From Octopus vulgaris (taxonomy: Eukaryota), in the NCBI GenBank assembly GCA_951406725.2, contig OX597814.1:154442001-154506000 (forward strand): a DNA stretch of 64,000 nucleotides. The letters are read 5' to 3'. The notes below the pieces were generated by a model, which made no database searches, was not told where the DNA came from, and saw nothing but the letters and a program-made list of their open reading frames with translations. Made by a program: the position numbers and the translations under genes. Below are positions 1 through 64,000 of this stretch, piece after piece. Positions within the stretch are counted from its first letter, which is position 1. Every line of letters begins with the position of its first letter.

Positions 1-3000
1 CACACACACATATACGACAGGCTTCTTTCAGTTTCTGTCTACCAAATCCACTCACAAGGCTTTGGTCGGCCCGAGGCTATAGTAGAAGACACTTGCCCAA
101 GGTGTCACGCAGTGGGACTGAACCTAGAACCATGTGGTTGGTAAGCAAACTACTTACCACACAGCCACTCCTTTTTTGATGTCCACTTTTTCATGTTAGC
201 ATTGGTCAGAGTTTACAGAGGCAGATTTTTTTTTTTTACAGCTGGACACCTTTCCTGTTACCAATTCTCACCTGTTTCCAAGCAAGGTAATATTTCTTGG
301 TGGCCAGATACATTTTTGCAGAATACTGGAAATGAGTGGTACAACTTGTACGACAGTAACACCCATTTAGAGCTATCACTCATTATATCAAGATGAGACA
401 CAGAGACACACACATACACACATACACATGCATGCTTGATGGACTCCTTTCAATTTTAATACATATATAGGATGGGCTTCTTTCAGTTTCCGTCTACCAA
501 ATCCACTCATAAGGCTTTGGTCGGCCCGAGGCTATAGTAGAAGACACTTGCCTAAGGTGCCATGCAGTGGGACTGAACCTGGAACAATGTAGTTGGTTAG
601 CAAGCTACTTACTGATGGCCTGGTTGATACTCTGATATGTATGTAATACATACAGTAGTACATATTCACATTAAGAAGACAATATTGAAATACATTATAA
701 ATTCCCCTCACATTTCACCCTACCATAATGAAAATAAGAGGGGGGAAAAAAAGCAGAGAACACATTAGATAATGTAGTCTAAGATATCATTAAACAAATG
801 GAATGGTCACATGTGGAATGCCTTTGATAAAATATCTGCATGAATCAGAGTTGATGTCATCTGAGAAACATCAAGGATCAAGTGATTTTCATATAAAGCA
901 ACATGTGTTTGTTTCTCAATGAGTGCACTGAATCCCTAGAAGCCTTCACTGAGCTGAAATTACAGTGAATAAATGTGTGTGCTTGCATGTGTGTGTGTGT
1001 GAGAGAGAGAGTATGTGTATGTATTTGTGAGAGTGTGAATGTGTGTATGTGTGTGTGCATTTGTGAGAGTGTAAGTGTGTGTATTTATGAGAGTGTGTGT
1101 GAGTGTGTATGTATATGTGTGTGTGTGTGTGAGCTTGTTTCAATGCATGTAATTTATTGAAAGCTGTAACTTAACAAATCATTAATTAATTTCTCATTGT
1201 CCTTGGACAATTATATAAAAAGAAAACAAAAACAACAACAGGGTTACAAACAGATGCACAAGACTAAATAAGGAGACTTATTCTGATTGGTTGACAATTT
1301 TTAAAAAAATCCAAATATATTCAATAAATGACAATAACTATTTATTTATATATTCTCATATGTCACATTATTTTTTGCATATACTGCAGTCAGCAATGGA
1401 TATATACATGTTTCAAAAAATATTTTTCATTTACAAATTGCTGAACCAATCAAATCAATAATTATTATAAAAATTCTGCTCATTTATGATCTTGTGTACC
1501 TATTTATAACCCTGCTTTACCATTTTATCAGTGGTTGTTCTAAGTTTAGCAACAAGTATAATGGTTTGCAAAAATCCCATCTTCTAATAAATAAACTATT
1601 CTATTTTTATACTGGTTTCAAATTTTGGCACAAGGCCAGCAATTTCAGGAGAAGAGTAAGTTGATTATATTGACCCTAGTACTCAACTGGTACTTATTTT
1701 ATCAAGGATGAAAAGTAAAGTCAACCTCATCGGAATTTGAACTCAGAATGTAAAGATAGATGAAATGCCACTAAGCTTGGCATGCTAATGATTCTTATTT
1801 CTTTATTGCCCACAAGGGGCTAAACACAGAGGAGACAAACAAGGCCAGACAAAAGGATTAAGCTGATTAGATCAACCCCAGTGCGTAACTGGTACTTATT
1901 TAATCGACCCTGAAAGGATGAAAGGCAAAGTCGACCTCGGCGGAATTTGAACTCAGAAAGTAAAGACAGACGAAATACCTATTTCTTTACTACTCACAAG
2001 GGGCTAAACACAGAGAGGATAGACAAGGACAGACAAACGGATTAAGTCGATTATATTGACCCCCAGTGCGTAACTGGTACTTAATTTATTAACCCTGAAA
2101 GGATGAAAAGCAAAGTCGACCTCGGCGGAATTTGAACTCAGAACGTAACGGCAGACGAAATATCGCTAAGCATTTCGCCCGGTGGGATAACATTTCTGCC
2201 TGCTTGCCGCCAGCTTGAATCAGCATGTTAACGATTCTGCCAACTGGTCACCTTACTCTATTTTTATATTGATTACTTATTTGCCCTCATTTGTATTCAT
2301 CTCCCCACTCTCTCTTTCAATATACACATGTATGTGCAGGTGTGGCTGTGTGGTTCAGAAGCTCAGTTCTCAACCATGTGATCTTGGGTTCAGTCCTACT
2401 GTGCAGTACCTTGAGCAAGTGTCTTCTACTATAACCATAACCTCAGGCTGGCCAAAGTATTGTGAATGGATCTGGCAGACGGAAGTGGCATGAAATGGTG
2501 AGAAATGACATTCAGATTTTGGGCCTCACAGAAAAGATGACAATGGACTGAGACAACTGGCAACATGCTACACTTGAGAAGGATCCTACCAACAAAGTAA
2601 AATCCATGTCCATGACCTCCTCCAGCAACCCACCCATGCTCACCACCACTGTTTCTCTTCTCCCCTCATTTCTCCATCATGTCTTCATCTATCTATCTGC
2701 ACACAATATGCCCCTGTTAAATCCCTTCCAACCCCACCTATAGCTCCCACTCTCCTTTCGAAATCTTGTGAACTCACTCACCTATCAACCCTCTCTCTAA
2801 TCCCTAGTCCACTCCACTCTATACACCATCCTGTAACTTGGATGTACGACTCCTTCCCCCTCTCTATCAAATCTACACCATCTTTTTCTCTCTTTTCTCA
2901 CTCTCTCTCTCCTATCCGAGAAAGCTATGTTTCTCTTCTAATGCAAGATGCCTCTCTGTCCCTCAATACTAAACCCCACCCCAGTTGGGTTTTTTAGTTC

Positions 3001-4099
3001 AGCAAGTTACTTGGTGGCTTCACTACTGCTGGTGCCATGTAAGAAGCACCAGAGCAGTGGTGAGTTGGCAGAAATGTTAGCACGCCGGGCGAAATGCTTA
3101 GCGGTATATTGTCTGCCGTTACATTCTGAGTTCAAATTCTGCCGAGGTTGACTTTGCCTTTCATCCTTTCGAGGTCAATAAATTAAGTACCAGTTATGCA
3201 CTGGGATTGATGTAATCAACTTAATCCCTTTGTTTGTCCCCTCTATGTTTAGCCCCATGTGGGCAATAAATAAATAAGATCACCAGTACACTCTGTAAAG
3301 TGGTTGGTGTTAGGAAGGGTATCCAGCTGTGGAAACCATGCCAAAACAGACAGCTGGTGCAGTCTTCTGACTTGCCTATTCCTGTGAAACTGTCCAACTC
3401 TTGCTAGCATGGAAAATGAGTGTTAAAGGATGATGATGATAATGATGATGATATATGCATGTAATGTGTGTGAATGTTCCTGTGTACTCTTGGCTAGACA
3501 TGTGATAATTGTAAATGAGCATCATTGTCTTACAAGCAGAGCTGTTTGTTTCCAGTCTTCAGTAAAAAACATGCCTGGCTATGGGTAAACATTAACTTGC
3601 TTGGAAACAAATGGGGGTTGGCAATCGAAAGGGCATCTGGCCACAGGCAATCGTGTCCAAATAAATTCCGTTTGACCTATGTTTTGAAAAGTAGACATTA
3701 CAACAACTACAACGATGATGGTGATAATGATGATGATATATAGATTATTGAATATTTCTGTTTATAAACAAAGAAAAAAATAATCAATAAATAAAAAGGG
3801 TGTGTATAATTTATTAAAAGCTAAAGTTTCTAGAATCATAACTAGTGCTTAGGTTAAAAGCATGACAGCAGTGTGTGTATTGATAAATGCATTATTGATA
3901 AATACATTGGAGTATATTGAATAACTGAGATTTCAATCGTTGCAGAATAAATTGTTAGAAAATGCATCATATTTACCTATTCAATCATGAAAAGAATGTA
4001 GGAATGTTTACATATGTTGTGAAAATATTTTTTTCAGTAAGCTGTATATACCTTTTTATTACGCTAATATTTGTAACTGTTATCTGAACTTGATAACCT

Positions 4100-4720
4100 A
4101 AAAGAAACATGCTATTGAAAGATCAGATGTTAGGATTGTTGTAGTTACATAGAGGAGAGTTGTCCATGTTCATGCTTGAAAGTTTGCTTCTATTTATACT
4201 AACTATTAAAGCAGTGAAGATTTGGTGTAACTCCAGTCTATTTTAATGCTATTTCTATAAAACATTTTATGATATCTATGGTCCACTTGGAAATACTTAT
4301 TTGTAAGGCTTAGAAAATCCTAGCAACGTTGGAATGAACATTTCAACTACATAACTGATCATACCATATAGTATTTAATTTTCTATATTTATGTTTATGT
4401 GAGTTAGTGTTCTATCTTTGAAACTTGTCTTTTAATGCACCACTGTAATAATAATCAGTATGTTATCAGAGGATAAGTAAAATAGGTAGATAAGTACTTA
4501 CTAGTATTACTAATTAAAGTTTTTAAGGACCATTGGGGATGGTAGGAATACTAATACAAAACAATTCATCATTAGGTTTACAATAAGGGCAGTATTTACC
4601 AGTGCCTAAATTTATTGTTACCTTTAAGAAACTAACAATAATTTGATCTATACCTATTATGATATTTAAATCTAATTCTTTGGATGTGTTGATAATGAAA
4701 TCCATTCTAACACCATCTAT
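4100..4720 (-). mobile_element. Degenerate Penelope-like RT remnant
   Basis: IVSFLKVTINLGTGKYCPYCKPNDEL resembles the PLE RT motif VxFLDVTxxLxxGxYxPYxKPN. The left boundary is uncertain. Confidence 0.6.
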
Positions 4721-4727
4721 GTGCAGT

Positions 4728-5220
4728 CAATCATCATCATCATCTTCATCGTCATCGTTTAACATTTGCTTTCCATGCTGGCATGGGTTGGATGGTTTGA
4801 CTGAGGACTAGTGAGCCAGAAGCTGCACCAGGCTCAATCTGGTCTTCCTAACACCAACAACTCAGAGAGTGTAGTAGGTGCTTTTTACGTGCCACCAGCA
4901 TGAGGGCCAGTCAGGCAGTTCTGGCAACGACCACGCTCACACTCAAAAGACCAGGCTCAATCTGGTCTTCCTAACGCCAACAACCCCAAGAATGTAGTAG
5001 GAGCTTTTTACGTGCTACCTGCACGGGAGCCAGTCTGGTGGCACTGGCAACGACCATGCTTGAATGTTGTTTCTCACGTGCCACCGGCATGGGAGCCAAT
5101 CCGTGGTCCTGGCAACAGTCACACTTGGATGTGCTTTTAACATTCCAGTGGCATGAGTGCCAATCAGGCGGTACTGTCATCGACCACATCAGCGGTTTTA
5201 GTTTGTTTACACTTGCCTCA
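4728..5220 (-). mobile_element. RTE LINE 3'UTR fragment
   Basis: (CAT)n tail plus ccatgctggcatgggttgg and gtgccaccagca repeats. Related 3' ends at ~3280-3450, 14360-14590, 18060-18350, 19630-20064 and 39640-39930. Confidence 0.8.
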
Positions 5221-5536
5221 ATAGTTCTTTGTATTAGTAAATAATAGTAAATGATGTTATATTTATGTAGAACACAGCATAATTTAGAATAACAGAAACA
5301 TGTATGGTGTAGATAACTCAATATCCAGTCAGTTGTGTAGCTAGTGGTGGTAAGTGTGAAAGGGGCTGTCTACTCTGAGTGATGCTTTTTATGGGTGAGG
5401 GGAAGTACTTTTGGATTTGCTACAAACAAATCATTTGTGGGGTTGTTCAGCAAAAAATTGCAAAACCATCTTTTGCAGTCTACAAGAGACTACTAGTATC
5501 ATCATTATGCTTGTGTGTATGTGTGTGCGCATGTTT

Positions 5537-5590
<54 letters not shown>

Positions 5591-5662
5591 CATTGCATGT
5601 AAAATATTAAAAGCTACTCACACTTCGCCTAAGAATGTAAAAATGTATTATATACAATTCAA

Positions 5663-5868
5663 CCCTTTAACATTCATATACTCTATCAAATACAATGCTT
5701 ATTTATCACTTTAAATTAATCATGCATTATCTTGTAGCTTCAAAATTTTGATGATGTGATTGCTTATTTTTAGAACAACATTGTAGGGTAGGTATGAGAC
5801 GCTGGATCTGGCCAGTTTGAACAGGTAGAATATTTGACCCAGATATGGCTGGTTTATATGCTAAAGGG
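5663..5868. mobile_element. piggyBac-type MITE
   Basis: TIRs CCCTTTAACAT / ATGCTAAAGGG flanked by decayed TTAA (tcaa, ctaa). An inverted second copy lies at 23113-23333. Confidence 0.75.
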
Positions 5869-6022
5869 CTAAACTTTCTCTATGTAGACTAGAGAGAATA
5901 GACAGAATTGGAGTGTATAAGTTCATTTCCATGGTGATGAATTGGAGTGTACAGGTCATCTCCATGGTGACTAAATATTCAAAGACAGGTTATATTAGGG
6001 AAGTAGGATAACTGGTACTTAC

Positions 6023-6102
6023 TTTGTTTCTCCCAGTTTTGCAAAAGTGTAGTAAACACATTTTAAAAAGTCTCGTGGAATTTTCTTTAAGCCCAAGATA
6101 TT
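6023..6102 (-). CDS. SLC26A11: SLC26A11-like exon (NILGLKKIPRDFLKCVYYTFAKLGET); gene continues beyond the window's left edge
   Basis: Poly-T ccag| acceptor, AA|GTAAGT donor, 80 nt, phase 0. Continues the conserved QxKxxLGL motif. Confidence 0.9.
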
Positions 6103-8487
6103 CTGGAAAAAAAAAACAAACAAAAAACTCAGTTGTTATTTGACAGACAGAAATTTACGCACTTAGCAACACTCCTTTTCTTATAGAATTGAATTAAAGG
6201 AGCCTCTATATGATTCCTTGCACTACTAGAAACTGCAGCTAAATTTCCCTTAAATAGTGCCCTGCCTTCTTCCTTTTCTTCCTTCCACATTCCATCACTT
6301 CACTTACCCTGTTTCATCCTTCCTCTCTGCTATTAACACCAGAACATCTACTTACAACTCCCAAGATAAACATTTCTTTATGCTTGGCCCCTGCACCTCC
6401 TTTGCAACTGCTCTGATGCTGCTGTATGGGTCACTTGTACAGGAGTTCACTGTTGGTCCGTGGTGAAGTAATTCATGAACAGTGAAGTGTTGAAACCTGG
6501 GTGAGTTGCTTGCTGAGCTGTGTATGTATCATCTCTCTATGTACACAGCTCAGCTCACACACACACAAATCTATGTACATAGAGAGATGATGCTGATGTT
6601 TTACCACTAAGAAATGTTCTCAAGAAAATTTAGCAAACACCAGAACGTAAGTGAGCAAGACAAATGAAAGTAACAAAAATATAGACTATTCACAAACATG
6701 TTTCACTATCACCAGATTACATAATTTTACTTATGCAATTTTCCGTAGATCTTCAGTGTGACCGTCAATACAAATATAATTTGCAGAACTATACGCGAGA
6801 CGTCCAAGGTCAGACATATATCTAGTTCTACCTATAGACCATAGCGGATCTACTTCTAGCATAAGGGTTGTCTACATAGTGGTCATCCCTCTAATATGCA
6901 TGTAATACAATTTACTGAACCTTCAGATTTTAATATGCTAGACCACTGGGTTTAAATTGATGTATATAAATACATACTGAAAGTAATAGAAGTGAAACTA
7001 ATATATATAGATATATAATGAAAGCAATTGAAATTGAAACCATATAATAGTGAAAGTATTAACAGAGATGTCATTGTTTCACTTTTGACATGTAATACGG
7101 AAACAGCGTAAGAGGGAAGAGATTGCTCCAGGCTTGCATTAGGCAAGAAGTTGAAAATTTTTTTGACCCATGACACTGTATGGACCCTAAGTAATGCATG
7201 TGTAAAATTTGAATGAAATCTGTCGGGTAGTTCTTGAGTTTTAGTGATGCACACATACAGACACACACACACATTCTCAGTTTTCTATATATATATATAT
7301 ATATATAGATACATAAAATACACAAAATATGTATGCTTTATATATATATATAATGTAACAGTTGTTGAAACAGATTGCCACTTAATAGTATAAAACTAAA
7401 CAAATGCGAAATCTTTAAATATGGTCATTCTATATATTTAACAATTTTAACAATATTTGTAATGCCTATCCAACATCAGCTGGTTTCTGCTTCTAATATA
7501 GAGGATTATTGATGTTTATGAAAGCAACATAGATACAAATCAATGGTTACAGATGTAAAACTGATTTTTCTGAAATTATGTTTTATGTAAATCAGATTAA
7601 TATAATACTATAGTGTGTTTTTTGACATCAATAACCTTTAGCATGTCAATTTTTATATCAATTATACCAAATTCATTTGTTATCTGCATTTCTGATCCAA
7701 GAACGTTGTATAAGCTATGAATAATGACCCTTTACTTTAAACATAAGATAAAGAAATAAAGGCTGTCAGCAAATACCTATCCAACTACATATATATACAT
7801 ATACATACATACGTGTATATATTTATGTATTATTTGAAATTCGAATACTTAATCAATTAGTCTGTCCTGACATATCAGTCACAATACTGATAAGGTATAT
7901 ATGCTCTAGTTCATTTTTATTCAAAGCTAGTCACCAAATCAGAAACAAAGTTCTGTCAGTTGAAGTTGGACAACATTAGCTAGGTTGTCATGCATGCTTG
8001 ATGTCATTTTCTCTGAGGCTTAATTAAATTATTTTATTATTATTTTTTTTTTTTTGGCAGGAATCAAGCCAGTCAATAACAAAATGACAAGGTGGTTTTG
8101 TTTAAGTCAAAACAGGGATTTGTGAATAAGAGGGCAAGTTAGTGTGTTTATATATGTAGGTGTTTCATACTATACATCTTTTATTTTTTACTTGTTTCAG
8201 TCATTAGACTGTGGCCATGCTGGGGCACTGCCTTGAAGAATGTTAGTTGAGTAAATTGACCTCAGGACTTATTTTTTAAAACTTGGTACTTATACTATCT
8301 GTCACCTTTGCTGAATTGCTAATTTACACCAGTTGTCAAGCAGTAGTGGGGAACAAACACAGACTCAAAGACACACTCAAATGCTAATGATGATGATGAT
8401 GATGATAATGGATCCACTTTGACACTTAGTGGTTAGTGAATGTTTTCAAAGGAGTGTGTCTGTATGCATGTATGAGTGTGTGTGTGA

Positions 8488-8558
<71 letters not shown>

Positions 8559-8626
8559 CTGCACATATATGTATTTGTGAATATGCTTGTTTTCATATGT
8601 GTAGATGTTTCAAGAGATAGACCTAC

Positions 8627-8712
8627 CTTGACTTGTCCAATACTGATTGTAATAGCAGCAGCACTTGTAAAAGAGTTAATCACAGGGTAGGATATGAAAT
8701 TTACTAGAATTC
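8627..8712 (-). CDS. SLC26A11: SLC26A11-like exon (G-ILVNFISYPVINSFTSAAAITISIGQVK)
   Basis: ctttgcag| acceptor, AAG|GTAGGT donor, 86 nt, phase 1 to 0. FISxPVxxxFTSAAA motif. Confidence 0.95.
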
Positions 8713-10959
8713 CTGCAAAGAAACAAAATGAAAATTTCCTCAGACTTTGATAACAATTATAGATTATTTAGTAGAGAATATTTTACACTTGAGTGTAATC
8801 TGACATATGCTGGGTAATGTTGGGAATATATTTTTGCCCTTGTGGCAAAACTCAGTTAATGTAATATACTTACAATAATAATTATAATTTTATTTTTCAA
8901 ATTTCATGAATTTCATGTATTTATACAAAATAATTATCATTTGTTGTCGGTTTTCCATGTTGGTATGGGTTGTCATTTTCAAAATAAAAATATTCTTGAA
9001 TTAAAGAAAAAATAAAACAAATTTCTCATTTGCATAGTCACAATACATATAGGTTGCCAATAGTCAATTGTTTTAACTATCATTCACAAATGTAATATTG
9101 TCTGATATTATCCACAGTGGCAAAACTATAACCCTAGCATCATTTCTTAAATGACAGCAAACAACTTAGCTTTAATATAGTAAACAAAGGTGATAAAGCC
9201 CTTAAAATTAGAGTTATCTTCCTTTGCAGGCTGTACAAACATAAAGAAATCAAGATATACTGCCAATTTTATTAACAGCTGGTTCTTTATGGAAACATAG
9301 ATATTCAAATCATTAATAGTGAATATTGATTTAGTGGTAGTTTTTGGTTCATTCCTAGATTGATCTTATTGCATTGCATTTTTATTTGAAATAACTGCTG
9401 GTATTAAAGAATAAGGATGTTAGTGACAATGAGTCTATAAAAGACATATAAGCCGTAAGCTTTCTATTACCTGGACATTTAAATGAAAGTATTGATGAAG
9501 AGGCTCTATGTGGTTGCTCATTTACTAGAAATTACAGTGAAATTTTTCTCAAAACAAACCTTACCATCTTAAACAAAGGAAATATTGTATAATCTAGTCC
9601 TGGACAGTCTCAAAATGAGATGGGATGGCCATGATGGGTAATACCTTTTAGGTTAACCAACAATACCAAAGAGCAGCATCAACAACATGAATGGCATTCT
9701 TTGTCAGAAACCTGATAATCTTAATTATCTGCACCATTTTGTATAGTGATCATATTAAAAATACTCTCTTTTACTCTTTTACTTGTTTCAGTCATTTGAC
9801 TGCGGCCATGCTGGAGCACCATCTTTAGTCAAGCAAATCGCCCCCAGGACTTATTCTTTGTAAGCCTAGTACTTATTCTATCAGTCTCTTTTGCCAAACC
9901 ACTAAGTTACAGGGATGTAAACACACCAGCATCGATTGTCAAGCGATGTTGGGGGGACAAACACAGACAAACAAACATATACATATATAGATATATATGA
10001 TGGGCATCTTTCAGTTTCTGTTTACCAAATCCACTCACAAGGCTTTGGTCGGCCTGAGGCTATAGTAGAAGACACTTGCCCAAAGTTCCATGCAGTGTCA
10101 ATGAACCCGGAACAATGTGGTTGGTAAGCAAGCTACTTACCACACAGCCACTCCTGCCACTATCTACAGACTTAGGTTAAACAACACTCTCTAATTATAT
10201 AATTTAGTTTACTTAAGAGTAATGTACAGAATAACAATTAAATCTATTGCTTCTCTACATGAACTATGTTAGTCCCACACCCACTGAACTATTTGATATA
10301 GTTTGTCTCTCATTATTTTAGCTAAACAAAACAATACTGTTGAATATAAATTTTCCCATGCAAGGTCATGAGAAAGTGTGAAGCTTGATATCTGTAAAGT
10401 TAATGACATTTATAGCGGCATGGTGGTTCTGGGTAAGCAGTCAATAGGTTTAGAAAAGCAACTCTTCTTTTTGGAAGAACATACTATCTTTTATATTTTA
10501 CCTGTTTCAGTCATTAGACCGTAGCCATTTTAGGGTACTAGCTTGAATTATTAGTTGAATGAATTGACCCCAGTACTTATATTTTTAAGCCCGGTACTTA
10601 TTTTATCGGTCTCTTTTGTCAAACTGCTAAGTTATGGGGACATAAACATACGAGCACCAGTTGTCAAATGGTGATAGGGGGACAAACACAGACATGCATG
10701 CATAGATTTATATACATATATATATATATAAATATATATATATACACACACACACAATGGGCTTCTTCTTTCAGTTTCTGTCCACCAAATCCACTCACAA
10801 GGCTTTGCTTGGCCCAAGACTATAGTAGAAGACACTTGCCCAAGGAGCCATGCAGGAATCAAGTGGTTGGGAAGCAAGCTTCTTATAACACAGCCACCCC
10901 TGCACCTATGTATACTAGTATATATTTCCCCTAAGTTCACATGTGTGAAGCGAATACTC

Positions 10960-11185
10960 AACATCAAGTGGCTGCAAAAGGGTCTGAAATGACAACAGGC
11001 ATCAACAGGATCAGTGATGAAATAAGACACAGATGCTGGAAGTGGATCAGACACGTTCTCAGACAAGATCAAGAGAGTGATTGTATGGTAGCACTAAAGT
11101 GGAAGCCCAAGGGGAAAAGAGCGGCAGGATGCCCTAAAACCACACGGTGAAGGACCATTCACAAGGAAAGGTGGAAATCTGATTT
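10960..11185 (+). mobile_element. LINE (RTE-like) C-terminal fragment
   Basis: WKWIRHVLR...ALKWKPKGKRAAGCPKTT is a decayed WxWxGHxLR...GKRxxGRPxxTW motif. Confidence 0.75.
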
Positions 11186-11362
11186 TAATATGAATGATGT
11201 GAAGCTTCATTCAGTCAGCACCACTCTAATATACACTGATATAATAAAGTTAGATACTTAATAGGAGATCTTGTCAAAATCTTGGTTATATTGAAAATAG
11301 AATGAAACACATAGGAATTAGAAATTACAAATATAAGCACAAAAATTTTTTAGGGAACTTAC

Positions 11363-11567
11363 CAAGATTAAAAAATCCCATTAACAATTGGATTATTCCA
11401 CAGAAAAATGCTAATAAGATAGCATATGTTGGATCATTGTTGACAGGGGAATTCCCAAATGCTGCAGTCATTAAGGACATGATGGCAGTGGGTCCAAGTG
11501 TGATATCTTTGGCAGTCCCCAGGATGCAGTACACAAAACAACCCATAAATGCTGCATAAAGGCCATA
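11363..11567 (-). CDS. SLC26A11: SLC26A11-like exon (YGLYAAFMGCFVYCILGTAKDITLGPTAIMSLMT...GFFNL)
   Basis: ttttccag| acceptor, G|GTAAGT donor, 205 nt. Sulfate-transporter signature; YGLYxAFMGCFVY..GTxKDxTLGPTAIMSL is typical of the SLC26A11 clade. Confidence 0.96.
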
Positions 11568-11629
11568 CTGGAAAAAAAAGCAAAGTTATATTAGAAATGA
11601 TTTTGTTAGCATCTGTACAGTTTATGTAA

Positions 11630-12180
11630 TCTATTATATAAAATCCGTTCTGTCTGTCTGTGTGTGTCTTCTAGGATCTCGGGCATCCTCCATCCGATTG
11701 CACTCAAATTTGATATGTAGATACCAACGGTATCAGGGTGTGTCTTGAAAAATTTACAAAAAATCGATTCTAGGTGAGAATGCAATTGATAAAGCTGTTT
11801 TTGTCCTACTTTTCTTCCGTCAACCTGTACATAACTGCACCTTCCATTTTTTTGTTATTTTTGTACTGCTTAAAGGCCCATTTCTTTCCTGTCAAGCTTA
11901 CTGTTTAAACCATGTTTGTGTTCTCCCAGTCAACAGCCTTATCATTACTGGTACTTTAAACTCTTCAGTTGCATATTTATGTGAATAAAATTCTTTTTTC
12001 TTTGGAATAGAAAAAAAGTCTATCTTTATTTCTTCTTTTGTTGATGTCTCAAATTTAGGTTAAATCAGTGTTTCTCAAAGGGGAGGCCTATAGGATGGTC
12101 GGACAAGATGTTTTGAGAAAGTTTGGTTTAAATGTTTGACAACTCAGCACCGTCCATTGGACGAGGGGCATTTTGCTCAT
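11630..12180 (+). mobile_element. Helitron-like non-autonomous element
   Basis: A|TCTATTATATAAAA start. An internally deleted sister copy lies at ~28972-29290. Similar 5' ends occur on the minus strand near 7300 and 36962. Confidence 0.55.
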
Positions 12181-12905
12181 GTATTATATTTGTAGATGAA
12201 ACAGAACAAGGAATTTGACTAATTTAATCTGCAGGTCAGTATAATTATGATCAAAAGCATTCTAGCTATGATTATGTAATTTTAAATTTAGATATGCTAT
12301 ATCTTAGACTACATTGCTTGATGTGACCTTCCATTATTTTTATGGTAGAGCGTGATTTGTGAGAAACTTGGTTGCTATTTCAAGCAAATCTCATTGATGA
12401 TCTTTCCTGATGATTTCATATTCATTACATAACAATCACAGCAACCTAAACTCTGGCCTTCTGCTTTAGGGTCAGAGAATACTTCAGGCTCCTTACCTCC
12501 TAATCTGAGGTAAAAACTACAATGGAATACAGTTTCCATAACTGTGATGACACTGTAAGTTTACATGGAAACTTTCAAGACCACATTCCTGAAAATACCA
12601 CCTGACTAACAGGTATGGAGTCATACAACAATATACTTCAATTTCTGTTTCAAGAAAGAATCACAAGACAAATTCTTCAAGCCAAGCAAACAAGCTGGAG
12701 ACCAAGGGGTAGACCAAGAATGAAATGGTTGGATAATATCCAAAGCCTCAGTTGGTTACATTTGGGAATCCAGCCAGAAGTGTACTGACAATTTTTTCTG
12801 ATGGGGGCCTTATGGGATAGGTGCCTGATGGCTCTGACCTCACAACCCTCCCAGGAAATATTAGGCAGAGAAAATGGATGGATGACATAAAAAAAAAAAA
12901 CTCAC

Positions 12906-13008
12906 CTGTGGAGGTAATCTAGCAATTTTGGCATAAGCAAGTCCTTGGGGAATAACTGTTAATGTTACAGTTAATCCAGCAATTATGTCTGATCTTAAAT
13001 AACTAAAC
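12906..13008 (-). CDS. SLC26A11: SLC26A11-like exon (R-FSYLRSDIIAGLTVTLTVIPQGLAYAKIARLPPQ)
   Basis: ttttcag| acceptor, CAG|GTGAGT donor, 103 nt, phase 2 to 0. SLC26/SulP TM1 signature DxxAGLTVxxxxIPQxxAYA. Confidence 0.96.
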
Positions 13009-13659
13009 CTGAAAATAAAATTAAAATTGAAAAAAATAAATGTTTGCATAAAAACTCTAAAAATGATGCTTCTGTGTTATAGAGAAGGGGGTGGGTTATA
13101 GATGGAGTTATGGTGCTATAATATATTCATTTACATGCATACAAACAGGTGCAGGTGTGGCTGTGTGGTAAGAAGCTTGCTTCCCAACCACATGGTTCCA
13201 GGTTCAGTTCCACTGTATGGCACCTTGGGCAAGTGTCTTCTATGATAGTCTTGAGCCAACCAAAGCCTTGCGTGTGGATTTCATAGATGGAAACTGAAAG
13301 AAACCTATCGTATGTGTGTGTGTGTGTGTATGTGTGTTTGTCCCCTTCAACTGCTTGACAGCTGTTGTTGGTGTCTTTACGTCCCTGTAACTCAGCAGTT
13401 TGGCAAAAGACACTGTCAGAAAAAGTATTAGGCTTTAAAAAAGTTGGTTTGTTCAACTAAAGCTCTTGAAGGTGGCGCCCTAGCATGGCCACAGTCAAAT
13501 GACTGAAACAAGTAGAAGATAAAAGATAAAGCAGAGATCTTTGCACTTACACAGATCTATGCAATATAAACACATATACACAGATCTTTATGCATGCGTG
13601 TGCACACACACACGGACTCAACATTTTTGCACATGCATGCACAAATGTGCAAATTCAAA

Positions 13660-14040
13660 TCTCTCTATATATAAAGCTGAAGTTGTCTGTGTATGACATG
13701 TTTGGTAGTCTTCAACTAACACTCTCTCCTCCAAGACCTTGCGGTGCAAGTTGAACAAAATTGAGAGTATGATAGAAAAAGGCTTGCTCTTCCTCCGTAG
13801 AAGAAAAAATTCAAATCGGACCATGTTAACACCAAAAATTATTTACATCAAAAAAGGTGCTTTTTTTCTATGAAAATCCCTGTTTTTTACTGCTATCTTG
13901 CCATTTTTTGGTGTATTTCAACCAGAAAAATGTTCACTTAAAGAGAATAACAAGCTACATAATGCAACATTTTTACTTTTCAAAAATTTCAATTCTTAAG
14001 GGTCAAAACAAACCCGGGCATAGCCAGGCGATACTGCTAG
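13660..14040 (+). mobile_element. Complete non-autonomous Helitron
   Basis: A|TC 5' end (TCTCTCTATATATAAAG), subterminal GC hairpin CCCGGGC-ATA-GCCAGG, 3' CTAG|T, no TSD. Confidence 0.8.
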
Positions 14041-15902
14041 TATGTGTAATTCCTTAGTTTAGAACTTGTAAAATGGAGTCTGAATCCAAAATTCATGCTG
14101 ATTAAAATTATCAAGACTGAAGTACTGGTCACTCTCCTTTTACACTCTTGTGAACTTACCCACCCACACTTCCTGATCTTCTGTCCCCACACTTTCTTTA
14201 GTGTATATTCACTTTTGCTACACATCATCACAATCAACTTCTCTTCTTTTTCAAGTGAAGTAGTCATGTATCTTCCCAACAGCAACACAACCTATACATC
14301 CTTCTATCACAGTTTAATTTCTTAACACCTTGCACAAATACTGTATCCCCACTCAGTTGAGGGTTTTTGTTCTGCAAGTTACATGGTGACCTCACTTGTA
14401 CCAGTGTCATGAAAAAAGCACCCAATATTCTCTGTAAAGTGGGTTGGTGTTAGAAAAGTCATTTAGCCATAGAAACCATGCCAGAGCAGACAGTGGCATT
14501 GTGCAGCCCTCTGGCTTGCCACATCTATCAAAACGTCCAACCCATGCCAGCAAGGAAAAGGGACAGTAAATGATAATGATGGTGATGATTAAGGATTGAG
14601 GCAGATAGAAGCCTGTTTTGGGTGTGTTTGTTAATGTTACCATGTGTGTATGTATATTTAAAAAAAATATTTTTTTTAATATTTTACTCATTTATAAATT
14701 ATGGAACTTAAAATATTATCTTAAAATTTCCTTTCATTTTAATTTAATATTTCAGCTTCTTTTTTCAACTTATCACTCCCACCCTTTCAACCCTTCACCA
14801 TTCTTGAATATATATCTTCACTGAAAGACAGAGAAAATAAAATCAGTTCTCTCCAGGTTTCATTTACAAACAGAAAAAAAATAATTTTCAAGCCTAGGTG
14901 CAGGCGTGGCTGTGTGATAAGAAGCTTGCTTCCCAACCACTTGGTTCCAGGTTCAGTCCCACTGCATGGCACCTAGAGCAAGTGTTTTCTACTATAGCCT
15001 CAGGCTAACCAAAGCCTTGTGAATGGATTTGGTAGATGGAAACTGAAAGAAGCCCATCTTATATATATATGTGTGTGTGTGTATGTGTTTGTCCCCCTGC
15101 CATCGCTTGATAACCGATGTTGGTGTGTTTACATCCCTGTAACTTAGTGATTCAGTAAAACAGACTGAAAGAATAAGTACTAAGCTTACAAAGAATAAGT
15201 CCTGGAGTCAATTTGTTTGAATAAAGGTGGTGCTCCAGCATGGCTACAATCACATGACTGAAACAAGTAAAAGATTAAAAGAATATTTGCTTATCCTATT
15301 CAACATTAAACTGTTTGGACAATATTCTCAAGAAAGCCAGGAGATTCACAGCTTGAAAGTAGGCAAAATAAAAGTATTTTGTTTTTAACCATAGAATTCC
15401 AAACCTCAGAATTAATGTTTGATTATGGGTCATATAGTTTCTATTCGAGAGATTATAGAAAAATTCTGAGTTTGAACTCTATCTTTGTTTGATAAATATG
15501 ACTATGAGATTTTGAGTTCAGGAGTTCTATCACTAAACTCTTGATTAGCTATTTCTGAGTCATGGCTTTTCTCCTTCCCTCATCTAAAACCAACTTAGAT
15601 TATTCAGTGAAGGTACATAGTCTAGTGATTGGAGGTGTTTGGCTCATGATCATAAGGTTTTGGTTTCAATTCCAGGCATCACTTTGTTGTTTTTTAACAA
15701 GACACTTCATTTTTACATTGCTCCAGTTCACTAAAGTGTTAATGAATACCAGCTGAGTACTGGGGCTGCTGTCTCTTCTTTACTGTCAAAACCTGGATGT
15801 GCCACTGGGTGAAGGGGTGAGAGGGCCAAGAGGGTATTAATGTCTTTCATGATTATTTAGGCACAATTAGTGAAACCCTGGTATGTCTTATCAGGACGTA
15901 TG

Positions 15903-16706
15903 ACGAGGTACTCCATAAAACCCAGAATGCTGCAATATTATTTTATTCACCTTTTTATCACCTTCAAAGTATTCTCCATTTGAAGCAATGCATTGGTCCA
16001 GGTGAGTTTTCCACTGTTCAAAGCAGTCCTGAAACTCTTGTGAAGTGATGCCTTTTAATGCCTCAGTAGTTTTTTTTTTTTTTCACCTCTTTCACATCTG
16101 CAAAACGTTTTCCTTTAAGGACTTTTTTTTCACTCAGGGCAACAGAAAAAAGTTGCAGGGAGCAAGATTGGGTGAATAGGAAGGGTGGTTTAGTGAGATC
16201 ATAAGATTTTCAGCAAAAGCTCTTTCACACTCAAGGCAGTGTGTGCAGGCACATTGTCATGATGAAACCACCACTTTCCACTTTGTCATAGGTCAAGGCG
16301 TTTTTGTCACACCATGTTTCACAAACACTTCAGAAGTGCCAAGTAAAATGTCTGGTTAATGGCTTGACCAGAAGGAACAAATTCTGTGTGGACAATTCCT
16401 TTTGCATAGATGAAACAAATCAGCATCGTTTTGACACTGGACTTCACTTGATGTGTTTTGGGGGAGTGTGATGACATTGAATACTTCCTTTGACTTGATT
16501 GCTGCTTTGTTTCCAGGTCATAGTTGTGGAACCAGCTTTCGTCACCAGTAATGACCTTTGGAAAAAGGTTCAGATCAACTTCCAACTGTTCTTTCAGTTC
16601 ATGACATGCATTCAGTCGTGATGGCTTTTGATCTTCTGTGAGCAAATGAGGCACAAATTTTGCTGCAACTCTTTTCATTCACAGTTCCTCACTCAAAAAT
16701 CATTAT
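15903..16706 (-). mobile_element. Mariner transposon remnant
   Basis: KFVPHLLT (WVPHEL-like), ITGDESW, HDNxPAH and HPSYSPNLAPCNFFL motifs, with frameshifts. Confidence 0.9.
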
Positions 16707-17625
16707 TGTTATAGAAAACTTGATGGAGTGAGTATCACATAACATATTCCCAGATATACATATTATCCTTATGTAAGAATTAACACTTCCTTCTCCAAGC
16801 CTAGATTCGAAACCGAATCCAAGAATTCTTGGTCATCCAAACCACAACGATCAACAGATGTGAAAAAAGGTTTTCTTTGTCCTGTCAAAATTGCTTGATC
16901 ATCTCCCATTGACCTGCAACCTCATCATGTCAAGCGAAGTTCAACTGGACAAGCGCTGACCTATTTAGGTACAAACTCTGCTGCAGTATGTCTGTTTTTC
17001 TAACTGCCACATTTTATTATAAATACGATAGCGAATCAAGAAAGGTGGCAGACAGATGGGAGCAGACAGATGAGATAGATCTATCTACGACCCAAGTTTT
17101 AGGCAGATGACAGAGACAGAGAGAAATGTTCGAAGTGCCGATAGACTACTGTTTCGAATGAAACATGCACACATGCACACACACAAACATATTCATTCCT
17201 AATATGTACTCTGTATTCCTAGCAACTCGTAGCAGTTGCCTACATTTTGTATGTAGTGTACCAATAACTCATCAAACACTGTAAATAAATTCTTTTCAAT
17301 CATGAATCGGTTTACGTATTTGTTTACATACACACTTAACCACTACACTTATGAAAGATTAAGAGCATGCTAAGGTAGTGTTGTTGAGTGAACTAGTTCA
17401 TATACAACTAGACTCACCTTACAGACAGCATCCCTGTACATTGCTTGTACAGCTCTCACCAACCACTAATCTACCTGTAGTTTCTGCATTGACTACCAGA
17501 TAAGAGATTGGAGTACCCTGATAAAGGCTTTCTCCATGTCAACAAAAGCCAAGAACAGAGGTTTATCTTTGGCTAGGAATTTCGCCTGCAGCTGACTTAC
17601 CAGAAATACAGCACCAGTGGTGACA
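16707..17625 (+). mobile_element. Possible LTR truncating the mariner
   Basis: Starts TGTTATA, AATAAA at ~17285, ends TACAGCA (17613) followed by a PBS-like TGGTGAC. No TSD or second LTR seen. Confidence 0.3.
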
Positions 17626-18020
17626 GGCTTCTTTCAGTTTCTGTCTACAAAATCCACTCATAAGGCTTTGGAAGACACTTGCCCAAGGTGCCATGCAGTG
17701 GGACTGAACCTGGAACCATGTGGTTGGGAAGCAAGCTTCTTATCACACAGACTGTTCAAAATATTTTAAGAACTGAAGAATTTCAAGAGCAAAGGGTAAT
17801 GATATATTTTGTTGAATAATAGTTTCAAATGAAATGAAGCGATCAAAACTTGAGCATGTATTTGACAGATGTAAAGTGAAAGAAGCCTGTCATATACACA
17901 CACATGGACCAAAAGCATTAAGCGGTGATGTGTACGAATATAAACTTGTTACCGGTTCAAATATGCTTGAGACATTTGAACTGGTAATAAAGCTATTTAC
18001 TGCATTTTGTCATGGAGCAA

Positions 18021-18059
<39 letters not shown>

Positions 18060-19117
18060 GAATGTGGCAGATGCCAGCGCTGCCTGACTGGCATCCGTGT
18101 CAGTGACTCGTAAAAGCACCAACCGATCGTGGCCGTTTGCCAGCCTCCTCTGGCCCCTGTGCCGGTGGCACGTAAAAAACACCCACTACACTCAAGGAGT
18201 GGTTGGCGTTAGGAAGGGCATCCAGCTGTAGAAACACTGCCAAATCAGACTGGAGCCTGGTGCAGCCTCCATGGTTTACCAGACCCCGGTTGAACCGTCC
18301 AACCCATGCTAGCATGGAAAACGGACGTTAAATGATGATGACGATGATGATATATGCATGTGTGTGTGTGCATGTATTTGTGTGTGCATATATGTTTGTA
18401 TATACATAGGCGCAGGAGTGGCTGTGTGGTAAGTAGCTTGTTTACCAACCACATGGTTCCGGGTTCAGTCCCACTGCGTGGCACCTTGGGTAAGTGTCTT
18501 CTACTATAGCCTCGGGTCGACCAAAGCCTTGTGAGTGGATTTGATAGACGGAACCTGAAAAGAAGCCCATCGTATATATGTATATATATGCGTGTGTGTG
18601 TTTGTGTGTCTGTGTTTGTGTGTCTGTGTTTGTCCCCCTAGCATTGCTTGACAACCGATGCTGGTGTGTTTATGTCCCCGTTACTTAGCAGTTCAGCAAA
18701 AGAGACCGATAGAATAAGTACTGGGCTTACAAAAGAATAAGTCCCGGGGTCAAGTTGCTCGATTAAAGGTGGTGCTCCAGCATGGCCGCAGTCAAATGAC
18801 TGAAACAAGTAAAAGAGAGAGAGAGATACATGCACACACACATACATATATGTATACATTTATATGTTTGTGTACCATTGTGTTGACACCACACAATGGT
18901 TGTAAGTGTGTGTATTTTGCTTTTCAATATTCCATGAAAAGCATGTCAGGCTACAAGGAAATATCACCCTACTTGGAAACAGGTAAGGGTTGGCAACAGA
19001 ATGAACATCCAAGTGTAGAAAATCTACCTTAGCAAATTCCTTCTGGTCCATGCAGGCATGCAAAAGTGGACATTATAAAGATGATGATGATATTTTAGAA
19101 AAGTTTTGTGAACTTAC

Positions 19118-19275
19118 CTGTACTTAGGAAGCCATTGACTTATAGGAAATTTCTGTTTCAATGAAGATGTGGTGCAACATTTTGAGAAGTGCTTCTTTAC
19201 AACATCTTTCCAGTGTGGTGTAACAGGAACTGGGGCCGGCAGGAGGCGGGTAAATTCTGTGCTCATTTCCCACGG
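19118..19275 (-). CDS. SLC26A11: SLC26A11-like exon (PWEMSTEFTRLL...KQKFPISQWLPKY)
   Basis: Pyrimidine tract plus aacag| acceptor and AG|GTAAGT donor. FPIxxWLPKY is the conserved SLC26 N-terminal motif. Internal ATG at 19266. Confidence 0.92.
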
Positions 19276-19426
19276 CTGTTCAACATTGATGAGAAAAAGA
19301 GAAATATTACTGTTAATAATTGAAATGCAATGTTAGGAATTTGGGCATCCAGTACCAAAGCAAATAGCAGAGCAAAGATTATTATAAGATGCAGCTATTT
19401 GTTGCCAGTCAACTGACTGTGAAGAG

Positions 19427-20340
19427 CAGAGGTTCTCAATCAGGGATAAGGGTCCATATGACCTTTGGAGTTGGGGATCCATATTAGCATTTTTTTGTTA
19501 AAATTTATGTGCAATAAATTATTTATACCTCTTCAATGCACCAAATATCTTAATTCTTTTTTTTTTTTTAATGCAATTCCTAATAATATTTAATTCTAAA
19601 AATGTAATGAGATTTTCTTAAACATCAAGTGTGATCGTTACCAGCGTCACATTACTGGTACTCGAGCCCTGTGCTAGTAGGGTATTAAGAGCACCATCCA
19701 AGCGTGATCATTGCCAGAGCGGCTATCTGGCCTCCATGCTGGTGGCACGTAAAAGACATCATTCGAGTGTGATCATTACTAGCATTGCCTTATTGGCATC
19801 TGTGCCAGTGGAATGTGCAAAAGATTTGAGTAAGGTCGTTGCTAGTACCGCCCGACTGGCCTTGTGCTGGTGGCACGTAAAAGCACCCACTACACTCTCA
19901 GAGTGGTTGGCGTTAGGAAGGGCATCCAGCTGTAGAAACTCTGCCAGATCAAGATTGAAGCCTGGTGCAGCCATCTGGTTCACCAGCCCTTAGTCAAATC
20001 GTCCAACCCATGCTAGCATGGAAAGCGGACGTTAAATGATGATGAGGATGATGATGATGATGATCAAATGGCTATGAGTGTCCTCTCTTCTCTGTTAGGA
20101 GCCACAAGCATTTTCACACATGTGTACACACACAGCATAAACTTCTGCCTAGCAAATTCAATCACAAGGCTTCAGTTGGCCTGAGGTTATAGCAGAAACA
20201 CTTGCCCAAGGTGTCACACATGTGGTTGAGATGCAAACTTCCTACCCACACCATGCCTGTGCCTACAAAATGCATATACATCCGGGTAAAATAAGAATCA
20301 AAGGAGTTCAAGGGGTAAAAAAAATGATTCAGAGCCACTG
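19427..20340. mobile_element. hAT-type non-autonomous element with nested RTE 3' end and SINE fragment
   Basis: Ends CAGAGGTTCTCAAT / ATTCAGAGCCACTG with 8-bp TSD GTGAAGAG / GTGTAGAG (7 of 8 match). Confidence 0.75.
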
Positions 20341-20913
20341 GTGTAGAGCCTCAGTACAGTAGTTTGATTTGCTACAAATAGCAGCTAATTCTCCCTCAAC
20401 ACCTCAATCTTTGAAAAAGCTAAATGGATACATTATGTAATTTAGTACCAGATATCCCCACTAAAAATAACTAAATAAATAACTAAATAAATAAAAGACA
20501 GGATGATCTTAAATGGAATATCTCTGATTATTATAAGTCATCTACTATAAGTGATCTTAACTTTACACTCAAATTGGTGAGCTACAGGACTTTTTTGATT
20601 GTGTGGGACTCAAAGAATATCATTGTGGCTCAAGTGGTGTCAGCATGACAACACACACAATGGGCTTTCATTTTTTTTTTTTGTCGCAGAAAGCATTGAT
20701 CAACTTAAGGCAATTATAGAAGATACTTGTCTAAAATAGCACCTAACTGTGTCACATGTGATTTAAGGGAGATTTGGCTACTGTTTCTAATAAATCAAGC
20801 AGCCACATAGATGATATTACATTCATCTGGGTGACTTACAGCAGGTCATTTCATTATTACCAGTGGGAGCCAATGATTGTGTGGTTAAGAAGTTTGTTTC
20901 AGAACTTTGTAAT

Positions 20914-20990
20914 CTTGGAGCAATCTCGAGTATAAACAGCCGAAATTGCAAAGATAATCTGGAACTCGACTGAGGATAGAAAACTCTGAA
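20914..20990 (+). ncRNA. Non-circularly permuted hammerhead candidate, copy A (5'-truncated)
   Basis: GCAAU(20920-24)-C-UCGAGU(20926-31)...CAGCC-GAA-AUUGC(20937-49)...ACUCGA(20964-69)-CUGAGGA(20970-76). The upstream stem II strand is missing. The host element runs to ~21098 and then (TA)n. Confidence 0.65.
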
Positions 20991-21139
20991 TGATCCGTCC
21001 TTGTTTTCCTTGTATCGTCTGTCTGGATATTTTGTTTTCCTTTTTGAGTTTCACTTAACTGTCTGGATGTTTTGCATTCTTGTCCCATTTTTGTATTTTA
21101 TATATATATACACATATGTATGTACGTGCACATACACAC

Positions 21140-21197
<58 letters not shown>

Positions 21198-22183
21198 GTG
21201 TGTCTGTGTCTTTGTTTGTTCCCCACCACCACTTGACAACTGGTGTTGGTGTGTTTATGTCTCCATAACTTAGCAGTTCAGCAAAAGAGACTGCTAGAAT
21301 AAGTACCAAGCTAAAAAGTAAAAATAAGTACTGGGGTCGATTCATTTGACTAAAATATTAGAAGGTGGTACCCCCAACATGCCCACAGTTTAATGACTGA
21401 AACAAGTAAACGTTAAAAGATAAAGCATCTGTTTTCAATACTGGTATGGGTTGGATGGTTAGACTGGATCCAGTGGGCCAAAAGGCTGCATCATGCCCGA
21501 TGTCAGTTTGGCATGGTTTCTACTGTTGGATGCCCTTCCTAATACCTATTTCTTTACTACCCACAAGGGGCTAAACACAGAGGAGACAAACAAGGACAGA
21601 CAAACGGATTAAGTTGATTATATCGACCCCAGTGCGTAACTGGTACTTATTTAATCGACCCCAAAAGGATGAAAGGCAAAGTTGACCTCGGCGGAATTTG
21701 AACTCAGAACATAACGGCAGACGAAATACCGCTAAGCATTTCGCCCGGTGTGCTAACGATTCTGCCAGCTCGCCACCCTTCCTAATACCAATAACTTAAC
21801 AGTGTGGACTGGGTACTGTTTTTCATGCCACCGGCACCAGTGGAGGGGTTATCATAAATAGGATAAGTATTTGTGAGGATGGAGAGGTGATTTTATGTCA
21901 GACAAGCAGAGGTGTGTTGTTGTAGAGAAGATTTATGGCTGCTTTGCATTTATAGAAGGGTGGGTGCAAAAATTGCAAGATGGTATTGTTGGGGTACCAG
22001 CACAAAACCTTCAATAAGCAAGAAATTATAGGGACAGTTGATCAAGAGGTGGGGAAGAGACAGTTATGAGAGTGTGAGGGGAGTGTACCAGATGGTTAGA
22101 GATGGGGTAAAAATGAATGTAGTGAGTGATAAACAGGAATGGAGATGCAGCTTGATAGGAAATATCAGTACTAGCAGAGGGTA

Positions 22184-22185
<2 letters not shown>

Positions 22186-22268
<83 letters not shown>

Positions 22269-22461
22269 TAGAGAGACAGACAGAAACAGTGAGACAGACT
22301 GAAGGAGAGAGACAAGGAGAGAGAGAGGGGGAGAGAGAGAGGGGAGAGAGAGAGGGGAGAGAGAGAGGGAGGGAGGGAAAAAGAGAGAAAGTGAAAGAGA
22401 GAAACTGAAAGAGAGAGAGAAATAGAGAGACAGACAGACAGAAACAGAGAGACAGACTGAA

Positions 22462-22507
<46 letters not shown>

Positions 22508-22518
22508 GAGGGAGAGAG
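22186..22518. repeat. (GA)n polypurine tract
   Basis: ~80 bp of pure GA followed by degenerate purine-rich repeats. Confidence 0.95.
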
Positions 22519-22680
22519 GTGTCAGGGTGGGGGACCCGGATTTGTGATAGCTATCATTGTTATGTTGGTGGACAAGTTTACCTTGTATGAATGTGTTACA
22601 GTTACAGTATCTCATTTCGTCATATGAGATAATGATAATAAACTAATTGAACTAAAATGACCCATATGTTGGTTATTAGA

Positions 22681-22711
<31 letters not shown>

Positions 22712-23112
22712 TACACATGTTAGGTTACAAATAGAAAATATAGGAGCCAAGTCATTAGGCAGAGTATAGTATATATAATATATATATTTCTTTAACTACC
22801 CACAAGGGGCTAAACACAGAGAGGACAAACAAGGACAGACAAACGGATTAAGTCGACTACATTGACCCCATTGCGTAACTGGTACTTAATTTATCGACCC
22901 CGAAAGGATGAAAGGCAAAGTCGACCTTGGCGGAATTTGAACTCAGAACGTAACGGCAGACGAAAAACGGCCACGCATTTCGCCTGGCGTGCTAACGTTT
23001 CTGCCAGCTCGCCGCCTTATATATAATATATATGTTCATACACACACACACACAGAGGCTTCCAACAAGCCAATTACTGGTTCATTGCATTCATGATGGA
23101 GAAAGTCATTAA

Positions 23113-23333
23113 CTCTTTAACATTTAAACTGGCCATATCCAGCTCAAATATTCCACCTGTTTTATATTCAAACTGGCCAGATCGGGCATGTCACACCTGC
23201 CCTACGATGTCATTCTGAGAATAAGCAATCACATCATTAAAATCTCAAAGCTACAATATAATGCATGATTAATTCAAAACAATGAGAATAAATAAGCATT
23301 ACATTTGACAGAGTAATACGGAATGTTAAAAGG
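23113..23333. mobile_element. piggyBac-type MITE, second copy
   Basis: TTAA-CTCTTTAACATT ... AATGTTAAAAGG-TTAC. Reverse-complement homology to 5663-5868. Confidence 0.75.
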
Positions 23334-23538
23334 TTACTCTTTTACTTGTTTCAGTCATTTGACTGCGGCAATGCTGGAACACCGCCTTTAGTCGAGCAAA
23401 TCGACCCTAGGACTTATTCTTTCTAAGCCTAGTACTTATTTTATCAGTCTCTTTTGCCGAACTGCTAAGTTACGGGGATGGAAACACCAGCATCGGTTGT
23501 CAAGCGATGCTGGTGGGGGAAGAAACACAGACATACAA

Positions 23539-23571
<33 letters not shown>

Positions 23572-23804
23572 CATATATACGATGGGCTTCTTTCAGTTTC
23601 CGTCTACCAAATACACTCACAAGGCTTTGGTTGGCCCGATGCTATAGTAGAAGACACTTACTCAAGGTGCCATGCAGTGGAACTGAACCCGGAACCATGT
23701 GGTTGGTAAGCAAGCTACTTATCACACAGCCACTCCTGCTTTTAGGATTATCTGCACTTCTCAGGTAGAACAAACATCACAAGGAGTCTAATTTGAAAGC
23801 ATTT

Positions 23805-24099
23805 ACAAGGGTGGGCCAAAAAATCCATGGGCTGAATATGAATGAGTGATGATTAGAGCAACATGAAAAAACATGTGGTTGGGAAGTGGTATTGTAGTGA
23901 TGATGATGTCATGTCTGCTGTTGATGACTTTTTTGACCAACAGGATGAAAGCTTCTCCACTAACAGGATCCAAGAACTGTAATACTGATGGAAGAAGTGT
24001 GTGGACCTCAAAGGGGACTATGTTGAAAAATAGACCTCATTTGGTCATATTTGATGCGAGTAATCTCGGTTAGCCTTTGAACTTTTCAGCTGACACTTA
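23805..24099 (+). mobile_element. Internally deleted mariner
   Basis: C-terminal WKKCVDLKGDYVEK* between imperfect terminal inverted repeats (acaagggtgggccaaaaaatcc / gaacttttcagctgacactta). Confidence 0.7.
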
Positions 24100-24147
24100 T
24101 AGTTTACCTGCTTTCTTGGCAATGTTTACATCTTTCCCCATAAACAT

Positions 24148-24148
24148 T

Positions 24149-24212
<64 letters not shown>

Positions 24213-24217
24213 GTGAG

Positions 24218-24256
<39 letters not shown>

Positions 24257-24281
24257 GTAAGTAGGTAGGTAGTTAGGTAGG

Positions 24282-24356
<75 letters not shown>

Positions 24357-24377
24357 GTAAGTAGGTAGGTAGGTAGA

Positions 24378-24461
<84 letters not shown>

Positions 24462-24476
24462 TAGACAGATAGATAC
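24148..24476. repeat. (GATA)n/(GGTA)/(GACA) tetranucleotide microsatellite
   Basis: Direct reading. Confidence 0.97.
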
Positions 24477-24592
24477 ATGCATACATACAAACACACAAGC
24501 AAATACACATACACACACAGAGATTGTTTGGACAACCTGTCATATGTTGAAAGCATGATGGAAAACATCAAGTCCATTCTTTTCGGTGGTTT

Positions 24593-25097
24593 CATCATCA
24601 TCATCATCATCATCGTTTAGCGTCCGTTTTCCATGCTAGCATGGGTTGGACGGTTCTACTGGGGTCTGTGAAGCCAGAAGGCTTCATCAGGCCCAGTCAA
24701 ATCTGGCAGTGTTTCTACGGCTGGATGCCCTTCCTAACGCCAACCACTCCGTGAGTGTAGTGGGTGCTTTTTACGTGCCACCCGCACTGGTGCCAGACAG
24801 AGCTGGCAAACGGCCACGAACGGATGGTGCTTTTTATGTGCCACTGGCACGAGGGCCAGGCGAGGCTGGCAACGGACACGAAACGGGGCGGTGCTGGCAA
24901 CGGTCGCGAAACGGAAAGTTCTCTTACATGCCACCAGCACTGGTAACACATCTGCAATTTCCATTGATCGATTTCGATTCTGATCGTCACTTGCCTCAAC
25001 GGGTCTTCACAAGCAGAGTTTTGACATGCCACCGGCACTGGTAGCACATCCGCAATTTCCATTGATCGATTTCGATTCTGAACCTCACTTGCCTCAT
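24593..25097 (-). mobile_element. RTE LINE 3'-end copy
   Basis: Nearly identical reverse complement of ~38388-38920, including the (GAT)n tail. Confidence 0.92.
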
Positions 25098-26021
25098 CAC
25101 GTGATTAAGCTTTTTTTTTTTTCAAAAAGCGATTCCAAAAACGGAAGGAACAAATGTGACCAGCACAGGGAAGAAAGAAATCTTCAGTCTTGATAGTGAC
25201 AACCGTTTTAGTGCTTGTGCACATAAGAATGCACCCAGTTAATGCTGTAGAGTGGTTGATAATGATTTCAGGTTCAGTCCCACACCTAGAGCAACTGTTT
25301 TTTTGCTATAGCCCTGAGCTGGTCAATGTGTTTTTTGTGAATTTAGTAGACATAGATTGTATGGAAGCCATCCGCATGTGTGTGTGTGTGTATATATGTG
25401 TGTGAGTGTGTGTGTTTGTGTGTACGTCTCTCACTCTCTCTCTTCATGTCTGTGCTTGTTGCACTCCTTCCCCACCACTACCTGACAATCAGTGCTGGTT
25501 AGTTTACATCCCCATAACTTAGCAGTTTGGTAATAGAGACTAATAAAATAAGTACCAGACTTAAAAAATAAGAACAGGCCAGGGAACAAATTGTTTGACT
25601 AAAAACCCTCCAAGGCAGTACCCCCTAGAATGGTCACAGTTCCATGACAGAAATAAGTAAAAGATAAAAGATAAGATTCTACACCTAGGAAAACAAAAAG
25701 GTAACCTCATTGATCACACCTGAAATGCTTTTGATTACAGGTTTGTTCATTCAGGTATTACAACAATGGCAACAGCTACAAATCACTGACTTTTGAATGG
25801 GCACTGTTTAAATCCAAAGACATTCCATGTTTTCTCATGAATTTTGTATTATCAAAGTAAGAATAGTTTTTATTTCAGGTACATCAATGATGATGTTCTT
25901 GTTTTATTTTGAAAATGCTTATAATCTACTACATAATCCACTTAATGCTTCTTTAGTAAATGATTAAAGTTAGGGTGGCATACAAAACAATCATAAAATC
26001 GTTAAAATACTCTAAATGTTT

Positions 26022-26065
<44 letters not shown>

Positions 26066-26273
26066 CTTTTACTCTTTTACTTGTTTCAGTCATTTGACTG
26101 CGGCCATGCTGGAGCACTGCCTTTAGTCGAGCAAATCGACCCCAGGACTTATTCTTTGTAAGCCTAGTATTTATTCTATCGGTCTCTTTTGCCGAACCAC
26201 TAAGTTACGGGGATGTAAACACACCACCATCGGTTGTCAAGTGACAAATGCAGACACACAAACATATACACAC

Positions 26274-26333
<60 letters not shown>

Positions 26334-26338
<5 letters not shown>

Positions 26339-26540
26339 ATCCAAACATGAAAACACAAAGAGAAAACACAACAACGCGAGGACGTGGAACAAATATAGTA
26401 TTATTGGATGCTCAGGAAGGAAGGGAAGAAGGAGGGTTTTACGTTTCGAGTGAAGCTCTTCATCAGAAACATAGGAAAAGGAAAGATCCAGAGAAGCGAA
26501 GACAGAGAAAAAAAAATCGCCAACAGTACACACACGGTCA
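26334..26540 (-). mobile_element. PLE pseudo-LTR-like fragment inserted at the (TA)n tract of a SINE
   Basis: ~200-bp insert between the SINE microsatellite and the SINE 5' half. Carries the minimal hammerhead. Confidence 0.6.
26436..26470 (-). ncRNA. Minimal type I hammerhead ribozyme (PLE-type)
   Basis: GUUU-CUGAUGA-A-GAG-cuuca-CUC-GAAAC-GUA-AAAC: stem I GUUU/AAAC, 3-bp stem II, loopless palindromic stem III (ACGU), GUA triplet. Confidence 0.8.
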
Positions 26541-27478
26541 CGACAGGCTTCTTTGAGTTTCCATCTACCAAATCCACTCACACGGCTTTGGTTGATCCGA
26601 GGCTATAGTAGAAGATACTTGCCCAAGGTGCCACACAGTGGGACTGAACCTGGAACCATGTGGTTGGTAAGCAAGCTACTTACCACACAGCCACTCCTGC
26701 ACCTATATACATATATATTATTCATTATTACTATCATTCATGATTTAACGTCCATTTTCAATGCTGGAATGCATTGGACAATTTTACTGGAGTTGGTATG
26801 CCAGAGGATTGCACTATTACTCCAACGTCTGTTTTGACATGGTTTTTATAGTTGGATGTCCTTCCTAAAATCCAACCATTTTCCTGAGTTTACTGAGTAA
26901 TTTTTACATGGCACCAAAACCAACTAACTTATAAGGCAAGAACTTCTGAAGTGAGCTAGGCATAGAATTGACATATTTACACACATTCATTCATTCATTC
27001 ATTCATTCATACATACATACACATACACATTCTATATACATATCTATATATATACACACACGCACACATTCATATACACACACACACACATACATACATA
27101 TTCTGTTATTATTTAATTCTTTTATTTGTTTCAGTCATTTGACTGCAGCTATGCTGGAGCACTGCCTTTAGTCGAACAAATCAACCCCAGGACTTATTCT
27201 TTGTAAGCCCAGTACTTATTCTATTGGTGTCTTTTGCTGAACCGCTAAGTGACAGGGATGTAAACATACTAACATCAGTTGTCAAGCAATGGTGGTGGGG
27301 ACAAACACAGACACACAAACATATACATATATATATGCTGGACATCTTTTAGTTTCTGTCTACCAAATCTACTCACAAGGTTTTAAGTGACCTAAAGCTA
27401 TAGTAGAAGACACTTGCTCAAGGTGTCATGCAGTGGGACTGAACTCAGAACAATGTGGTTGGGAAGCAAGCTTCTTAC

Positions 27479-27610
27479 CACACAGCCACACCTGTGCCTA
27501 TGCACACAGCCACACCTGTGCCTATGCACACAACCACGCCTGTACCTATGCACACAGCCACACCTGTGCACACAGCCACACCTGTGCACACAGCCACGCA
27601 TGTGCCTATA
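27479..27610. repeat. Tandem amplification (about 6 copies, 18-24 bp) of a SINE 5' end
   Basis: Repeated cacacagccacacctgtg(cctatg). Confidence 0.9.
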
Positions 27611-29741
27611 TATATATATATATATATATATCTCCATTCACACACAGTTAAAATTTACAGAAAACAAAAGACAAAGACGGGTAAAGGGACAGGCAGTTAC
27701 CATGATCTTTTTTGGGGGTCTTCAAGCCTGGTGTAAACATGCAAAACAGCTATCATCAGACCAGAGATTTAGGCTAAGCAACAAGGTAGGCTGCATTAAG
27801 GGTACCCAAGGGCTAGGTGGTGGTGTTAAACCATGCAGGGAGTTTGTTGTAACAAGTGATATTGATAAATGTGTCAACAAACACAAATGTGAGCTGAAAG
27901 TGTTTACTGCTGCATAGTTTACTGCTGCATAGCTGAATTGGGAAGACAAAGTTTTAATGTGATCACTTAATCTGTTGGATATAACAGTAAAGTTTTTCTC
28001 CAGTTTCATGCTATTGTTTTAAATGAATGAAAATGGAATGCCTTTCATCAGGGTTGATATGAGGGCTAAACAACAATTGGAACAACAATTTATCGTAAGG
28101 TGAACTGTGTCTAACATATTTCACCTAGCTATAAATTGTCATACATGATGAACAAAGGTATATACTGCTGATTCTTTTAATTAATTCCAGAGTTATATCC
28201 TCTACTTTTCTTGACCAAAACTATCATTTGGCTAATAACTTTGTTTTCTCTTCAACACAAGTTTAACTCATTAGCAACTTGAAATGCAATATAACAGTTT
28301 ATGATGTATACAGAACATCAGCTCTATCAAAACAGGATTTAAATGACATAATGAACAGGAACCAACCAATGAATGAGTGATAAACAGATAAACAACTCAA
28401 GTAAATTATGATGTAGCTTAGAAAAAAAAAAGAAGTGATTATGTAATAGACAAGCAGAGACAAAATTACTACCATGATGGCCAATGGGAAATGACATTTA
28501 CTGTTTCAGAGAAATGACTAAGATGGCAAAATCTGAAAAAAACGATATACAAATAAACATAAGTGAAGTCAATCAATTAAAAACTAGAACACCTCATGAA
28601 TTGGAAAAGGAATCAACAACAATAGACAACATCCTAACAAAAAGGTAAAATTCAATTATAAAATAGTCAATGAAAAATGTAACCATAAACAATACAACAA
28701 ACTCAACCAAATGTATATAGTAGTAGCCCAAATACCAAAGGAAGAGGGTTCTCACCTAAGGATGGCAGCTTGACTTGTGAGAAAAAGAATTGTTTAGATA
28801 AATTATATATGGCTTGGCCAGAGGAGGAAAGGTAATGCTTGTAAAGTTAGTAGCAGAGTTCATATACATAAAAACAGCTGATGATTCACTCCATCATGAC
28901 TCAGTTTTTCACTGCAATTGCACATAAAAAAAAATTTGTGTAGCAATGGATTGAATCTTTAGCTATTTCTAATCTATTATATAAAATCTGTTCTGTCTGT
29001 CCGATTGCGCTCAAATTTGATATGTAGATACCGACGGTATCAGGGCGTGTATAAGTCTTGAAAAAATTACAAAAATCAATTCCAAGTGAGAATCCGATCG
29101 ATAAAGCCGCGGGAATGTGCATTTGTAAAGTCATTTTTCTTGGAATAGAAAAAAAGTCTATCTTTATTTCTTTTGCTGGTGTCTCAAATTTAGGTTAAAT
29201 CAGTATTTCTCAAAGGGTTGGCCAAGTTGTTTTGAGAAAACTTGGTTTAAATGTTTGACAACTCAGCACTGTCCACTGTTTGCTCGTACATACATATGCA
29301 CACACACATGCAAGATGGGATCATACAGTTTCTGTCAACCAAATTTTACTTGTAAAGCTTTGGTTGATTCGAGGCTGAAACACAACACATACGATCACAC
29401 AGCTTATACAAAAACATATTCACCACCCAATAAAATAAAAGGAACGGTGAAACAGTAAAGCAGCACAAAATACAAGAAGCCAGGCCCCAGGGTGAAGTAA
29501 AACTGGTGTAATATATTAATGTGGATCTACATTTGTGAAGAATAATGCTGCACACAGCTCAGAAACATGGAAGTAGCTGTGGTGATGCAGCCAAAACAAA
29601 AAAAAATCACATAAAACTGTCAAAAGCATAATAATAATAATAATAGTAATAATAATAATCCTTTCTACTAAAGAAACAAGGCCGGAAATTTGGCGGAAGG
29701 GGACTAGTTGATAATATTGACCCAGTTTTTCACTGGTACTT

Positions 29742-29960
<219 letters not shown>

Positions 29961-30503
29961 AATGGCCTGATGCAATACTAGGTGCTGACTCTCATGGTTT
30001 CTGATCATAACTGAGTGGAAGTATTATCATGTACATGTTTTGCTTGGTGAAAAAGATGGACTGCAACAAATATTCTGCTCAGTACCACAAATTTGCTTGT
30101 CACTTGCTTGACCTTAAACAGTTAAGCATGTCCCTTGGTGGCTGATATGTGCATCTCTGATCATGAGCAGAAGTAATGGGGAAACAGCACAGCCATGTGA
30201 TGAGAGAAGTTCTTTGGAGTTTGAATAATTCACTTCAGGAATCAAGGGTGTTTTGTTCAACATCCTTAAACAACCCACATCCAGGAACATTTTGAGCAGG
30301 ATAAGCTACTTGACCTGAAGAAATTCTAACTTGGCCTCACTTGCAAGGTCATGCACTGTTTACCTTGATATGAAATCACCATGTTATGCATATATGGTTG
30401 TGATACAGGTGTACCCTTATCAGACGGGTAGTCATGATGGGTATACTGGGCTTTGTATATTTATACACTACTGTCACTTGGACAGCATGCACTGCTCTCT
30501 CAC

Positions 30504-30535
<32 letters not shown>

Positions 30536-31749
30536 CATAATAATAATAATAATAATAATAAAAGTGATGATGAGATGATGAGGATAGAAAAAGAGTTAAG
30601 AAAAAAAACAAGAAATAGCACTGAAAAATATAAATAGATACAATTCATTCACAGAAGAAACTACACAAATATTAAAATATTTTCATTCAGAAGTAAAGCA
30701 GGCTTAATACTAGATGTCAAAATCACTACAACATCTCTGTGTTCCCAATCAAACAATATTCTAAATAAAATTGAAAGACAAATAGAAAAAGAAGAATTTA
30801 ACATGAAAAAAAGAAAGACACAAATAACAAAAAATATGATAAAAAAACAGACCTCAGAAACTAAAGGTAAGCTTAAACAAATTGAATGAGCAAAAGCTTT
30901 GAATAGGGTTCAAATTATAGATAAACATTATGTGCAGGTGTTGCTGCGATAGGTGTGGACATGGCAGTATGATTGAGAAGCTTGCTTCCAAACCGTGTGA
31001 TTTCAGGAAGCCTCTAGGATTGACAATACCCCCAAATCTTGGCAGAAATACTTGACCAGCATCTATAGATATGTGATGGTAACATTCAATGAACTAGAAA
31101 AGAAATGAGTTTAAAACCTGATTGGCTGTTAAAGTGAGGGGACAATATCAATTCCCTAAAAAGGGAAATGCTTTACCGATCCCCACCAAATTACAAGCCT
31201 ATAACAAGCTTGTCAACAACACATGAAGCCTTTACATCTATACTCAACAACAAGCTGGTTGCTCATCTGGTAGACCTAGGAATGACTGAAATAATGAAAC
31301 TATCACCTCCATATATTTAATTTAATTTGATAGGAATACTCACGATACTGAATTCCTGAGAAGAGATTGATACCATCTGTATAGAGTTACCTTTATTCAG
31401 CAGCATAAAATAATTTAAGCTAAAACTTCTTGTGTGTCAGCCTAAGTATCAGCTTGCTCCTGTCAACCTAATTCATTGTCTTTCTTTAGAAATGTTTTAA
31501 GTGGTCATGTACACATGATCTTAAAAGCATACAAAGAAATACAAACAAAAAGTCATAAAAATTGCACACACACACACACACACACATATTGTTTATTTAT
31601 TTTTTCCGTGTTATTTGTAAACACTGGAAAACACACACACACACACACATATAAATTAAGGGAGCAGGTAAAATTCGGGCTACATGTTTCCTAGCTAGAA
31701 GATCCCCTGATGTAATAGGTAGGTTTAAAAAACACACTAGACATAAGAA

Positions 31750-32195
31750 GCATCGGATGTGGCATGCAAGCGAGACGTTTGCATTGGTATGGTCATGTAC
31801 TATGGATGGATGAGGAGAGATGTGTGAAGAAGTGCTACTCCCAAACAGTTGAAGGAATACAGGGTAGAGGTAGACCCAGGAAGACATGGGATGAGGTGGT
31901 CAAGCATGACCTTCAAACATTGGGCCTCACAGAGGCAACGATGAAAGACCGAGACCTCTGGAGATATGCTGTGACTGCGAAGACCTGACAAATAATGTGA
32001 GTTCATGGCTGTTTCCTGCACCAGCTTCACATAGAAGCCCCAGCCCATCCAAAGTACCTTGGATTGGAGGACAATCTGCTGTGCTTACCTTGGACCGTAG
32101 GGTGACTTGCTGTGCTTGAGGAGACCTATTGAGTCAAGTACATCAACATCAAAATAAATATCAAATGGAAATCGTAGTTGTGATACCCATGCCGT
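31750..32195 (+). mobile_element. RTE LINE fragment (ORF C-terminus plus part of the 3'UTR)
   Basis: RRLHWYGHVLWMDEERCVKKC...GRGRPRKTWDEVVKHDL, homologous to 38050-38290. Confidence 0.88.
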
Positions 32196-32266
32196 ATACA
32201 ATAATTTCATTATTATTATTATTATAAATGATCACCATTCATGAATGTTGTTTTTTTGATACTTAC

Positions 32267-32294
32267 CATGGCCTGCTTGAAGCTAACAAACTTC
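32267..32294 (-). CDS. SLC26A11: SLC26A11-like, putative 28-nt microexon (K-KFVSFKQAM)
   Basis: Acceptor ctaattgtag|G and consensus donor ATG|GTAAGT. 35+28=63 nt restores phase 0 into the next exon with no stop. Confidence 0.6.
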
Positions 32295-32824
32295 CTACAA
32301 TTAGATTGTTGCAGCTTATAATTACACATACACACACATAGAGAAAAGTGGATATTAGTACATGTGAGAATCGAAACCACACTTCTTATATTCACAATAA
32401 GTGTGCTAACTAATTACACCAACCTACCCATGGACTTCTTCCAGTTGAATATAAGAGGTGTGGGTTCAGTTTCCATGCATACTAAAACTCACTATTTTCT
32501 GTTGAAAGCTTATATGCCCCAATATTAGACACAACCTCACGATTGTAAGCTCGATGCTCTAACCACTGAGCCATGCACCTTCACACACATGCACACACAC
32601 ACATACATATATATATATAGGATCGTTTGTAGAAATACATAAATCTGGAGGAGAAGCACATTCTAAGATGTAAAATAGTTAATATTATAGAGGGGTAGAC
32701 TGAATGATAGGGTTAACATGAGTTTCTTGCTGATAAGAGGTTCAGCCTTACAGCGTATCTTCAGACCCTATGTGTGTGTGTATTTACATATAGAGATACA
32801 TGCCTTTGTAGAAGCAGATGTACC

Positions 32825-34417
32825 TAAGAGAGTCCTAGCAAGACCACTGCAGTTCCTCTTTCAGAGCTTCCTTGCAGCTGGCAAACTTCCAAGAAAACTG
32901 AAGGAAGGTAAAATATGCCCCATTCATAAAGGAGGTAGCAGAGCGGAAGCCAAGAACTATAGACCTATCTCTCTGACCTCACACATCAGCAAGGTCATGG
33001 AACGAATAGTCAGAAGGATGCTGATCACCTTCCTTGAAGAGAATGACTTGCTGCCCGACACCCAACATGGTTTCCGACCAGGGAGAAGCTGTTTAACTCA
33101 GCTCCTACAACACTATGACTGGGTGCTGAAACGGCTGCTCAACCACTCAAATGTGGAAGTGATATATCTCGACTTTGCAAAGGCCTTTGATAAAGTCGAT
33201 CATGGAATGATATGTCACAAACTGCGTGATCTCAACATAGTTGGAAAACTGGGAGAATGGCTTCATGACTTTCTGAAAGATAGAAGTCAGGTGGTAGTAG
33301 CCATTAACACGCAAATAGTGAGCGGTGTTCCGCAGGGCACTGTTCTGGGACCACTACTGTTCATAATGGCCCTCTCAGACATGCCCTCAGCCACGCAGAG
33401 AGCCACGATCACAAGTTATGCAGATGATACAAAAGTTTCACAGGCAATACAGAACCCTGAGGACACTAAACACCTGCAATGTGAGCTGGACAAAATATAC
33501 AAGTGGGCCGAAAAGAATAGCATGCAGTTCAATGCTGAAAAGTTTCAAGCTCTATACTATCAGCATGCAAAACTAAATGCAATACCCAATGAATACACTG
33601 GACCCGGAGGAATAGCAATCCCAGAGGCACAATCAGTGCGTGACCTAGGTATTTACATGAGTGATGACGCGACCTTTCGTGTACATGTTTCTAAATTGGC
33701 AATGAAATGTAGACAACTGGCCGGATGGATCCTCAGAACCTTTAGAACAAGAGAACAAGAAACCATGATGGTCCTCTGGAGGACACTTGTCCTAAGCCAC
33801 TTTGACTACTGCTCTCAGTTATGGTCACCATCCAGTGTCAAGTTGATCACAGAGCTCGAGGCGATCCAACGTAGCTACACGAAGAAGATAGCCTCTATGC
33901 AGAATATAAGCTACTGGGAAAGACTCAAGAGATTAAAACTATATTCCCTGGAGCGTAGGCGGGAAAGATATGCCATAATATACATCTGGAAGATCCTGGA
34001 GGGACGTGTCCTGAACTTTGGCATCGAGAGTTACGCAAATGCCAGAACTGGGCGCCACTGCGTGGTGCCTAGGACTCCAAACTTGCCATCAAGATGTAGG
34101 ACAAGATTCTGTGATAGCCTGGGCTTCCGAGGCCCACAGCTCTTCAATATCCTCCCGAAGAACCTGAGAGACCTGCATGGGGTGGATGCAGATGTCTTTA
34201 AAATGAAGCTGGATCTCTTCCTGTCAGGTGTCCCAGATGAACCAACTTCACGGCAGGAGGGGCAGATGAGGGCAGCTGCATCGAACTCTCTCATGCACCA
34301 AATGGCAGTTGCTAGAAAGCTTTCGTGAAGTGAAACCAAGTAGCAACACCAAATGGCGGTGCCCCAGCATGGCCACAGCTCATGGGCTGAAACTAGAATC
34401 AATCAATCAATCAATCA
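32825..34417 (+). mobile_element. 5'-truncated CR1/L2-group LINE with ~500 open codons of RT
   Basis: NYRPISLTS, QHGFR, YLDFAKAFDKV, GVPQGTVLGPLLF, YADD, RDLG motifs. Stop at 34328, short 3'UTR and (AATC)n tail. The ORF's first ~35 aa are flanking DNA. Confidence 0.95.
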
Positions 34418-34701
34418 AGTGACAATATCATATTTACTTGAAAGACAGGACATCTGATCTGAAATGGGAGCACTATAAACAACATGAAGAAGAGAAAGTT
34501 ACTCATACTTATCTTACCAACAAGTTTGAATCAAAGGTCCAAGTTCAATATTTCCACTTTGTGTATTACTGTACACATGTTTATATACATATATATGTGC
34601 ACGCATGTATATACATACATACATATCATCATCTTCGCTTAGTGTGTATATATATACATATATATATACATACATACACACACACACACATATATATACA
34701 T

Positions 34702-34739
<38 letters not shown>

Positions 34740-34829
34740 GTATAGTAGAAGTAAGGACCAGAACCCTTCAAAGAGATGTTTAGTAACCAAGTTCCTGAGG
34801 AAAAGCCTAATTTGTGATTTCAAATGGAT

Positions 34830-35180
34830 TATATTTTCCTCAAACTTACAAGGGAAAAACTCAGATCTTGTGAATTTTCCAAAGTCCTTCCAACCCTGTT
34901 GCTTTCTGCACATTTTTGTTTCCAGATTCATTTCCTACGTGGGTGAGAAGTAGAAAGATAACGATTTTCCTCAAAGTTATGAGGGAAAACATTGGATCTT
35001 GTGAATTTTCCGAAGTCTTCTCCCCACCCCATCAGAAAAGATATTCCCCGCAAATTTCTTTATAATCTTAATCTATACTGTTTGAAATGTATTTATATAA
35101 AATTTCATTAAAAACCCCCTTTTTCCTGAAAGTTATAAGGGAAAAACATTGGATCTTGTGAATTTTCTGAAAGCATCTCC
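34830..35180. repeat. Three dispersed ~55-bp direct repeats
   Basis: ttttcctcaaagttatgagggaaaacattggatcttgtgaattttcc-like units at ~34834, 34965 and 35121. Confidence 0.75.
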
Positions 35181-36579
35181 CCCCACCCCCATTGCTTTTT
35201 GGGTGTTTTTGTTTTCATATTCGTTTCCTACACCTTTTTTAACACCTGTTGCACTATTTTTTTTTGATTTTGCTTCCAGGTAATAATGCCATCATTAACC
35301 CTATTTTCCTTAGTCATTGCATAGTGATCGCTTTAAGCTTATATAAAAATACCATTATTATTATTTACAGGATTGTAAAATATGGCACCGTATAACAAAA
35401 CCATTTGCACGGAAAACTTATGTAAAAAGTTTGTTTGCATAAAACAAATACAAGGGAGGCTAATTCGCTGGTATAAAGGTAACACACTTAGATGCATTAA
35501 CAAAGGAATGTGGGTTCGAGTCCTACGCAGATAGGAAAGCCTTCTTTTTCTGTCGAGGGCTTAGATGCCCCGTTATTAGACTATTTTCCTTAGTCATTGG
35601 ATAAGGTTTAAGCTTATGTAAAAATACCCTTATTATTATTATTTACAGAATTGTAAAATTCGGTGTGGTATAACAAAACCATTTGCACCGAAAGTACATA
35701 TATATGTGGGCACAGGTATGACTGTGTGGTTAAGAAGTTTGCTTTCCAACCACGTTCTTCTGAGTTCAACCCCACTGTGTGGCACTCTTCTGCTATAGCC
35801 TTGGGCAGACCAAAACCTTGTGAATGGATTTGGTAGATGGAAAGTGAAAGAAACCTTACTCCCATTATATATATATATATATATATATAAAAGAAAAGGC
35901 CACCTTTGGTCATGAATGACCATGGGATTGACTCTAGAAAGATCCCCTCTAAGGCACAAATCCAGGAAAAGTTCTTTATCGAAGACCAGCAGTCGCCATT
36001 GCATACCAGCCACTCCTCTCCTTACCACCAATGTTATCCAAAGACCAATATGTCTTGGTACCAGTGATGTCCCTATCTTGACATCATATGATGGCTGTTA
36101 ATGATCATTCCTGTCATACAAGGAACATCATTCATTTCCAATATTCTGCATAAGCATGTCTGGACATTGAAACAAATGGCTGTTTAAAATCTGCCTCAAT
36201 AAACCTTATCCAACCCATGCAAGCATGAAAAATTGAATGTTAAGCTGTTGATGATAATATATATATATATATTCTTATCTTAAATGTTTTGAATTTTATA
36301 TTTTATACTGTATATATGTATGATATTATGGTTGCAGTTTTGATAATTAAATAAGACAACATTCTAATATCCTAAAGCTGATAAACCAACTAATGTGTTT
36401 CTCCATTTTCTTATTTGTAATATAAATTAATGGTAAAATATTTCTTTACCTTCACCCATTTAATACAATAAGTGAGTTTATTGCATTGCAATTAAAACAC
36501 TTGTGTATTAATAATTTGGGTAGTATATTGGATAAGTATTATCCCTTAGAGGGTTGGATCCACAACCTCTAACTTACTT

Positions 36580-36634
<55 letters not shown>

Positions 36635-37036
36635 CCAAAAAATAGCAGAGAAATGCATTAAAAATGGAAAAGAAATTATGGTAAATTTTTTTTTAAAATC
36701 ATTGACTCATCGTAGACATTTTTAGAGAGTTACTTCCCTTATATAATAGCGAAAAAATGCATTAAAATGGAAAAAAATGATGGTAAATTATTTTTAAAAT
36801 CGTAGACTCATCGTAGACGTGCGCTAATACCCAGAAGGGCTCGATATGAATCACGACTATAAGATACCCGCTTTTGGTTACACTGCACCGCAAAATGTGG
36901 GAGTAGTTAGGAATCTAAATCGTAGGAGACAGACACACAACTTCACTTTTATATATAAAGATATATATATATGAAATAAAAAGAAAATGGAGAAATATTG
37001 ATCAACAACAACTGACTTACATGATTTAAATTTTTT

Positions 37037-38920
37037 GCCAAAGATAAGCCCCTGTACCTGGCTTTTGTTGACATGGAGAAAGCATTCGACAGGGTCCCCG
37101 ATCCCTTATCTGGTGGGCAATGAGGAAACTAGGGATAGATGAATGATTAGTGAGAGCTGTGCGGGCCATGTATAGGGACGCCGCTAGTAGGGTGAGGGTT
37201 GGAAATGAGTACAGTGAAGAATTCCGGGTAGAGGTAGGGGTCCACCAAGGCTCAGTACTCAGCCCCCTCCTATTTATCATAGTCCTCCAGGCAATAACGG
37301 AGGAATTCAAGACAGGATGCCCTTGGGAGCTCCTCTATGCTGATGACCTTGCTCTAATTGCTGAGTCGCTATCAGAACTGGAGGAGAAGTTTCAGGTGTG
37401 GAAACAAGGATTAGAATCGAAGGGCCTCAGAGTCAATCTAGCTAAAACCAAAGTCGTAATCAGTAGGAAGGTAGACAAATCACAAACACCTTCAGGTAGA
37501 TGGCCCTGCTCGATCTGTAGAAAAGGTGTAGGTAGAAACTCTACAAGATGCACCAAGTGTAAGCTATGGACACATAAGAGATGCAGCAATGTCAAAGGAA
37601 GGCTAACTAAGAAGATGGTTTTTGTATGTGGCAGATGCTCAGGAACAATAAACACTGAAAATGCTCTGAGACTAACTTCCGTCACTTTCCAGGGAGAAAA
37701 ACTAGAAATAGTTGATAGTTTCCGTTACCTAGGTGACCAAGTCAGCAGCGGGGGCGGGTGTGCTGAAAGTGTAACTGCTAGAGTAAGAATAGCTTGGGCA
37801 AAGTTCAGAGAGCTCTTACCTCTGCTGGTGACAAAAGGCCTCTCGCACAGAGTGAAAGGCAGACTGTATGATGCGTGTGTACGAACAGCCATGCTACATG
37901 GCAGTGAAACATGGGCCGTGACTGCTGAGGATATGCGTAAGCTCGCTAGAAATGAAGCCAGTATGCTCCGATGGATGTGTAATGCCGGTACTCACACTCG
38001 GCAGAGTGTAAGTACCTTGAGAGAAAAGCTGGACCTAAGAAGCATCAGTTGTGGTGTGCAAGAGAGACGTTTGCGCTGGTATGGTCATGTGGCGAGAATG
38101 GATGAAGATAGTTGTGTGAAAAAGTGCCACACCCTAGCGGTTGAGGGAACCTGTGGAAGAGGCAGACCCAGGAAAACCTGGGACGAGGTGGTGAAGCACG
38201 ACCTTCGAACTTTAGGTCTCACTGAGAAAATGACTAGAGACCGAGACCTCTGGAAGTGTGCTGTGCACGAGAAGACCCGGCAGGACAAGTGAGTCCATAA
38301 CCTGTGGCCTTCTACATGGGATGGAGCCAGCCTACGTATGCATACCTTCCCTTCTTGGGACACAAAACTCTACTTGTGAAGACGTGTTGAGGCAAGTGAG
38401 GATCAGAATCGAAATCGATCAATGGAAATTGCGGATGTGCTACCAGTGCTGGTGGCATGTCGAAACTCTGCTTGTGAAGACCCGTTGAGGCAAGTGAGGA
38501 TCAGAATCGAAATCGATCAATGGAAATCGATCAATGGAAATCGATCAATGGAAATCGATCAATGGAAATTGCAGATGTGTTACCAGTGCTGGTGGCATGT
38601 AAGAGAACTTTCCGTTTCGCGACCGTTGCCAGCACCGCCCCGTTTCGTGCCCGTTGCCAGCCTCGCCTGGCACATAAAAAGCACCATCCGTTCGTGGTCG
38701 TTTGCCAGCTCTGTCTGGCACCAGTGCGGGTGGCACGTAAAAAGCACCCACTACACTCACGGAGTGGTTGGCGTTAGGAAGGGCATCCAGCCGTAGAAAC
38801 ACTGCCAGATTTGACTGGGCCTGATGAAGCCTTCTGGCTTCACAGACCCCAGTAGAACCGTCCAACCCATGCTAGCATGGAAAACGGACGCTAAACGATG
38901 ATGATGATGATGATGATGAT
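37037..38920 (+). mobile_element. 5'-truncated RTE-clade LINE
   Basis: FVDMEKAFDRV, GVHQGSVLSPLLF, LLYADD, FRYLG, WYGHVARM, GRGRPRKTW. One frameshift at ~37100 and a TGA at 37144. 3'UTR has internal tandem repeats and a (GAT)n tail. Confidence 0.95.
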
Positions 38921-39110
38921 GTACGTTGTATACCTGCGGGATCTTTCTGCATACATTCAAGCAATATGCATTGCAATTACAGAAACGCATTTCTCTGCAC
39001 ACATAAATGATGCAGAAATACACACACTAATGTATGCTGTATTCCATGCGGGCACGAGAGAAAGAAGTCACGGTGGGTTGTATTGTAAATCCATGAAAAT
39101 GTCACACCAC
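38921..39110 (+). mobile_element. LINE AP-endonuclease fragment
   Basis: ICIAITETHF...DAEI...RERSHGG matches EEP endonuclease motifs (xxxxTETW; DRxxxxxGG). Confidence 0.6.
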
Positions 39111-41270
39111 TAATCCTGTTGTCACATTCAGACTCATACAACCTAGGAAAACCCTGCTGTACAAAAAAGAACCTTCTTGTATTAAATGAATGGCCACAGA
39201 CAGCTCCTTTTAACATGGTGATGTGGTTTTGAGAGTCTTTAAAAGTATGAACATCTGTTGTCATATAGGCCTATTTATTCTATGTATACTAGGTAGGAAA
39301 TCTCCTTAACCAGCTTTGGCCTGAAACAGAATTGCTGCCTTAGCTGACTCTAGAAGTGTGAGCATAAACTTGGTGAAAGGTGTGCCTGGAGATAAAGTAC
39401 AAGCAGTTTTTTGCTGTTCTATAACTTACCGTTTTCTTAAAATTTTGATCATAGTTATTATATACACAAATTTCTTTGTTTTCTTTCGTATTTCATTATT
39501 TGACCAATCGTTTTTTGCAAGTTAGAAAAGGACACATTGGTCAATGCTGTCTTATATATACAGAGCATGCAATAATATACTTCTCTACTATAGGAACAAG
39601 GTCTGAAACTTTAACCCATAAAGTGCTGGGATTTGCAGCGGCTAACTGGCCTCCGTTCTGGTGGTATGTAAAAGGCACCATTCAAGCGTGATCATTACCA
39701 GTGGCATGTGTAAAAGATTTGAGCGAGGTCATTGCCAGTACCGCCTGACTGGCCCCATGCCGGTGGCATGTAAAAGCGTTAGGAAGGGCATCCAGCTGTA
39801 GAAACTCTGCCAGATCAAGATTGAAGCCTGGTGCAGCCATCTGCTTCGCCAGCCCACAGTCAAATCGTCCAACCCATGCTAGCATGGAAAGCAAACGTTA
39901 AACGACGACGACGATGATGATGATGATGATAGCATGGACTGCTGAGCAAATTTTATGAAAATGAGACTACTATGCACACATAAAATAGTTAAAATATCAT
40001 CTTAGTATATAATGGCAGCAAGTTTTGTATCATCTGAAAAGTCATTAGCTGGACTATTAGTCATCTTGCCTTCTAGGGCGTATCGGAGCGTTTGAGTGAC
40101 AAATTAAATGCATCTATCTGGGCCACGATCGTAGCCTGTCGAACTGTGTCTGACGGCCACGATTGTGGCCCGTTGCGCTTTATGTGTTAAGGGAATGAGC
40201 TAGTTGATTACCTCAATGCTCAAGTGGTACTTGATAAAGAGATAAAAGGAAAAATCGACCTCGGCGAAATTTGAACTCAGAACACAAAGACGGAAGAAAT
40301 AACCCATGTATTTTGTCCGCCACGTTAATGATTCTGCCAACTTGCTGCCTAGGCCATGTAATAATATTGAGCCACCTGAATCACTAGCATGCCGGGGCAA
40401 AATGCTCAGCAGCATTTCGTCAAATTCCGTTATGTCAATAAAATGAGTTGAGCACTGCAGTCGATGTAATCTATAAACCCCCTCTTGCCTCGTGCCAAAA
40501 TTTGAAACCAATATAACATTACATAATAATGAAGGAAAACCTCTCGAAGAGGCGTGTTAATTCCTGTTAGCATTTATAAGTGAGTGTGTAGTGGTCAAGA
40601 GGTTTGTTCTAGAATCCTGTAGTTCTAGGTTAGATCCTATAACGTGACACTTAAGTATTTTCTATTCTAGTCTCAGCTTACACAATCTTTATGAATGTAA
40701 CTTAAGCAAACGGAAATTTTGCGGAAACTCATTGGATAAATTGGAATCGAGATTCATAGGCCCAGCTTTCCTACCTCCGCCGCCACTAACATCAAGATTT
40801 ATGTTGAGAATTCTGGAAAAGTGCTTGCATCGATATATTTTCAGATGACACAATAGCACTCAACGGAGAAACTCCTATGTGGTCTTTCAAATTGCTAGAA
40901 ATAGCTGTCAAATTTCACATAAATCCCATCCTCTCGTTTCATACACAAAACACTTAACAAATAAGCAAAAGGATTCATATGTGTACAACGTGAATCGTTC
41001 TCGATACACTGTGTCCGAAAAACAAACGAAAAAGATGGAATGGTCACGGCTGGAATGCTTTTGGTCAAAGGGTATGCGAAGGAATGCTGAAAAGGGCTAA
41101 CATGGAATTTAACAACAACGGGAAAGAATAACACGTGCCTATGTGTATGTGGTTGTACCTAAGCGTAAATGTAAGTTTTCATTTGTAGATTTTATACTGA
41201 AGTTAAATAGCACGAATAAAATAGTGTGAATAAAGTAGAATGAATAAAATAATGGTAAACAAAAACATAC

Positions 41271-41305
41271 TTTTCTTGCGTGTTTCTCAGTTTGGTCTCA
41301 GTCAT
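41271..41305 (-). CDS. SLC26A11: SLC26A11-like transporter, putative first coding exon (MTETKLRNTQE+AA)
   Basis: ATG at 41305, 35 nt, donor AA|GTATGT. Joins in frame through the 32294-32267 microexon to the 19275 exon. No homology support for this segment; it rests on splice signals and phase. Confidence 0.6.
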
Positions 41306-41429
41306 TCATACATACTGGTAGAAAGAGGTTTTGGGTAAATTATTGGATTATGTTCAGAAGATTTAGATCTTCTTTTGGTTCACAGTGAGAAATTAGTTAA
41401 AGAAATCGAAACTAGTATATTCTGCTAAA

Positions 41430-41495
41430 CTGAAATTGAGTCACCGGGTCAAACTGCCTTAACAACACGAAATTCACACCCACCAATCACAGTGA
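41430..41495 (-). promoter_or_regulatory. Candidate proximal promoter or splice acceptor upstream of the first coding exon
   Basis: CCAAT box (caccaatcac ~41481-41490) in non-repetitive DNA. A possible acceptor caatttcag| at 41430 means this exon could instead be internal. Confidence 0.3.
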
Positions 41496-42974
41496 CGATA
41501 AGTTTTGTTTTTATTGTTGAATTTAGTTTAATAGATTATTAGGATTTAGTTTTAATGCTTAAGGTATATAATTAAAATACCAATATACACTAAAAACAGA
41601 TAAATTAAAGTAATACAAATAAATTTAAGGACCTTTAATGGAAAATACATTTCACTATAATGCCATAGTATTTTATTAGTAGGAACAGTATTTCCATAGA
41701 CACCGTAATAAATCGTTGCCTCGGTTTCAAGCTTGTTGTCAACAGACGCGTTGAAGTCACACAGCTGTTTTGTTTCATTGAGTGTCTCTCTTGAAATAAG
41801 GAAATATTATTGTGATATCATTGACATGTTTGTCAAGCTAGAATGTAGGACTCATATAGTCGATGAACATGCTTGAAATAATAACCAAGTCTTCCTCAAA
41901 GTACACCCTGTTTTATTTACATTTAAAAATAGTGGCCGTGTGGTAAGAATTCTACTTGCCAACCACATAGTTCCGGGTTCGGACACCTTGGGCAAGTGCT
42001 TTCTTCTATATACCCGGGCCAACCAGAGCCTTGTGAGTGAATTTGGTATACGGAAATTAAAAGAGGGTCATCGAATGTATATATAGGGTGAGGTGGAATT
42101 AGTAACCCGGATAAAATGAATAGTTTCTCATTTCTCGTTATTCTCTACCTACCTGTTTTATATGATTAAATTGCGAGTAGTGCATCATCCTTCGGACTAA
42201 AAATTGGTCAGCATAGTTGTTGAAGTTTTAGAGAGTACAAATCGTAGGTGACAAGTACTTCTTATTTCAATAAATTTTCCCTCAACTTTGATCCAATTGT
42301 AATTAAATATCTGTAATTAAATATTCTTCTCTCAGTTGGATTCCAAGTCATTTCCCCCCTACACTAATGTCTAATTTGATAATTTTTCAAGTTTCAAAGA
42401 AAAAAAAAATTACGTCTAAAATGGGGTAAAATGAGTAATGACTAATTTCAATAATTTCTTCTCTTTAACTGCATGGTGCGTAAATATATGGGGAAGAGAG
42501 CCACTCCAGAAGATCGTGAAGAATCTATGGAGAATATTTTATGTTGAGTTCTTTTTTTTTTTATTTAGTCGCGTTTCGTTAATTTCTTATCATGTACAAT
42601 TTTTCCATGATTCTCTTTCATATGAGCTAGATATTTTAATTTGATTTTGTATTTTTGATGTTTGGGGATGTATATCGATGTACACGAGTCTGTTTTCAAA
42701 TGTAATTCCGAAATATAGAAACAAAGTACTTTGGTTTACTCATTTTGCCCCACCTAAATTTGTCTTTTCGTATGCTGAAAGAGAACGGCAATAATTTCCT
42801 GCAATTATGATCAGGTCATGGTATAATGCTTGTGATGCATATAGAGTAGTCATTTGCTTAGCTAATATAGTTTTTGTAGGGTAGTGAACATTTGTTAAAA
42901 AAAAAAACATTGTCTCAAAGTCTAAAACGCAGCAAAAACTCCTCATTGTGCCCCACCAAATTACATAAAGACAG

Positions 42975-43342
42975 CTATGACTGGTCTGTGGGGTTACTCT
43001 GGGTTTCACGTCCATAAAGTGCTTAGCTTTATAACGTTTCTTCGGACCCTAATGGGTGGTGACCTATGACCTCTCTTCAAAATGAAGGGAGAAAAGACCT
43101 AGTTACTTGTTGACTTCTCGAATAAGCTCAAAGGATTGTCTCCCTTAGATCACTATCCGTGGTTGACGTTGTCGGCTTGTGGGTTCCAGGACTTCGGTAA
43201 AAATCACCTGAAGTGTAAGCATATCCGAAGTTTTCCATCCTAGAATTTAAGATGTTCTCGAGGTCGAGCGAGTCCCTTAATATTCTCGCCCGTTCAGCTA
43301 TGCACAGCTTGCTATTCTTGCTCCTGTTGATGTAGGAGCCCC
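42975..43342 (-). mobile_element. Penelope-like element 3' fragment
   Basis: Minus frame SYINRSKNSKLCIAERARILRDSLDLENILNSRME resembles the PLE C-terminal YxNxxKxCxLCxxE...LLNxRxE motif. Followed by a hammerhead. Confidence 0.65.
42990..43051 (-). ncRNA. Type I hammerhead ribozyme with long stem II (same family, U4C core variant)
   Basis: GGGU-CCGAAGA-a-ACGUUAUAAAG-cuaagca-CUUUAUG(G)ACGU-GAAA-CCC-a-GAGUA-ACCC. Confidence 0.7.
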
Positions 43343-43968
43343 GGTATATCTTCGTATATTGCTACTGTCGATGCTGTTTCTGTTGATGTTGACGCTGCTA
43401 CTTCCGCTGTTGCTGGTGCTGGCTGTTGAGCTGTTGAGCGAACTGTTTTCGTCCCAGAGCTCGCAAGATGGGAGAAGTCCGAAACGTGGTCCTTTGCTAT
43501 TCGTAAGATCCGCAGAAGAGAAAGCAGGTCAACCCCCGACACCGAGAGCATCGACGGATGGATGAATGCGCATCCAGGCTCAGCGGTTGCGTAGGAAGTC
43601 GGGGACAAGAAACAGGAAGAGAAAGTTGGAGCGAAAGAGTACAAGAGGGGTCGCCACCACCCCCTGTCGGAGCCTTGTGGAGCTTTAGGTATTTTCGCTC
43701 AATAAATTCACACAACGCCCGGTCTGGGAATCGAAACCGCAAGTCCGCTGCCTTAACCATTAGGTCATTGCGCCTCCATTGCTGGTGCTGGTGTTGCTAT
43801 TGGTGCTGTTGATGTTGGTACTGGTGTTGGTGTCGTTAATGCTGGTGTAGGGTCATCATCGGTGGTGGTGTTGATATAGTCATCGTCGTTGCTGATGTCG
43901 CTGTTACGGCGCTATATTGGTGGCGGCTGCTGTTGTCGCTGTTATTGTTGTTATTATTAGCATTATCG

Positions 43969-44345
43969 TGGAGGCGCAATGGCCCAGTGGTTAGGGCAGC
44001 GGACTCGCGGTCATAGGATCGCGGTTTCGATTCCCAGACCGGGCGTTGTGAGTGTTTATTGAGCGAAAACACCTAAAGCTCCACGAGGCTCCGGCGGGAT
44101 GGTGGTGATTCCCTGCTGTACTCTTTCACCACAACTTTCTCTCACTCTTACTTCCTGTTTCTGTTGTACCTGTATTTCAAAGGGCCGGCCTTGTCACTCT
44201 CTGTGTCACGCTGAATATACCCGAGAACTACGTTAAGGGTACACGTGTTTGTGGAGTGCTTACACGTTAATTTCACGAGCAGGCTGTTCCGTTGATTCGG
44301 ATCAACCGGAACCCTCATCGTCGTAACCGATGGAGTGCTTCCATA
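43969..44345 (+). mobile_element. Third tRNA-derived SINE family (full copy)
   Basis: tRNA-like head TGGCCCAGTGG...GGTTTCGATTCCC followed by a ~300-nt body. Related copies at ~43490-43778(-), 54440-54680(-) and 56430-56803(-). Confidence 0.85.
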
Positions 44346-44921
44346 TCCCCATTAGCATTATCATTAGCGATGCTGCTATTTCTGTTAGAGTTGCTGCTGT
44401 TGTCATTAGTATTGTCATTCCTGCTACTGTAGTAGTAGTTGAGAAAGCTGCTGCTGCTATTAGGGTCAGATATCACCTCAGCTTCCTAGACGACCCCCCC
44501 CTTGGTTTCGCATTGGCCACCAACTGGACATCTGCTGTAATCTCTGCATGAGCATCCCGCCTCCGCTCGTGGTCTAGGAGTGCTAACTAAAATACTCTTA
44601 GTACTGAGGGCGCAGCTAAAAGAGACTCTTAAGTTGTGTCGGTTGAATATGCGTCCGTATCTATGTGATTGCGTAAAGTGATTATCTAATATCCTAACTG
44701 CACACGTTTTTACGTTGTGGGAGAAGTGTCTGTGTGTGTGTAGGGGGGGGGGGGGGGGCAAATAATATTTCCTGGAGTCCACAAGCCAGCTACGTCGACT
44801 TCGGATAGGGGTGTCTGAGGGAGACACTCCTTTCTGCTTAACCATTTGTCCGAACGGTCAATAAGTAGATACGAGGGATTTCTGCCTTCACTATAAAAAG
44901 AGGTCATAGGCCACGTGCCGT

Positions 44922-44984
44922 TAGGATCTGAAGAAACGCTGTAAAGTTAACTGCTTTATGGGCGTGAAACTCAGGGTAACTTGC
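44922..44984 (+). ncRNA. Type I hammerhead ribozyme with long stem II (same family, weak stem I)
   Basis: CUGAAGA 44928-34, stem II ACGCUGUAAAG/CUUUAUG(G)GCGU, GAAA 44966-69, CUC-a-GGG-UA with the GUA triplet at 44976-78. Preceded by the shared AGAGGTCATAGG block. Confidence 0.7.
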
Positions 44985-45351
44985 ATAGACCGTCCATCGC
45001 TATCTTCAATTACTCTACTGCTCTATAACTTAGAATGTGCTTCTCTTTTGGATTTAGGATTTTGGGTAATTCCTTATCAGCGCTTTCATCCCATTCATCG
45101 AGCGTCCTCAGTTATGAGCAGTATTACTTTGTTTATCTACGCAAAATTTAGCAGTTTGGCAACAGACACAATAGAATAGGTACCAGACTTTAAAAAACAA
45201 GTGTTGGAATTAATTTGTTCAACTGAAACCCTTCAAGGAGATGTTCCAACATGGCCACAGTCTAATGACTAAAACAAGTAAATGATAAAAAATATGATAA
45301 ATAATAATTTGAATGGCACAACAATGCACTAAAAATAATAACAATGCTTGC

Positions 45352-45980
45352 ATCAGCCAGCAAGCCAATTGCAGGACCAGCCAGGTATCCAAAACCGGGC
45401 CAGCCAGCCAGCCAAGGCCAGGTCAGCCAGCAAGCCAAGTCCAGGACCAGCCAGGTATCCAAAACCGGGCCAGCCAACCAGCCAAGCCAGGTCAGCCATG
45501 AAGCCAATGGCAGGACCAACCAGGTATCCAAAACCGGGCCAGCCAACCAAGGCCATGCCAGCCAGCAAGCCAGGACCAGGGCCAGCCAGGTATCCAAACC
45601 GGGCCAGCCAACCAGCCAAGGCCAGGCCAGCCAGCAAGCCAATTCCAGGACCAGCCAGGTATCCAAAACCGGGCCAGCCAAGGCCAGGTCAGCCAGCAAG
45701 CCAATTGCAGGACCAGCCAGGTATCCAAAACCGGGCCAGCCAAGGTCAGGTCAGCCAGCAAGCCAATTGCAGGACCAGCCAGGTATCCAAAACTGGGCCA
45801 GCCAACCAGCCAAGGCCTAGGCCATTTTCCAGTCAGCAAGCCAAGTCCAGGAGCAGCAAGGTATCCAAAACCGGGCCAGCCAGCCAGCCTAGGCCAGTTT
45901 CTAGCCAGCCAGCCAGCCAGCCTAGGCCAGTTTCCAGCCAGCCAGCCAAGACCAGGCCAGCCAACCAACCAGCCAGCCAA
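45352..45980. repeat. GC-rich minisatellite, ~55-66-bp unit, about 9 copies
   Basis: Recurring aggaccagccaggtatccaaaaccgggccagcc built on a (CCAG)n scaffold. Confidence 0.95.
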
Positions 45981-47437
45981 GTTCAATCAACTGAACTATT
46001 TGCAGAGCAGCTTTTGAAACTCGGTGAAGGGAGTATTGTAATTTATCAAGAGCAGTTTCTTACACTCAATCCAATATGTAATTCAGCTGATTCTGTCGAT
46101 GATGTGGTTGCTGAAATCTTTCCGAATCTTCTTCATAATTACAACAATACAAACTGGATCTGTGAGTGAGCTATCCTGGCTCCAAAAAAATGTTGCTGTA
46201 AATAGAATTAATATGCTATTGAATAAACTTTGAGGAGAAGTATTCATTTATAATTCAATTGTCAGTGTTGTTGATGATCAGGATAGGGTTAACTACCCCA
46301 TCGAATTTTTGAACTCACTAGAGCCACCGGGTACAGCTCCTCTTTGTCTTCAGCTGAAAAAAGGGACTCCTATTATGCTATTGCGTAATTTGTCTCAACC
46401 AAAATTACGCAGTGATACGAGACTAATTGTGCACGGACTTATGAGGAACTGCATTCTCTTCACTCTTTTACTCTTTTACTTGTTTCAGTCATTTGACTGC
46501 GGCCATGCTGGAGCACCGCCTTTAGTCGAGCAAATCGACCCCAGGACTTATTCTTTGTAAGCCTAGTACTTATTCTATCGGTCTCTTTTGCCGAACCGCT
46601 AAGTTACGGGGACGTAGACACACCAGCATCGGTTGTCAAGCGATGCTGGGGCTGGGGGTGGAGGACAAACACAGACACACAAACACACAAACACATACAC
46701 ACACATACATATAAATATATACATATATACGACGGGCTTCTTTCAGTTTCCGTCTACAAGGGTTTGGTCGGCCCGAGGCTATAGTAGAAGACACTTGCCC
46801 AAGGTGCCATGCAGTGGAACTGAACCCGGAACCATGTGGTTCGTAAGCAAGCTACTTACCACACAGTAAATATTCTCACTGGTTGCGGTAAATTTGAGAC
46901 AGCCTTCATTCCTCGCATACCAGTTATACAATCTAATGTCCCATTCCAATTTAAACGGTTATAGTTTTCTATCCGAGTTTCTTTTGCCATGAGCATTAAT
47001 AAAAGTTAGGGCCAAACATTAAAAGATGCTGGATTACAACTTGAAGAACCATGTTTTTCATATGACCAGCTTTATGTAGGTGCAGCACGTGTAGGAACAA
47101 AAGCAAATCGTTTTGCTTATGTACCCAAAATAAAACAAAAAATCATTGTTTATCAAGAAATATTTACTCTTAATGCAACATGAATACTTCAATAACTCAA
47201 TTTGCCATTACTTTCATTACATTCAAGAATGAATAAACTACCTATTTAAATGAAGTGTATTATATAATCGCCATTAGTGAATTGATAAATAAAAAACACA
47301 TACAACTCACTTATTATTGTCATATAATAAACAAACAGAAGTTCGTGTATGGAACTGATTTTTTTCTACTTCAATTATTACGTTGTTTTGTTATAAAATA
47401 CACACATATAGGAGGAGTAAATTATATACAGTAATAC

Positions 47438-47670
47438 AAGGCGGCGAGCTGGCAGAAACGTTAGCACGCCAAGTGAAATGCGTAGCCGTATTTCGTCTAC
47501 CGTTACGTTCTGAGTTCAAATTCCGCCGAGGTCGACTTTGCTTTTCATCCTTTCGGGGTCGATTAAATAAGTACCAGTTACGCACTGGGGTCGATATAAT
47601 CGACTTAATCCCTTTGTCTGTCCTTGTTTGTCCCCTCTGTGTTTGGCCCCTTGTGGGTAGTAAAGAAATA
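47438..47670 (+). mobile_element. Second SINE family with Nin/Deu-like central domain (representative copy)
   Basis: GAGTTCAAATTCC B box followed by gactttgcYtttcatcctttcggggtcgat...aagtaccag. Copies at about 1614-2212(-, three stacked), 3056-3275(+), 21541-21778(-), 22785-23018(-), 49834-49955(+), 58058-58222(+), 59806-60028(-), 61478-61710(-), 63433-63655(+). Confidence 0.88.
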
Positions 47671-47676
47671 TATATA

Positions 47677-47870
47677 CAGTAATCCCTCTATTATCGCAGG
47701 TGTTACGTTCCAAAAGCCACCGCGATAGGTGAAAATTCGCGAAGTAGAAACAGTATTGTACTTAAATCCTTAAAAATGTTTTAGCCCGAAGGCCGCGGCC
47801 ATAAGACAACACCACAGAGGAATCATCGTAAACTCAAATAATAAACCGTGATAGGCGAACTGCGATTACT
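47677..47870. mobile_element. pogo/Tigger-like MITE fragment
   Basis: TA|CAGTAATCCCTC left end with repeated ccgYgatagg subterminal motifs. Right TIR decayed. Confidence 0.5.
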
Positions 47871-47949
47871 GCATTTAATAATACTTTGAATGTGGTTCCC
47901 GAGAAAGAGTAAAAGTAATTACCCGAACAACGACAAGTATTACTGCTAG

Positions 47950-47987
<38 letters not shown>

Positions 47988-48097
47988 ATACATAATGGGA
48001 CAAGAACGCAAAACTTCCGGACAACTAGGTGATACAAAAAGGGACAACAAAGCATCCAGATAGACGATATAAAGAAAACAAGGACGGGTCATTCGAA

Positions 48098-48191
48098 GCT
48101 TTCTATCTACAGTCAAGAACCAGATTATCCTCGCAATTTCGGCTGATTATTCTTGAGATTGCTCCAATCTGGCCAGCCCCAAGGAAAAAAC
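48098..48191 (-). ncRNA. Non-circularly permuted hammerhead candidate, copy B (core CUGUAGA, probably A6U-inactivated)
   Basis: Minus strand reads GGCUG-g-CCAGAUU-gga-GCAAU-C-UCAAGAA-uaau-CAGCC-GAA-AUUGC-gaggau-AAUCUGG-UUCUUGA-CUGUAGA. All four helices pair perfectly. Confidence 0.7.
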
Positions 48192-49489
48192 GTGAAGAAG
48201 ACTATGATGTCAAATGACTCCTTCACTCGTTTAAGACGGTTAAGTGATGATCCTCAACTGATTTTGATTTCGTCGTGCGGTGGAAATTAATTAAAAAAAA
48301 AAAAGATCACTTGTACACTTCCCATGTAAACTTTCGGGCAATAAATATATAGAAAACAATTTGCTTACCTAGTTATGTTTATGATATTTGAATAATTATA
48401 AAATTATAAGTAATTTGTTTTTCAAGTGACCTTAATATTATATTTTGAAGAAAACTGGCGTACTGGTTGAGGATCAACTGCGATAAAATGTGCTGTACAT
48501 TTGGTTACTAGTCATATGACACTGTGCAGCTTCCTTGTTGATTCGCATATTTGTTTCCTGGTTCACTGGCTTAGATTAAATTTCCCTAGTCAAAGTACAA
48601 GATAGACTCCCCGATTTTGGTTACTATCATATTTAATTTCATGATCAGAAAATGAAAGTGGGAATAACGCCACTATTGGGCAATGTCTAGCCTCGCCCAT
48701 CGCTTTTATTTAACCCAAGGTTATGTCTGGATGGTCACACATGTAATCAAATGTGTTCCAGTCATGATCATACCTATTTTTTTACTGCCCTCAAGGGGCT
48801 AAACACAGAGAGGACATACCATCGTTCCTTCAGACCTTTCGCTTACAAGACAACATTATTCAACGTGTCCTTGTTTTTTAAGATAGTTGGGTATGGTGAC
48901 ATGAGTTTCGTACCTATTTCTAATAAGTTAGGTGACGACACCGAAGTTCCCTTATGTTTTCGGTGTCAGTAAATAAAATATGCATTGGTCATTATTTGTC
49001 ACTCAAAGCTACCAATAAAAAATGTTGTCGCTTACAACAAATAAGTTTTGAAAAAAAATTACATAAATAAAAAGTAAAAAAAAAACAAACGGTGTGACAG
49101 TTAGTCACTATGATTGCTTTGACACGATTAAGTAGTTTTACTTCCTGCCATTGAATTCTAACTTACAAACTAATACCATTTTCGGTTACTCCTCATCTCT
49201 CTCTCTCTTTCTTTTTCTCTCCCTCTCTCTCTGTCACACACACACACACACACACACATACACACACACACACAGTATGTACGCACATACATGCATGCAG
49301 ACGCATGTAAATATAGGAATGCTACTTTGGCGGGCGGGTGTCTGTATACATACATAAAAGTTACGGTGTTATAGCTCAATTGATTAGGAAGAGAATTAAA
49401 CTAGGCGAGAAGCAGTTTATTTTTTGTACAAGGATGAAATACTATTGATGTCATCTTCCTTATGAGACACTCACAGGAAAAATAATGTG

Positions 49490-49805
49490 CCACAAGTAAA
49501 TGTCTATCAGTAGACCTCGAGAAAGTCTTTGACAAGGTTCCACATTCTGTAATCTCATAGAGGCATATGAAATAACATGTTTAAGAGTGACGAGTGAAAA
49601 TTGCACAACCCCTGTACAGAGGCAGACAGCAAGGCTAGAGTTTAAAATGTTAATAATGAATATCGATTAATTTAGTGTCAAGGTAACCTCATTTGTCAGT
49701 CTCTTTTGTTCATTATAATTCCCCAAGCCATAACCAAGGAGTCTAAGACCGCCTGTTTTAGGAAACTCCTATATGCTGACGATTCAGTTCTTTTGGTCGA
49801 ATCCG
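49490..49805 (+). mobile_element. Degenerate RTE RT fragment
   Basis: VDLEKVFDKVP and LLYADD remnants, colinear with 37060-37370. Confidence 0.7.
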
Positions 49806-50471
49806 TGACTATTCTGTCATTTAGTGGTATTACTTCGGGTCGATAAATTAAGTACCAGTTACACATTGGGGTCGATATAATCGACTTAATCCGTTTGTCT
49901 GTCCTTGTTTGTCCCCTCTGTGTTTAGTCCCTCGTGGGTAGTAAAGAAATAGGTATTACTTCGGCCAATGCTTTCTCTGCCAAACCATTGATTACTAATC
50001 GTACTCCTCCTGCTGCAGCACCATTAGTACTTTTCCATGCACTTATGCACTTGTTGTTATTAGTGTGCAGCTTTCAAGTCGTTCAATGAGAGTAGGATCT
50101 TCATGCACTTTCTTGTGTTCAACTACTCCAAGGATGTTTAGTTATTATAAACAGAATAAGGCATAAACAAAACAATATTTACATGTATATAATATGTATA
50201 TATTCGGCATTACAATACAAAGTTGATTTCCTGTTGTCGAGAATTGTGTAACGGGAATAGGTTGCTTCTTGCACTTTTAGGGTGCAACTGGTGCATTCCA
50301 ATTTCCGTTGCTTAAATTTCCAGATTCTACCAGTCAAAGAACTCAAAACGCAACAGTAAAAATATATACTCTTTATTGTTCTTATAACAGATAGAACTAA
50401 GGTGGTATATTTGGTTCCACTTGGTATTTGGATGTGGCAAGGCTGAACTTTAACGCTTGTAAGAAACTTAC

Positions 50472-51020
50472 AAGTAGTTCAGCATCAAAACAGAGCTGGT
50501 CAAATATGGCGTCCTTAGAGAGCGAAGAAAATACGCGTCTGCAACAATTTGGTGTGGGTAGCCTTCTATCAGACTGCTACGGGGATTAGTTGATCACACG
50601 TATGAAAATACGTGCTTTCCCTTCGGTCGCTGTGCCTCAAGTCATTCTGCTCACTGCTGCTATGCGTCTCCCTGTACCCTTTCTGGTCAAGGGTTTACGC
50701 TCCCTTGCCTATCAGCTAAATGCTACATCATCTTTCCCTTCTTCCGGTCTTCGCGCATGCGCGAGAGGGCGTTGCGCGCGCGCGCTGCTGGATAGCGTCA
50801 CTACAATTGTATACAAAGTATGTTATGCAAAAACATGAAGGAAAGCGAAATAGTTTCGTATATTGTCTGAGTTAGCTGTACTCAAGGGTTCAGTACTTCT
50901 ACTTTTTATAAACCCTAGCAAATCTTCTAGAACCTTCGGATATACAATTTGGCGGGAATTTACGCAACGTTTTTTCAAGTCTATTACCCTAAATTATTAT
51001 ATATTGGCTGATATTGATTG
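50472..51020 (-). promoter_or_regulatory. CpG-rich promoter-like cluster plus candidate non-coding first exon (~50740 to 50472)
   Basis: 14-bp palindrome TCGCGCATGCGCGA (NRF1-type, 50751-50764), ETS-like CTTCCGG (50741), YY1-like AATATGGCG (50503-50511), HSE TTCnnGAAnnTTC (50925-50937), E2F-like TTTGGCGGGAA (50948-50958), ATTGG boxes, and a minus-strand donor |GTAAGT at 50471. Confidence 0.5.
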
Positions 51021-51480
51021 GTCGAGAACCTTTACATGGGCGTTCATGCATTTTATGGCTATATAATTAGGTTCAAAGAGCTGATCCTGCTTTTTATCGA
51101 AATATAATCAAGTCGTGGTTCGAAAATGGGAATATGAGCGAGGTGGTTCTAATCTAGCCGGAGTGTCGCTACAGGCTTTTGCATTTAAATAAAAAGTAGA
51201 TTGTATGATGCTTGTATATATTTTAAGGGAATTGAACGTAGGTTTTGAATGGAATGGATTTATGAACACTGGAAAGAAATGTAGTGAGTATGCTTCCCTG
51301 GATAAAAAAAGAATATAAGGCGCAGGAGTGGCTGTGTGGTAAGTAGCTTGCTAAACAACCACATGGTTCCGGGTTCAGTCCCACTGCGTGACATCTTGGG
51401 CAAGTGTCTTCTGCTATAGCCCCGGGCTGACCAAAGCCTAATGAGTGGATTTGGTAGACGGAAACTGAAAGAAGCCTGTC

Positions 51481-51512
<32 letters not shown>

Positions 51513-51516
<4 letters not shown>

Positions 51517-52598
51517 ACGAACCTGCCGTCGCTCAAACTCGAACCCGGGACCCTACTAAGTCGAGCGACGACGATTGACTAGGCTCAGTCGAACCGGGAA
51601 TCCGCCACAGAGAGAAAACTGTGGTGGGGGACGGCAGCGAACTCGAACACCGGTGACCGGAGATAACAACAACAACAACAACAACAACAACATCAGGAGG
51701 AAGAGATAGAGAGACAGCGGAAGGCAATTGCTTACGTTTAAGAACAGTTTATACAATTATTACGACATCAAATAAAATGTGATACATAGCAGATACGTTA
51801 AAGAAAATAACATGAAACAGAATTAAAAAGAAAACAACAAAATCATTTAAACATAACACGTCGTTCGAAAACAATCAAAGGCATGCACGATACAGAACGT
51901 CCGAAGCAATCGAAACAAATGTTCAGTGCAATACAGTTCGGATCAATGTTCTACATTAAAGTCTTTCTCTTTCTTTTTTTCCTTCCTCTTTAACACAATT
52001 CACAATGTTCTTTATAATTTCATTTCTTTTCTTCCTCTTTTCCTTCTTTCTTTTTTTTCACTATTCTTTTTTTTTGCATTTCACATCAAAACATACCGTT
52101 ACAAGCTCCTACTACAATAGCCAATGCCTTCACGCCGTAATCTCTCTCTTTCGCTCTACATGTCCCCAATGCTATCTATCTGTCTTTCTCAACGTTGTCA
52201 TCCTCTCGCTTGTCATCTCTCACATTCACTGTCTGTCTTTCTCAACGTTGTCGTTGCCTCTCGCCATCGCTACCTTCTTGGCTGACCGTCCGTATCACTG
52301 CCGTCTTTTGCCAATTCACTGTCTCAGGCAGAACTGACCTGTTGCCATCTCACTGTCTCGGGCAGAACTGACTTGTTGCCATCTCACTGTCTCAGGCAGA
52401 ACTGCCAAACTAACCCAGCTGGTCGCATTTTAAAGGGTGGTTTCTTAAACTTTCCCTGACCGGAAAAGGGTCAGATGTCTCTTCCAAACCCATTAATCTC
52501 TCCAGAAACCGACAGGACAAAGGCTTTATCCGTCTGCCTGGCGCCAAACCACGAAACCAGGCCACAAGCACTCTGTTTCTCAACTGACCTCCATATCA
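51513..52598. mobile_element. Solo LTR (~1.09 kb) inserted in a SINE (TA)n tract
   Basis: TG...CA termini (TGTTACG / CATATCA) with ATAT on both sides. Splits a SINE cleanly (51318-51512 and 52599-52850). Three ~32-bp internal repeats at ~52316-52405. Confidence 0.75.
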
Positions 52599-53849
52599 AT
52601 ATATATATATATGTATGTGTGTGTGTGTGTGTTTGTGTGTCTGTGTTTGCCCCTCTAGTATTGCTTGACAACCTATGCTGGTGTGTTTACGTCCCCGTCA
52701 CTTAGCGGTTCGGCAAAAGAGACCGATAGAATAAGTACTGGGCTTACAAAGAATAAGTCCCGGGGTCGATTTGCTCGACTAAAGGCGGTGCTCCAGCATG
52801 ACCGCAGTCAAATGACTGAAACAAGTAAACGAGTAAAAAAGAGTAAGAGTATGTACGAACGACGAAAGAACTGAGAGAAAACCTAAGAAAAATCAACCCC
52901 ATACCAGCTTGGTATGATGCAAGAAAGTAGATATGTGATGGATGTAGAAGAGGACAGGTGTATGAATATAGAGAATGACGACTGTATAATGGCACTTATA
53001 AAAGAGAGGAAACCGAGAAGACTTGGAATATATGCAATATTTTAGGTACCTTTTGTGCTGCTAATCATCGATCTCCCTCTCACGGATCATATTATTTTGA
53101 CATCTATCACACTTTTACCATCATCAATTTTTGCAAATATCTTTCCCTTGCTTTCCAATTAGCCTTGCCATAATGCCTTGATATTACGCTCTGCCATTGC
53201 TTTCTCTTCCATTACCCCTCCGAGCACTGTTTCCTTCTCTCTCCTCTTCCACGCTGTTGCTTTAATCATTTTTATCTAACACTTCATGCTGTTACTTCAT
53301 TTTTCGCTTTTCACTTATTATCTCCCTTCCTTCTACTCACTCTGTTAATCAAATTGACTGTTGCGAAGGGGGACAACATTGAACAGTCGGGATCCATTTT
53401 GTCTAGCAGGGTGAAAAGTAACTACAATAGCATTGGTACCAAGGTAAAATGCATCTAGTACACTCTGTGAAATCGTTGACGAATAAATAAAGACAATGAA
53501 GAATTGGAAGGATCCATCAGTTTTGTCTTGTTGAGGAGATGATAATTCCTCGAATACTGGCTTTACGTTAAGATGCATCTAGTAAATTCTGAAAATCGGT
53601 TATTATTAAGGACTTCAAGCTGTAGAAAGAAGGCAAAAGTTTGAGTGTACACTCGAGAAGTGGTCTCTTTTCCATCTAGAAGGACTGTAACTCCAAATAA
53701 GAATAACTGTCTATAATAACTAATCAACCCCATACCAGCTTGGTATAATGATGATGATGTATTTATGAATACATATGTATGTAAGCTTAAATGTAAATAC
53801 GTGGATATATGATATTATATATTATACATCCACATACATATTGTGCGTG

Positions 53850-53851
53850 TC

Positions 53852-53930
<79 letters not shown>

Positions 53931-53989
53931 ATATATATATGTATGTATATATATATGTATATATGTATGTGTATATGTATATGTATATA

Positions 53990-54032
<43 letters not shown>

Positions 54033-54085
54033 GTATATATATATATATTTATTTATTTATATATATATTTATTTATTTATATATA
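53850..54085. repeat. Poly-T followed by (TA)n/(TATG)n low-complexity tract
   Basis: Direct reading. Other long (TA)n tracts at ~21146, 26285, 36582, 60223, 61946 and 63126. Confidence 0.95.
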
Positions 54086-55299
54086 TGCGTGCATAAGAGC
54101 ACTTATTTCAAGCCTTCAAGCCGATTCCCAAACGTCACATTTTCGCAACTCTCGAATCATATTTCCGTTAGAAATCTACATTATGCCAATATCATGCGTA
54201 ATCACCAGAACTACAGCTTCCTCTGTTAATGTTACCAGAACTAAGTACCAAATGCTGCAGAACAGATGATAAGCTCCCACATAGCTGAGCTGACGCGACC
54301 CATTTTCCTTTCCGTGATAGATGATATTTCTCTTCACTTGCAACACTAATAATAAACACCAACCCCAGTCAGAAAATAGCGACAGACCCAATGATGGGAT
54401 ACAAACCTATCTATCTCTTAACGTCGCCCTTTTCAAGCCTAGCTAGGCTCGTGTGCCCGGTTTCCCGGTTTCTGTGGCGTATCTGTTCCCCCAGCTGGAC
54501 GGGACGCCAGTTCATCGCAGAGTTACTAAAGAAACAGGAAGAGCGAGTGAGAGAAAGTTGTGCCGAAAGAGTACAACGGGTGTCGCCACCACCCACTGCC
54601 GGAGCATCGTGGAACTTTTAGGTGTTTTCGCTCAATAAACACACACAACGCCCGGTCTGGGAATCGAAACCGCGCTCCTCCGACGTCAGGGAAAACATTT
54701 TATCGGTTAATTTATTCATATGTTACTAATGTTTTTAGGAAAGGCATGAGCATCACAGATATTCGTTTCATCGACAAAGCTAATAAAAAAAAAATATTTG
54801 CTTTTCTATCGAGTGAGAATTGCTGAATAAGCAAACTCTTGGAAAGCTGAGATTGTCTTGAATTTTAAGCTAACGGTTGAAAGAAGATCATTTTATTTTA
54901 AACGTATTTTGCTTGGTTTAGCATAAGGAACTGCAGTGCATGGAAGACTGCTTATCAATAAAGCAAAAAAGACATTTTGTGCATTGCTCAACGTGCATAC
55001 TTTAATGCTTCTCAAATTGCTGCAGCTCTTTTTGGTCTCGTGTCAAAAAGACCTTTACTAACTTTGCAGGGCAAAAAACTACTCAGTAGAGTTTGAGGAT
55101 TTTTTTCTTGTGTCGCTAGTATTTTTTACTCTTTCATTGTAGCTCCTTGTGAACCATTTACATGCTTTGGTGTTATAATATTTGGTTGTGTAAGGGATGA
55201 GGAATATGAAGAGATATGTTTAATAGAGCGGTTTTGGTTGTCTCTTTCAGAGTTTCTGATGGGTCACAGATGAAGTACATTTCTGCTAAGGATAAGGGT

Positions 55300-55612
55300 A
55301 AAAACCTCCTTCGGTCATGAATGACCATGGAATTGAACCTACAAAGTTCCCCTCCGAGGCACAAGTCAGGGCAAGATTGTTTGTGGAAAACTAGTAGTTG
55401 CCCATGCATACTAGCCTCCGCTCTCCACGCCACCGATGTTATCCAAGGGAAAGGCAAAGGCCAATACAGCTTGGCACCAATAATGTCGCAACTCATTTCT
55501 ACAGAGTCTTGCTAAAGTGTCTTACTCAAGAAAATAATACACAGCCTGATCCGGGAATCAAACTCACAACCTCATAATTGTAAGCCCAATGCTCTAACTA
55601 CTGATCCATGCG
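55300..55612 (-). mobile_element. Fourth SINE-like family
   Basis: Decayed tRNA-like head near 55612. The 3' part with the GGTCATGAATGACC palindrome recurs at ~35895-36070. Confidence 0.6.
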
Positions 55613-58608
55613 TGCAAAAATGGCAGAGCTGATTTTGACGGGCCGTATCCGCCAAGAGAGCTGTGTCCTAGTAGGTTGGTCACTTACGGATAGTCGTGTT
55701 TTGGCTGTGGTCAAACAGTGGTAGATTGGTAGAGGCTAGGTTTGAAAGTAAGAAAGGAAATCAAATATGTTTGGAATATCTGTGTATTGTTCCGAATTAG
55801 GTGCAGGAATAATATTAATGAATACGTGTTGAGAATGATATTAGCAATGCTCTAAATTTCAAACAACTTCAGCCATATGGCAAGCAATTCAACCTTATTT
55901 TTATTAGCTGTCGATCACCCTCTCAACGCATTTATACATCACACTTCGCCAACTCTTCAAAAGCCATTTTCCCCAAGGGACAGAATTACAGCGAGCAAAA
56001 TTTTTAAAAAAGGAAAACTTCAACCATTAATATAGATTAATGCATGGCATATATTCAATAAAAAAATGTGTGTGTGTGTGTATATACACTCACACACACA
56101 TACACACAGACACGTATATACACATAATTGGGTTGCGGTCATACTGGAGCATCGCTTTGTTGGGTTTAGTCAAACAGCTCGATTCCAGTATTTGTTTTAA
56201 GTTAAGTTAATTTTTTGGCTCAAAAAGCAAAAAGCAAGGCCATGTAGGGGGACATGGAGTTATGTACAGGGTGGTGTTCATGCAAAGAGTTCAGGCCATT
56301 TCTGGTCAAGAGAGACTTTGAACCGAGCGGTCGTCGGCAGTTAGAGTCTTGTACTTAGTTGTCAGTTTTTTTGCCGAACTATTAAGTTCTGGGGACACAA
56401 ACAAACACCGGTTGTCAAACGGTCGTGGCACACCGTCGGTTACGACGACGAAGGTTCCAGTTGATTCGCTCAACGGAACAGCCTGCTCGTGAAATTAACG
56501 TGCAAGTGGCTGTGCACTCTACAGACACGTATACCTTTAGCGTAGTTCTCAGGGAGATTCAGCGTGACACAGAGTGTGACAAGGCTGGCCCTTTGAAATA
56601 CAGGTACAACAGAAACAGGAAGAAAGAGTGAGAGAAAGTTGTGGCGAAAGAGTACAACAGGAGTCACAACCACCCACTGCCGGAGCATCGTGGAGCTTTT
56701 AGGTGTTTTCGCTCAATAAACACACACAACGCCCGGTCTGGGAATCGAAACCGCGATCCTACGACCGCGAGTCCACTGCCCTAACCACTGGGCCATTGCG
56801 CCTTCTGTCAAACGGTAGTGGTGGGACAAACACAGACACGTGCGCGCAAAACTCTCTCTCTCTCTCTCTGTCACACACACACACACACATATACGCGCTA
56901 GGCTTCCATACACTTTCCATCTACCAAACTCACTCTCAGGGCATTGGTCTGCCCGGAGCTATATTAGAAGATACTTTTCCAAGATTCCGCACGATGGGAC
57001 AAAACACCAAATCATGTGGAGTTGAAGAGATTTAGTGAAATAATATTTTCCTGGCATTCCTTCGATATAGCTCGACAAGGTCGAGACATTTCACTTCGGG
57101 TATTTCCGTGGGTTGTGGAGTATAGATATAAAGAAATTATGCCAGCAATGTCTCATTTTAAACTTGAAGAAGAAAAGCCTTGCATATTTGTTCTTACCTG
57201 TTTCATGTGTATATGTAAAATCTGCATATTTCCAAGCAGAAAACAGAATCGAACTGTCATTTGCTTCCATGGAAATACCCGAAATGTAGTGTTTTGATTT
57301 TGTCGAGTTATATCGAAAGAATGCCATTTTCTTTATTGAGATGGTGTTTAGAACTTACAATTATTTTATCAGATCGATGGAAGATTTTTACTCATTGGTA
57401 CATTAAATTAGTGTTTGCTACGTAACTTAACAAAAGGATTTTAACATAAAATTATGAGGCAAGATCTTGATTTTAAATATCTCTTTCCTCTTTTACTTGT
57501 TTCAGTCATTTGACTGCGACCATGCTGGAGCACCGCCTTTTGTCGAGCAAATCGACACCAGGACTTATTCTTTGTAAGCCTAGTACTTATTCTATCGGTC
57601 CTTTTGCTGAACCGCTAAGTTACGGGGACGTAAACATACCAGCATCGGTTGTCAAGTGATGTTGATGGGGGGTGGGGAGACAAACACAGACACACAAACA
57701 CACACACACACATATATATATATATATGCATATATACGACGGGCTTGTTTCAGTTTCCGTCTACCAAATCCACTCACAAGGCTTTGGTCGGCCCGAGGCT
57801 ATAGTAGAAGACACTTGCCCAAGGTGCCACGCAGTGGGACTGAACCCGGAACCGTGTGGTTCGTAAGCAAGCTACTTACCACACAGCCACTCTTACGCCT
57901 GTAGGAAGATTTTTAAACCAGAAGCATTGTATCTTAGAACTAAGGGTATCGATGGTATCAAAACAATTAAAAATAAAGGTCAATACAAATGTATGGCTAT
58001 TGATACATTTCCACGGTACTTAATTTATCTGGTACTTAATTTATCAACCCCGAAAGGATTCTGAGTTCAAATTCCGCCGAGGTCGACTTTGCCTTTCATC
58101 CTTTCGGGGTCGATAAATTAAGTACCAGTTTCGTACTGGGGTCCATGTATCTGACTTAATCCGTTTGTCTGTCCTTGTTTGTCCCCTCTATGTTTAGCCC
58201 CTTGTGGGTAGTAAAGAAATATATTGATACATTTCCACAAGCATATTGGTCACAGAAGAGGAGTGAAATAGTAAATTAACTATGCTAACCGAAGCAAATG
58301 AGCGGCGTAATTTTCTTAGCTGTTCGCCGTCGTTGATGTTTTTGTCGGAGTGTTGTTAAAAAAATGATTGATAAATAGGCGGTGCTCCAGCATAGCTGAG
58401 AAGGTTTAAATTTAAAATAACGAAAGAGTGGCTGTGTGGTAAGTAGCTTGCTAACCAACCACATGGTTCCGGGTTCAGTCCTACCGCGTGGCATCTTGGG
58501 CAAGTGTCTTCTGCTATAGCCCCGGGCCGACCAATGCCTTGTGAGTGGATTTGGTAGACGGAAACTGAAAGAAGCCTGTCGTATATATGTATATATATAT
58601 ATATATAA

Positions 58609-58665
<57 letters not shown>

Positions 58666-59581
58666 TGTGTCTGTGTTTGTCCCCCTAGCATTGCTTGACA
58701 ACCGATGCTAGTGTGTTTACGTCCCCGGCACTTAGCGGTTCGGCAAAAGAGACCGATAGAATAAGTACTAGGCTTACAAAGAATAAGTCCCGGGGTCGAT
58801 TTGCTCGATTAAAAAGGCGGTGCTCCAGCATGGCCGCAGTCAAATGACTGAAACAAGTAAAAAGAGTAAAAAAAGAGTAAAGAGCTAAAAAAAAAAGGCA
58901 TTATAAAAATAGACTGATTTGGTTATAAGACGTATGCTACAGGAAGAAAAAGGGTGTGGTTTATCGAAATGTAAAAAGAGCAAGGAATAGATGACGGGAG
59001 TGGATGAGATGAGGAGAAGGGAAAAGAAGACTAACAGAAAGAAAGCAAAGGGAAATGATTTAAGAGAACGTGTCCGGTGGATGGTGAACGACCAGTCATC
59101 AAGTGCAGACAGATAGACTGGAGGTTGGTGAGTGTAACTCTCATAACTTTGTCACCATTCTGTTAGAAAACGTCTCAACTTTTAAAAAAGAAACGAACGG
59201 ATATTTATACATCGTAACAGCTAATTTCAAGTAAACGCCAGCTCATCCGTTCAACATATGTGTAACCTGAAGGAGATACGCAATAATGTCCGTGATTCCA
59301 TGATTTTTTAGCGTTGGTTCTATTTTCGGTTTTTCTTTTTTTATTTTCAGATTCTTATTTTCCTTCACCGTTTTGCCATTTTTTTCAATGTGTAGGTACG
59401 TACACCGTGTAGTTGTAGTTGCTGAAGACCTGCTTTAAAGATATCCTGAAGTAGGACCTCAGTGTCTGTCAGCTTCTGATATAGTAAACATATCTATCTA
59501 CTCTAGTCAATGTATTGAGTTCTATATCAGATATTTGCACCGTGTAAAATATATTTTATACTTTACAACACTTACATTCAG

Positions 59582-59618
<37 letters not shown>

Positions 59619-60053
59619 GATACACACACAGATACACACACATACACACACACACAACAGGCTTCTGGTCAGATATCATCTACGAAATGTCATTCCCCAA
59701 AATTTTGGTCAATAAGAAAGTATGGGAGACAATATTTGTCCTTTATGCTGGAATCTGGAACCGTATGATTGTAAAGCGAAGTTCTTAACCACATAGCCAT
59801 GATATTGGTTTCAAATTTTGGCACAAGACCAGCAACCTCGGGGGAGGGGATAAGTCGATTACATCGACCCCCACCCCCAGTACTCAGCTGGTTTTCTCAT
59901 TTTATCTATCTCGAAAGAATGAAAGGCAAAGTCAACCTCGGCGGAATTTGGACTCAGAATGTAAGGACGGGCGAAATGCCGCTAAGCATTTTACCCGGAG
60001 TGTTAACGATTCTGCCAGCTCGCAGCCTTACATGGCCATGATATTAAATTGTA

Positions 60054-60580
<527 letters not shown>

Positions 60581-61242
60581 GCTAAAAAAAAAAAGGCATG
60601 ATAAAAATAGACTGATTTGGATTATAAGAAGTATGCTACAGGAAGAAAAAGGGTGTGGTTTATCGCATAAATGTAAAAAGAGCAAGGGACGCCGGTCTGC
60701 CGCAGGATTACTCATTTGTGCCAGTCGAGTGGACTGAAGCAATGTGGAATGAACCGTTTTGTAAAGTCGTAATGTCAGGACTTTGTTTAGAACTGTTTTC
60801 TCTGAAGGACTTGACTGATATTTGTCAGTACTTTTTCCTCAGTGGATTGTGAACATTATATGAGAGTGAGAACTTGCATTGTGCTTCTTTAAAGGAAATG
60901 GAGTTGATACTAATAACCAGCAGGAAGTTAATCAAGAAAACAATATTGATAGCAAATCTTGCAACGTGGTGCAAATGAACGCATCGCCTGGTCCAAGAAT
61001 CGAAACCACAGTCTTACGATCATGATTGCAACACCCTCACCACTAAGCCACACGCTTCCACTCTTCCATCCTTTGAAAGGAAGGAAATACTAGATAATAT
61101 TATTCTTGGTACTATGTATTTGAAAAGATGATGGAATAGCCATGACTAGTCATGGGTTTCGTAGATCTGGGCTGACATTGGACTTTAAAAAATAATAGGG
61201 TTTTATCTATTATATAGTATCTAGTGACCCTCTCTCTTTCTT

Positions 61243-61291
<49 letters not shown>

Positions 61292-61941
61292 TACACACAC
61301 ACACAGATACACACACACACACACACAACAGGCTTCTGGTCAGATATCGTCTACGAAATGTCATTCCCCAAAATTTTGGTCAATAAGAAAGTATGGGAGA
61401 CAATATTTGTCCTTTATGCTGGAATCTGGAACCGTGTGATTGTAAAGCGAAGTTCTTAACCACACATAGCCATGATATTGGTTTCAAATTTTGGCACAAG
61501 ACCAGCAACCTCGGTGGAGGGGATAAGTCGATTACATCGACCCCCACCCCCAGTATGCTTTCAGCTGGAAAATTTTCTCATTTTATCTATCTCGAAAGAA
61601 TGAAAGGCAAAGTCAACCTCGGCGGAATTTGGACTCAGAATGTAAGGACGGGCGAAATGCCACTAAGCATTTAACCCGAAGTGTTAACGATTCTGCCAGC
61701 TCGCAGTCTTACATAGCCATGATATTAAATTGTATAGGCGTAGAGGCGGCTGTGTGGTAAGTAGCTTGTTTACCAACCACATGGTTCTGGGTTCAGTCCC
61801 ATTGCGTGACGCCTTGGACAAGTGTCTTCTACTATAGCCTCGGCCCGACCAAAGCCTTGTGAGGGGATTTGGTAGACGGAAACTGAAACAAGCCCGTCAT
61901 ATAAATGTGTGTGTGTGTGTGTATATATATATACATATGTA

Positions 61942-62035
<94 letters not shown>

Positions 62036-62402
62036 ACATATGTATATATGTGTGTATGTATGTATATATGTGTGTGTATATGTTTGTGTATCTGTGTTTG
62101 TCCCCCCACCATCGCTTGACAACCGATGCTGGTGTGTTTACGTCCTCGTAACTTAGCGGTTCGGCAAAAAAGACCGATAGTATAAGTACTAGGCTTTCAA
62201 AGAATAAGTCCTGGGGTCGATTTGCTCGACTAAAGGCGGTGCTCCAGCATGGTTGCAGTCAAATGACTGAAACAAGTAAAAGATTAAAACAGTATATCGC
62301 AACCATCTTTCAAAAAAAAAAAAAAAGAGAGAGAGAGAGAGAGAGAAAAGAAAAAAAGAAAGGATTAAAGGTCCTTCTCGAGCCATGGGCTCAAATGACC
62401 CG

Positions 62403-62850
62403 ATCCCTGGATTCTGCGACATAAATGTTAAACGAAACGCTGCAAACTATGCATAGCCGAATGCACGGAAATCCAATGAACCATTGTGTAAAGTAGTAAA
62501 GTTAGGACGTTTGTAGGGCCGTGCTTGCACTTTATGAGGTTAATGCTGGTATTTTGGGAATCGCATAATAGCGGTAATAGCGAAAATAACACTACAGCGG
62601 GAAGTTGATTGCTGATGAGAGAGAGAGATAACCTTCTATTGTTTACCGTCATAGTTGAAAGATGGCAACACGGCCGAAAGCCGATAGCCAGCAGCAAAGG
62701 GAGATAATCACCTTGTTTACACCCGTATCGTTCCCCTCTCATATCTTAAAGAGGTCATAGGCTAACAGGTCTTAGGGTCTGAAGATACGCCATAAAGATA
62801 TCCTTTATGGCGAGAAATCCGGGGTAACACTATAAACCGGTCTTCGTACC
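62403..62850 (+). mobile_element. Penelope-like element 3' fragment
   Basis: IPWIL...KRCKLCIAECTEI (62403-62473) matches the PLE C-terminal motif. Followed by a hammerhead at 62773. Confidence 0.6.
62773..62832 (+). ncRNA. Type I hammerhead ribozyme with long stem II (PLE-associated)
   Basis: UAGGGU-CUGAAGA-ua-CGCCAUAAAG-auauc-CUUUAUGGCG-a-GAAA-UCC-g-GGGUA-ACACUA. Confidence 0.8.
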
Positions 62851-62930
62851 ATGCTCTCCATTTTTTTGTCTTTGTTACCGTACACATTCACTAGCTTTCT
62901 TACAAAAAAATCTAATGCTCTTAGCTTAGA

Positions 62931-63020
62931 CTTTTTTGTTGGCAACCAGATCGAACTGTCTCAAGTGTAACTGCCCGAAACAGTAAGAACTTCTGGTAAC
63001 TTGACTGAGGAAAGAAGACC
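62931..63020 (+). ncRNA. Non-circularly permuted hammerhead ribozyme candidate, copy C (intact core, GUC site)
   Basis: Stem III ACUGU(62955-59)/ACAGU(62980-84), C17 at 62960, stem I UCAAGU(62961-66)/ACUUGA(62999-63004), CUGAGGA 63005-11, GAAA 62977-80, stem II GGCA(62941-44)/UGCC(62972-75), extra helix ACCAGA/UCUGGU. Confidence 0.7.
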
Positions 63021-63129
63021 CCGAATGACTCGTTCGTTTTTTTCCCTCTCCTAATTGTTGTTTTTCCTGTCCGCCTTTGTATCGTCTATCTGCCCGAATG
63101 TTTTATTGTTCCGTTTTTGTCCATTATAT

Positions 63130-63230
<101 letters not shown>

Positions 63231-63393
63231 GTAATACGTGACAATTATTCTAGCCATGATAAAACCGGCTACCGAATAATTGTCACATTTACAGATGAAT
63301 TCCTCCATTTACATAATATGGATCTTTTTTTGTCCGAATGTTTTATTATACATACATACATATATATATACATATACATTACATACATTACAT

Positions 63394-63425
<32 letters not shown>

Positions 63426-64000
63426 GATGTTTAAGGCGGTGAGCTGGCAGAATCGTTAACATCGTTAAAACGCCGAGTGAAATGCTTAGCGGCATTCCAT
63501 CTGTCTTTACGTTCTGAGTTCACATTCCTCCGGGGTTGACTTTGCCTATCATGCTTCCGGAGTCGATAAAATAAGTATTAGTTGAACACTGGGCCCGATG
63601 TAATCAACCTAGTCCTTCCCCCAAACCTGCTGGCCTTGTACCAAAATATGAAACCGATGTATATATGATGCGTTGGTGAGACAAAGCTAAAAGGCTCATC
63701 TGGAAATACTTCTCAAATGGAAGCTGAGGCTGTTGATGATATCATTTGTAATTTCAGGTTTGTGATATCCCTTTATTACATGGTGCATTACCCTCTTCAA
63801 AGTCAATCCATTATAAAATAATGAAGGAGTTACACGACAATTACAAGTGTTTAGGAATTACTTTGTAGAATGCAGATGTGATGGGGGTTTTTCAATAAAT
63901 TTAAACACATGTTACCGAGGTTGTAAACGAAATAGAGATATTAAATTTTGAGACAGAAGTTAAAAACGAAAGAAAGAAATGGCAATGTGAGTACAAGGCC

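Follow-up and report, generated by a model that had tools for sequence, protein, structure and literature searches.

A hammerhead-like RNA with a split core and permuted strand order, predicted in octopus repeats and in Naiad retroelements

The window, a 64,000-nucleotide stretch of Octopus vulgaris contig OX597814.1 (positions 154,442,001 to 154,506,000), holds three copies of a non-coding repeat family with units of about 700-850 bp that targets (TA)n tracts and forms tandems (Table 1). The first-pass annotation had assigned to these copies a hammerhead ribozyme in a rearranged strand order, and re-reading of the sequence confirmed its coordinates and motifs for all three. In a BLAST comparison of the 62.9k copy with the full unit, positions 62861-63109 were covered at 88%.

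Table 1. Positions in the window of the three repeat copies and of the predicted ribozyme parts of the 62.9k copy
Feature	Positions	Strand	Remarks
5'-truncated non-coding repeat copy, subfamily A, followed by a (TA)n tract	62846..63125	+	ends read from sequence
62.9k copy: 5' strand of stem II (IIa, from position 10.1), detached from A9	62940..62944	+	
62.9k copy: 5' strand of P4 (P4a); the helix ties the distal ends of stems I and II	62945..62950	+	
62.9k copy, S block: IIIa 62955-62959, U16.1, C17 62960, Ia 62961-62966	62955..62966	+	
62.9k copy: predicted cut 3' of C17	62960	+	5' ends of sister copies cluster just 3'
62.9k copy, G block: IIb 62972-62976, G12 62977, A13, A14, A15.1, IIIb 62980-62984	62972..62984	+	
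62.9k copy: 3' strand of P4 (P4b)	62992..62997	+	
62.9k copy: Ib 62999-63004 and CUGAGGA (C3-A9) 63005-63011, G5 = 63007	62999..63011	+	
Second copy (48.1k), subfamily C: C17 48157, G12 48140, CUGUAGA 48112-48106	47987..48189	-	
Third copy (20.9k), subfamily B: C17 20925, CUGAGGA 20970-20976	20915..21099	+	

The three junction strands of each copy lie where they had been reported, but no copy is intact. Position 10.1 is U in the 62.9k copy as compared to G in subfamily A, due to which its stem II opens with a U-C mismatch, and no stem II partner follows its CUGAGGA, only 1 bp being possible directly 3' of A9. This copy is an old insertion, carries the 10.1 mismatch and may be either slow or inactive. 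The 48.1k copy displays all four helices intact and has A6U as its core defect (CUGUAGA), and the 20.9k copy starts 11 nt 5' of the cut site and lacks the upstream strands IIa and P4a; stem II and the fourth helix (P4), earlier attributed to all three copies, are thus present in two of them. As every window copy is damaged, the argument must rest on the family.

A descriptor for the S-G-C order (S, cleavage strand; G, GAAA strand; C, CUGANGA strand) with 4-bp stems I and III detected 2 sites in the window, as compared to a mean of 0.1 in 30 resampled windows; the 48.1k copy escapes this descriptor due to its CUGUAGA core. Hammerheads and other ribozymes are absent among the 71 Rfam matches of the window at E<=5, in agreement with the earlier statement that standard hammerhead searches are blind to the motif. 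A tRNA-like Rfam match above the gathering score, probably a SINE head, is located at 32356-32428 of the minus strand.

The strand order of the family is IIa - P4a - [IIIa-UH-Ia] - [IIb-GAAA-IIIb] - P4b - [Ib-CUGANGA]. The succession of cleavage strand, GAAA strand and CUGANGA strand, with crossing helices, that had been noticed in the window copies is also found in the subfamily representatives, whose core motifs and helices bear out a core made of four pieces. CUGANGA 3' of stem I, GAAA between stems II and III, and NUH between stems III and I are present in 11 out of 11 representatives. When 14 rows, hand-picked to represent subfamilies, were aligned, 97.6% of the 210 cells of stems I-III were paired, and both-sided changes were recorded at 8 of the 15 pairs (stem II 3/5, stem III 4/5, stem I 1/5); these covariation figures lean favourable, as the rows are mutually related and the structure was derived from them. 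In 500 shuffles, neither the paired fraction nor the covariation score was attained, and with slid registers pairing is 14-43%. Covariation had been overstated from the three damaged window copies alone; the case is carried by the subfamilies seen genome-wide and by the Naiads.

The closing pairs G10.1-C11.1 and A15.1-U16.1 occur in 14/14 rows, in every one of which the G10.1 partner of C11.1 is supplied by the upstream strand. The spacing from 10.1 to H17 is 20-21 nt in all 11 representatives, an unrelated Naiad family included. Upstream stem II runs comprise 5-6 bp in nine of the 11 representatives and 4 and 3 bp in two older copies, the best run of representative J being 3 bp. The detachment of this strand from A9, and its upstream location, were correctly recognized in the first-pass annotation, but the distance from A9 to 10.1 is 69-74 nt in the 11 representatives rather than about 65. 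In none of these does a position 10.1 follow A9 within 0-2 nt, and the nucleotides after A9 form at most 2 bp with the strand before GAAA.

P4 is paired in 94% of cells over 20 rows, with covariation at 1/5 pairs in this genome; P4a follows IIa and P4b precedes Ib, each within 0-3 nt. The NUH triplets kept across unrelated families are GUC, AUC, GUA, AUA and UUC. Folding energy revealed no excess stability (z -0.95 to +0.70) under a model without pseudoknots, in which the crossings are not represented.

Other identities of the motif were considered and rejected. Chance occurrence is ruled out by window resampling, by reversed-pattern controls of 0 and by covariation. A type I-III hammerhead, which needs the cyclic order S, C, G, is excluded by the S, G, C order and by the lack of an Rfam match, which in the window extends to any Rfam ribozyme. 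An HDV-like reading of the downstream GAAUG is opposed by the absence of an Rfam match and by the absence of GAAUG from the Naiad family that shares the fold. A canonical stem II further downstream was also sought; over the 33 nt that follow A9 the longest run is 1-5 bp, and its register is not fixed.

Exact motif patterns gave 5,710 and 7,362 matches in the 2.8-Gb genome and 0 with reversed controls, which sets the copy number by exact-motif matches at at least 7,362, and at least 10 subfamilies were distinguished. Full units are bounded by (TA)n at both ends, the 5' tract lying about 520 nt upstream, and a 5'-truncated copy often stands in front of them. Of 182 matched copies (some loci counted twice), 143 have a (TA)4 or longer tract in the next 260 nt, as compared to 15% of random stretches. 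There are 22 close pairs of copies (partial tandems), and young subfamilies have tandem copies at 755-859 nt. The youngest subfamily displays three identical 843-bp units head to tail, with a 99.8% identical copy 42 Mb away; these are non-coding tandem units with one ribozyme each, as in retrozymes. The identical units (L161:2290-3975; G000:C1, 53.59 Mb) have no (TA)n between them, whereas units of older subfamilies are (TA)n-separated, which suggests a very young, retrozyme-like subfamily.

Inspection by eye of the open frames upstream of the copies of subfamilies A-K revealed no ORF with an N-terminal GIY-YIG endonuclease and a reverse transcriptase, and no autonomous partner for these subfamilies was found there. 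As the 5' Naiad motif has 0 exact matches in the genome and the Naiad-type copies examined are 5'-truncated, it is through the published consensus that the Naiad-type family is linked to an ORF. In raw RNA data of another species, three runs contain 1, 3 and 6 reads of the element; contigs from one presumed-RNA run span the unit and do not display RNA ends. A GNRA-loop hairpin (GAAA or GUAA), located about 150 nt 5' of the ribozyme (L002:1370-1395 and equivalents), is kept in subfamilies A, C and F, and on the reverse strand it resembles a decayed CUGANGA. The flanks of L036, L046 and L084 hold another repeat, with a canonical-order hammerhead-like core on the reverse strand, which is probably a separate Penelope-like element (PLE) family.

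Cleavage of the template RNA after C17 should make reverse transcription run off at that point, and the 5' ends of genomic copies were analysed in two samples. The first sample comprised the first 100 contig 1 copies that match a pattern located entirely 3' of the cut; in 33 of these the start lies at +1 to +13, one of these starts being an internal deletion and one an inversion junction; 7 begin exactly at +1 (U1.1), 4 of which were reassigned on inspection as the aligner had scored -3 across the C17 mismatch. A (TA)n or (TG)n tract immediately precedes six of the 7. Of the 67 copies outside the +1 to +13 range, a single one starts at -4 to -16 (Fisher p 8e-8). The second sample, which overlaps the first in part, consisted of 100 copies anchored in the 3' tail, 97 of them placed; 15 of 63 copies at risk end in +1..+12, whereas the 12 nt preceding the cut contain 1 end among 48 copies (p 9e-4) and the figure for 12-nt bins elsewhere is 3.9% (p 2e-8). 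Subfamily A, that of the 62.9k copy, shows a weak pile-up, with 3/30 starts at +1..+12 and none at +1. Part of the peak is contributed by microhomology to the (TA)n target, since A and T predominate in the +6..+11 linker, with 3 AT/TA steps per 12 nt versus 0-2 in most bins. With the full unit as query, none of the front copies of partial tandems starts at the cut. Two Naiad-type copies (L102:863-950 and 1465-1552) begin at the predicted cut behind (TA)n, and their starts are ambiguous since the two bases before the cut are TA.

Naiad PLEs insert in (TA)n and, according to the available text of Craig et al. 2021 (PMC8557442), are devoid of canonical hammerheads; that text lists eight Naiad cases with unexplained 'half cores', the Octopus vulgaris/sinensis family among them ('HHR_half_core'), and offers no fold for these. 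When the last 330-600 nt of 51 consensus sequences in its available supplement were read by eye, three further ends being left out, the split layout with helix sequences of its own was recognized in 9 of the 51 3' ends, namely two Octopus, three Acropora, Morbakka-2, Clytia-3, the clam shrimp EuTe and Beroe. These represent six independent sequence types in four phyla, the hosts being octopus, corals, a box jellyfish, Clytia, a clam shrimp and a comb jelly. Stem I of the Beroe (comb jelly) Naiad has only 2 bp, and the split layout of the Euprymna Naiad, as judged by eye, is doubtful. Layouts in species other than Octopus were judged by eye alone; for the 3' UTR of the Octopus Naiad, the four helices (6, 6, 5 and 5 bp) and the 21-nt spacing were confirmed by program, with helix sequences that differ from those of the repeat. 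Its 3' UTR motif has 273 exact matches in this genome and 0 in the reversed control.

The window element and the published Naiads (PMC8557442) both target (TA)n and form partial tandems led by a 5'-truncated copy; a T-rich 3' end and the ribozyme layout, placed in the 3' UTR in Naiads, are also common to them. Naiads encode an ORF, whereas the window element has none. The link to a PLE-like retroelement suggested earlier therefore stands, in the form of a non-autonomous unit with a ribozyme design common to Naiad PLEs.

Eckert et al. 2023 (PMC10085705), in the text available, divide the hammerhead into three blocks that 'cannot be interrupted', with six possible orders, and the RNAmotif descriptors given there for types SGC, CSG and GCS all require stem II right after CUGAUGA. 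The octopus RNA shares its S-G-C order with type-SGC (HRIMA-1) of that source; in reply to the question raised at first reading, the order itself is already published, but the A9/G10.1 break was not found in print. Stem II of type-SGC lies directly 3' of CUGANGA, whereas in the octopus RNA the strand and the P4 arm lie 5' of the S block; type-SGC is known from metatranscriptomes beside hairpin ribozymes, and the split form from animal retroelements. Type-CSG, represented in the same source by two soil-DNA sequences, matches the octopus RNA in order and spacing from IIa onward (IIa, interaction strand, III-UH-I, UUAAU-like linker, II-GAAA-III). Type-CSG opens with its interaction strand, stem I strand and CUGANGA, which are connected to IIa, whereas these three elements close the octopus RNA, where the A9-G10.1 link is absent. 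In the pseudoknot (pistol-like) hammerhead 8YDC, which is fast and retains the G8/G12 mechanism (PMC11300833, available text), the helix that takes the place of stem II is likewise completed, for the greater part, by a distant strand upstream. It differs from the octopus RNA in that G10.1 is joined to A9 and forms a 1-bp stem with C11.1, the block order is circular, and loop II pairs with the loop of helix IV.

The octopus RNA is closest to types SGC and CSG and, judged by its sequence, is a member of no published type, since the defining link between A9 and stem II is absent. Known animal (non-LTR) retrozymes carry a type I hammerhead in units of another size, unlike the octopus units, which measure 700-850 nt, contain a ribozyme that is not type I and are known from DNA sequence. 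According to its available text, bioRxiv 10.64898/2026.07.22.740005 describes animal retrozymes that are likewise non-coding, PLE-derived and tandem, with one ribozyme per unit. Neither a split C block nor permuted hammerheads in Naiads were found in the literature searched, the scope of which excluded subscription papers, repeat-database entries and preprint supplements; no split C block is described in the available text of that preprint, PMC13725137, PMC11167929 or PMC3088659.

Types CSG and SGC seem to be represented among Naiads as well. By eye, in the available supplement of PMC8557442, six nematode Naiads (Hcon, Hpol, Nbra-1/2/3, Asuum) show a complete type-CSG with an unbroken C block and an interaction helix, and the spider Naiad_Smim resembles an ordinary type-SGC with long inserts. 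Soil DNA, with a few sequences, had been the sole known source of type-CSG, and it is a matter of speculation that these might derive from Naiads of soil invertebrates. Naiad_Ptep and the ostracod Dst-1 and Dst-3 may represent another split form, with the 5' strand of stem II between the S and G blocks. The bivalve, hemichordate and Clytia-1/2 Naiads end in a different conserved motif, GGGUG ... GCUYAC ... CACCUG, which is structured-looking and non-hammerhead, and is a candidate for another self-cleaving RNA.

The family is predicted from these sequence features, with a probability of about 0.8, to be catalytically active as a hammerhead in a new strand arrangement; the estimate is lower for the 62.9k copy itself. 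In hammerheads G12 acts as general base and the 2'-OH of G8 as acid, and the sheared A9-G12 pair lies beside G10.1-C11.1 (PMC11300833, available text). The standard active site would form in the split RNA with the same G12 base and G8 2'-OH acid and with the pairs G8-C3 and A9-G12, and the upstream strand would supply G10.1-C11.1 and the rest of stem II, so that the sole missing piece would be the A9-G10.1 backbone link. The A9 phosphate and the G10.1 base bind a metal ion in hammerheads, and both would stay in the split core. Natural hammerheads tolerate single-base insertions at the A9/10.1 step. A U is shown at this step in published descriptors (PMC10085705, available text).

P4 would stack on or beside stem III and join the far ends of stems I and II, thereby doing the job of the 'interaction' helix of types SGC and CSG. 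SGC, CSG, GCS and the split RNA can all be drawn as one closed circle of strands opened at different bonds, the split RNA being opened inside the core, and partial tandems may be the route between permutations. The ribozyme would cut read-through or tandem transcripts of Naiad PLEs and of their non-autonomous derivatives of 700-850 nt; the Naiad reverse transcriptase would copy the cut RNA into (TA)n sites and run off at the cut, leaving copies that start at U1.1 or a few bases later.

It is unlikely that the RNA is instead active as a dimer, in which two molecules swap strands into ordinary three-way junctions and the crossed monomer is not the working form. Minimal PLE hammerheads do work as dimers, a self-complementary stem I strand is found in subfamily B and in the Naiad of the box jelly, and copies of young subfamilies are arranged in tandem at 755-859 nt. 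In most families, however, stem I is not palindromic, the fixed 20-21 nt spacing and the short linkers suit one compact fold, and the A9/G10.1 break would persist in a dimer too; the published SGC and CSG RNAs, moreover, cleave during transcription (PMC10085705, available text).

A degenerate type-SGC with a vestigial stem II right after A9, the IIa-IIb helix being an off-switch or an alternative fold, is quite unlikely. Octopus subfamilies do have a G 2-3 nt after A9, and the available texts describe natural hammerheads with a 1-2 bp stem II or a 10.1 mismatch (PMC3088659) and a pseudoknot hammerhead that retains only G10.1-C11.1 (PMC11300833). Against this stand the limit of 2 bp at 0-2 nt after A9 in all 11 representatives, the absence of this G from the Naiads of clam shrimp, box jelly and comb jelly (available supplement), and the upstream helix, which always starts with a G exactly opposite C11.1, the register of a true stem II.

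Least probable of all is a non-catalytic, hammerhead-derived binding site for reverse transcriptase with 5' ends clustered through microhomology or stalling: insertion in vitro did not require the hammerhead of a Poseidon PLE, at whose cut no read ends were seen (PMC11167929, available text), and clustering is weak in subfamily A, but unrelated families retain every catalytic position and a legal NUH triplet, 7/100 copies start exactly at U1.1 without C17, and a structural stall is not expected at +12, since by that point a polymerase moving 3' to 5' will already have unwound all four helices.

Many Naiads probably end in non-circularly permuted hammerheads, a widespread form of which opens the circle between A9 and G10.1, and the octopus form probably drives a young, non-autonomous, retrozyme-like family with thousands of copies whose 5' ends record cleavage in vivo. 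If true, the hammerhead would be a permutable RNA of four blocks and not of three; the stated rule that CUGANGA and stem II are inseparable would be broken, opening a wider range of hammerhead topologies, and current searches would undercount hammerheads. Non-circular permutations would move from anonymous metatranscriptome contigs to animal genomes, in thousands of copies, and the 'half cores' left unresolved in Naiads would be explained. The role of PLE ribozymes would become testable because the 5' ends of copies mark the cut, and the CSG and SGC forms of Naiads would provide a natural series in which to follow the origin of permutations within tandem repeats.
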